64,000 bases of DNA from positions 70,976 to 134,975 of the forward strand of contig JAAOMT010000752.1 of NCBI GenBank assembly GCA_016748015.1. Reading direction: 5' to 3'. The position numbers were made by a program, and so were the translations under genes. Shown piece by piece: positions 1-64,000 of this stretch. The DNA is from Geosiphon pyriformis uo1. Its lineage: Eukaryota; Fungi; Glomeromycota. Under the pieces are notes generated by a model. It was given only the letters and a program-made list of their open reading frames with translations. It did not search any database and was not told where the DNA came from. Positions within the stretch are counted from its first letter, which is position 1; every line of letters begins with the position of its first letter.

Positions 1-590
1 TGGTTTAGGTTTGAAATTACTAACAGATTACTGAAATTAGTAGCTAATTAATTTCAAAACATTAATTGAGTTTTTAGAAGTTTTTAAGTGTAAATAGTTA
101 AAAAATTTGGTTTTTAAGTATTTGATTTTTTTATTACTTTTTGTAAAGTTAATTAATTCGAATTAAGATGATTTTGAATAAAATATATTTGCTCAAAGAG
201 AAAAGCTTTTCTTTTATACAACTTGTTATAATACTAGTCTATAAACTTAAACTTTCTTCTTTGCTATGATTTCGACAAACTAAAAGATATATTTTGACAA
301 ACTACAAGTTATTTCAATAAACTATTAACTATTTTAGTGAATTATTTATTATTTTGATGAATTTCTATAAATTTTGGCAAATTCTTAAATGTTATATAGT
401 GTAGAGTATTGTGTAATTTAATTATTTTAATTTCTATTATATAAATTGGATTATTAATTAACTAGTAATATTTGATAATTTGGTTAAATAATAAGTAATA
501 ATTTGAGATAATATTAATATATGCTAATTAATAATAAGAATTATAAGAGTAATTTTATGCTAGTTAATAGCTAAAATTCTACTAGTAATA
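1..590 (-). repeat. 3' LTR of element A (partial)
   Basis: Aligns by eye along its length with 8627-9183. A purine tract (AAGAAGAAGA, minus strand, ~594-603) sits at the PPT position next to it. Confidence 0.85.
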
Positions 591-3500
591 TAATCTTCTT
601 CTTAAAATTAAGCTCCATCAAAGTTCAAGTACTATTTGTAATATTAAAATAGTGATTTAAAATAATTATGGTGATTTGGTCTGAAAATTGTTGAAATTTC
701 AGTTCTGTTAGTTTGCCAATATATTAAATTTTTATTAATTAAAGTATTGAATTTTGTAAGATATTTTTACAAGTATTGAATAAGTTATAAAGTTTAAGTA
801 CTGCTCTAAGTTTATAATAAGTGTTTGTTAGTTTAGCTGTTGTTTTGAATTCATTGTGAATTTGTTTTTATATAGCTTTAAAAGTAAGATTTGTTGCTGT
901 AAGTTCTAATTTTTGTTTATAAAGTATTTTTCTAATATGAAAATATCTATATATAAAGGTATATTTGTTATTTTGTTTATTAAAATACTACAAAAATTTT
1001 TGTTAGGTTGTGGCATTTGATAAAATGTTAATAGAAATGAATAAAAATTTTTTTTTAAAGCTTGCTTCAAAAGTTTTGGTAGTTAACTTCTAGAATAATT
1101 TTTGTTTTTTTTTATAAAAATAATGATTCTGAGAATTATTTACTATTGGTGTTATAGTTTTTTTCTGAATATAATTAATTTAACTTCTATTAATTGTTAT
1201 GAATAAGTCAAGAAGTGTTTTCAAATCTAATATTAATTTCTTGAATATTTGTTAAATATTTCATAGAATAATTATAATGAAGTAAAATACAGTTGTGAAT
1301 AAAATTTAAAAAGATTTTAAAAATAAAAATAAAATTTTGAAAGAAATTAAAATAGAAAAATATGAAAATATTTTTAGATATTGGGTTTTTATATATTTTT
1401 GGTTTTGGGTTTTTTTGTAATTATTTACTATATTTGTGTATTTTAATGTTAAATTAAATGTTTAGATTTGGTTTTTGTTTTATTATAATTATTTGTTTTA
1501 AGTTTTGGGAAATATTTTTGGGATTAATTAAAGAGAAATGTATACCAATTTGTAAAATTAATAGTTCAAAGTTGTTTCTGAAATAATAATGCTTTAATCA
1601 ATTTCTATATGTAACTTTTGCTAAAATTTTGTTATTAAATCTTAATTTATATGATCTATTATCTAGAATTTCATGAATATAAAATAGTCTATCCTATTTA
1701 TGTTCAAATTTTCTACTCCATTGTTTTTCAGCTTTAGTTCTGTGTAAAAAAACTTTGTTTTTTATTTTAAATTCATTGGTAATTAATGGCAATTTATTGT
1801 CATGCTATTTTTTTTGTTAAGCTTGAAAGTGTTCAATATGGGTGGTTGCTATTTGTTATTTCTTTTTTAATATACTCAGAAAAGTATAAGCTCTTTGTTA
1901 AAGTGTTTTCTAAAAGTTTTTTTCATTAATTGATTGCACAAAATATGTTTTTACAGTAAAGTTGATTGGTAATATTGCTGTTTTTCTATAGATTAGATTA
2001 AAGAGTGTGTGTTTTGTAGTGTTTTGTTTTAATGTTTTATATACTAGTAACACTAATAAAATAAAGATATTCTATTTTTGCTCAAAATTGGTTAAAACTT
2101 TGGCAAATAATTCACATAATATTCAATTAAAACATTCTACAAGTCTATTTATTTGTGGATAATAAGATGATAATAAAAATCTCTTAATATTAAATTGTTT
2201 ACAAATTTTTTGTAACATGTTGTTTACAAAATGTGTTCTTTGATTAGATAAAAGTTCAATTGAGCATTTATGTCTACAAATAATGTTTTTGTAGATAAAA
2301 TTTGCTATTGATTTTGTATTTGCTTTTTGAATAGCTCTGACTTCAGACCATTTGGTAAGGTAGTCTACTGCAACTACAATATAACAGTTTCTTTTAGTGG
2401 TAATAAGTAGTAGTCCAACTAAATTGATTTCTATTCTGTTAAAAAATTGTTTAACTTTAATTGAATTTAAAGATTCAGTGAGTCGAATTTTTCTTCTTCT
2501 TTAATAATTATTACATAATTCTATATACTATCAAATATTTTGATATATGTAAAGCCAAAAATAATGTTCTAATGTTCTCTGTATTGTGCTGTTTTTTTCT
2601 AAATATACTGATAAAAGATTTGTGTGCATATTGTATAAGATCATTTCTTTTTCATTTTATTGAATTAATCTAAATAAGTTTGTTAAGTTTTAGTGATTTT
2701 GATAATAGATTTTGTTATAGTGCAAAAAGTATTGTTTGAATTGGTATTGTAAACAGTATTTTTTGGCCGAAGACTAATTTTCTAATATGTTGAAGATTTT
2801 CAGATAATTTTTGATATTGTTGTAGTTTCTAGAATCTATTGTTTTTATTTGTTGATTGTTGAATTAGTGGTTTGTTGATATTGATTCTAATCTTATTTTA
2901 TTTTAAAATGACTATCTATGTTTGTATGCAATTTGTTTAATTTGTAGTAGATGATATATTTGTAGTTTGCTAGAAAATCAGATCATTAAAATTGTTTAGT
3001 ATTGAGTTTAGAGTTTTTTTTGTTAAGCTATTTGAAGCCAATATTATCTGTGATAATATTAAATTGTGGTTTATTTTGGAAATATTATTGGAAGTGTTTT
3101 AGAGCCCAAATAACAGCTGCTACTTTTAATTCAATGGACTCATATTTGAGTTCAGTTGATTTAAAAGTTTTACTAGCATAAAAAATTATCTGCTCATTGT
3201 TGTTGTCATTTAATTGTAATAGAATAGTACTAAAAACCATATGTGAAGCATCAATAACTAACTGAAACCTTTTGCTGAAATCTGGATATATGAAAATTAG
3301 AACTGTGATAAGTTTTTTTTTAAGAGTGTCGAATGTTTATTGTTAAACTTGTGTTTATTAATATTTTACATTCTTGTTGGTTAGGTGGTTGAATAGTTTA
3401 GTGATTTCAGAAAATTTTTTAATAAACTTTCAGTAATAAAAGACTAATCTTATAAATTTTTTTAGTTCTGTTATATTTTAGAAAACTTTAAAATTTTTAA

Positions 3501-4732
3501 CAGCACTAATTGTTTTTGAATTGAGTTGAACTTCATCTTTGCTAACAATGTGTTCAAAAAAGATCAAACTTGTTTTTCCAAAATGACATTTTTTGATGTT
3601 TAATTTAATTCTGCTTTTTGTAATCATTGAAAAACTTCTCACAGATAGATTAAATGGGCTTTGAAACTTAAAGAGTATATATTAATGTTGTCTAAATAAA
3701 TAATTACTAATTACTATAAGAGTTTTTTGTAAACAACATTTATAAATCTTTGAAATATTGCTGGTATATTACAGAGTTTAAAAGATATTATATTGAACTC
3801 ATAATTTTCTTCTTAAGTAGTAAATGCTGTTTTGGAGTAGTCTTTAAGATTTATTTTAACTTGTTAATATCTGCTTTCCAAATATAAAGTTGAAAAAAAC
3901 TTGGCTTTTTTTAGAGCATTTAATATGTTGTCAATTTTTGGTAGTGGGTAGATATTTCCAATTGTAATACTATTTAGTTGTTAGTAGTTTACACAAAATT
4001 TGATTTTGCCATTTTTTTTTTTATAAAAACTACTAATAAAATTCAAAAGCTTCTTGATAGTTGGATAAAACTATTATTGAGCATTTGTTGAACTTTTTCT
4101 CTGATAAATTAGTGGCTAGCCAGTGGAACTTGGTAGGCTTGTTGTTATTTTGGTAAAGCATTTCTTGTATGGATCTAATGCTGTATAATATTAGTTTTTT
4201 TAAGATTATTATTATTTTTGGCAAATATATTAGCATATTTGACTATTAATTATTTTAATTGTTTTTGTTATTAGGGTTTTAAGAAATCCATATTAATTCA
4301 AGAAAGTTTTTTTTTAAACATGGTAGTTTTTAGTAGTAAAAGTAATGTTTGGGTTTAAGAGTAAGATATGTCTTACTATTTTGATAAAATTAGAAACAAT
4401 TTGAGAAGTTTCATTTTGAAAAATATTGCTATATATAATTCTAATTTCTACTTTATTTAATAAAATAATAGAGTAGTTGTTAGAGTTGTAAAACATAACT
4501 CAAAATTTTTTTATTTCTTTTGAAATATAAACGTTCAGAATTAAAATTTCATACTTAAAACAGATTTGTTTATTTGATTCAAAGATTTGTTGAGTGGTAG
4601 TAGGCTTTAGACAAATGTAAATTTCGTGATATTCTCCAAATAATAAAATAGTAATTGGTTAAAAAAGTTAAAGAATCTAATAAAATTTATTTTGTGTATT
4701 AAAACTATGTTTACTAGAACTGTAAATTATTC

Positions 4733-5010
4733 AGTTGAATCAAAACCTTGGGTTTTTTTTCACTTTTTTCTAATTATTATTTGTTGTTGACTAATTGTAA
4801 ATTTGAAATGTTGATTAAGAATAGGTAAATTGCTTGAGCAATTTTTTCAGCATGTTCAATTTTGAATGGTTTATCAGTTTTATTTTGTAACAGAATTGTA
4901 ATATTTCTGGTGTATTCTGCATCTATGATTCCTTCTTTAACATTAATTTCATAAGCTTTTTTTGGCTTAATTTCTTGGTCATTATTGTTGAAATATTTGA
5001 GTTTTATGGC
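4733..5010 (-). pseudogene. dUTPase domain of Gypsy pol (decayed, motifs 1-2 absent in this copy)
   Basis: ORF 4777-5124 reads INVKEGIIDAEYTRNITILLQN...KIAQAI, matching motifs 3 and 4 of trimeric dUTPases. A motif-5-like TQGFDST follows the stop. Confidence 0.85.
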
Positions 5011-8000
5011 AGACTGGTTTTTGACTAAGTAGATTAATGTGGTTATAATTTCTTTTTTCTGTTCAGATTTTTTAAAATTAATTTTATATTTATCTTTTTT
5101 GTTAGACAAAAAAATACTAATCACATAGCATTTTAGACACTATTGGTTATTATAAGGCATGGTATATTCTTTACATAGTTGAATGTTTATTTGCTTTAAT
5201 TGTTGAATTTGAGCTTTTTTGGTCAAGTAGACATAACTTGTGATTTAATAATAGATTTCTACCTTATCTTTATAATTAAATTTAATTAATTTTATTGTGT
5301 ATTTAATGTATTTTGCTTTTTTATTTGGTGTATATCTTCTTGGATTCCTCTATTAATTAAAATTATGGCCAATTTATAAATCATTTTAGTATTGTGTAAA
5401 TAATAATAGAATTTGTTGAAAGTACTATTATATGCTGCATCAAAAAAGATTCTTCTTTTTATTTTTTTGTAATTAAAAATACATATTGATAGATTTAATT
5501 ACAAACTTTTTTTTTCATTGCAACATTAATCTAGTTGTATTCTTTTAATAGTATTTTTTTGCATGTAAAACAAGAAATGTTGTCCTATTTTCTACTTTGT
5601 TTAAAGTATCTGAATTATTCTTTATAATATGTCTTGCAAAAATAGCAGATGTATATTTCATATTTTTTTTTTAAAGATATATATGCTCCTATGGATGAAA
5701 GCTTTTTGTTGTAGTTTTTATATTTAAGTAGAATATAAGATGATTGTTTCAATGGTTTTGGTGTAGAATATCAAACAATATTCTATTCTTTGGTTTCTTT
5801 AAAAATTTTTTGTTTTGTTCCCTTAGCCTAATTAAATATTGATTTAAGAGCCATGTATGTTTCAATAATTGGTATTTTTTTCTCCTTTTCAAATTCAAAT
5901 GCCAGAGTTTTTTCAAATTGTTTGTTAAATATACCATATGTAACAAATACTTGGATATATTATCCTTGGTATTAAGATACATTTATAATAAAAACTTTAA
6001 TTAGAATAATGATTTCATTAATTATAAAAGAAAAATTGTTAATTTCTCCTACTGGAGTTTTCTTTTTACTATCAGTAATAACAATGACTGTTTGGGCTGG
6101 TTTGTTAATATTTCACTTCAGTTGTTACATTAATTGATAAATGATGATGTTTTCAGCAGATATACTGTCTAAAATTAATTGAATTGGTTTTTTTTTAACT
6201 TTAGCTTCTGTATATATTGCTGTAATCACTTTTTGTTCATTGACTGCTGTATTATTAAGTAAAGATGGTAATTTATTGGCTTTAAATTCGAATAGAAATA
6301 TATCTAAAATATTGATATTTTGGGTGATTTTGACTGGTAAAATTGTATTACTGAAAAAATTTTGTCTTAGTGCTACAGCTTTACTTTTAAAAAGTGCAGT
6401 TTGTTAAAAATCCGATTTTTTTGACATTATAAGATAACTGGGTTGAATATGATAATGTATAGATCTTTATTGTGCTGGGTTTTAGAAAACTAATTGGTTG
6501 TTAAGATTAAATTGATTATTGTTGGAAAACCAATTTTGTGGTATAAATTGGTTTTTTTGGTTTAATTTTTAAATAGGTATTTAATATTGCTAAGCAAATG
6601 GTTGTTAATACTGTTGTTGAATAAATTGTAAAGCAGATTAATAATAATTACTTTGGTATTAAAGTCTTGATAAATAATAAGTTAATAGTAGAGATTGGTA
6701 ATAAAAATGTTGAAATTAAGAATAATGTTGATTATTTTTTTGTTGTTGATTTTGTTGTATTTTTGGCAATTTCGTTTTTAGTATTTGAAAATTTCACAAT
6801 AGTAATAGTTTTAAAATTGGTTGTTTGATAATAATGTGTAGTTGTTTTGATTATATTATTAGGGTAATTAATATTTTTGCTGTTGCTGCTGTTGTTAATT
6901 GGTAAAATAATTTTCAACTTTTTTGGTTAATTAATAAATTTTCTTTTCAGCTGTTAAATTGGTTTCTCCAATTGCAAGATTTACAAGTTTGGTATGGTTA
7001 GCTTCTTTTATTGCTCATTTTATAAGCTTTAGCATATTAAATAGCAGTGGCTAGATTTGCTAAAGCCTATAATCAAGTTTTCTTAATAAGTTGGTTTTTT
7101 AATCTTACAATAAACTGATCTAAAATTTGGGCATTAGAGTAGTAGTTATTGGTTTCTAATTGTCAAATTTGTTAAAGAAGTTTGTTGAATCTTCCAAAAT
7201 AGATTATAATAGTTTTGAATGATTTTTGTTTGATATTGTAAAAGTAATTTCAAATAGTTATAGAAATATTGTTGTTAATAAATTGTTTTAGAAAAACATC
7301 TTTAAATGTTTGCCAGTTTTCAAAAGATTTAATCAAATTTTCAAACTATTCTTTTGTTGTTCTTTGGAAAAAATATGAAATTGCTTTTAACATTCTTGTT
7401 GTATTCTATTTATTTGTATCTTCTGCTTTCTGGACTTTGTTAAACTATTCTTGTGGACTAGTATCAATATTTTTTTCTGTAAATTCAGTAATTTTTGCAA
7501 TATAAATAGTTGTTATATCTTCTGTATCTTTATTTTTAGTAGTTTTTTTTTCTGTGAATTTAGAAATGTTTTTGTTACTATTTAAGTGATTGTTTTGCTA
7601 GAAAATTAAGAAAATTGATACTAGTTAAGATTTGTTTAGGCTGTTGTATTGGGCTTTTTGGTAATGTGAAATCTTGGTCTTTGGGTTTAATCAAGTAAAG
7701 CTAGAAAAAATGTGATTAAAAGTAGTAATTTAAAATTAGTTTTTTGTTTTAGTATTTGCATATGTTGAAAAATTGTCTTTGGTATATTGGATGTTATGTA
7801 AATTGGTTATGTATTTTTTTGTTTGTTTCTGCTGTTTGTTTTAAGTTTAGACTCAAGTTTAAGAATAAATTATAAGTTAGTAAGATACTTTTTTTTGCAA
7901 AATGTGATAATATTATAATCAAGTTCTTCAAAATAAGTAGCACAACTTTTAGCACTAATGTTTTCTGAATTTTTATTTAAGTAGTAGATAATATTTTCAA

Positions 8001-8392
8001 GAAGATTTTGCTTGATTTCTGTAATATTGTAGTCTCCAAACAAATATTTGTTAATTTGGTTTTTGATATATTGAAAAAATGATTTCTTAAAGACTGTAAT
8101 TCTATTTCAAATTTTAAATCATTGTTTGTAGTAAGTGTAAATTGACTGATAGTATTCTAAAGTTGTTATATCTAATATGATTATCATTTTGAAGTTGTTA
8201 TTGTTGTATTATTTTTGTAAAAAAGTACCAAATGTTACTGAAGATTTTTGGTCTCTTTCTCAAATATTGTTAATGCTTGTTTGCTGTGAATTCACATTTA
8301 TTGGAAGTTATTAAACCTCCAATAATTGAATTTATCTTCAAATTATTTTTTATAATTTGAATTGTTGAGCTTACAAGTAAAATGACCAATTT

Positions 8393-9183
8393 TGTAATAG
8401 TTACTATATGTAGTTACTATATGTAGTTACTTTATAGTAAAAATTAACTCTTTTTTAGAAATTGCTTGTCTAAAAGTTTACTAAAGATATATAATTACTT
8501 TGCTTTAAAAGTCAACTCTTCTATAAAAATTTTGTCTGTAGGTTATCTTAATATTTATAATAAAAAATGTAAAAAAAAATAAAAAAAATGTAAAAAAAAT
8601 AGAAATTTATTAAAAAAATTGTTTTCTGATCCAAGTCTAAAGTCATTAATAAATTATTAAAATTATTAATTAATTAATTTCAAAATATTAGTTGGATTTT
8701 TGGGAGTTTTTAAGTATAAATAGTAAAGAAATTTGGTTTTCAAGTATTTGATTTTTTTATTACTTTTTGTAAAGCTAATTAATTCGAATTAAGATAATTC
8801 TGAATAAAATACATTTTCTCAAAGAGAAAAGCTCTTTTTTTATACAACTTGTTATAATACTAGTTTATAAACTTGAATTTTTTTCTTTGCTATGATTTTA
8901 ACAAATTAAAAAATATATTTCAATAAATTACAAGTTATTTTAATGAACTATTAATTATTATAGTAAATTATTTATTATTTTAGCAAATTTCAGCAAATTT
9001 TTAAATGTTATATAGTTCGAAATATTGTGTAATTTGATTATTCTAATTTTTATTGTATAAATTAGGTTATTAATTAACTAATAATATTTGATAATTTGAA
9101 ATAATATAAATATATGCTAATTAATAATAAGAATTATAAGGATAATTTCATGCTAGTTAATAACTAAGATTTTATTAATAATA
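8393..9183 (-). repeat. 5' LTR of element A
   Basis: Repeat of 1-590. The left boundary is inferred from plus-strand TGTAA at 8393, which is followed on the minus strand by AAATTGGTC (PBS-like TGG). The boundary is less certain than the repeat. Confidence 0.75.
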
Positions 9184-11975
9184 CTGAACAAGAAAATACT
9201 AAGTGCATAATATTTTAGACTTTATTAATTATGACAAATTTTTTACATAGTTAAATGTTCATTTGCTCTAATTATTAAATTTAAGTTTTTTTGGTCAAAT
9301 AGGCATAACTTGTAATCTAATGGTATGTTTCTACTTTGTTTTTATAATTAAATTCAGCTAATTTTAGTATGTACTTAATATATTTTGTTTTTTTATTTGG
9401 TAAACATCTTTTTAGGTTCTTTTATTAATTAAAATTATGACTAATTCATAAATTATTTTAGCATTATATAAATAATAATAAAGTTTATTAAGAGCATTGT
9501 TATATGTTGTATTAAAAAAGGTTTTTTTGCAAACTTTTTTGGCAATTGATAAAACATATTGGCAGATTTAATTACAAACTTCTCCTCTTATTGCAACATT
9601 GATTCAATTGTACTCTTTTGGTAATAGTTCTTTATAAGTAAAACAAAAAATGTTGTCTTATTTTCTGTTTTATTTGGAGTATTCAAATTGTTCTCTGTGG
9701 TATGCTTTACAAAAATAACAGGTGTGTATTTTATATTTTTCTTCAGAAAATATATATTTTTTCATTAATAAAAGCTTCTTTTTGTAATCTTTATATTTAA
9801 ATAAAATGTAAAATGGTTGTTTTTATGATTTTAGTATAGAATATTAAACAATGTTTTATTCTTTGGTTTCTTTAAAAATTTTTTGCTCTGTTTTCTCAAT
9901 CCAATTAAATGTTAATTCAAAAGCCATATATGTTTTGGTAATTGGCATTTTTTTTTCCTTTTTGAATTTAAACACTAGGGCTTTTTTAGATTATTTGTTA
10001 AAAATACCACATATAGTAGGTACTTGAATATATTGTCTTTGGTATAAAATTTTAAGTTCTTGGATTTTTCAATCTAAATTCATATTGGCTTTAAAGAACC
10101 AATTATTTCTAATAAAAACTTAATATTGGAATGTATTTATTATAAAAATTTTAACTAAAATAATGATTTCATTAATTATAAAAGAGAAAATTTTAATTTT
10201 TCCTATCAGAATTTTTTTATATTATTGGCTATAACAATAACTGTTTGAACTGGTCTGTTAATGTTTTGCTTAAGCTATTGCATCAACTAATAAGTAATAA
10301 TATTTTTAATAGATCTACTGTTTAAAATTAACTGAATTGGTTTTTCTTAACTTTGGCTTCTGTATATATTATTGCAATTGTTTTTTGTTTATTAACTACT
10401 ATATTATTAAGTAGAAATAGTGATTTATTGGCTTTGAATTTGGATGAAAATATATTTAAGAGATTAGTGTTTTAGACAATTCTGGCTGATGAAATTGTAT
10501 TATTGGAAGAGTTTTGTCTTAATGCTGTAGTTTCACTTTTAAAAAGTACAGTTTATTGAAAACCAAGATAGTTAAATTGAATGTAGTAATATGTGAGTCT
10601 TTAAAGTTAATTTCGAGGAACTAATTAGTTGTTGGAATTAAATCTGTTGTCATTTGTTGCAAATTGGTTTTAAAGTACAAATTGGTTTTGTTAAACCAAT
10701 CTTTGGACAGGTATTTAATATTGCTAAATTGGTGGTTGTAGATATTGTTGAATAAATTATAGAACAAATTTAATTATTTTGGTATTAAGATTTTGATGAA
10801 TAATAAACTGGTAATGAAGATTAATAATAAAGTTGCTAAGATTAAGAATAACATTAATTATTCCTTTGTTGTTAATTTTATTGTATTTTTTGGCAATTTT
10901 GTTTCCAGTATCTAGAAATTTCACAATAGTAATAGCTTTAAAATTGGTTGTTTGGTAATAATACATAGTTATTTTGATTGTATTATTAAGATGGTTGGTA
11001 TCTTTGTTGCTGCTATTATTGTTGGTTAATGAAATAATTTTTGACTTTTTTTGTCAATTGATTAATCTTTTTTTTAGCTGCTAAGCTGGTTTCTTTAATT
11101 ACAAAATTCACAAGTGGTACAGTTAACTTTTTCTATTGTTATTTCATAGGCCTTAGCATATTGAATAGCAATAGCTAAATCTTCTAAAGCATGTGATCAA
11201 ATTTTTTTAATAAATTTGTTTTTTAATTTTGCAATAAATTGATTCAAAATCTGGGTATTAAAGTAGTAATTATTGGTTTTTAATTGTCAAATTTGTTGAA
11301 GAAGTTTATTAAACCTTCTAAGATAGTTTATAATAGTTTTAGATAATTTTTTCTTGATATTGTAAAAACAATTTCATAGAATAATAGAAGTGTTGTTGTT
11401 GGTAAATTGTTTCAGAAAAGCATTTTTGAATCCTTGTTAGTTTTTAAAGAGTTCAGCCAAGTTTTCAAACTATTTTCCTGTTGTTTTTTGAAGAAAATAT
11501 AGAATTGTTTTTAATATTTTTGTTGTATTCCATTCATTTACATCTTTTGTTTTCTGGATTTTGTCAAGCCATTTTTGTAGACTGGTGTTAGTATCTTTTC
11601 TAGTAAATTTAGTAATTTTTGCAATATAAATGATTGTCATGTCTTCTGTATTTTTGTTTTCAGTAGTTTTTCTTCTGTGAATTCAGAAATGTTTTTGTTG
11701 TTATTGGAGTAATTGCTTTGGTTTTTTGCTAAAAAATCAAGAAAATTAGTATTAATAAAAATTTGTTTAGGCTATTGTATTGGGCTTTTTGGTAATGTGA
11801 AATCTTTTGGTCTTGAAAAACAATTGAGTAGTGAATTTGGTGTTTAGGTTTGAGCAAATGAAGCTAAAAAGTGTGTAATTAAAAATAGTAATTTAGAACT
11901 AATTTTTTGTTCTGATGTCTGCAGATATTGAAAAGTTGTTTTTGGTGTATTGAGTGTTATATGAATTGATTGTAT
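9184..11975 (-). mobile_element. Internal fragment of a second Gypsy copy of the same family (element B: gag, protease, Cys-rich region)
   Basis: Colinear paralog of ~5100-7815 (for example 11580-11640 vs 7455-7520, and 10310-10400 vs 6160-6260). It is cut on the left by the element A LTR and on the right by the LTR at 11976. Confidence 0.85.
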
Positions 11976-14225
11976 TGTTACTCATAAAGATTAGAATTTA
12001 TAATAAGTAGATAAAATAGCCAATCAGAAATAGACATAATAGAAAGAGGAATTCCAGAATTTTTCTCAAGAAATTACAGGATTCTAGAATTCCAGAATTT
12101 TTTTCAAAATAATTAAAAAATTTCAAAAAATTTCATAAAACATAAATTATGTATATATAGTAAAAGTATTAGAAACAAAAAAAGTATTCAATAAAGTTCA
12201 AATTAATTTAAAACAACAATACTCTTTCCTTTAAAAGATAGTTTTCTATAACTTAAAGTGAAATTATATTTATATTAATAAAACCTCTATTATTATTCGA
12301 ATTTATATTATTATCACTTAATTAAAAAAAATATTAATTTATTCTACACTATTAACACCTTATATTAATAAAATCCAATACTTAACTATATTAGATCAAT
12401 AGTTCTTAATTATAACTATTAACAGGATATTAATTTCTTATTTTTTTCTTATTTTTTTTTGTTTTGTTTTTTTGTTGTTTATTAATTAAAAAAGAAATTA
12501 AGCACTAAATATTTAATATTAAAGATAGCTTAATAAAAAACCTGGAAACAAAAGTAGAAAACTTAAGAATAGCTTATCAAAAGAGCACAACTGTCAGAAT
12601 AAACTGGTCATCATGCTAAAAAAAAATTCACAAAAAAAACTATTAATTAAATCTCTATCTATTATACAAAAAACTCAACCAAAATCTTTAGAAATTACTA
12701 ATATTCCCAGTTATTGAGCACCAAATTACAGGTTTGTTATTTGTTTTAACACTCCAAATAATAATTTATAATATTTAGTGCTTTTTATAAAATATAATTC
12801 AACAAAAAACCAGTATTAACATTAATTATCTAAAAAAGTGGCAGAATCAAAAGTAACAGAAACAAATCATTTAAAATTTACCAAATTCTTATTTTAATAT
12901 TACCAAACTTATTTTGAACTAACAAATAACTATTGGTCAACAAAATAAGCTTTTAACTTTTATATCAACAAAAAAATTAAATCCTACTTGGGAAACCAAA
13001 AAGATCTAAAAGCTGTTCTTAAAAATTTTTATAGTAAATTACTCCAAAGCACTATGCTTCCACAAAATTATTTGTTTGCCTCATTAATTAAAAAGATAAA
13101 TCAAAAAATTGAGAATAACACCCAACAAAAATTTCCTATTATCTTTGTAGACAAAGAAAAATAGCAAACTTTAGCAAAAACACCAAAGAAAATACAACTG
13201 TTTACTTAAAAGAAACCAAAAGTTATTTTATTTATTTACCTATTATACCATCATATACTAAGAAATACTATTCATATTCTATTCGAATTCACATTAACAT
13301 TAACTGTAAAAACACTATTATTCAGAATATTATTCAGAATATTATTTCAAAATAATTAAAAGAAAACCAAATTATTAAAAACCTACAGCAATTTCTTTAA
13401 AGAATTTAAATCATAACTAACAACTTTATCAGAACTTTAATTACTACCATCTTAACCAAATTTTGAATTTACCAGTTATTGGCAAGACATTGAATTAGAA
13501 GAAAAAAAAAACAGTAATTAAAAAAATTATAATCAAAATCTGATTTCAAATAACCCAGAAGTTTAAACTCCACAAAACCTAAACAATCCAAACTCTGCTT
13601 CTATTTTTTAGCAAAACTTATCTCCAATTATTATGATTAATTTACCAGTTGCATTAATTGTCACACAACAACAATAACAATCTTAACAATAACAACTTGT
13701 ACTAATAATATATGTATCTATTACCAAACTTGAAAAATTTACTGGTAAAGAAGACAATATTTAAGCATGGCTGAATAATATAACAAAACCATCACAATTA
13801 ATAGATAAAATAACATCAAAATCTTTTAAGCCATTTTCTATTTTTTATAAGATACAGCCAAATTGTGGTATTAGAATTTTATTAACAAACTTTAAGATTT
13901 TAACACATTAAAAACCATAGTATTTTAGTAATAATAACAGCATTAATCACTTGTTAACTAGCTTTACTACTATTAAAAAAAATAATACAGAAGCAGTCAT
14001 TACTTACTTAGAATGCTTTCATAGAAATTTGCACCAAATTTAAGCAATTAATACTGACTACTTTACAGCAACACCAATTTTAAATTAATTTATTTGTGGA
14101 TTATACAACAGCTTATTATAACAAGTATATTTAATACATCCAAATATTTTTCAAGATATAATTACACATGTCTGAGATTTTAAATTGGCCAAATTCAAAG
14201 CCAACTATGTCTAAATCATAAATTT
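11976..14225 (+). mobile_element. Truncated Gypsy element C: 5' LTR (11976-~12773) plus decayed gag
   Basis: Begins TGTTAC and is homologous to the solo LTR at 16980-17753. The LTR is followed by a decayed PBS-like TTTAGTGC. A gag-like reading (TKLEKFTGKEDNI*AWL...AIFYFL*DTAKLWY...EAVITYLECF...ILN*FICGL) spans ~13720-14105. Confidence 0.8.
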
Positions 14226-15406
14226 ACTTTAAAAATTATTTCCAATATTTATTTTATCATATTGTTCACTCATTAATTCAAAATCAATTATTGTTTGTTA
14301 AAAGTCTCAATTGTTATTGATATAATAAGCAATAATAGAAACAAAAACTTTGTTATTAGAAGATGTTTAGAGATTTGATGTAAAAAATTTTTTGGACTTG
14401 ATAATATCTAAATATGCTTATTATATTATAAGTATAGATAAAAAAAGACATTTTATAATAAAAATAGTATTTATTCTTAATTTTTGTTTATCCAAGACAT
14501 AAAGTTTCATAATTTTATTTTTAATTGCATCAACACAAACAAATTAAGAAATAGAATTCAAATATTAGAATATTTTAATTAATTTAGGATTTTTTACTAT
14601 AAAAAGTGATCATTAGTAATTGATAAGCCAAATAGTAATTATGTTATGAAGTTTTTTATTATTAATGTTAATAGCAGTTACTACAGAAAACTAAAGCAGT
14701 TTTTAAGTTAAATTGGCCAAAAATCATAAAAAAAATAACAATCTTATTTGTCAAAACATTTTTTCAATTGACTTGTAATCTTTTTGGACATTTTGTCTTT
14801 TTTATAATATTTTTCTGTTGTAATATATATTGTTCAGTAAGAAGTTTCTAAATAGTATCATAAGGGTTTAGTAGTATTTATAGTTTTACAAAAAAATGGT
14901 TTATATACACATTTTGAAACTGTATATTTATTTGTTTTTTTTTGTTTAATCAAACTTATTAAAATAGTTTTATATTTTACTCTAAAAACTATATTTACCA
15001 AATATATTAATATTTGAATTATTTGGGTTATTAAATTTTATTATTTTGAATTTTAAATCTTTAATAACATTAGACAATACTAATAATAAATTTATTTTGG
15101 TAAGTTGAAAAGTAGAGTTGTTATATATACATAGTTTTATATACTTCTTTAACTGATTATAGTAATTAAACAAAATAATAATTAATGAACAAGTAGTACA
15201 AGTTATATCTTTTTTTAATTCTATTAAACTTGAATAAGTTTGTAAACTTCAAATCAGACTTAAATTAAATTCAAACTTGTCAAAAAAATTTAATGCCAAA
15301 CTCAAATCAAATCTATTTTAAAACATTGTTTTAGTTCAAATTTGGTATGTAATTCAAACTAAACTTAAATAACACTCAAAATTCAGTTCAGTTAATTGAA
15401 ATCTTA
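14226..15406 (-). mobile_element. hAT-superfamily DNA transposon remnant (5' end and N-terminal transposase)
   Basis: Minus strand ~14390-14230 reads FTSNL*TSSNNKVFVSIIAYYINNN*DF*QTIIDFELMSEQYDKINI, a decayed form of the hAT block TxDxWTS...F..ITAH.ID..W......IDF....H.G..I. WLIN...LFIVKNPKLIKIF*YLN (~14630-14555) resembles the hAT dimerisation segment. Short subterminal-type repeats lie at 15225-15406. Confidence 0.7.
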
Positions 15407-15589
15407 TTTTTAAGTATTTAAGAGCAAAAATAAAAAATATTAAAAAAATATAATTTTAATTATTTATTTAAAAAAAACTTTTTAAGTAATTATATTGTTA
15501 AAAACTATAAAAAAATAAAAGTTATTTTTTTTTACTTTTTTTTCTAATTGTAATTATAAAAATATAAAAAAAGTTTATTTTTTATATAT

Positions 15590-18500
15590 ATATTTTTTTT
15601 AATAAATGCAATCTAATTACTATTTAGTATACAGAAACAAATTAAATAAGTCTAATTAAATATAGTTCACATGCCTTCTATATGTAACCAGTTATTTAAG
15701 TTAATCAAAACAATATTACATACTTATATATATTCTTATATTATTATAAACACCTAAAAAAAAAACAAGTCTTATACAAACCAAAATTAACAACAAATAA
15801 CTTGACAATACCAAGCAAATAAACAATATTTACTAAATAATAATTAAATACAGTATAAAAAGCAGTATAAATTATTTCTATATTACTAATCAAGCCACTT
15901 TTTTCTATATTTACTTTAAATTTCACTCTAATAACTCACTTTTATGTTTCTTAGCCAAATGGCAAGCAGAATTAACTACCATTCACACAGTTTTCTTTCT
16001 ATTTTCAAAAACTGAAACCATTTTATTAATTTATTTCTTAAAAACAAAATATTAACATCTAATATTCTTGAAATAAAAGTATTTAAAACTGAAGATAATG
16101 ACAAAAAATATTTATTTACCAAAGATTTTCACAAATTAACATAGTTTAGCAAAATTTCAGAACATACTATAGCATTTTTTGAGCAAGTAAAAACATGATT
16201 GGACAATTCAATATTACTATATATTAAACACAACACTCCTAAATAATCCTTATTATAAAGTCTTTTTCTGATAGCAATTAATAGTTTTTTATAGATTACT
16301 TTTATTAAGTATGTATAAAGAGTTATCAAAACTTTGCTTATAAATTTCAAAAACATATAAGAATTTAAATACTAAACTTTTATAGTATTAATCCAATTTA
16401 TAATTTCAATCAATATCTTATTTATAATTTCTATACTAAAACCAGTTTTCTATCAAGTTTTACAAACTGTTTTATAGATATTTTAAATAAAGTGGCAAGT
16501 ATTTTCTGATATAATTTAGTGATTAGCTATAATAAATCTTTTATGAATTCCAATAGAAATAACAAAATCAAAAGTTGCTGTATTACATATAAGAATGTTA
16601 GTTCTATTATTATTAATGTTTTTTAAATAATCTTTGACTTTTATTTACTTAACAAAAATATTCTTAGACTTAATTAAATTAACTATATAATGCTTTTTCA
16701 TTCAGCAATTGTTTTGAAAATCTGGTAGAAGAAGCTTAAATTTCAAAATACACATACTTAAAACTGTTTGATTGTTTATATACATTACTACTAAGCACAA
16801 TAAGAGAATACATTCTAATACTAAAACAATTGTCTAAAGCTTTGATATTGTGTAAACATTAAATATGTTAGTCCACAATCTATGCAAATAGTCATAGATG
16901 TTCAAAAAGACAGATAAATAAGAAAAATCTAAGCAACCAGAAACAGATACAGTCTTACCAAATTTTATACAAAGACCAGTGTTACTCTTAGAATATAGGA
17001 AGTATATTAGCATATAAATTAGCCAATTAGAAATAGCTGTAATAAATAGAGAATTCCAGGATTTCTTTTAAAGAAATTGCAGGATTCCAGAATTTCAGAA
17101 TTCCTGGTGTGAAAAATTGAGGAATTGAAGAATCTCAATTATGTATATATAGTGATAGTATTAAAAATAGAAAAAACAGATCTCTAAATTTAGATTTAAT
17201 CTAAGCAATCTTCTATTGCACAAATATTAATAAATAATTATTGGCTATTTCAATCCACTTTCCATTATTAACACTTTATGTTGATAGTATTGAATATTTA
17301 ATCATGCTGGAACAATAGCTCTTGATTACAGTTATTAACAAGATATTAACTTTGATTGCCTTGGCTTATTTTGTTTTATTTTTTTTATTTTTTTATTTTT
17401 TTTTATTTTCTCTTTTATTGTTGTTTTATTAATTGATTAAAGATTAAAAGCACTGAGTTACAGACATTTTAGAGACTGGTAAAAAACCCATAAAACAAGA
17501 GTAGAACACTTACAAAATTAAGAATAGCTTACTAGGAGGATTACTGGCCATCACGTTGAGAAAAAAATTCAATGGAATTGTGATTTTAAGAGACTACTGA
17601 AACAACAATTAAATCTCTGTCCATTATATAAAAGACTCAACCAAAACCTTTAAATAACCAAAACCTTTAGATATTTCCAATGTCATTAAGCAAATTAGCA
17701 CCAAGTTATGGGTTTATTATTGGATTTGAGATCTCAAATAATCATCTGTAACACCAGTTATATAAGTTAAAGCTTTCTTAAATCACAATAATATTGGACT
17801 CTTAGGACTTAGTTTTTTTTATTAACAAAAAGTTTTTTAACTTATAATTAACTTTTGTTTATTCAACAATTTATTACTAAAGACAAAACCAAAGCACTTT
17901 AAAGAGTAAACTATATTGAAATAAAAAAAATTCCTTAAAATTTTTAACATTAAAAAGTATTTTAAATTATAAAAAGCATTAGATAAACAATTAGTCATAA
18001 AAATTTTATTATCCAAAAAATCTTTACAATACCTACTAAAAAGTTATTTACAGAATTGACTTTCAACTTGACAGAATATTGTAAAAAATTGATTAGAGTC
18101 TACTTCAAAACTTGTAAATCCAAAAAACAATACTTGAATAATTATTCAAGAATTTTAGACACATTAGAAAACATAATTAATAAAACAATCTTGTCTTTTG
18201 TTTGAATTTGTTTAAAGATTTTCAATCTATAAAGAGATAAGTAATACAAAATCTTATTAAAAATTTTTTTAGCAGATTAGCCTTTTTTTTAAAATAAAAT
18301 CTTATTTTTGACACACATTTTTAGATATGAAGCTGAATTATATTTATTAACCAATAATAAACTATAAGACTACTAAAACTAAATAAAAAAATTGTTTATT
18401 TAACAATGCTTTTTTAAAAACCAAATTAAAAAAAAACTTAATATTTGAATATGTTTTGACAAAATTAAGCTTAAATATGCTTTTTGTTAACAAAAATATC

Positions 18501-19900
18501 TTTAAGTATTTATAAGATTTATTATGTTTGGCTATAAATATTGGCTGACTATTAATGTTCAAAGATATATTTATAACTCTTTAATTAATAGAAATTGCCA
18601 TAGTCTTGTTATTGTTAATAGAAATGTTATTAATTTTAATAAATTTATTAGTTATATCCAAAATGTATTGCATTAAAGTTTGACTATTTTCTACATAAAT
18701 TGTGTTATCAATAAATATATCTGCTGCAAAAAAAAGACCTATTTTCATTTATTTTTATTCTGTCTGTCTTTGCTATAAAGTTTATATTGATTTTGTATTC
18801 ACACAAATATATTTGTTTTTTGATTTTATATAGTAGAAAATTATAAAAAATTCTTCACAAGAATAATAAGAATACTTTGCTCTAATTTAGTTTATTTTGT
18901 ATTTTGTAACTATTTAAAAGACCAAATTTGTTATTATTTTGTTGATTTTGTTCTTGTATATATTTTTAAAGAACTCAATAAGCATGTCAAACATTTTAAT
19001 ATGCTTTAAATTAACTTTTAAATAATGTTAGCTGATTGAATTATAAGTTTTATACATGTTTTGTAAGACTAATCAGACTTTACGGTTTTTTTTCAAAGCA
19101 TTTTTTATAATTAAATTAACAACAAACACAAAAAATTAAATTAAAATACTCTTTAAAACCAAAAAATTGTTACTTTAAAAAACATTACATTTGATATACA
19201 CTAATTAAATTTAGTCTAACAAAATCTTTAACAAAATTTTCTTAATTGTCTTAATTAATACAATAAATTATGTATTTGTTAAAATACTATTTCAATCATA
19301 AGATTTAGAAATCATTAAAACTTATGCTTTTTTCTAAAAAACTAAAACTCTATTAAAAGACAAATAAAAATTTAACAAACTCAAAAGACATCTTATTATT
19401 TTATCATTATAATGCTTTCAAAGTTTATTTAATATGTTAAATAAGCTAACAGCTTTGCTATTTAGCAAGTTATTAACTATCAAAACTAATTTATATATGC
19501 TGATCTCATTTATTATATTAATAAAAACATTATTTTTTACATAATTTAACAGTATATATTAATAAAACTATATAATATTTAGCATTAAAAACATTTTTTG
19601 TTTTCTTGTTCAATTTATTATGATTTCATTAATTTAAGTTTTATTTTATCTAGGTCTAAAACCAACTTTTTTTTAATTACTAAATAATTTAAAACTATTT
19701 TGTAAAAAGACTATTTCAAAACATTTCTTATTATAGTTTTTTTGTCAAAACTGAAATTTTCTATCTGTTTCTTAATTGTTTTTTTAATTATCACATTTTT
19801 AGCTACTTTTAACTTATTGACAATTGTTTAACAATATTTTCTGAATTTACACTGTCCTAAAACAAAATTTTGATTATAAAAGTCTCTTTACTATTAATTT
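15590..19900 (-). mobile_element. Heavily decayed, 5'-truncated LINE (ORF2 RT-RNase H-C-terminal part), same family as the 45.6-63.2 kb LINEs
   Basis: The 3' end (15600-15720) matches the 3' ends at 45650, 52810 and 55120 and sits next to a T tract. ORF fragments RKRLYNKDYLGVLCLIY...HVFTC (16129-16356) and YKYLKIFL...FNLVFKKA (18362-18562) match the better-preserved copies. Confidence 0.85.
16980..17753 (+). mobile_element. Solo LTR (774 bp) of the element C family, inserted in the LINE
   Basis: Termini TGTTAC...GTAACA. 4-bp TSD CCAG at 16976-16979 and 17754-17757. Homologous to 11976-12773. Confidence 0.9.
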
Positions 19901-21349
19901 ATATTTAAATTTATTTAACTGTAAATTAATAAAAATATATATTTAATTTATTAAATTTTCTAATTATTATTTTAAATATTTTAAAACACAAATATTAATT
20001 AATTTAATATATAAAATAAGCTAATTTTTTAATATGTTGCAATTTTAAATTATATAATTAATTAATATAAATAAATTTTAATTTTAAAATTTTCTATAAA
20101 AATATTATTATTTATTATTTTTTGTAATTTGTATTAATATTTATATATACTATTACATTTTTAATAAAAAATAGTTTTATAAAACATATTTAATATATAA
20201 ATAAAATTTAAAAAAATTAATTGAATTTTCAAATTATATTAATTTATAAACATAAATTTATGCATAATTATATGTTAAATTTAAAACTTGCTTTAATTTA
20301 AAAAGCTTTTTTATACAGATAAATTTTATCTTTAGCCAAACAAATTGTAAATAAAACTTTATTATATTATTAATAATAATAATTTTGAATTTGAATAATT
20401 CATATAATATTAACAATTAAAGTAACTAATATAAATCTTTATTTAATATAATCTTACTTGCAAATAAAAACTTACCACAAAAACCAATTTATAAAAATCA
20501 TGAACCAATTTAAAATTTGTTTTATAAAAAAATGTCAAAAATGAACTTGAAATATTTTATTGTTAAAAGGTTTTATACCCCGATGTTTAAACAGTGGTTG
20601 TTTTTAGTTTGGTAATATAATATGTTCAAGTTATTTTGTTAGAAGATGGTTTAATAATTTTTAAAAGCTGAAATGAACTTGGATGAAGTTTCCGGTAACA
20701 AGACAATTTTTATAAAAAATCTAGCTAGTTGTGAAATCTCTGCACAAAACAAGACTTTTAAAAGCAAAAAACAATGGCAAAACGTGATGATGATGCCATA
20801 GCTGAAGAGCTTTTTAGCCATGTTTGTTTTCCCTTTCTGGAAATTTAATATTTTGTCAATTCCATTGAAATTATAAAAAATTCCATTGGACGCCATAAAG
20901 AATTTATAGGCTTTTTCACCATCAAACTTTTAAAGTTTTGCACGACAATGAGACTATATTGAAAAACGAGTTGATAGGTTGATTATATTACCATTTTTAT
21001 CAAGTTTATTTTATTTGAGACTTCTAAAAAAGGAATAGTTGTTGGATATTCATTTTTTGGGAAAAAACTGGATCACGCGGGTATATCTTCGAACTCAGAA
21101 CTACCTTCTCTGCTGAGTCGAAAATTTTGAGGCTTCACCAAAAAGCCCATGCACTGCCGATAATAGTGACATCATCTAAAAATGATTGGATCTATTAGGT
21201 ATTAAGAAGCACAAATGCGGCGAATACTCGGCCACATTTAGTAAACTTTACTACAACCGTAGCAAAACTAGGCCACGTACCAGAAATCAATCTCTCTAAA
21301 GCCAAGTGACTTTCCGCGAACAGGCCTACTTACTTCTCATTTCTCATCA

Positions 21350-23185
21350 ATGCCCCAAGAACCAAAACCAAAAAAGAAACGAGTTCCTATTACCGCGCTT
21401 ACCAAGCGCGAAATATGCCTCAAAAAACGCGAGAACGCGAAACTCCGAGATGAAGACCTTGCTCGCCAGTACGGTCTTGACAGGAGTACCATCACAAAAA
21501 TCCTCAAAAATCGCGACAAATGGTTAGCAATCGACCCAAATTCTAATAACGCGAAGCAAAAGACTCAAAAGTCTCCAAAATTTCCACAAATAGAGGAATC
21601 GTTAGCTAGTTGGTTAAATATGGTTCTTGGGGAAGGTGCAACCGTCAGCGACACCCAATTACAGGAGAAAGCTTTGGAAATTGCTCAGACGTACGGAATT
21701 AGAAACGAATTTCAAGCGTCTAATGGGTGGATAACAAAGTTTAAATCTCGTCACCAATTTCGTGGTGGCGAAAGTCCAGGAGCTGGAGAAGTTTCGTTGC
21801 ATGTCAATCAACAACCGACCATTCCTGGTACCTCCGTGTTGTCGCCTGCCGAACACCCCACTTATGTGAATTCGGTAAGCTGGATATGCAACATGATATC
21901 ACGCATATTTTAATTTTAAATAATTTGTGTCACAATTTTTATACTTCACGTATTTTTTGGGTTTTTGCTTTGGTAACTTCAAATGGATTAAAACCCCGAA
22001 ATCAAACAAAAGTTTCCAACCACCTATACTCAACCTTCACCCAATAGAGTAAATTCAACAAATACACTTTCTCTTGGTCAAGGTACACCTTCCCCTTCTT
22101 TCATTCAATATGGATCTTCAAATTCAACTCCTATGGGACCTTTTTATTCTGCTCCCCGAATATACCCTATCTCAAACACCATTGCTCCTAGTATATCTCT
22201 TGATAACACGGCGTAAGCTTTTTTAATTTCTAGGAATCGTCCTAATTTCTTGCATCGAACGTGGTTAATACTGAGCTTCACTTTATAGGTTTATATTTTG
22301 CGACTATCAAAATGATGTTATTGGAATGTAGGTTAATTGTCAATAAATATTCAAAGGACTATGTAAAAAAATTTATTATTTTTGCTGAATTTTTTTTACC
22401 ACAGGGTTCAGAACAGCCAAACTCTTAATCTCTTTCTGACGCGCTCACGATCCCTTTTTCGTGCAGTTCATCAAGCAAAACAGAAAAGAAGCATTACTTG
22501 TATTTCTGTTTGTGGCTCCGTGAGTAAATAAGAAAATATCAAAACATCAAGCCATTTTGGTTTAATATAATTTTGAAAGTTTATTGAATTTTTATTTGAT
22601 TTAGTTTCGACCTGGTTATCCCGAGGTCTCACCACATAATCCAAGTTTCTCATTAATAAAATCATATGAACGCCTGATTGAAGGGACAAAAGGTGTGGAA
22701 TTTATTGACGGATTGGTTCCATCAGAGTCAGAGGTAAAGCTTTAATCATGAAAGATCAACTACATCGTCTATAATGGATATATGATAACCACATATATTT
22801 TATTTCGCAAATACAATTAGCATGATATTATAATTAAGGTAAGCTCTAATTTTTAATTTTGGATAACGCATTTCAATTAAATTTACCTATCTCGCTTCTT
22901 TCTCTAAAGAAACGTCGTGTCGACGCTTTTTTCAACACGGATCTCAAAATGATTCTTGAATCTCGTAATATAAAACATATCGTCCTTTCGGGCATTTCAA
23001 CTGGAGGGGTAATATTATCAACTTCACTTTCTGCATGCGATATGGATTTTAGAATTACCGTCGTAAGAGAGTGCTGCTTTGATGGAAGTGAGAACGTACA
23101 AAATATGCTGATGGATGAAATATTTCCGAAACAGGGCATCACGGTGACAAACGTTGATAATTTAATGGGGGAGTTGAGACTTTGA
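21350..23185 (+). CDS. Predicted 433-aa fusion: CENP-B N-terminal HTH + Tc5/CENP-B HTH DNA-binding domains, S/P/T-rich linker, isochorismatase-like hydrolase domain (7 exons)
   Basis: Exons 21350-21874, 22013-22212, 22289-22327, 22405-22519, 22605-22733, 22821-22838 and 22910-23185 are all GT-AG, phase-compatible, and total 1302 nt with no internal stop. The N-terminus has LARQYGLDRSTITKILK and FQASNGWITKFKSRH. The C-terminus has TAFIFCDYQND, FRPGYPEV, KRRVDAF and SGISTGGVILST...DMDFRITVVRECCFD. Each domain is secure; their joining depends on the AAG acceptor at 22010-22012. Confidence 0.75.
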
Positions 23186-23555
23186 ACTTACCCAGTAAAC
23201 CAAATGTCAATTTTTAAGGCTGCCGTTAGCATTTGCAAGTCCGGATATTTTTTCGTCTCCCGTCTTCTAATACAATTATTCATCTTCTAGAGGGCAGGGG
23301 TTATGGAACGTGTCATTCTTGGGATATTTACCTTTGTTGAGATACGTTAAACATTATGGTTTTGTTTATACCTTAATTTAGTTTATTTTGGCACTGCCAC
23401 AAGATAATGCTTTTCCTTATATTGGAATATGATTATGTTTTGTATATTATACTTATAAATCTTTTTCGCCCCTGCCCTTATCTGCTTGCCCACAAGTTTT
23501 TCTGTAAATAGGTTTTTTATGATTTCCCTCTATTTTCATTGTTTTCATAAACATT

Positions 23556-23556
23556 T

Positions 23557-23590
<34 letters not shown>

Positions 23591-23612
23591 CCATCACCAT
23601 CACCATCATCAT
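23556..23612. repeat. (ATC)n/(ACCATC)n microsatellite
   Basis: Directly visible. Confidence 0.95.
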
Positions 23613-24539
23613 CCCCCTTATAAGTGACATTCTAAGAGCAAAAGAATTGTATAAAATGAAACAAAAGAAACCAAAATTTCAAAGCTTTCTTTTTTGCATG
23701 GTTACCCAACGCTTTATTTATTTCAGTTAGATATTTTATTAAAATGTGACACCAACACACCATCTTTCATAACCATATGGCCTTTTCCCAACTGAGAATT
23801 TTGGGGGACTTTCAATAAAGACCAATTTCGAAGTTTGATTAAACACCAAACATCGAGACAAATTGCGATTCAGTCATCATACGAGGCCACCAAGATTATT
23901 TTTTAAATGAAATTGGATCTCAGCAAATGATTAATTGCAATCACCACGAAATTGTGTTAATGTCGTCGAATGGCTAGATCCGAAAATATGGGTGAATTAT
24001 TTTCTATTTGGATTAACCCAATTAAGGAATAGACATTAATTAATGCTAAATTTGATATGAACATGATGGGTTGGGATTTCTTATATTGTTACTTCTTTAC
24101 AAGGCCACAAAAACTTGGCTGTCTGGAATAATTTCAATTATTTTGTCCAAAAAGTTTGTATTGTGTTCTGTGTCAAACTAAAAACTTGAAGAATTTAGTT
24201 GCTAGGAATTTTGATTAGAAGTCCAACTCTTAAGATCCTTTAAATATATCCGAAGAAAGGTGTAGGAGATGATAAACTTCAATTTCTTGTATTTTGTATT
24301 CCAAAAAGTAGGAGAGGTGAGAGGTTTTATCATACTGCATTTTATTTTCTTGGCCTATCTATAGGCACTTGAACGGAATTTGAAAAGGATGTGATATTGC
24401 AACTTTTATTTGAATGTGACATTGGGCAAACGACAATATAATTGAATCCGCATCTTCTTCGAAAGATCCTAATAAATATTTGATGGCTATTAACAAGTTG
24501 GTAATAATACGGTCAAAATGAATAATAAATAAGAATCAA

Positions 24540-26730
24540 TCATTGCTCATCTTCAAGATCTTTGAGCTTTCCAGATTGAATGGCTTGTTCCAGAGGATTG
24601 AGAACAGAGATCACTCCAGTTTTGTTGAGACGCTCAAACAATACAAAAAGCTTTTCTGCCTCTCTTTCTTTCTCCTCCTCAGTCATGTCAGCAAGTGGGG
24701 GTGGTTCCTCATGGTAATACTGACCAGTTATAGGGTTAATGACTTGACCAGAACAAACTCGAGAATTACCAACGCTCTTGGGAGGAATCAAGATATTTTT
24801 TTTCATGAGATATCCTGCAGCATTTCCATAACCCACATGGTATATTAATAGTTGAGCTTTAAAATGAAATAAATTAATTATTCAGGAGAATAAGTATTTA
24901 TTAAAAATCGGGAAATCTTTTATTACAACTATGAAACTTACCATCTTCGTCGCACAGGATATACAACAATTCACTAACACTGTCTCGCAGATTTGGATAC
25001 ATAACTGAGGTTAATAATCGAATAAGCCGGGCGTTCAAAGTTTGACCTTTTACTAAGGGCTTCGAACGGTCTCTAAAATGAAAAAGATTTCATAAAATAC
25101 ATCTGCAAGGCAGAGCTTTTTCAAATAGCATTCAATTGTCAAGGGCTTACATATTATCAGGGAGCAATCTTGATCGCAATTTTAATTTGACAGTTCCGTC
25201 TTCAGCCAATTTTTTTAAAAGAGCTGCCAGTGGAGTAATTACCTCATCGAAATCAACGCTTTTGTTTGACTCAGGTTCAGGAACCTCATCAGACTCACTT
25301 TTGTCGGCAAGGTAAATCATAGAGTCTAACGTTTCAATCAGAAAATCGAGAAGAATATATTGTTCATCATTTTTTTCAGGAGGAAACCACATTGATTTGT
25401 ATGGTTCGACCGGGAAATTTAGAAGAGCATGGATAGCGTGAGAGTGAGGCGGTGCTAGTGGTAAAGGAGAAGGCGGTGGAATATGCGTGATAATTCGTAA
25501 TACTGGTTCTAGTAACCTAAAGAAATTTTCAATGAATGATTAGTTACAGTCTTCTTAATTTGTGGAAATTTTCAATTATAGAAAACAATTATCTAGTGGA
25601 ATACGTTTCAAACTTGAAGTCAAGGTCTAAATTTTTTCCCATCTCCTCAAGGCTTAGTTGCGAATCATACAACATTAAGTTAAACAATAGTTTCAATTGC
25701 TCACTTAAAATCATTTTTCGAGAGAACGGAGAGGGAGGGTCTAAGCTTGAACCTGGCGAAGACAATTCTTTAACATGAGTAGATATATTCTTCAGATGAA
25801 GTGAAACAGATTAAAATGCATTAAAGTTTTTTTCGAAAGAATGGTTTCTTTACTATTTAAAATTTTAAAATTTGATGCGTACCTTGGCTAAAATATCTAT
25901 GATATTGTATTGATTGATTAATTGTTGAACGGTATAACTAGGCCGAACAGTCATAAGAAAAAGAATGCGTGAAAAAAGAAATTGGGACTTCAAAGAGAGA
26001 TTGTCCCGCTGATGACCAGAAAGAGAATTAGTTGAGCTTATTCCACAAGAATAGCGAAGATTTAATCGAAATTTACTAAAATACTTGAAGTTGATATGTT
26101 GAGGTCGCAACACCTTTGTACTTTTCGAACAAATCACGAGTTTCGTCTTTTAACAAAAGAGCATTGGCAATGCAGGTTAACGCTTCCTGCGAGACGGTCG
26201 TATCAATTAGAGCCTCAGAGTCCTCGAGAAGCTGAGCATGGGTCAAAAGAACACAAAATCCCTATATTTGTGGTTCATTGATATGAGTACATAGCTAGTA
26301 AAAACAATTTAAAATGTTCAATTTAAAATTATAAACCTTATCAGCAAAAATATTATCAGAACCATTGGGGTCACGGCCCAAAGTTTTTAGTGTTTGCAGA
26401 GCCAATAAACGCGCTAATACAGGATAGAAAGTGTTAAAAAAAGCTTAAGCGATGTAATTTGCTGCAAGCTTACCTTCACTATTCCAGCCCTTTTGAACAC
26501 CGTTCTTATCAAGGTCTCCAAGGAGATAATTCACCAATTCCGATTTCTCTGAGAGAGCAAGTGCAGAAATGCCTATTTGAGGGAACGGGAAAGGGGAGTT
26601 TAATACAATTTGGGTGAAATATCCATGAGGTTGGAGGTAAAGTACCTTTGGGGTCAGCTAAGAAACTAGTCAGCAGGTTAAAGACAACTTGAGGGTCAGA
26701 TCTATCAGCTGTGGAGAGATACGCGTTCAT
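24540..26730 (-). CDS. RIC8: Ric8/synembryn, G-alpha guanine nucleotide exchange factor/chaperone (multi-exon)
   Basis: The last exon has the family signature GYGNAAGYL...INPITGQ...MTEEEKEREAEKLFVLFERLNKTGVI. Upstream exons read LQTLKTLGRDP, QEALTCIANALL, FLFSRILFLMT and QLKLLFNLM. The start MNAYLST at 26730 is inferred. Confidence 0.92.
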
Positions 26731-27531
26731 GACCAAAGCGGTAGAAGACTTGCTGGGAGGTAAGGATTTTCCTGGAAACTCGATACTTGTGGTTTTTAGT
26801 AAATTGATGTACAATCCCACAATGATAATCATTTGTGCAATACATGTATTTAACAATCACTTACAAATAGTCATAAATTTCAATTGGCTGTTACCAACTT
26901 TCTTTAGAACTTCTGCCCACTTTCTTTTCAAGCGAATAGCTGATAGCAACCACTAGATTCTATAGAATCTTAGACAAAGCGAACGTTAGGTACTATTACT
27001 GTCAGACCTCATTTATTAAAAAGCTCACCCAATCTAGAACCTATTAAATATAATATACTTTTCTCCCGCTTATTTTAACCTTGGGTCCGCTTGTAAATTT
27101 GGGAATTTGTAAATTACTTTGCAGTTATTCAACGGCATCCAAAAAGTATGTACTTTATACCTTCTTGCTATTGAAATAAAGATGGTTTCTTACTTCAGTG
27201 CAAAAGTACACGATGTTGATTTGAGAATTGAGTTTTCACTCTGCCCGGAGACTTTTAAGGCTTTCCTTTTCTTTGATCTTTCGTTCCCTTACCAATTTCT
27301 TCTTTATATTCTTATTCTCTCTCAGTATGAGTTTGCATAGATCTCAATCCAATTAAATTGAATATTTGCCAAAAAAGATGGGATGGGGCATCACGGCATT
27401 TTTATGGTGATCCATGAGTGCTTGTCATCTTTAATCAAGCTAACCATTAAAATATCATTCCAATCGTATCTATTTAGATATCTAGTTTTAAATTCATTAT
27501 TGAAGTCAAACAGTAGGACTTTATAGGATCA
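26731..27531. promoter_or_regulatory. Divergent intergenic/promoter region shared by RIC8 and the CPSF6-like gene
   Basis: Head-to-head start codons ~800 bp apart. No specific sites were identified. Confidence 0.5.
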
Positions 27532-29895
27532 ATGGCAGAAGAAGATCCTTTCGATATTTATGACGAACCCTTTGGTGGGACCGAAGAAACCGTATGTTAT
27601 TGCTTTGTTTGGATTGGATAATTTGAAGACATAGTATTAAATTATTATTATTCTTGCAAAAGCATGATGACTTGTATGACGAAATTCTTGGTGATGACGA
27701 CGGTCGACCAGCAAAACGCCGACGAGAGGATGAATTTGAATACAATCTATCTGCAAAGGAAGGAAACGATGACGAGGATTTATTTGCTGACTTCGGGGAG
27801 GTTGACACAAAGGTTCGTAATTACTCCACAGCGCAGCTGCCCTTCTTGTCTGTCATTGTATGTAAAAATATATATGGGCTGCGCTGTGCAGTACTGTATA
27901 CCTGGCAGGAATGGTTGAAACATGATTTTTTATTTCTATTTTTCTTGACATGTTTTCAATTTTATTTTGGCTATGTGCTGAGATTCCTTGATAGTTTGCA
28001 TATTAAATTTGTAAGGGAAATATTTTACATTGGGAAAATTGACATTGAAAAGATCAAGTCGGCTCTTCAAGTTGTAATTTACATTCAGAAACAAACAATA
28101 AATTTTCTTGATCAAAGAACTTACTGGTCTCTATCCTTCTCTTCTTCTCACGCGCACAATGTTTCGCCGTGCATGTCGTGTTGAAATCATTGCCTTCTTT
28201 ACAGGAATTTGAGGTCAGGGAAGATATCCAATCATCCACTATCACCGCTGTTGAAGGTATAAGAAGACTCTTATTATGCTATAGAATTTATCAAGAAGGC
28301 TGCTTGAAGGACTTTGTTGTATAGACAACATTCGCTAAAAATGATTTAAAATTTAGGTGAAACAAGATCCGATTCCAGGCCCTCGCTGTCGACCAGTTTC
28401 CAAAAGTCCCTATCGATTGAGCATAAAGTGCAATTAAATGCCACAAATGCCTTATATCTAGGTGAACTCAATTGGGTAAATTAAGAAGGAAATTGATCTT
28501 TAAAGCATATCGAATTTTTTGACCAAAGATTCCTTCCACTTCCTTTCTTTAGTGGACGACCGACGAAGATCTACGATTGATTGCTCGTGATGCTGGGGTA
28601 ACATCGGAATTGAAAGATGTTACCTTCTATGAACATAAAGTTAATGGAAAATCAAGAGGGTACATATTTGGCATATTGATACTGAATTTTATATACTGAG
28701 AATCCAAGATTTTAAACTCGATTATATTTCTTTTAGAGTGGCTTACGTGGAGTTTACATCTCCTGAAGCTGCATCAAAAGTAAAAGAAAGATTGGAGGCA
28801 TTGTAAGTACAGAATATTTGAAATGTATAAATTTTATGACATTATCATTTCGAATATTTAATCCAACCTCTTAACTTATTTTTAGAGATGTTAATGGCAA
28901 AAAATGCATTGTTAATTTCACAAGTTCTGCAAATGGCAACCCTTTCAAAACTGTCCCAAAAGGTAATTGGTTTTGCATTAATTTGAAAAAAAAAAGTTAT
29001 TTTTGAGACCAATTATTGTGGAACTTGTTCATCCAATAAATTTTTTAGAGCCTCCTCCAAAAGCCGCTCGTCAAGTTCAACCGCAATCTGGTCCTGTAGT
29101 CACTAGTAGAGGTGCGGCAAGTTTGCCTGCACGTCCTCCTGCCATGAGGCCTGGATTTGAATTTAATCGAACTGGATTTCGCACTGGTCCGATGAACACA
29201 GGTCCAAGAGATTTTTTCCCGCCACCCATGGCACCATATGCTCCTTTTCCAGCTGGAGCTCGTGGTGGCTATATGAATGGCTTTGCAAATAACCCGGAAG
29301 CTTCATTCGCCGCCATGAATCCCATGATGGGACGAGGTGGAATGATGGGCATGCGTGGACAACCAGGTCCAGTTCGTCGAGGAATGATGGCTGGACGAGG
29401 AGGCATGCGTGGCGTATACGGTGAGGAATTTATGAGTGGATTTGCAGGTAGATTTATTTTCGTATAATTGACATTTCACATGCCTCTTGATTTCTTTTAT
29501 CTATTAATTTTGCCATAATTTAAGTGCCCACAGCTCCTGGATTCCCTGCTCCACATTTTAATCCGGCATTCTTTCCAGATCAAGGTTACGTTAATGAAGA
29601 TGTTCCTGTGGCCCCACGTGGCCAAAGGTGACTAGGAAACTTGTACGCATCCTCTGTCTATATTTTGGTTCACATCAACCTGATTAATTTTGTTCTGACG
29701 ATATTCTTTTAAACATTTAAAGAGGCCATGAACCTTCATATGGGATGAAGAGAGTTCGAGAAGATTATAGTCATATGGAGGCACAAGGTTTGTAGATTAA
29801 ATAACTTTCTTTTATCCAAGCAAGTATTTTCATGGTGCATTCCATTTGACAATGTAAGATTTCTCAATTGCAAACACGTAGAACGCGAATATTAA
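27532..29895 (+). CDS. CPSF6: Cleavage factor Im large subunit (CFIm68/CFIm59; CPSF6/CPSF7-like) RRM protein (multi-exon)
   Basis: Acidic N-terminus with DIYD/DLYD. The spliced RRM reads [16 protein letters not shown]...[21 protein letters not shown]...NPFKTVPK, characteristic of CFIm68. A Pro/Gly/Met/Arg-rich tail follows, with stop TAA at 29893-29895. Confidence 0.85.
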
Positions 29896-30907
29896 GTGCT
29901 TTCTCAGTCAATTTTCGAATTAACTTTTGCATCCCCTTAGAATATATATTATCATATGTTTACCTATACATTATCATTTCCGTTAAACTTTACTATTTAC
30001 AATATATTAGTAAAAATAGTGATTCTTATTTCTGTGAAATAAAGTAGGCTTCGAAATTCCTTTCTTGTATCTCTATTTATTATATCATTTATTGTTAATC
30101 GGAAAAGCTTTGGTCTTCAATATTATGGGCGTTTTATCGCGAATTGGAAGGGTTTGTTTTCTAAAATTCAACCGCTCGCGTAATTTATACTTGCATCTGA
30201 ATGTGGCGCAAACATTATGATTTGTAATAGCTACTTGAACCCTTGATACGATGTTACTTTTTGAGATTTAACTTTTAACCTTGAGATTTTCAGAACAAAA
30301 AATACTTTTTTGTTACACAATAGACTTTTTCATTTTCTCAACCCATTTTATTGATGGATTTTTCATGAAAAGATTTATTTCATGATTCAAAAGCTAGAGA
30401 AGATATTGGATTTTTGTTGCTTTGGTGCGTTTGCACTCATTTGTTCAAGATAATATCTGTATAAAACTTTTTAATTTTGAAAGTTGTTGGTTTTTGATTT
30501 AAGAGGATTTATAAACAAAAAAAAAGAAAATGTACAAATAAAGAAATATCAAAAAGTATCAACAACCAACAATAGTTTGGAACAATACTCTAAATATAAT
30601 GATTTTTAGTTGACAAAGTTTAGAGGGCCTTTGGAGGGTGGTAAAAAAACCACAAATCTCTGTTTGTTTTTCTAAAATTATAAAAAGGAATATACAAAAG
30701 AAACTAAAGATTTGTAATTTTTTTATAACATGGCCTTTACTGATTCATGGATTTAGAAATTTAGGGAGGTAACAACTTGATGTAAAGGTATTATGAAAGC
30801 ACATTTCATTGTTCTTTGGCGTTACTATCTAACCTGCTACTGCTGCTATGTTGTTTAATTTTCATTTCCTTTTATTCTTTTTCACATAATTGAAGAGTTT
30901 GGATGAT

Positions 30908-31001
30908 AGAGGTAGAGGTAGAGGTAGAGGTAGAGGTAGAGGTAGAGATAGAGGTAGAGGTAGAGGTAGAGGTAGAGGAGGTGGTGGTGGTGATGATGAT
31001 G
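30908..31001. repeat. (AGAGGT)n hexamer repeat followed by (GGT)n/(GAT)n, downstream of the CBM21 stop
   Basis: Directly visible. Confidence 0.95.
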
Positions 31002-31150
31002 ATAGTGAAAAAATTAATGATGAAGCACCGATAACAAAGCACAACGATTGTTCATGTAAGATATGTTGAATATGTAAAAAATAGAAGCTCCAATAATTGG
31101 TGTGTTCAGGTGTTCGACTAGCAAATATATGAAATCGCCAGGCATGGAAA

Positions 31151-32992
31151 TCAAGTCATAACCGGAGGGCTGCTGGCGTAGTTTGTGGAACAAGGGGAAC
31201 CTTGGTAGAAACAATAGCGATCGACTAATTCATAATAAGATGATGAGCCGATCGCTGGTTTTGTTGAGCTTGGAATTGCGATTGGAGTCGATCGCCGGGT
31301 CACTTCAAAGTTTGATTTAGTTTTAAACTGCTTGGGGGAATCATTTATCCATGAAGCCGTTGGGTCAACGGTAGATGGCATACCATCAATATATTCACCA
31401 AAGAAGGCGTTGAAACCCTCCGTGTTGTTGGCAAGCGAGTATGGACGAATGTGATGATTAACATGTGTTTGTGGCGGGTTTAGGGCAATTGGGTGAGGTC
31501 GGGGGCTTGGGGTTGTTGTTGATGATGATGATGATGATGGAACTAATGAAGTTGGTTTGATCATAGCCGCAGATAGTGAATCCTTAATGTCATATCTTGA
31601 CGAAATCATTTTCTGTTGAGTACTTCCAGGGACGAGTGTGAGGGCTGATGAAGCGGGGGACAAAGGGGAGCGACAGATTTCATCAGATCGTTGTTTTGAA
31701 ATTTTGGTAGAGTTTTGATTGGAGGGCCATTTGGAAAAAGATTTTATCGATTTTGATCGGCTTGACGGTGACGTTTGCTTAGTAAGACGTTTAAAGTTGA
31801 CCTGATAATTTGAGGCGTTGTTGTTGTCCCACAATTCTCGATTGTCAACCATGTAACAAACAGCGAAGAACATGGTTTGTCCGTTGATAGGATTTCTCGA
31901 GTTATCGATCAATCCGATATTAAATTCAAACACGTCAAAAGTATTATTCTTGCGATCTTGAGCATCTTCTGAATACGAAGCGGTGACCTCAGAAACCGAA
32001 GACCAAAAATCAAAAGTATATCTGACGATAACCGTCTTTTGAAATGCAATATTTTGAACTTGAATGCGACCTTGTAGTTTACGTTGGTCTTTGGACAAAA
32101 ATATTGATTCCACAAGGACAGGCTTCGAACTGTGAAGTGTTGTAATTCTAGGGAAATTTGGAAGTGTAATGACGAGTTCACCTTCGTAATCGTCGTCATC
32201 ATCAGATTCTGAGGATGTTTCTTCATCGGAATCCTCTTCTTCAGAAGAAACGTCACAACTAACAGCCAATGGTTTTTCGGCTTCCAAGAAAAATCGAACA
32301 TGTTCTAAATCGGTATCGAAATGCACGAATTTTGGACATGTCGGCGTCGTTGGCTCTGATTTTGATGCTCCTTGCTTGAGGGAAGGTCTTACCACTTCGC
32401 CACTTTTCTTCCTTAAGATACAAAGTCTGGTTAACGGAGTTACCAATGGTGGCAAATCTTTGAGATTAAGACGTCGCTGTAGAGCCTCAGGCGAAGACTT
32501 ACGTCTTGGTGAGGTTGAGAATTGAGGTGAAGTTGAAAGAATATCTTTAACTTCTTGAAGAGCCTGGGTTCTTTGAGATGGCGTCATATCTACTGGGTGT
32601 GACTTTTTCTCCATATTCACAGGATTTGAACGTGGTGAGGAGGAGGGTGATAGGGGAGGGGTTGGTATCAAGACTGCTTTTGTGGGGGAAGAACCGAAAA
32701 CGTTAATAACTGACTTCATTAAGCTGTCGTTGCTGATGGTTGGTCTCTTGGAGGAACCAAAGGTGATTTTGGTTAATGGCCAACCTGGTCGAGAAATAGG
32801 ACTAGGAGTAGGTTTTTTGGTTACGATAGCTGTGGCTTTTAATGATTCTGGGTTTATTGTGGTCTTAATAGTAGTAGTAATAGTAGTAGTAGTAGGAGTA
32901 GTAGTGGTAGTGGTGGCCGTTGAACACGATTCTGGAATCGTTGTAATTTTGTCGGGGTTTGTTGTTTTTATTACTGGAGGAGAATATGGCAT
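31151..32992 (-). CDS. Protein phosphatase 1 glycogen-targeting regulatory subunit (CBM21; Gac1/Gip2/PPP1R3-like), 613 aa
   Basis: Intact single-exon ORF. RVxF-type motif KFVHF. CBM21 motifs GRIQVQNIAFQKTVIVRYTFDFW and WDNNNASNY. Confidence 0.93.
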   Translation of the reverse strand: MPYSPPVIKTTNPDKITTIPESCSTATTTTTTPTTTTITTTIKTTINPESLKATAIVTKKPTPSPISRPGWPLTKITFGSSKRPTISNDSLMKSVINVFGSSPTKAVLIPTPPLSPSSSPRSNPVNMEKKSHPVDMTPSQRTQALQEVKDILSTSPQFSTSPRRKSSPEALQRRLNLKDLPPLVTPLTRLCILRKKSGEVVRPSLKQGASKSEPTTPTCPKFVHFDTDLEHVRFFLEAEKPLAVSCDVSSEEEDSDEETSSESDDDDDYEGELVITLPNFPRITTLHSSKPVLVESIFLSKDQRKLQGRIQVQNIAFQKTVIVRYTFDFWSSVSEVTASYSEDAQDRKNNTFDVFEFNIGLIDNSRNPINGQTMFFAVCYMVDNRELWDNNNASNYQVNFKRLTKQTSPSSRSKSIKSFSKWPSNQNSTKISKQRSDEICRSPLSPASSALTLVPGSTQQKMISSRYDIKDSLSAAMIKPTSLVPSSSSSSTTTPSPRPHPIALNPPQTHVNHHIRPYSLANNTEGFNAFFGEYIDGMPSTVDPTASWINDSPKQFKTKSNFEVTRRSTPIAIPSSTKPAIGSSSYYELVDRYCFYQGSPCSTNYASSPPVMT

Positions 32993-33045
32993 ATTGATGA
33001 ATCGTTATTTTTTATATTTCTTTGAGAGAGATAATATTCTGTGAC

Positions 33046-33370
33046 CTGGAAGAAGTGAAGACCAAGATTGGGAGGAAGAAAGAGTGCAAGAAAGATTAGT
33101 TGTGGTTAATGAGAGTGAATAAATAAAAACGGAAAGAGATTTTATATGAAATTGACTCGTGATAACTCGATATTTAATGTTTTTTATACGCAGTGATTTT
33201 TTTTGTAATTTGATAAAAAAAAACTAAAAAATTGGGATTCAAGGAAAATTGATTTGTAATAGGTTGATTTAAACTTTTTATCACGAGCTTTTTTCAAAAA
33301 TAAAATGTTCTTTTGTTTCCAAACGCGAGAATAGATAATACGAGAGAACTCTCGAAATTTTTAAGCTTAC
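33046..33370 (-). other. Probable 5'-UTR intron of the CBM21 gene
   Basis: Minus-strand donor AG|GTAAGC at 33370, branch-like CTAAT at ~33095-33099, and a pyrimidine tract with CAG acceptor at 33046, 54 nt upstream of the ATG. Confidence 0.55.
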
Positions 33371-34476
33371 CTTTAAAAATTTGGAGGTCTATACAAGTAA
33401 AAAGTATTGGTTTTTAGATAATGTTTCGTTTGACTCGCGCCGTTTTAATGGTTTTCGTGAAAAAAATAAAAAAATGAAGATATTTGGTCTTCTTGGGATT
33501 GTATTGTATTTATGTGGAAGGGGGTGAGACTCCAAAAATAAAAAACTAATAAAAATTTGATATTCGGTTTGAAAGTATTTTCGTAACAAAACTGTTAATT
33601 GAAAAGCGCAAAAGACGGGAATGCCGTTTTATACGAAATTCTACAAAAGATATCGGGTACTGATAAACAGACTTTTTGACTCAGACTCGGATACACACAC
33701 ACACACACACACACAGGGAAGAGGGTAGTTGTTGAGTACCCCGATATTTTGTTGGCAAACTCAAAATTGGGTCGGCCTTTACTAATACAAAAATTTTTTT
33801 AATTTAGGATTCAATACTAGTTCAATATATTTTATATTATAGATGGCTGTTCAGATTGTCAAATTTATCGTTTATCAAAAAGAGTGCGGTGTCAAGATGC
33901 AAGGAGAGCAGGTTTGACTCAAAAGAGGCTGGGAAAAGGGGTAGCTAGGTGTTGATCTTAATGGTTAGATTGAGGTTAGAATTGATAATTGTATCGTTTC
34001 TGTTTGGGAAATTTGGCAAGAATCCTTTTTTTTTTTTTTTTAAATGATTTAACTAAACGGCTTTATTTGGATTCGAAAGAAAAAATCTTTTTTTTATTTT
34101 TTTAAAAAAAGTAAGTGGGTACAACTGATTTGTGAAATTGATAATAAGTGAAATACCTTTTGTGTATGTGTTGGTTCAATATAAATATTTTAAACTTAAA
34201 AATTTATTTCATGTGTCTTTAATAAAGTTCATAGCTTCTTTTGAGTTAAATTTATAAATTTATATTGGCGCAATGCAAGATATCAAAGATACTGTGATTC
34301 TGCTGAGAGTTTATTAATGAAATAGAGAGAAAGCCACGGAATATCGAGAGATAGAGAGATCTTTTTGATTTGATTAATTGATTTTGAGGATAATGGCTTG
34401 ATTTTTTACCTTTGGGATAAAAAGTTTGATTTTGACTTGCATGGTGCTTTAATCATCTTTTGAGGAGCTTAATTTC

Positions 34477-34539
<63 letters not shown>
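34477..34539. repeat. (ATT)n microsatellite
   Basis: Directly visible. Similar tracts occur at 34840-34910, 37007-37050 and 38515-38565. Confidence 0.95.
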
Positions 34540-35099
34540 CAGCATCAAAACGATTTTTGAGGTTTTTTTTAATTTCAATATTCTGGGCTCATTCTTTCGT
34601 TTCCTCTTAAAAACCTAATGACTTTTTGAAAGAATTGTTAGGATCTCATAGTATAAGGAGGATAGAGGTTTTTTCTATATACCTTCTTATCCAATGAATC
34701 ATCAACAGTATCTGGTATCAATTGATTAATGTTAAAAGAGATGATTTCATGATTAGATGAGATTGCTGACAATTCGAATATGGTTAAATTTACAAATTCA
34801 GGTAGTGAGGGACCAAATTAAAGAGACGGAATAATATTATGATTAATAATAGTAATAATAATAATAATTACAATAATAATAATAATAATTACAATAATAA
34901 TAATAATAATTGGTCTCAAAAAAAAAAAAAAAACTCTTTTTTCATAAAAATGAAAAAAGGCTTGTTCTTTCAATAGAATGATTTCTGCACTTTGCAATTC
35001 CGGGAAAAAAAACTTTAAAAATCAAATTGGAAAATTAAAAAGATGATTAAAATTATTTTTGAAATGTAAACGAATAAATTTTTAATCACCAATAGCATT

Positions 35100-35100
35100 C

Positions 35101-35140
<40 letters not shown>

Positions 35141-35159
35141 AATCATCATAATCATCATC
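35100..35159. repeat. (TCA)n microsatellite
   Basis: Directly visible. Confidence 0.95.
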
Positions 35160-35409
35160 GCGACCACGCGAAGATATTCTGGAGAAAAAAAAAAATTTTT
35201 TTTTTTATTGAAGACGATCAATTCTTTGTCGTTCATGCCTTTATCTCTTATATCAGTGTTTTTTAAAAATATTTATCTTTTTAAAAGCTAATGGACACAC
35301 AATGGTTGAAGTAGTTAGTTATTTTAAAAAAAGTTATATAGCTCAAAAGTCTTAAAAATATTGATTAAAACAATTGTAAATCCCTACAAAAAAAAAAAAA
35401 AAAAAAAAA

Positions 35410-36291
35410 NNNNNNNNNNNNNNNNNNNNNNNNNNNNNNNNNNNNNNNNNNNNNNNNNNNNNNNNNNNNNNNNNNNNNNNNNNNNNNNNNNNNNNNNNNN
35501 NNNNNNNNNNNNNNNNNNNNNNNNNNNNNNNNNNNNNNNNNNNNNNNNNNNNNNNNNNNNNNNNNNNNNNNNNNNNNNNNNNNNNNNNNNNNNNNNNNNN
35601 NNNNNNNNNNNNNNNNNNNNNNNNNNNNNNNNNNNNNNNNNNNNNNNNNNNNNNNNNNNNNNNNNNNNNNNNNNNNNNNNNNNNNNNNNNNNNNNNNNNN
35701 NNNNNNNNNNNNNNNNNNNNNNNNNNNNNNNNNNNNNNNNNNNNNNNNNNNNNNNNNNNNNNNNNNNNNNNNNNNNNNNNNNNNNNNNNNNNNNNNNNNN
35801 NNNNNNNNNNNNNNNNNNNNNNNNNNNNNNNNNNNNNNNNNNNNNNNNNNNNNNNNNNNNNNNNNNNNNNNNNNNNNNNNNNNNNNNNNNNNNNNNNNNN
35901 NNNNNNNNNNNNNNNNNNNNNNNNNNNNNNNNNNNNNNNNNNNNNNNNNNNNNNNNNNNNNNNNNNNNNNNNNNNNNNNNNNNNNNNNNNNNNNNNNNNN
36001 NNNNNNNNNNNNNNNNNNNNNNNNNNNNNNNNNNNNNNNNNNNNNNNNNNNNNNNNNNNNNNNNNNNNNNNNNNNNNNNNNNNNNNNNNNNNNNNNNNNN
36101 NNNNNNNNNNNNNNNNNNNNNNNNNNNNNNNNNNNNNNNNNNNNNNNNNNNNNNNNNNNNNNNNNNNNNNNNNNNNNNNNNNNNNNNNNNNNNNNNNNNN
36201 NNNNNNNNNNNNNNNNNNNNNNNNNNNNNNNNNNNNNNNNNNNNNNNNNNNNNNNNNNNNNNNNNNNNNNNNNNNNNNNNNNNNNNNNNNN
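35410..36291. other. Assembly gap (882 N)
   Basis: Run of N flanked by poly-A on the left and poly-T on the right. Confidence 1.
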
Positions 36292-37006
36292 NTTTTTTTT
36301 TTTTTTTTTTTTTTTTTTTGTATCCTCGTGAAACATTAAGGAACACATATATTTTTAATTGATAAATCCTGTTTGCAAAAAAAAAAAAAATTTTTTTTTT
36401 TAAAGTCTGTGCTCGACATGAGTAAAATTTTCCGGTTATACTGCACGGCGAAAGCCTGTTAATGGCTTTATGTGGCGACAGGGGTGTGAGGCTCACCCGT
36501 TGTAAGATGTCTCGGGTGGGAGATGACGATTTTTTCCTATATGGCTGGTGTGGGGATTGTTCTCAAGACTTTCATTGAAAAAACTGTTATACAAATTATT
36601 TTATAACGTGATAACTAAATGAGAACGATATATAAATTCTCACACTTGCCTGTTTTTCGTCATGGTATGTTTGCAGAAATTATAAAATCGCAATTTTCTT
36701 TTAAAGTTTTCTTTTAAAGGGATGGAGGGTGTTGTTCAGTTGATAGCAGAATGCTTTATTATTGTCTTTTGTTAATCATCAGTTAGAACCTTTTGTTTTC
36801 GTTATAAATTTTTAAAATCACTCATTCAAATGTAAATGATTGGTCTCGTGTCTGTGTGTGTGTGTGTGTGTGTGAGTTTTATTTCTATTTCATACAAGTC
36901 AAAAAGCCACGATTGATTAAAAAAAAACAAAGAAAACACAACCAGCCAGTTAATTAGTACAGGGCCTTTAACCCCTTTTGATCCAAACTGATACTTTTTC
37001 ATCCCA

Positions 37007-37051
<45 letters not shown>

Positions 37052-38515
37052 TTATCATGAACTATGGTCCCCGATAATTAAGTTTTTTTTTCCACGTTCA
37101 TTGTACACAATTGTTTTTTTTCTTTATTATTGAAAAAGTGTAATTAGTCTTACTTCTTTTAACCTTCAAGTTATTTACATAATACGGATATCATTATCGT
37201 TAACTTACCTAAAATCTTGAGGAATAATCATCTTTTCAACTACAAAAAAACCTGATGGCTTTTTCCGGGGAAAGTCCGACGCCAAAGCTTAAAGAAACAC
37301 CATAAAAAGTTAGATATGCTTTTGGATATCGTTGGGTAATGCATTTTTGATTTTAAATGCGCCGAATTTTTATGCCATTAGTTTTTAGTGAAAGAAAGAA
37401 TTTAATTTCTCATTTAGTAAAACAGGGAAACTGAATTTTATGAGAGAGTTTTCATGATTTTTTAACTCTCATGCATAGTAGATCTCAAAATTTTAACTTG
37501 GGAGTGTAAATATTATCTCATAGAACATCAAAAATCATCACAATCGAAGATCTCCACTAAAATTAATCGAACAATGCGCAGATATGAAAAATTGTGTATA
37601 CCCAAAAAGTATTTACCAAAAAAAAAAAATAAAGAAATTGGACTCATCTATGCTAATAATAGTAATAACATTTTATCGTTTTAGGTAAATATTTTATATT
37701 TTCAAAAAAAAAAAAAAAATTTCCGATATCATCTTAAGATAAATCACGGATAAAATATCAAAAATTTTTAGAAATGATTTCAAGATAAAGATAAAAAGAT
37801 TTATTTAGAGATTGATCAGAAAACAATTTCTATTTTATCACTATCTGATCTCAACATAAAATTAATCTGTTACACCATATATTCTAAACCTGATAGGGTT
37901 CGACTCGCGAGTTTTCCCATATTTATAATAGATAGCGTGCTCTGTACCAGAAAATAATTGGCTAGCGATCTGCATATAATCGAAAAATGGACAATAGACC
38001 CTCTATCAATTGCAACACCACTGTATCATCAAATAAAGCGCCTGTCGGAATTTTGAAAACTTTCTTGTTGTGTTATTTTTTGACAGCAAAGCGGTTAGGA
38101 TGTCGGTCAAATATTTTGGTGGAAGGGTGAGAAAAAAAAATCATGCCATTTTTTTATTTTATTTTATTTTACTTTTTTATTTTTATTTTGTTTTATTTTG
38201 TTTTTGTTTTTGTTTTTGTTTTTGTTTTTGTTTTTATTTTTGTTTTTATTTTGTAAATGATGGGCATGATGAAAAAAGATTTTTTTTTTTTTTTTTAAGT
38301 CAAATGACGTTTTTATTTCCTTCCCCAATGACTAATTGGTAAAAATGGAAATTTAAAATAGGTTTAATTTATAATATATTATCAACATTTAGGTTTCTCT
38401 AGGATTTTCAAAAAAGAAAAGAAAAGAAAAGAAAAATCAGTCAGAGTTTCTTTCATTATATTTAGAGATAATTATTTTTAACCCAACCCATGAATAACAA
38501 TTTGTTAGCCCTAAT

Positions 38516-38568
<53 letters not shown>

Positions 38569-39304
38569 CACTTTATTTTTGTTTGTTTGACCTTTTTGAA
38601 ATAGTTTATTTAGCATATTTGGAAAACCTAGATTGATACTTTGATGATAAATCCATTATCTTGACACAATCTTAAAGACAAAAGAAAAACAGTCAGCCAG
38701 AGAACAATCGATCGATTAAAAGAAACACGAAATAATTAATTTATATCTTTTTTTTTTTTTTTAATGTTTGACAAAATTAAAACATTCTCTGAACGTTTTC
38801 ATGGTTAAAAATTTCTTTTTTAGGAAACTTTTTGGTAAAAATAGAAACTTGTACACCATTTTTTTCTTAATTTTTCAAAATATCATACGATGTCACACAC
38901 AATCACACCATTCTCATACCATCCTCATAATCATAATCATAATCATAACTCATACTCAATAACAAAACATCATGCACCGAAACTTTATAATTGGAATTAT
39001 TATTTTTTTATGCTTACTTTTTCGTATCCTCTGAATTTTCTACATGTTGCTTCATTCAGGGAAAAAACTTCTTTTTTTTTCATTATATTCAGAATAATAC
39101 CCTATCATCTATTAGAATTATCCCATGAGTTAATTAAGTATATTATAAACATCAATAGAAATCAGTAAATTAAAAGCATGTAATTAAACATCAATAGAAA
39201 TCAGCAAAATAAGTCATTCCTTTTTGGCATGAGGTTCAGAAAATTACCCCAATAAAAATCTTTTATTTAATTTTAAATTGTTTCGAATCAACAACAAGGG
39301 ATTT

Positions 39305-39342
<38 letters not shown>

Positions 39343-40146
39343 TTTGGGAAATCAATTTATCACTAATTTTTTTTTCAACAATGTACCTGAATGATAATCC
39401 ACGTTATCTGATAGATCACCTTTTATGAAACTCAATATTTTGGTTATGATTTTTGTATTACAAATTATCCCATTTTTTGATTGTATCACGAAAACTACCC
39501 AAATACTGAAACTTTTGATTGTTAACAATGAGAGTTTTTGACAGGTTTTTTAATGTGCAATTTTAAATTTGTCCTATCATAAAAAAATCGGGGATTCTAC
39601 TTTCACCATTTTTAAAATCACTCATCTTTTTCTTCTAAACCCCTTTTTTCTTTACACCAAATATTGCCCATCATCCCACCACGATAATTTTAAAAAAAAA
39701 AAAAAGTCCACGTTTTTTCAGCCTCAATCATGTTTTACTAAGGGATACCAGTTCAACAACGATTATATTATCATTTGGAAAGCCGAGAATATAAAGATAA
39801 TATTTTTGTCAATCCAAATAAACATGACCTGAAATTAATAGTAGTAGGTTTTAGACAGTTTCCATTTTGGCAGAGCTCTACAATTGAATGCATAATCGTA
39901 ATAATATCGTCATTCTGGCATCATGAAAACTTTATTCATATTTCATTTAGAATTATCATTATGATGAAGTTTCGAATCCTTTTCTATGTCAAAGAAATAA
40001 AAGAGTCCTGAAAAAATTAGAGTTAAAAGAAAGATATTGAGAACGAAAAAAAACCCTAAATTTTTCATATGAAAAAACAAACGATACCTCAAAAACTTTA
40101 TTACCTGTGTTTCTGAGACATTTACTCCTACAAATTTGACCTTTTT

Positions 40147-40203
40147 CCCCCCCCCTCCTCCTCCTCCTCCTCCTCCTCCTCCTCCCCCTCCTCCCCCTCC
40201 CCT
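40147..40203. repeat. (CCT)n C-rich microsatellite
   Basis: Directly visible. Confidence 0.95.
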
Positions 40204-43200
40204 CACAAACACCCTTTGATTTCTCAATGAAACCACGGACTAGAAAACAAAATAAAACTAACCTGAATTAGGAATTATTCAACCCACGCGTATTCTTAAT
40301 GAATTTTCTCAAAAGCAATTAAATTGCAATGACACGATTATGACATTAAAAAACATACGTTAATTTTTGTTCATGTATACTTTAAATTGGCGTCGCGGAA
40401 AAAATCTTTGTACAAAAAGGTAATGTCGGACCGAATAATGAAATTTCCACTGTTCGAACGATCATGAATTGGACGTTTCTAAGAACCCTCTTTTTTGTTT
40501 TTGATCGTATAATGAAAACAAAACCTAGGAAACGAGCTTCAGACTTGCTTTGAAAAAAAAAAAAAAAAAAAGGTCTCGATTATTTGGCTCAAAGGCTGAT
40601 CTTTGTTCTTTTGGTTCATAGAAGGAATTTTGACTCCCATATCATGAATTTATGAAACTAAATAGAAACTCAAAATGTTTTTAATTCGGCTTTCACCGGA
40701 TTTTTCCCATGGAAAAACTCGAAATTTCGAAATGAAAGTTCAATGTTTGACTAAATTCTTTTTTTTGCCATTGGTTCTCGTATTCGTGAGAGAAATAGCC
40801 TATCCTTTTTAAGAAGAATGGTGGGTAGCTTTTGATATTTGGATACCCAAATGGGAAGTCAAAGGTTCTTGTGCTAAGTGAGAATGTCATCAAAGATATG
40901 AGAAACTGATATTCTGAAACCAAAGAAATCCTTTAAATCGAAAATTTTTTTAGAATTTTCATTGCTTTATATGATTATTTACAATGTGATAATCATGTGA
41001 TTAGAAAAAAATGCCAAACTACAATTGAGAGAAATACAATTGAGAGAGAGAAATACAAATTTTTTTAATCTATTTCAAGCAATAATTAAATCAAAAGAGA
41101 AATCGGAGTCAAAAATTTAAAAAAAAAACTTATAAATCCTTAAATTCGATCACTATGTTCCTTTTTAAAACATCAGTTAATTTTAGCTTTTCTATCTTCA
41201 AATGATCATTATCTATGCCAAATATTTTATTTTGATCTTTCTTCTTTACTTTTTACTTCCACCTTTTTAGAAAATGCCACACCTCATTCATGCAAAAAAC
41301 ACACAGGCCAAATCTTTTAGTTTTAATTTAACCCAATTTGTTCATTTCAAGTTGCATTTCATTTGTCTATCTTTGCTTTTTGCATAAATATTTGTAGCCA
41401 AATAAAAAATTGAACGATATTATTTTAAATTACAATACATATGTTCCTAAAAAGGTGTTTCAAAAATAACCAAGCCTTTTTTTAAACAAAAAAAATTTTT
41501 GTTTGTTGATGATTATCTAAATTTTAATTGTCCCCTTTATTTCTTGTTCATTTCGAAGAGAGATAATATCATGTCCTAGAGATAGATAGATGCTTTCACA
41601 ACATGGGACTTTCTGTTGGCTTAGACGCTAGTACAGGTTTGTTTTGTAAGTTCTTTTTATCAAAAAGATAAAAATATGATATCAGACGATTCCTTTGAAA
41701 AGGGTCTTTTTTGAATTATGGATAGTTTAGGCGTGTGTAAGTTAGAGACATTGGAAATATTGAAATAAGTATTTTGATCCTTGTTTTTTCGTTATTTTTT
41801 CATGTTTGAATAAAGGTTTCTTCTATTCTTTTAGAACTGTTTAAAAGAAACAAATTTTGGTAAGGACTGTTTGAATCCCATTTGTATATATTTACAAATG
41901 ATCAATTCGAGATTTCTCTCATTGAGGAATAATGGATCTCAATTATGTCTGGCAACTTTCTTTAATTAAAACTCGTAGATAAGGTCACTCTGTGTATTTT
42001 AGTATTAGTTTTTAGAATTCCCAAAAATTTTTTTAAAGTCCAAAGATTATCTGTATTCCGGAGTCGATTATGAAAAAAGACTAAGCAAATTTTTTTGTAA
42101 TTTTTTTACTTATCTGAAACAATTTTCACAACCCTTTCAATTTTAGCTTCTCAAGGTTTGATATTCCGATCGCAACTAAATCTTTGAACTATTAATTATT
42201 AATTAAGACACCACACGTGAAAAATTTTTTTGAATCAACCCATCAAAAGATGATTCACGGTAAATCGACAAAATATTTTAGAGTCTATTCATGTTTTTCC
42301 GAATTTTAAAATAAACAAAAATTATTATTTTTTAACTCTTTTATTATCTCTTAAGCTGATTTCTTTGAAACGAATTAGTTGGAGGTATTAAAAGGTCAAA
42401 TATCTTAAATTCTGACATAAAAGTATTTAATCGTGATGGAGATAATAATAAAAAATAAAAAATAAAAATTATTATTATTATTCTTCTTATTTCATTTTTT
42501 ATTCTTATTTTTATTTTTTCAAAGCTGCACATTATCTCTTATCGGATTTTAAACCTGTATAAACATGTTTTTTTGATTAAAAGTTTCAAAGAGAAAATTG
42601 GCAATCATAGACGACGCACAGTGAAGCCACTTTTCTCTCGCAAAGAAATAAATTCTATGCGAGTATGGCCGACCTTAATTTGTTCTCTTTTGAATCTCCT
42701 TTTTTGCCATCTCTTTACTATTTTTTTTTCTTTCTCTCTTTCTCTCTTTCTTTCTTTCTTATCAATTATGTCACACCGCATAAATCCTCAAAAAAAGAAA
42801 ACGATCATCTCTAGATTTGGTATAGCAGTTCTCATTCAATGGAAAAAAATGCTCAATTTCATATAGCCGCATAGAAAAACATTGGAAATTTTCCTGGGAT
42901 AAGCGTTTACATCGAAAATATCGCTTGAAACAGGTTTCCCTTTGAATTTTGTCCAAAACAAAAAAAAAGTATTCAAGCCATCTAGCCAATTTATTGAATT
43001 GCCAAAATACTATTTTAAGCATCCAATTTAATAAATTACAATTCTAGGAAATGACCATCGATCTTGGTAGAATTCTCAATCACTGCGAGTAATTGAAAAT
43101 AAGATTTCAGTTGAAAAGATGATGGTGAATAAATCAAAAGCATTTTTCAACTTTCATTAGCACCATTTTTTTACCCCAATTTCTAAAGGTTGAGAAAGCC

Positions 43201-45629
43201 AACTTCCCATTTTCGTACTTCTGGATCTTCCCTTGTTGAGCAAATAACAAGATGACGCTATAGTCAGTTTGCTGCTGCTCTATTTTGGCAATCGTCAAAA
43301 TTATGTTGAATGTGTAAGTTAATCGGAAAAGTAAATTAGCACTAAAGCATTGGAAATAAGTATAAATCATCGTAAAATTAATAGTGTTTGCAAGATTTTC
43401 TCATCAGATGAGATGAAGAATAAGTATTGATCATCGTTCATTTCACGAATTTTAAAGGCAAACAGAGATAATCCCAAACTTTATAAAATGAAAAAAGATA
43501 CGATAAGAAAGAGATTTCGAAAAGTATTGACCCATTCAGTCAAAAACATATCAACTTTCATTGTTCCGTCTGCCTTTGAAACTGAGAAAAGAAAAATAAG
43601 GTAAGAACCTGACTCACCTAGAAAGTCTCAGTATTTAGATTACCCACAATTTTTAAATAAACAAGCATTGTCCATATCCAAAAGGAGAAATAAGATTTGT
43701 GGGGTAAAGGTTACACCATGATTACAAGATCAATTAGACAAATAAAAGTAATAAAAAGAAAATTACAGTATGGTGGGAAAATAGTTAAGCTGAACAATGG
43801 AAAATTATAGTTAGGAGTTTTTTAGAAAAAGCCCGGGGAAAATGAGAAATTTCAAAAGAACTTTTTTGCATGAAAAGATGGACTCAAAAATTGAAATCTT
43901 GAACTTGAAAAAGGTCCACATCAATTTACCTTAATTTGTGAGGGATTGGGAATGTATCACACGAGCCTAAATTTTAGATTTACACGTGTCAATCTCGAAT
44001 GGAAAGTTGATATCTTATTAAAGCTTTGTTTGGTTAAAATTCCGGCTTGACTCGCAAGAGATTACCGTAGATAATGCATCGGCTTTCACGAGACATTAGT
44101 CTTGCTTAACTCATAGAAAAGGTGCTTGAACAAGATGAAAAAAATTTGTAGTAAGGAGAACTGACTTTCAAAGAAAGCCCTACAAAGATTCTAGGAAAAT
44201 TTTGTTTCAAATTCTGCTTTAATAACTTTTTCATGTTCTAGGCTAATTATTTCCTAAATCTAATGATTAAGCGTTACTTTATGGCAAAAGACAATTGGAT
44301 GATAATCCAGGAGTACATTTTTTTAAACAATTTTAGCTAGAAGCTTCATTACCAAATCTCTCAGCTTCATTATAGATTTTTTTTATTATAAATTTTTTTT
44401 ATCGGCGTAAATCAAATGATAAGGGTAACTTCTAACCCTTATTAAATGAAATTTGAAACGCGGTATTTTCACCATCGAAAGAAAGAAGTAGGCGGGTATA
44501 AGCTTTTTCTTAATTTTTATCAAAATTTTAATTTCAATGGTCAATCACGGAATTAAATTAAAAAAAATCATATATTAGACAATAAAGTCTATATCCCTCT
44601 TGCCATATTAGTTTCAATGGGAATCGGAGAAATCTTTTCAACTATATTTTTAAAATTTGGGTATATATTTTATTATACTGTATATCAATTAAACTAGCGA
44701 TAATACAAATTAAGCCGTCCGATTTGTATTCAATATGTACAAAGAATTGAGGGTATTTGAACATCTACTATTGTCCTTTTGAACAACTCAACTATTGTAG
44801 CGTTATCTCGGGGGATATTGGGTGAGAATCATGCAATTCAGTTTCAAAAAGATCATCGAATTCCGAAGAGTTTTAATATTTAAGGCGTCTTCATTTGATC
44901 TCGAGATAATTTCTTGGCTGTTTCCAAAACACATTGTCTTAATGGGTAGGTCCGGAATTTTTATTCTTTGAATAAATCATTTGAGTCTCCCAACATTTTA
45001 TGATTGGGATTTATCGACCAAATTATTTTTGAAAATCAAAGGTGAAACGAAACTAGCACCAAGTCACTTTTCAAAGTTTGTCATGATCAATTAATTTTAT
45101 CAAATACTCGAGTTCAAAATTTTTTTTAAAAATTAATAATAAAAATAATAATAATGTTGATATGAACTTTTCATAAATAATGGGAAACCAAAAAAATTTT
45201 CAATATTTTTTTTGTTAAATTTTAATTTAAACTCAAAATTTTTTACTTAATCAATAAAAAATATAAAATAACATTTAAAAAATATTGTTCATTAATTCAT
45301 TAATTTAAATTTAAATTTATTTTATAATAATATAAATATTATATTTACATATATATATATAAAAGATAATATAGATTGATAAAATAAAATAAAATAATTG
45401 TTTTTATAATATTTCATTCAAAAATAAAAAGATATTTATAAAAAGATCTAATAAGAAAAAAATTAAAAATATATATAAAATAAAAATTCAAGTTTTTAAT
45501 TTAATAAATATTTTATTATATGTATATATATATAATTATTTTTAAAACAAAAAAAAGTCACAAAAATTTTAATATAAAATTTATTTATTTATTCCTTTTT
45601 TAAGATTTATTATTAATGTATATATATAT

Positions 45630-48600
45630 ATTTTTTTATTAGCTTTTAATAAGTAAAGCCCAACCACTATCTAGTATACAAAATCAGACTAAGTGATCAA
45701 AACTAGATACAACTCATGCATTTTCCACATGTGACTAGCCACTCAAGCCAGACAAAACAACACTATACACCTAAAACAACACAAGGGTTACAATCTAAAC
45801 TGGTGAAAAAGAGACACAACTACCACTGGCCAAAACTAACTGTGAAAAACTTAATGACACCAAGCATCCTAACTACCCCCTCTGACAGCAAAGACCTGAC
45901 ACAATGTGACAAACCTGACACTATTCTACCATTACCCACCAAGCCTGCTTTTTCCATCTCTACTCTATGTTTACATCTTACCAGCCAAATCTTAGAATAA
46001 TGCAACTCAGCAAACTGTCAAACAAACCCAACAATTATGTGGAAAGTCTTCTCTTTTCCGTCAAAAACATTAACAGCTTCCTTACACCAGTCTTTAAGCA
46101 CAAACCTCTTGCATAAAACTGAATACAAGTCAACATCCAAAAAACATCAACCAAGATCCCACAAAACAGCAAAAGAAGCCATGCTGACAGCACCCAACAA
46201 AAAAGTTCAAGATGCAAAGGCTTTAGCCAAAACCTCTTTTCAAACCCCAGCATCTGATACACATGTAAAAACATGATCAGGCATCTCCATCTCACTACAC
46301 AATAAACACAACATGCCAGGGTATCTCTTATTATACAACCTTTTCTTAACCACAACAGGCAGCCATTGGTGCACAGCTTTCATCAAATACGTATGCAAAC
46401 CAGAAGATTCCTGACTAGTAAAACTGGCAAGCATATGAGAATCAGGATGCCATACCTTAGCCATAACATTCCAGTCTACACATCCAACCAGATTGCTCAG
46501 AACAACATCCCAGCCAGGACCAGCCTCCCAATGAACATGACAAATAGACTAAAACACATCCCTAACAAAATGGTGGATATTACCAGACATAGCTGTATTT
46601 TCTGCCACCAAAAAACGTTCATGCACTCCAATAGACAAAAAAAACTTAGAACATGTAGCATAACCAGCAGCAGCATTTACCTCTACATTACTTACGACTC
46701 CAGAATGGCTCTTGATCTTTACCCAACTTATGACAAGATCTTTATTTCTAACTAAATTAAAAATGTGATGTCTTTCTATCCAGCATTTACCTCTACATTA
46801 CTTACGACTCCAGAATGGCTCTTGATCTTTACCCAACTTATGGCAAGATTTTTATTTCTAACTAAATTAAAAATGTGATGTCTTTCTATCCAGCATGGAA
46901 CACGAAAGTTAGGCACTGCCAAAGACATTTCAGATACACACGCATCAATGGCAGCCTAATTATCAAGATGCAATACCACAGTATAAGAGAATGGGACACA
47001 CTCTAATACCAAAGTGACTGCCTGCAATTCAGATAGAATGGAAGACAATAAACCACAAACCCTAACACCAACACTCAGATTCACTGAAAAAAAATATGCA
47101 GCTGCATCACCAGCAATATTAGCAGTTCCAGCATTTTTTAATGAGCCATCTGTGTAGACATTAAACAAACTAGACCAAATTTCGTGCAACCCACTCTGTA
47201 TATCAGAGAACTTCAAAAAATTCAGAACATCTGTTTCAGGTAGAAGATCAGCCTCAGCAGAAACAACTAACAAAGAGTTCATATTTAACAAAAATTTTGT
47301 AACAGTCACAAACCATAAAAAGACAGGGCCCTTCGGATCCAGTCTCTTCCAATGATAGAAGGTCTTCTACTCTATCACCCAATCATTTTTATCCAACAGT
47401 CTATCACCGAAAGCAACACCAAAACATTTCAATGAACAAACTGAACTGAAGTAAAGATTACTTTCTAACACAGAAGATACAAGAAACACACCAGAACTGC
47501 GGAAAGCACTTGGCAAATTGTTAGCTAAAGACAGCTTATTACCCAAAAAAATCTTGACCATGCCAGCCAAAAAATTGTCCACAGGACTGACATGCAACTT
47601 AACAGAGAACTGCAAGGGGTTTATCAGAGCCCAACTCAGAACCTACAAATCCAAAAATCTATGATTGAACAAACATCCAAAAATGCCAGAAGCATTGGTA
47701 AACAAAACCACAGCAGCTGATTTACACTCTGACTGCAATTGCTCAAATGATTTCAAGCCATATAATGAAGAGTGATGCACTGCTTCTACTAGAAAATCAT
47801 GTGGCAAGTGTGTCTTAGACCTAAAACTCTTTTAAATTATAGCATTCTATTTGCAGCAAACTCTCAATAAAACAAAACTAAACTGAATTCTGTAGCTAAC
47901 AATGGGCTGCAGAATGGCTGAAACCAAATAAGAGAACTGCTTGTCGGTAATAGTTTTCTTTAGTACCACATTGACAAAAAAGTGCACATTAGAATGAGCT
48001 TTGACCACATTTGGCTTAGACAATCCTTCAGTAGACAGAAAAATACCCAAGTATCTATAAGCCTCACCCTTCTTGGCTATTGAAATTGGCTGACCACTTA
48101 TGTCAAAGAAGCCGACTTAACACTCTAATTAATAAGAATGGCCACAGTTTTCTCATTGTTAATAGAAATGTTATTAATCACAAAAAACTTACTAGCGATA
48201 TTCAGAGTATATTGTATCAATATTTGACAATTGCTAATCCAAATTGTATTATCTACAAATGCACCAACAGCAAAGAAAAAAGATAATCTGCCACTAGTCT
48301 CAATTCTACCAGTTCTTGCAACCAACTTAGTGTTAATTCGATAACCACACAAATGTTCATGTCTCTTGACTTCACACAGAAGGGGATCATAAAAGATCCT
48401 CCAAAGTAGAGACAAAAAGACTTCACCTTGATCCAATCCATCACACACTTTGTATCCATCAGTAAGACTGAAATTGGTTATAACTCTATTAATTTTATCA
48501 CCATGTATGCTGCCAAAGAATCTAATGAACCTATTACACATTTTGATTCTACACAAGCTAGCCTCCAAGTAATGCCAACTCACAGAATCATAGGCCTTGC

Positions 48601-51600
48601 GCATGTCCTGGAGAACCAACCAAAGTTCACAATTTTTCTCAAGAACATCTTCAACAACCGAACCAATTGCAAACACAGAAGATTGGGTAGATGTACGCTT
48701 TAAGACAGAAAAGTTGTCACCTTGTAAAACACCAAACTTGCTGCATGCAGAAGAAATCCTATCAAAAAGAATCTTGAAGAGAATCTTCCTGGCAGTTTTG
48801 ATCAAAGCTATAGGCCATGTATTTATAAGAATCCCGTCCCAATCATAAGGTTTGAGAATCATTGAGACCCAAGTCCTCCTTCAAAAAACAGGAACACCAC
48901 TAACCACCAAACATGTATTTAGCAATCTCAAAAGAAATCCCAATACTTCAATGCCACCATGCTTCCAGAGTTAATTAGAAATGCTGAACAAACCAGCAGC
49001 CTTACCATCAAACAGACTATTGACAACCAAGAGCAGCTCACTCAGACTGACAACATCCATCACACCAAAAAAGACACAATCCTACACATAATTCAACAAA
49101 GCATATTGACAGGCCCAAAGATTAGGCAACACCAAAGGCATTGCTTGTTTCCTAGTTCAATCCTCCATAATTTTGTCTACATTGATCTTCACTTCCCCAG
49201 ATTCCAAAATTAATTCATCATCTATCACTAAGTGATCTAGAACTACTTTGCGAAAAGGCCAATCCAAAATGCTTCTGATCATGCTGCCTTTGTTAGAGCA
49301 GAAATTTTTCATGCATTTTAAGATAGCCAATCTAATAGAAGTTTTCTCAGCTGCTCTTGACTCATGTATCTTCGATTTTCTGTATTTTTTATGGACCAAT
49401 GACAAATGCCCGAGAACCACCTCGGACTTCTCACCCAAGCTAACCAAGTCAGCAAAAGCATGAGTTCTGATACTATCTAATGTTGACCACATCTTCACAA
49501 GATGATGAATGCTATGCAAGTCACCTAAACCAAACTTCTTAACAATCTTGGCAACCAACAATTCCAAACCAAAAAAACTAGAGGAAAGTCTGTTTTTAGT
49601 ACAATGAAATTCACTAAACCAATGTTTCAAAAATGTCTTGTTGACCAATTCTACCATCACCCTCTTCAAAACTCCCCACATAGTATCCACATTACCATGA
49701 GTTTCAACACCAAGAAATTTATTAGCAACTGCCAAAAGTTTAGCAGAAAGGTATTCTCTAAATCCAGTCTACTTGGGGCCATCAGCGTCTTTGATTTTAA
49801 ACTTCCAATGATCTTTGTTAGTCTGTTTGCACAAGCCATTCAACTGAACATCTAAGAGTCCACCCAAGCCAATTGAAACCAAAACAGCCTCATGATTTGT
49901 ATCAAAAAATTCAAATACAGAGCATATCCAATGTCCAGTAACAGTAAAAAAAAGATTACTGCCAATGAAAATAAAATCAATTGTCTTTTTAATTCCCTAT
50001 AAGTTGCATCATGTGGGGCTCTTTGCCAAATGATGATTGGTAAACAAATTGACCAAACCTAGATCCAAACAAAACTTGAACGTTATACTCCTCCTAGATC
50101 CATTCTCATTAAAATCCCCACCCAAGACCATAAAAGTGCTAGAGTTAACAGCTTCTGTAATCATAGAGTTCATCTCCGAAGCTTAAGCAAATCTGGTCCC
50201 AAAAGAGACACCAGCATATAAATCCAGAATTGTGACTGAGAGCTTGCCTTTAAATGAAAGTCAAACTGAAATAACTCAGCCAGGAATCTCTTTGATCTTA
50301 AATACATGACAAGCCAATGAATTGTTCATAATCACAGCAACCCCAGCATCCAGAAAACCTCTATTCAGGCCAGACATGAAAACATGCACACCCTCAAACT
50401 TGTTAGTAATCCAAAACTTGCTACTGGACTTCAATTTTGTTTCTGTAATGATAGAAACCATATTCTTAGACTCTTTATGTCAACGAACAATGTCTTTCTA
50501 CTTAGTAGAGACATTGAAATCTCGAACATTACACATAGCCACTTTCCACACCAAACCACTTATTGAGATGAAAGAGGAGCTGAAGAACCTGCACCATAAC
50601 ACAGATGATCCAATTTTTCCAAAACCAAACCAATTGAGACCTCAAAAGCTACCATTTTTGATTCCAATCTGCCCACCTTGGAGGTCAAAACCTTGGAAAG
50701 ACTCAAGCCAGAACCATGAACCACATTATTAGCAGTTGAGAGATGAGGAGCAGAAGCCAACATCTTATACTTTAAAACCATATCTATATCTAAAAGTGGT
50801 ACCAAAGAGGTAGGAGTGGCCAGAGAAAAAACATCAGAAGAGGTCGCCTTTGGTACCAGTTCCATGTCACCTAATTTTTTTAATATACCAGACACCTGAT
50901 CCATTAAGAGCTCTAAGGAGCATTTCAAAGTGGCCAGATGGGTGTTCAAAGAAAAGTCATTGGCTGAAGCAAGAAAAGAACTACTGTCTAAATCTGAGAC
51001 ATTAGAAAGAAGGGCACTAGAGCTAGAACCAGAACTAAAACAAAGACCACCAAAAGGACCAGCAAGTGAAACCACCTGGGTCCAAGATTTGCTACCAAAG
51101 GCAGTAGGATGAGATATCGAAACACTTTTTTTTTCATACAACTTTGCCAACTAAAGATGACATCCATCAAAAGCAACCCTTTTAAATGTTCTCAAAAGCT
51201 TGAATGGGGATGCAACGGATGCATTACATTCCAAAGCAGAATGACCAAACTTTCCACATTTTTCATACTGAACCAGATCCATCCTTGCCTAAGAAAGTTT
51301 AATACCACCAAAAATCAGCTCTATGCAAAAGGCAGATTCCAGATTATCGTCAGATTCAAAACCAATGACAGCACAACGAATTCTATTACCAGTTTCCAGA
51401 GACCTGTTTATGATGCAAGTTTTTCCACCAGCCCTATTAAGAAGAGTCCCAAAATCATGTGCCATAGTTCCCACCAACAAAATAAATAAAAGCACCCTGA
51501 ACTGATCCCTTGATGCCCAAGTCTTACACTCTTTCACTGCTTTGGCTACTTGCACAGAATTCTTACCAATCAGAAATAACCACTTAGAAACTAATGAATT

Positions 51601-52600
51601 AGCTTGGCCCAATTCAGCAAACTCCACCACAGTTTTTTGCCACATTTCTATTAATTGAATTTTGATCGACTTAATTTCCCCAAACTTGAATACTGTGGCG
51701 ACAATCATATCTTTAGGAGTATTTATGGGAATTTCTTTGATCACCACAGCTCAATCTGGCCTTATTTCTTGTCTCTTAAAATTATCAAAGAATAACTTTT
51801 TGAAATTTGGAAAGACTATTTACATCAATCCCTTTTTCTCTAGCCAATAATGTGGTTACTTCCATGCTTTCTTTTGAAATAAATGTTGATTAAATGATTC
51901 CTTCAAATTTTGAAGGGGTAGTGGCCCCCCCAAAACCATTGACCATTGAAAAAATTTTCTTAATTAACTGAGATTTTGCCATTGCAGATTTTCCTTCCAC
52001 AGCTGAAAAATTAATATCTAAAGCAAATAACCTCTTAACTGACACTTCTACAGAAATCTTAATAATCTTAAGATCAATCCACTTTTTTTCCAGAGAAATA
52101 GACAAGCAAAAGGGAAGCACAATTTCGTCATTATCCATAGTGAAGTCAGAAAAGCCAAGTGGAGAGCCAAACATTGTACCAGTATTAACATGTTTTATCT
52201 TGGGAATGGTTACAGCTGAACCTAAAAGGGACTCTCCATTTACACCTGTCATGCCAACATCCTTATCATTACCAGACAGACTATCCATATTAGAGTACAC
52301 ATTATTACCAGGCCCAGATTTACTTAAAGAGATATCTTTTTCATCACCAAAGTGTTTAACATTGCCAAGAACAACTTTTTTTTTGAGCAAAAAAACCACT
52401 AGCAGGACCATAGAAAGCACCTTTAGGCACTTTTTTTTTTGACATATTACCACCCAAAGCAGCCTTCAAATTCATGATGAAGGGATTATTGTTTAAAGAA
52501 ATGTTGAAAGAAAACTAACAAGAAAAAATAAAAATTTCTTTTTCAGAAAATGCACTTTTTTAAGGATTTTTGGAGATAAGAGAGAAAAAAGTTTTATTAT
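45630..52600 (-). mobile_element. Near full-length inactivated LINE: ORF1 (~52475-50560) and ORF2 APE-RT-RNase H-Cys/His tail (~50560-45770)
   Basis: APE: VWKVAMCNV, IITETKL, VLGGDFN, KTIDFI. RT: WPIALIKTARK, LQDMRKAYDSV, GLDQGE, AFVDNT. RNase H: VYTDGSL...ELQAV...LHLD...KIKSHSG. Tail: CLLC...HVFTC. Many stops and frameshifts. Confidence 0.93.
46671..46896. repeat. 110-bp tandem duplication within the LINE RNase H region
   Basis: 46671-46780 equals 46781-46890 except at 2 positions. CAGCAT is present at all three junctions. Confidence 0.95.
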
Positions 52601-52799
52601 ATAATTAATTTTGTATATATATATGTATAATTTTAATAATTTTTTTAAAAAATTTATAAATTACAAAATTTTAATTGAAAATATATTATAATTATATTAT
52701 TATTTATTTTTTTAATTTATTTATATATATATATATTAAATTTAATTTGTTTTAACAAATTATGATTTAATTATTACTTATTTTTATAATATATATATA

Positions 52800-53990
52800 T
52801 CTATATATTATAAATAAGATCCAAATATTACTTAATACTATATATCCAATTAAATAGTCTAAACTAGATACAAATCACATATTTTTTACATGTAACTAAT
52901 TATTTAAACTGATTAAAACAATATTACACTTTTATATTAACTAGAACATTATAATTTATATTAGAAAAAAATGAACAGAGTTTATATAAATCATTAAAAA
53001 TGCCTATTGCCTTAATCATAATAAGCAATCTTACTATATTAGCTAAAAACAAAGACAACAAATTATTAATTAAACCATTTTTTCTATAATTGCTTTAAAT
53101 TTAAATTTAATTAATCATATTTTATTATGATAAACTATAAATAAAAATAACAAATTTATTAATATCAATATTAATATTATTAAATATAAACAAAACTTTA
53201 TAATATTATTAAATATACATAAAAACAACAGTCATAAAACACATAATAATAATATATATATTTTTATTAATAATACTTATTATATATTATGTAAAATAAA
53301 TAAATTTTTATTAGTATTAAAATCTAATTTATATATAAAAACATAATTTGATATTTTAATTTTATTATAATAAAAATATATAATATTAAAATAGTTTTGT
53401 AAATATTCTAAATATAATATTAAGTATTTTCAAAAAAATTTATTTTATCAATTATAATATATATTTTTATAAACACTAATAAGAAGTAATTACATTAAAA
53501 AAAAAGTTAAACTTATAAGCTTATTAGTTTTTTTATTGTTTAATATATTTAAATAGTCTTTAATCTTAGATTATATAATATTAAAATTTTTATTTTTAAT
53601 AATATTTAAAATACAATGTTTTTTAAGTTAAAAGTAATTGCAAAAATTCAAGATTATTAAATTAAATTCAGATAAGTATGTATTAAAAATAACTTAACTA
53701 TTTAAGTTTATTACAATAATATTAAAAATTAAAATAATTATCTATAATATAGTCAATATTAAAAAAATTAATCTATCTATTTTAATACTAATTTTTAAAT
53801 TAAATTTAATAAAAAACACAATTGTATTATATTTTATTTTCAATATACTTAGATTTTTCAATAAATTATCTGTATAAATATTAATAATATTCAAATTAAT
53901 CTTAAATAAACTCTTTCTTATTATTAAAAAATTATTAAAATTATAAATATTAGTTTTATGAAATTTATTATTTAATAATAAATTAAATAA
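52800..53990 (-). mobile_element. Extremely decayed LINE 3' fragment
   Basis: 52810-52930 matches the LINE 3' ends at 45650 and 55120. The remainder is nearly pure AT with traces of ORF2. Confidence 0.65.
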
Positions 53991-54029
53991 AATAGGCTTT
54001 TTTTTTGTTGATTTTTGGTCATAATAAAA

Positions 54030-55101
54030 ACATAAAGTTGCTAAAGAAATAGCTTTTCTTATTTTTTTTTATTTTCCTTTAATTATTTCTTTTAATACAC
54101 TTTTTTTTGTTGCTATAGAACCAATAAACTTGTTTGCTAATAGATTTAGTTTTGGTTCAACTGGTTTGGGAACCTATTCTAATGCAAAAAAATGTGTAAA
54201 AAATATTTACTCTTGTAAAAAATCTTATAAAAAGCCAAAAAAATCTAAAATTAATAGTAGTATTGTTAACTTATTTATTAACTTTTTAAGTTTTGAAAAT
54301 TTTGGAAATTCTAGTATTATATTTGTAATTTCTTAGAGAAATAAAGTTAATAATATAGCAAATAATATTAGTAGTTTTTTAAATGTACAAAATATAAGAA
54401 ACATGATTATAAAAAAACCAATTATGCAAATTTAAACACTTTTATAGGCAATAAAAATATAGACAAAATCACACTGAAAAAGACTTGTACTTAAATATAC
54501 ATGTTGAGTTATCTACTAATAGCACTTTTATTTAATAATTTGAGTAATAATAATAATGTTTTGATGCTTCTATTTTCTAAGTTTGCTGGCTTTAAGCAAT
54601 TGTTATTGATTAGATTATATGTTTTGAAAAAATGAAATTTTGATGTTGTAAAATTTTTTGTATTAGATATTAAATTGTCTGTTGTACTTGAAAAAACTTC
54701 TGGTAATAAGTTAATAACTGTGAAAAAAATATTTTATTGTGCTGACAGTTTTGAAAAAGCATTCATTTTCTCAAAATTTCTAAGTATTAAGTTATTTTTT
54801 ATATTAAAATTGAGTTTAAAAAAACTAAAAAGATGGCTATTAATAAAAAAATTTTGGTTAATAATAATATTAAAAAGATAAACAGTCATATAAATTAAGA
54901 AGTAATTGTCAAGAAAATTCCAGTAAATTTTTCCAAATCAGTTATAAAGTCAGTTTTTTCTAAGTTTGATAAGATTATGTCAATCAAAATACAACTTATT
55001 AGTCTTTGGCAAAAAACTCTAATTGAGTTTGAATTATCTAAAGTCACTGGTTTAATTGCAGTTAAATAGTTAGTACTTAAAAAAAAAAATTTTGTACATA
55101 T
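54030..55101 (+). mobile_element. Older plus-strand LINE, 5' part of ORF1, interrupted by the LINE at 55102
   Basis: KFFVLDIKLSVV...KKIFY...VIVKKIPVN...SVFSKF...IKIQLISLWQK parallels ORF1 of the other LINEs (FALDIN...KKIFS...VIKEIPIN...KFGEIKSIKIQLIEMWQK). Confidence 0.8.
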
Positions 55102-58100
55102 TTTTTTTATTTTTTTTATTTTAACGAATGAAGTTCAAACACTACCTAATGCTATACATCAAAAAAATAATCTAAATTAGGCATGAATTATGTACTTTTT
55201 ACATATGACCAGCCACTCGGGTCAGTCAGAACAACACTACACAGCTATGTGAACTGAAACTGCATTACAAACACCTGAAAAAAACAAATACTGCCTGCGA
55301 AAACCAAAACAAACACCAAAAGTCTCAACAACACCCAACAAATCAACTACATTAGCAAAAAACCTTGATGACAAACCAGGCACCAAAATGGGAGCCGAAC
55401 TGCCCAAAGGAATCAACCTATGTTTTTCCATGTATGCATGAACCAACCAGATATTATCTCTGAAGATAAGACCCAGAGAATATGTGAAATCCACAATCTT
55501 AAAACTGGCCACTCTGGGGTCACGAAAAACATTGACAGCCTCATAAAACCAATCATTAAAAACAAAATCCTTGTGAAGAGCCATTGACAATGAGGAACCA
55601 AAAATACAGGATGACAAAAGTTGCAATATATCCGAAGAAGCAGGAGATAAGCCAGAAAGAGCTTTCCAAGAACTCACATGGGACTTCAATAACTGTTGCT
55701 GAGCAGAATCATCAATCTTACAGGAAAACACATGATCTGAAACCTCTACATTGCCACAATACAAACACACTACACTAGGGTAAAGTTTATTATAAAGGCA
55801 CATCCGAACAGCCACCAGCAGCCAATAATACAAAGCCTTCATAAAATAAGTTCGAACATTAACTGAGACTCTGCTGGTAAACCCAGTGGCCATATGCAAA
55901 TCTGGATGCCACACCAGAGAAGATCGCGACCAATCAATCTCAGAAACCAAATCATCCACCAAAAATCTTGAACCCGAACCAATCTCCCAATGTGCACAGC
56001 AAATGAAATGAAAAATATCATAAACAAAATGCCTAGAATTGCCAGAAACTGCACCGTCATCAGCCACCAAAAAGTGCTCATCCAAGCGAGAAAGAAGAAA
56101 CCAATTAGAAATAAAATCAGAACCAGCAATCTCATCAGCATGCTCATTTTCCTCCACACCTGAGTGATTTTTAACCTTGTGCCAGCCAACTCTCAAATTT
56201 CTCTTATGAACAATATTAGCAATGTGCTGATTGCGAAAGTCAGGACTTAACAAATTTAACTCAGACTTGCACGCATCCAAGGCAGACTGACTATCTGAAA
56301 ACAGGTGAACAGAACTGGAATGGGGGATGCACTCTAGAGCCAAAGCGATAGCTTGCAATTCTGCCAAGGTGGATAACATCAAATCCGAAACACCAACACC
56401 CAAGCCCAGATTAATGTCTTCAAAATAGACAGCAGTACCAGCTCTGCAGCCAACTGTTCCCAGATTCTTCAGAAACCTGTTTGTGCAGACAGACAAACAA
56501 CCAGTATTAACACATGAAAGATGATCACAAATAAAAAAAAATACACTAGAATCAAAAATACTCAAAAAACCAACTATATCCAAAACTGATGGGAAAGCAG
56601 AAGAGAGAGTTACATTGTTGAGATACACAGTAGAAAGCTTAAACCAATTCGGGGCTGGGCCATGGGGATCTAATTTCTTCCACCATTTGAATGTAAACCA
56701 ACTAAAAATAGAACCATAATGATCATGGAGTTGATCAACAAAAGCTATATCATAATGCCGAAGAGAAAAAAAAAACCTAGAAAACCTTAATTCACTCAGA
56801 ACATCTGACATGGGCACCCCATCAATGAAATGAAATGCACTAACAAAAGAGCCATCCAGGGACAATTTACAATTAAAAAAAATGCGAGCCACACCTGCCA
56901 GAAAGTTATTGGAAGCACTGATGCGAATACGAACAGGAGAACACAACAGGTGAATAGGGTGCCAACACAAAACTTGTAAATCATGAAACCTGTAAGAAAA
57001 TAAGTGACCCAAAACACCACCAGAATTCGCAAAACTGATAAAAGAGGCTACTTTGTTTTCTGACTGAATTTGCAAAAAGGACTTCAGACCATAAAAAAAG
57101 GGGTGATGAATCATATCACCAGGAAAATTGAGTGGCAGACCTGACTTAAGCTTTAAACCCTTATGAATTATGACATCCTATTTGTTGCACACACCAACCG
57201 GAACGGAGCTAAACTGGGTCCTATAATCAACAATGGGGTAAAGTACTGTCAAAACCAAATATAAGAATTGTTTATCAGAGACAGCTTTCCTCAGAACCAG
57301 ATTGGTGAAAAACTGAATATCTGAATGTGCTTTGGCCAAACTAGGCCTTGAGAGGCCCTTTGTTGAAAGAAAAATACCCAAATAACAATAAGACTCGCCC
57401 TTTCTAGCAATAGTAATGAGTGCACCACTGATGGAAAGAGAAGAAACACTAACTTTGCTATTAATAGGGATGGCCATTGTCTTGTTATTGTTAATCAAAA
57501 TGTCATTAATATGAAAAAACTTACTAGCAATATTGAGAATATGTTGAGTGGCACTTTGACTGCTGCTGACCCAAATAGTATTATTGACAAATGCGCCAGC
57601 AGCAAAAAAAGTAGAAAGTCCAGTCTGAGACTCAGCATGACCACACCTGGAAACAAAATGAGAGTTGAACCTATAACCATATACATTCTTCTGCTGTTTG
57701 ACTTCACACAAGAGAGGATCATAAAATATGTGCCACAAAAGAGGAGAAAAGACCTCTTCTTAGTCCAAACTATTATGCACATGATAACCACTTGTTAGCC
57801 CAAAATCTGTCATAACTCGATTGGTGCGATTTTGATAAATGTCACCAAAAAACTGAATGAACTTGTCACACATTTTAATCCTAACCAAACATTTTCTAAG
57901 ATGCTCCCAACCAACCAAGTCATATGTTTTCTGCATGTTTTGTAAAACAAGTCATAACTTATGGTCTTTTTCCAGAGCATTCTCAACAATAGAACCAATA
58001 GCAAAAATGAGAGATTGGGTAGTTGTATCCTTCAAAACTGAGAAGTTGTTACCATAAAGAATGTTAAATGTGTTACATGCCAAAGAAATCCTATCAGAAA

Positions 58101-61100
58101 GAATCTTGGAAAGAATCTTACAAGCTGTCTCGATCAAAGCAATAGGATGAGTGTTCATCAGCACACTTTCGCACTCATATGGCTTGGGAATCATTGAAAC
58201 CCAAGCCTCTCTCCAAGAACCAAGTACCAATTCACATGACAAACAAGAATTCAAGAGAACTAAAAGCATATCTAAAACAGATCTATCACAATGCTTCCAA
58301 AGTTCATTTGAAATACCAGAAAAGCCAGTGGCTTTGCCATCAGACAGACCAAAAACCACCCCAAACAACTCATCAAAACTAATTGAACTTATCACACCAA
58401 AAAAAGCTTCATTAAAAACATAATCCAGGGGCTGATATTGACAATACCAATCACTAGAGACATTAGCAACCACCTAACAGGAGTGAGTTCAACCTTCTAT
58501 AATCTCATCCACCTTAGACTTCACAGGATTGGGTTCCAAAATCAGTTCATCGCCCACCACTAAGTGGTCCAAAACCACTTTGCGGAAAGGATGCTTTAAA
58601 ACACTCCAAATAATATGACCCTTGTCCAACACAAAGCTCTTCATTCTTTTGTCAATTGCTGACCTGATCTGAGATTCTTTAGTGTGGATTAATTCTGATA
58701 ATTTGGACGAATGGTAAGCTTTTCTGATCCTGGCCAAAGCCAATTGAATGGTGTTAAAATGGAAACCCAAGAGAAAAAGAAACTTAACAACAGAGGCATT
58801 AGCCGGATCAACCCCACAAATCAAGTAGGGAGACAAACTTCTCATGAGATACTAGACACAATGCCTTAACAATCCTTGACACCAAAAGTTCTAGTTTATG
58901 AAATCTAGAGGATGGCTCATTAAAGACATTGTTGTAACCCTTAAACCATTTTTTCCTGAAAACACCCTCGGCTGACAAACACATCACTTGACAAAGAGTG
59001 TTTTACATTGAATCCAGATCCAAACCTTCTGAAGCAACACAGAACTTATCATGAAACATGGCAGCATTTGCCACTGTATCTTCTTTGAACTTGACCCACT
59101 TAGTCTCATCAGCACTCTTAAAATTGTATTTCCAATAATTCCTATTCATCTGTTTGTGCAATGAGTTCAGACACATGTCCAGGAGGCCACCAAGACCCAC
59201 AGAAACAGAGACAGTATTATGATTGGTGTTAAAGTACTCATCAACAACAGACACATCATGATTTACTACCACATTGACCAAATTTGATGAGACAAACAAG
59301 TAATCAATAGTCTTGGTAATACCCTGAGAATTGCTCCACATTGCTGCCTTCGCAAATGAACTCCCACCCAAAGAATTGACCAAGCCCAAATCGAAACATT
59401 TTTTAAAGCTAACACTTTTATGAGAACCATCTTCATTGAAATCGCCATCCAAGATGATGAAAGAAGACTCATTAATAGCCTTTGCAATCATAGAATTAAC
59501 ATTGCTTGCCTAAGAAAAACATATCTCCAGAAATGCCCCAGCATACAGCCCCATGATCGACACAAAAAGTTTGTTTTCAAAGAGCAACTTGATAGAAAGA
59601 AGCCAGCCAGGAATGTCCAAAATCTTACACACATGCCGAGCCAAAGAATTGTTCATAATTATCACTACACTAGAACCCAAATGACCAACATCCAAACCCG
59701 AAGTGAAAACTCTGACACCATCAAACTTGTTCATAATCCATGAACAGATCTTACCTTTCAGCTTAGTCTTAGTGACAATCGAAATCAGATTGTCTATTTC
59801 CTTATGCCAATGAATAATATCCAATTGTTTAGCAGGATTGTTCAACCCACGAACATTACATGTAGCAATTTTCCAAACTAAACCACTCATTGAGAAGGGG
59901 GTTGTAAATTTGCACCACCAACTAGCACCAAACTATCAAAGCGAGCAAACAAGATTAATACAGATTTAGAAAGGCCTTCCAACATATTCTCCAATTTGAT
60001 GACATGGAGGGATGCCAACAAATCTGAAGCCATAATAGTCTCACCACTAGTGGCTTCATTCGAGTCCACTCCTATTACTATATCCTTCCCTTGATTCTGT
60101 GATGGGGGGGTCACCAGCAGCTGATGTCTAAGGCAAGGCTGGAGAACCACCAGCACAAGTGAATCTAACCTCTTAGCCAACTCACTGATTTGTTCTGCGA
60201 GGCTGATGAGACTGCTTTCAATACTATTTAGTTATTTATCCAAAACACCATCAATGTGAAGGAAAGGTTTACCATTATCAGTGGAACCAAGAGTAAATGG
60301 ATTACTAGAAAGAACAATGAGGGGAGGTGTGCCAACCACAAACACCCAAGATTTACCACCAAAAGCCAAAGACTGGGAAATAGGGGCAGATTTCTTCTCA
60401 TAAATTTTCACCAACCTAAACCTATCCTGAGCTGAGAGAGGAGCCCTCTTGCTTTTAGGACTAGGAAACACAGCAGCTGACCTACAAACCAAAAGTGAGT
60501 GACCCAAAGAATTGCAAGCAAAATATAAAGAGGTGACCAAATGCAACCAGCAGAGACCAACCCTTTTTATAACTGGGGTGTTAGCCATGGCCCAATTCAT
60601 GTCAATTTTAGAACCAAAACACACAGTGGCACAGCATGCACGATTGTAGTTGATAGAATTGTGGTCGATTATGCACGTTTTCCCACCCACAGAGCCAATG
60701 AAATCTCATAGATCATGAACTGTTGTTTCCACAAAGAGAGTGTAGAGCAATGCCCTAAATTTATTCCTATTATCCTACGTTTGTTTATCAATGTTTGCCC
60801 TGGTCACACAAACTGCATCTTTACCAATAAAGATAAACAACTTAGCAGCCAATAGATCAGCTTAATTTTGATCTTCCAATTCAACAATCGTCTTTTGCCA
60901 CAAACTGACTAGTTACATTTTGATCATCTTAATCTTTCCAAACTCAGACACAGCTGCATGCACAACCTCAATAGAAGTTTCCACAGGAATTTTTTTTAAC
61001 ACAATTGCCCAATTCGTATAGTTGTTTACAAGGTGCTTGAGATCGGTGTTTACCACAACACCACGATCATTTGCCAACTTCCCAGCAGCCATCATTGCTT

Positions 61101-63257
61101 TTTCTGAAGTGAAAGTTACATGAATAATTCTACCAAATTTTGAGGAAGTAGAAACCCCCCCAAAACCATTCACACTTGAAAAAATTTTCTTGATAAAACT
61201 CAATTTTTCTTGAGAGGACTTCCCAGTGATGGCCACAAAATCAATATTTAAAGCAAAGGATTTGCGAACAAGCACTTAAATAGTCAGTTTGATAAGTAGA
61301 GAGGGCAGAAGAAGAAAGGAATTGTCTAATACATTATCATCTGTATTGACAGTACCATAATCAATCACACTATTACCAGGTGAAAGCTATGGATTTGTAA
61401 CTTCTTAGCAATGACAATAGCTTTTACCTGGAACACACACATTACCATGATTATGCTACTGACTATAACATATCATGGGTGTATGGACTATTTCAGTGAA
61501 TGGAAGAGCAGAAAGGGGTATGTGATAAAGTTATTAAAAGTGAAAGAAAGTATTGTCATTATTATTTGTTTTTGGGCAAAAACCAGTCTTAGGTATTTTT
61601 AAAGAGAAAAAAGAAATCACATCTCTTTATATGTATCAAAAGCACAACCAGCAACAAGAAGTGAAACCAACTACTCAAATAAATATGTAACCAGAATTCT
61701 TTCAATTAGTCGTCAAAAGAGTGTGGTGTTCAAATGCCTGTTTTGAAAACGAAGTTATAGAAATTATAAAAGGAATTATGAAAGTCAAATATAACTGAAA
61801 TAAATTTTGCTTAAACTTTTTATTGTTAAGACCACTCTCTAACAATGTGATCCTTTATTACCTATTTTTATATTTAACAACTTGTTTGGTGAAACAAGAC
61901 TTAATGTAAAATAATGATAACACATGATTTGAAAGATTGGAAGTAATAAAACAACTTAAAATAGTGATAACAAGTAAGTAAAAGATTATAAACAATGTGA
62001 TTCCAAATGGTGATAAGGAATATGGGAAAACATACTTGAGATTGTGATAACAAGTATTTAGAGCATAGAAAGAGAAGAGAGAATGTAAAGAGTAGAGGAA
62101 AGGATGAACTGCTCACTATAAAACTATAGCGAAGAGTTGGCTCAGTATTGAACTGATACTTTCCTGAACTGACAGAGAGGCTGTATATATAGCTAAATTA
62201 CATCAGATCTACATACTATATTAGAACTATTTAAAATACATCAATTATTTATATACATTTAATTAATCAATTTATAATGAGCTTACTCAACATGTTATTT
62301 TCTCAGAGCTAGTGATTTTTAGATGATCAGATTTAGATAGCTGAATCTAGAACATTAATTGTCAATCAATGATACCAATTGTGATTATGATCAACATAAT
62401 CAGAAGTAGATCAATTGATTACATTTCTTGATAACTACTTTTAATCATTGATTGCAGATCTGGAATGTTAGATTGTTCTAATAAGGACATATAAGAATTT
62501 TGAAGCATAACAAAATCTGTTGTTATCTGATTACATGCATCAATCATTCATTTCCATTGGTGTTTCTTAGTTTGCCAAAATTTCTTTATATCCAACTTAG
62601 TTAAACTGTTGGATTGTGCCATATTTCTTTGTTGTAATTAGATTAATTGTTAATTATTTATTTCCAGATTGCCAGCTGATTTTGTTAATTAAGTGAGATA
62701 ATGTAGGCTTTTTTCGCATAATTTTGATGTTAATTTCCATTGTATGTGTTGTAATTTTTGTATTGAAAAGTGTGAAAATCTTCTGGTAACAACACCTTGA
62801 GGCTTCCCTAACACTTTTTTGGTTTTTATACACAAACCTTTTGGCATTTGATTAGGATCCTCTTCCACAAAAGCACCACTTTCACCATAGTCAACACTGG
62901 TTTCTTTAACCAAGCACTCCTCCTCTATGTCAATACTCTCAGACTCAGTAGTGTTATCTGTCTCTGAACTCCATGAATGAGCACCAAGAGCTTCAGTAGC
63001 AACCCCTTTATTATAAATATTCTCTGCCAATACACCTCCTTTCCTTTTCTTCCTCGATGCAACCACCTTGAAACCACCCTTAGAACCAGAAACTTTAATA
63101 GTCTTCTTCATAACAGCAATAACAGGACCAACAGTGGCCTCATAATTGAAGAACAGTTTTGATTTATCATACTAAATAGTAAAAAACTTCTTTCGAAAAA
63201 AACTTTTGATTCTTTTTTGGGAATTTTGAACGAAGGAGAGAAAGAAGTTTATAACTT
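55102..63257 (-). mobile_element. Full-length inactivated LINE (ORF1 + APE-RT-RNase H ORF2) with 12-bp TSD
   Basis: TSD TTTTGTACATAT at 55090-55101 and 63258-63269. An A-rich tail lies at 55102-55122. ORF1 starts MKKT at 63111 and has a decayed CCHC knuckle (YFACNSLGHSLLVC). ORF2 starts MSGLVWKIATCNVRGLN at 59890 and includes GDFN, TIDY, HPIALIE, AFVNNT, AELQAI, LFSDSQ and KVKNHSGVEENEHAD. Confidence 0.95.
61371..62791. mobile_element. 1421-bp non-coding insertion, most likely a solo LTR, within LINE ORF1
   Basis: Termini TATTACCAG...CTGGTAACA (9-bp inverted repeat, one mismatch). 4-bp TSD ACAC at 61367-61370 and 62792-62795. Removing the insertion restores ORF1 ...KVLGKPQGVIDYGTV. Confidence 0.85.
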
Positions 63258-64000
63258 TTTTGTACATATAACACTGACTATTAATAATAAATAAATATAA
63301 ATAACCAAAAATTGTTATTAGACTTTGCTTTATACTTTATTAGTTAGAATAAATACATATAATTTTTCTAATCTATTAATATCTTATGAAAAAAAAACTT
63401 ATTCTATTGGCTATAATTTAAGTTTTTATATATGTAACAAATATATTGTAATTTGTTTTGCTAATAAGACATTTAAAAAAGCTGTTGTTAATTCTATTCT
63501 AGTTTTTAAGAATATAAATTTATATTGGGCTGGTTTTTCTTTGGCCTATTGTATTTAGTATAAATAATTAGATCATGTTTCTGATATATGTTCAGTGAAT
63601 AAGAATCTAGATAGTCATAGTAAAAAAATAGTCAATTTTCAAAATCAGATTTGTTTAACAAATATATATATATAAAAATAGACACTAATTGCTTATCCAG
63701 TTTTATTTAATAAAAAAACTTAGGTTCAAATTGATAATGAATCTATATTTTATTTGATATTTTCAGTTTCTTTTGGCATTAATTTATCTTTGAATGTTAA
63801 ATTTTTTCTGCTGGTTTTTCTGAAAGTAAATAACAGATTTTTTGCTCTTAAATACAGTTTTATTAATTTTATAAAATAAGTCAATAATCTGGCTAAGAGA
63901 TTAGATGAACTTGGATTAATAATTTTCTAATTTAGTTTTGGATATTAGCCATTGGTGATTTTTTTATTACAGAATTAAGAAGCAAATATAGTAATAAATA
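63258..64000 (+). mobile_element. Continuation of the older plus-strand LINE ORF1
   Basis: The reading resumes after the TSD (VHITLTIN...LLYTLLVR...YIVICF) and includes a decayed CCHC knuckle near 63550-63590. Confidence 0.8.

What the first reader, a model, noticed from the sequence alone, without database searches (positions are those of the whole stretch)
21350..23185. Transposase-derived CENP-B/Tc5 DNA-binding module fused to an isochorismatase-fold domain: candidate one-component metabolite-sensing regulator
Seen: the tandem CENP-B-type HTH ORF has a strong phase-0 donor (TCG|GTAAGC, 21874/5). It joins in frame to a 200-nt S/P/T-rich exon that runs into the first strand of an isochorismatase-like domain (NTA|FIFCDYQND), and five more exons complete a 433-aa protein. 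There is no DDE domain, no visible TIRs, no C->T decay, and CpGs are retained, unlike every TE in the window. Known: CENP-B, fission-yeast Abp1/Cbh and yeast Pdc2 are domesticated pogo/Tc5 transposases, and the isochorismatase superfamily (nicotinamidase, YcaC, RutB, EntB/PhzD) binds small molecules. Inference: a domesticated DNA-binding module has replaced its transposase core with a small-molecule-binding fold, giving a ligand-responsive transcription factor or a chromatin-targeted enzyme. I do not know of a characterised protein with this architecture, but I could not search.
Basis: partly seen in the sequence, partly recalled or inferred. Interest (0 to 1): 0.85.

Follow-up and report, generated by a model that had tools for sequence, protein, structure and literature searches.

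The report
Mycorrhizal-fungus DNA-binder fused to isochorismatase-like domain
This is a real single-copy gene, conserved in every arbuscular mycorrhizal fungus lineage sampled, that joins a transposase-derived CENP-B-type DNA-binding module to an isochorismatase-fold domain lacking the usual catalytic cysteine; it is probably a dimeric DNA-binding regulator, is already in databases under generic names, and has not been studied.

Summary
Seven GT-AG exons (21350-23185, +) add up to 433 codons. Exon 1 encodes CENP-B_N + HTH_Tnp_Tc5 and the last exon matches Isochorismatase.

The fusion is genuine. The exons tile colinearly on full-length orthologues from Paraglomus, Ambispora, Diversispora, Acaulospora, Gigasporaceae, Glomeraceae and Entrophospora. 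In Gigaspora margarita, two independent assembled contigs are exact copies of the genomic locus with all six introns removed, so one mRNA spans both domains. I obtained no RNA data for this genome itself.

The DNA-binding module is the most constrained part: 86% mean identity across the group, dN/dS about 0.04. The linker is S/P/T-rich and predicted disordered.

The isochorismatase domain keeps the catalytic Asp and Lys, but the nucleophile Cys position is Val. The same is true of all its nearest stand-alone relatives (bacteria, Calcarisporiella, Basidiobolus), so this is an uncharacterised Cys-less subfamily, not a decayed enzyme. A homodimer is predicted (0.61 against 0.05 for the best control).

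The ligand-sensing regulator reading is plausible but untested. A parallel fusion (transposase-derived WRKY-GCM1 domain + isochorismatase, same sensor idea) was described in 2006 (PMC1702500). The scan holds no earlier finding on this gene. Verdict: new variant of a known kind, moderate interest.

The parts
21350..21874 (+). Exon 1 (175 codons): start codon, basic N-terminal arm (KPKKKR), the bipartite CENP-B-type DNA-binding module, and the start of the linker
   Evidence: Pfam; 1HLV match; 91% identical to Ambispora exon 1; donor GTAAGC
21371..21529 (+). First helix-turn-helix (CENP-B_N / psq-like), residues 8-60
   Evidence: PF04218 E=4.8e-4, just under the curated cut-off; covered by the 1HLV alignment
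21581..21763 (+). Second helix-turn-helix (HTH_Tnp_Tc5), residues 78-138
   Evidence: PF03221 E=2.2e-16
21875..22012 (+). Intron 1 (138 nt, phase 0), the junction that makes the fusion; an in-frame stop at 21911-21913 would end the protein if the intron were retained
   Evidence: The equivalent phase-0 intron is removed in two Gigaspora spliced contigs. It sits at the same place in Ambispora and Rhizophagus.
22013..22212 (+). Exon 2 (200 nt): S/P/T/N-rich linker, running up to the first strand of the isochorismatase fold
   Evidence: Aligns to orthologue linkers; dN/dS about 0.27; the orthologue linker has pLDDT about 26
22289..22327 (+). Exon 3 (39 nt): first beta-strand and the catalytic-Asp motif FIFCDYQND
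   Evidence: the Asp is invariant in 119 family members
22405..22519 (+). Exon 4 (115 nt): helix 1 and strand 2 of the isochorismatase fold
22605..22733 (+). Exon 5 (129 nt): subfamily motif FRPGYPEVS ... GTKG.EF
22821..22838 (+). Exon 6, an 18-nt micro-exon (HDIIIK)
   Evidence: Aligns to DIVIK of the orthologues. The equivalent short segment is present in the Gigaspora spliced contigs between two BLAST blocks.
22910..23185 (+). Exon 7: catalytic-Lys motif KRRVDAF, GISTGGVILST (Val at the nucleophile-Cys position), CCFD, and the stop codon
   Evidence: PF00857 E=4.6e-16; alignments

Best explanation
Shown. A single-copy, seven-exon host gene encodes a 433-residue protein in three parts:
1. 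An N-terminal bipartite CENP-B-type helix-turn-helix DNA-binding module of pogo/Tc5 ancestry.
2. A poorly conserved S/P/T-rich linker of about 100 residues, predicted disordered.
3. A C-terminal isochorismatase-fold domain from a Cys-less subfamily.
The gene is found in every sampled order of arbuscular mycorrhizal fungi. In Gigaspora it is transcribed as one spliced mRNA.

Inferred. The protein acts in the nucleus as a sequence-specific DNA-binding regulator. The isochorismatase-like domain forms a homodimer, so two DNA-binding modules are presented together, much as the C-terminal dimerisation domain does in CENP-B. The pocket of that domain keeps the Asp, the Lys and nearly all residues invariant in the subfamily. 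It probably binds, and may turn over, a small molecule that modulates DNA binding or recruitment of partners. That would make the protein a eukaryotic one-component-style regulator. The ligand and the DNA target are unknown.
For: Gene model and domains.

Fusion is real:
- The exons tile colinearly on 8 full-length orthologues.
- 18 hits, nearly all carrying PF03221 + PF00857, come from Gigaspora, Dentiscutata, Racocetra, Cetraspora, Rhizophagus, Glomus, Funneliformis, Diversispora, Acaulospora, Ambispora, Paraglomus and Entrophospora.
- Two contigs from different sequencing runs (L014, L017) are 99-100% identical to the Gigaspora margarita locus L016 with six introns precisely removed.
- A 441-aa fusion protein comes from a plant (Anthurium) transcriptome and nests among the Glomeraceae.

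Constraint:
- Mean pairwise identity is 0.86 for the DNA-binding module, 0.56 for the linker and 0.71 for the isochorismatase domain.
- Against Ambispora, dN/dS is 0.045/1.18 for the DNA-binding module, 0.27/0.98 for the linker and 0.12/>2 for the isochorismatase exons.

Host gene, not transposon: single copy, CpG retained, RIC8 neighbour shared with Ambispora.

Fold and pocket:
- AlphaFold model of the isochorismatase domain has pLDDT 95.6; Foldseek TM is about 0.8 to 3kl2, BiuH and YecD.
- The residues invariant in the subfamily are retained: D244, R293, Y296, P297, E298, K341, R343, G368, T371, D384, D386, D398 (P0160 numbering).

Dimer: homodimer score 0.61 against a best control of 0.05. 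The three runs agree in 100% of contacts and partner pLDDT is at least 91. The mark was reached by 21 of 30 solved homodimers and 0 of 23 solved monomers.

Precedent for the sensor idea: PMC1702500.
Against: - There is no direct evidence of DNA binding, nuclear location, ligand binding or regulation.
- No RNA data were obtained for this genome.
- The dimer prediction may reflect memory of solved isochorismatase-family oligomers (caveat stated).
- Retention of Asp and Lys fits an active enzyme as well as a sensor.
- Several positions conserved in stand-alone relatives are changed in all fusions (H404 to Q, Y387 to F/L/M, S372/G373, R278 to Q). This could mean an altered or lost pocket function.
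- CENP-B-type proteins are often architectural or heterochromatin factors, not ligand-gated regulators.
Confidence: 0.5

Rival explanations
1. DNA-tethered enzyme. The isochorismatase-like domain is catalytically active by a Cys-independent mechanism, as in the vinyl-ether hydrolases EntB and PhzD, which use an Asp general acid. The HTH module merely targets that activity to particular chromosomal sites.
For: The Asp of DYQND, the Lys of KRR.DAF and about 20 subfamily-invariant residues are all retained in the fusions. The isochorismatase exons have dN/dS of about 0.06 or less. The whole subfamily, including free-standing bacterial members, natively has Val at the Cys position yet is strongly conserved, as expected of an enzyme.
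Against: - No substrate is known for any member, and there is no solved or curated member.
- Bacterial gene neighbourhoods give no pathway.
- Fusion-specific replacement of a His conserved in 89% of stand-alone members (H404 to Q), and of other conserved positions, hints at a changed function.
- No obvious chromatin-borne substrate exists for this fold.
Confidence: 0.22
2. Pure scaffold. The C-terminal domain is a pseudoenzyme used only for oligomerisation. The protein is an architectural, heterochromatin or transposon-taming factor like CENP-B or the fission-yeast Abp1/Cbh proteins, with no ligand control.
For: - The predicted homodimer interface includes many of the conserved and the fusion-specific residues (343-345, 372-373, 380-388, 400-411).
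- CENP-B needs a C-terminal dimerisation domain (established knowledge).
- The genome carries at least 130 pogo-type HTH copies that such a factor could recognise.
Against: Pocket residues away from the interface (D244, R293/Y296/E298 and K341) are invariant across all compared full-length orthologues. That is more conservation than a scaffold needs. The module is only 25-36% identical to the resident transposon copies.
Confidence: 0.2
3. Two adjacent genes wrongly joined: an HTH-only protein ending at the stop in intron 1 (21913), and a separate isochorismatase-like gene starting at the ATG at 22133.
For: - The in-frame ATG at 22133 exists.
- 197-aa HTH-only ORFs reading into the intron occur on short metagenome contigs (P0001).
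- Intron 1 (138 nt) is longer than the others (71-87 nt).
Against: - Spliced contigs from two runs join the domains in Gigaspora, as does a transcriptome-derived protein (P0158).
- The linker exon stays in frame and colinear in all orthologues.
- The phase-0 intron position is shared.
- P0001 is what a prokaryote-style ORF caller yields on unspliced DNA.
Confidence: 0.03

Closest known systems
CENP-B and other pogo/Tigger-derived host proteins (human CENP-B; S. pombe Abp1/Cbh1/Cbh2; S. cerevisiae Pdc2; TIGD proteins)
   Same: The same bipartite N-terminal DNA-binding module (CENP-B_N + HTH_Tnp_Tc5; 1HLV E=1.4e-15). It is a single-copy host gene under purifying selection. A C-terminal part is predicted to dimerise.
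   Different: There is no relic DDE_1 transposase domain. The C-terminal half is an unrelated isochorismatase-fold domain. It is not orthologous to any of these proteins and is restricted to arbuscular mycorrhizal fungi in my searches.
WRKY-GCM1 (MULE transposase-derived) DNA-binding domain fused to an isochorismatase domain in filamentous fungi (Babu, Iyer, Balaji and Aravind 2006, PMC1702500)
   Same: A transposase-derived DNA-binding domain joined to an isochorismatase domain in a single-copy fungal gene. The authors proposed the same idea, that the catalytic domain serves as a small-molecule sensor.
   Different: The DNA-binding fold differs (zinc-chelating WRKY-GCM1 versus helix-turn-helix), as do the transposon superfamily and the fungal group. 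I could not test whether the isochorismatase domains belong to the same Cys-less subfamily.
Cys-less isochorismatase-like proteins: E. coli YecD (1J2R), Burkholderia BTH_II2229 (3TXY), and the uncharacterised stand-alone clade found here (bacterial metagenome proteins, Calcarisporiella, Basidiobolus, Galdieria)
   Same: The same fold. The catalytic Asp and Lys are present and the nucleophile Cys is replaced (Val here, Gly in YecD). The stand-alone clade is 37-49% identical and shares the motifs DYQND, FRPGYPEVS and GI.T.GVVLST.
   Different: Those proteins are free-standing, 185-240 aa, and some carry signal peptides. None has a DNA-binding domain. YecD itself scores far below the equivalog cut-off (62 against 195 bits). 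No function is known for any of them.
Cysteine-hydrolase members of the superfamily (nicotinamidase PncA/Pnc1, N-carbamoylsarcosine amidase, RutB, BiuH, YcaC)
   Same: Fold: Foldseek TM is 0.7-0.8. The Asp and Lys of the triad are present.
   Different: The nucleophile Cys is absent in this gene and in all orthologues, so the thioester mechanism of these enzymes is impossible.

Membership tests
pogo/Tc5 (Tigger-like) DNA transposon | DDE_1 (DD35D) transposase catalytic domain | tested here: not met
   Pfam finds only the HTH domains and Isochorismatase in the exons and in the full-length orthologues. The 138-nt intron 1 leaves no room for a DDE domain.
pogo/Tc5 (Tigger-like) DNA transposon | Terminal inverted repeats and multiple copies | tested here: not met
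   Only AT-rich chance inverted repeats are present. The nearest genomic paralogue is 35-36% identical.
CENP-B-type domesticated DNA-binding proteins | Bipartite CENP-B_N + HTH_Tnp_Tc5 DNA-binding module | tested here: met
   PF03221 E=2.2e-16. PF04218 E=4.8e-4, at 20.2 bits against a cut-off of 21.2. 1HLV E=1.4e-15 over residues 10-135.
CENP-B-type domesticated DNA-binding proteins | Host gene under purifying selection at a stable locus | tested here: met
   dN/dS is about 0.04 for the DNA-binding module. RIC8 lies downstream in both the window and Ambispora. 100 of 137 module columns are invariant across 7 orthologues.
CENP-B-type domesticated DNA-binding proteins | Sequence-specific DNA binding | not testable with these tools
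   Needs EMSA, DAP-seq or a protein-binding microarray.
Isochorismatase superfamily (PF00857) | Isochorismatase alpha/beta fold | tested here: met
   PF00857 E=4.6e-16 on exon 7 and E=2.6e-29 on orthologue P0002. AlphaFold pLDDT 95.6 and Foldseek TM about 0.8 to 3kl2.
Isochorismatase superfamily, cysteine hydrolases (nicotinamidase, CSHase, RutB, BiuH, YcaC) | Asp-Lys-Cys catalytic triad | tested here: not met
   The Asp (DYQND) and the Lys (KRR.DAF) are present. The Cys position is Val in the window, in all orthologues and in about 95% of the stand-alone relatives.
True isochorismatases (EntB, PhzD, VibB) | Closest sequence kinship and isochorismate-binding residues | tested here: inconclusive
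   PhzD and EntB rank only 27th or lower, at E=3e-16 to 2.5e-13 with the family profile, behind 3kl2, BiuH and YecD. Substrate-contact residues were not compared.
One-component-style ligand-responsive transcription factor | A DNA-binding domain and a small-molecule-binding domain in one polypeptide | tested here: inconclusive
   Both domains are in one protein and one mRNA. Ligand binding and allostery were not testable.
WRKY-GCM1 + isochorismatase fungal fusion (PMC1702500) | WRKY-GCM1 zinc-finger DNA-binding domain | tested here: not met
   The DNA-binding domain here is helix-turn-helix. The resemblance is of architecture only.

The most novel reading that the evidence does not exclude
The protein is a transcription factor specific to arbuscular mycorrhizal fungi. 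Its Cys-less isochorismatase-like domain senses a host- or symbiosis-related small molecule, for example a chorismate-derived or other root metabolite, and so couples plant chemistry directly to fungal gene expression. The same sensor fold would then have been recruited independently by two different transposase-derived DNA-binding domains in fungi.
Probability: 0.12. Interest if true: 0.85.

Novelty: new variant of a known kind. Interest (0 to 1): 0.55.

Why it matters
Arbuscular mycorrhizal fungi are obligate plant symbionts that cannot be handled genetically, and few of their regulators are understood. This is a single-copy candidate regulator present in all their sampled lineages and, in my searches, nowhere else. 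Its DNA-binding module is almost frozen in sequence, and it carries a possible small-molecule pocket.

It is directly testable in vitro, using DAP-seq on the recombinant DNA-binding module and ligand screens on the C-terminal domain.

It is also a clean example of a transposase-type DNA-binding module combined with an enzyme fold. It draws attention to a widespread isochorismatase-like subfamily that lacks the catalytic cysteine, has no known function, and is routinely mislabelled 'cysteine hydrolase'.

Tried and rejected
Exons were searched by reference, and full-length orthologues served as proxies.
I used an alignment of database orthologues only (A6).
- Full-length AlphaFold with 12 orthologues gave a poor model (mean pLDDT 51). 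It is useful only for the disordered linker and a moderately confident DNA-binding module.
- Fusions outside arbuscular mycorrhizal fungi: none turned up. None of the other roughly 148 best HTH representatives out of 1.84 billion proteins carries the isochorismatase domain. Word-seeded searches with the full protein and with the domain region found only the orthologues. This is absence within those searches, not proof.
- Gene neighbourhoods of three bacterial stand-alone relatives: no shared context and no pathway clue. One is near a MarR + MFS pair; the others sit among unannotated genes.
- NCBIfam and PDB: no member of the subfamily.
- ESM Atlas: only generic fungal isochorismatase clusters.
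- Literature: no paper on this fusion. The 'phzD' report in Glomus (PMC3768803) concerns bacterial endosymbiont genes, not this gene.
- Nicotinamidase or Pnc1-like local control of sirtuins: rejected, because the nucleophile Cys is absent.
- Active or decaying transposon: rejected (no DDE domain, no terminal inverted repeats, single copy, CpG retained).
Full report
**1. The observation**

The window is very AT-rich (17-38% G+C). It belongs to a 128-Mb, 792-contig fungal assembly.

There are seven exons with canonical GT-AG borders: 21350-21874, 22013-22212, 22289-22327, 22405-22519, 22605-22733, 22821-22838 and 22910-23185. They total 1302 nt, that is 433 codons plus a stop.

Exon 1 carries HTH_Tnp_Tc5 (E=2.2e-16) and a borderline CENP-B_N match (E=4.8e-4). 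Exon 7 carries the C-terminal half of the Isochorismatase domain (E=4.6e-16). Exon 1 aligns with the solved DNA-binding domain of human CENP-B (1HLV) over residues 10-135 at E=1.4e-15.

Every search used exons by reference or orthologous database proteins.

**2. Is the fusion real?**

*Orthologues.* A full HMMER scan of 1.84 billion representatives with exon 1 gave three close hits (74-75% identity). After that, identity falls to 44% or less. One close hit, P0002 (467 aa), has both domains.

Searching with it returned 18 proteins, nearly all carrying PF03221 + PF00857. They come from Gigaspora, Dentiscutata, Racocetra, Cetraspora, Rhizophagus, Glomus cerebriforme, Funneliformis, Diversispora, Acaulospora, Ambispora, two Paraglomus species and Entrophospora. 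One more comes from an Anthurium plant transcriptome; it nests among the Glomeraceae in the domain tree, so it is most likely a transcript of a root-colonising fungus.

*Colinearity.* The seven exon translations tile without overlap on eight full-length orthologues. The exon 1/exon 2 junction falls where Ambispora reads ...YVNL/FPTTYP.... Ambispora leptoticha is closest: 91% identity in exon 1 and 81% in exon 7. I did not verify that name.

*Transcripts.* Two assembled contigs from different sequencing runs (L014 from SRR6249698, L017 from SRR9002095) are 99-100% identical to the Gigaspora margarita genomic locus L016, in six blocks. All introns are missing, including the 170-nt intron between the HTH exon and the linker exon. 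Such molecules can only be spliced RNA, so in Gigaspora one mRNA spans both domains. That the runs are RNA libraries is my inference from the intron-less structure.

*Intron position.* The phase-0 position of intron 1 is shared by Ambispora (after residue 174), Rhizophagus (178), Gigaspora (178) and the window (175).

I put the two-gene alternative at about 3%.

**3. Host gene, not transposon**

- The genome holds at least 133 matches to the HTH module. Apart from the gene itself, the best is 35-36% identical and most carry stop codons.
- Exon 7 has no second match in the genome. Only one other locus matches the Isochorismatase family at all.
- No DDE domain is present. No meaningful terminal inverted repeats bracket the gene.
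- CpG observed/expected is 1.25 in exon 1 and 1.46 in exon 7. In the HTH regions of ten transposon copies it is 0.09-0.92.
- A Ric8 gene lies convergently downstream in the window (E=1.3e-36) and also at the Ambispora locus.

*Selection against Ambispora:*

| Region | dN | dS |
|---|---|---|
| DNA-binding module (codons 1-140) | 0.045 | 1.18 |
| Linker exon | 0.27 | 0.98 |
| Isochorismatase exons 5 + 7 | 0.12 | >2 (saturated) |

*Conservation across seven full-length orthologues spanning the group:*

| Region | Mean pairwise identity | Invariant columns |
|---|---|---|
| DNA-binding module | 0.86 | 100 of 137 |
| Linker | 0.56 | 13 of 96 |
| Isochorismatase domain | 0.71 | 90 of 197 |

The DNA-binding module is thus the most constrained part.

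**4. The C-terminal domain**

The Asp of the superfamily triad (FIFCDYQND) and the Lys (K-RR-DAF) are present. The nucleophile Cys position is Val (GISTGGVILST) in the window and in every orthologue.

This is not a decay that followed fusion. A profile of the domain found 668 stand-alone proteins. The nearest are 37-49% identical: Calcarisporiella thermophila, Basidiobolus ranarum, Galdieria, and many bacterial metagenome proteins of 185-240 aa, some with signal peptides. They share the motifs DYQND, FRPGYPEVS and GI.TSGVVLST, with Val at the same place.

A quick maximum-likelihood tree puts the fusion domains in one clade (SH-aLRT 99). That clade is sister to Calcarisporiella (83), then Basidiobolus and Galdieria, with the bacteria outside. 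This favours recruitment of a pre-existing fungal gene. The supports are moderate, the branches are long, and the careful tree search did not finish.

No solved structure or curated NCBIfam model belongs to the subfamily. The best matches are 3kl2, BiuH and E. coli YecD, all far below equivalog cut-offs.

With the 119-sequence alignment AlphaFold gives a confident model (pLDDT 95.6). It has the expected fold (TM about 0.8 to 3kl2, BiuH and YecD).

Nearly all subfamily-invariant residues are kept in the fusions. A few positions conserved in stand-alone members are replaced in all fusions: His404 to Gln, Tyr387 to Phe/Leu/Met, Ser372/Gly373, Arg278 to Gln, Asp400 to Ser/Asn.

**5. Dimer and linker**

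A homodimer of the Ambispora domain is predicted with a score of 0.61, against a best control of 0.05. The three runs agree in 100% of their contacts and partner pLDDT is at least 91. The tool's mark was reached by 21 of 30 solved homodimers and 0 of 23 solved monomers. The stated caveat is that a family with solved oligomers may score from memory. The interface includes residues 343-345, 372-373, 380-388 and 400-411, which overlaps several of the fusion-specific changes.

The full-length model is poor overall. It shows a helical DNA-binding module (pLDDT 71-87) and a linker at pLDDT of about 26, consistent with disorder.

**6. Mechanism**

*Shown:* one mRNA and one protein with a DNA-binding module, a linker and an isochorismatase-like domain, under strong purifying selection and found throughout the arbuscular mycorrhizal fungi sampled.

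*Inferred:* a nuclear, dimeric, sequence-specific DNA-binding protein. Its C-terminal domain supplies dimerisation and probably a small-molecule site that tunes activity.

*Rivals:*
- A DNA-tethered Cys-independent hydrolase.
- A ligand-free scaffold acting like CENP-B or Abp1 on repeats.

I cannot separate these three readings computationally. I give them roughly 0.5, 0.22 and 0.2.

**7. Comparison with what is known**

The DNA-binding module places the protein among CENP-B-type domesticated pogo derivatives, but it lacks their relic DDE domain. The nearest non-orthologous relatives are mostly other fungal 'HTH CENPB-type' proteins without DDE, for example one from Mycena. One 288-aa fragment does have a DDE_1 start and a strikingly similar N-terminus. 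The immediate donor, transposon or already domesticated gene, therefore remains open.

The C-terminal domain is a superfamily member but fails the cysteine-hydrolase test.

The closest published parallel is the fusion of a MULE-derived WRKY-GCM1 domain to an isochorismatase domain in filamentous fungi. For that fusion the same sensor hypothesis was proposed in 2006 (PMC1702500).

The orthologues are deposited under automatic names: 'Isochorismatase hydrolase', 'cysteine hydrolase', 'HTH CENPB-type domain-containing protein' and 'Tigger transposable element-derived protein 2'. My literature searches found no study of them.

**8. Verdict**

This is a new variant of a known kind: a transposase-type DNA-binding domain joined to an isochorismatase-like putative sensor.

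Its main appeal is that it is a conserved, lineage-restricted candidate regulator of arbuscular mycorrhizal fungi, and a handle on an unstudied Cys-less isochorismatase subfamily. Interest: 0.55.

Noticed in passing
window 21770-21874 (last 34 codons of exon 1) compared with L015:4560-4661: Synonymous divergence from Ambispora collapses here: pS is 0.12, against 0.59 in the first 140 codons. The DNA is nearly identical between the two Archaeosporales-type genomes but not with Gigaspora or Rhizophagus. This could be a splicing or regulatory element at the fusion junction, or chance in a small sample.
   Followed up: partly
window 23557-23615: A (CAT)n/(CAC) trinucleotide microsatellite lies about 370 nt downstream of the stop codon, in the 3' UTR or intergenic space before the convergent Ric8 gene.
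   Followed up: no
window 24540-26900 (- strand): A multi-exon Ric8/synembryn gene lies convergent to the fusion gene (PF10165 E=1.3e-36 on its last exon). Ric8 is also downstream at the Ambispora locus L015, with one extra gene between.
   Followed up: partly
proteins P0186, P0192, P0174 (stand-alone relatives): Many bacterial members of the Cys-less subfamily (the 240-aa forms) and the Calcarisporiella protein carry N-terminal hydrophobic, signal-like segments, so part of this family is probably exported. NCBI names them 'isochorismatase family cysteine hydrolase' although the cysteine is absent.
   Followed up: partly
G000 genome-wide; loci L002-L012: At least 133 pogo/Tc5-type HTH matches are scattered over the genome. 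Most have in-frame stops, CpG depletion (observed/expected 0.09-0.92) and TpG/CpA excess, consistent with methylation-driven C-to-T decay of transposon copies.
   Followed up: partly
proteins P0003 (Racocetra fulgida, 239 aa), P0162, P0163, P0167: Several deposited orthologue models are truncated or skip exons. P0003, for example, jumps from the middle of the HTH to the FRPGYPEVS exon, and the Entrophospora model lacks the HTH. Automated annotation thus often hides the fusion.
   Followed up: no
window 31151-32992 (- strand): A long uninterrupted 613-aa ORF with S/T/P-rich low-complexity ends lies in a G+C-richer block. It was not analysed.
   Followed up: no
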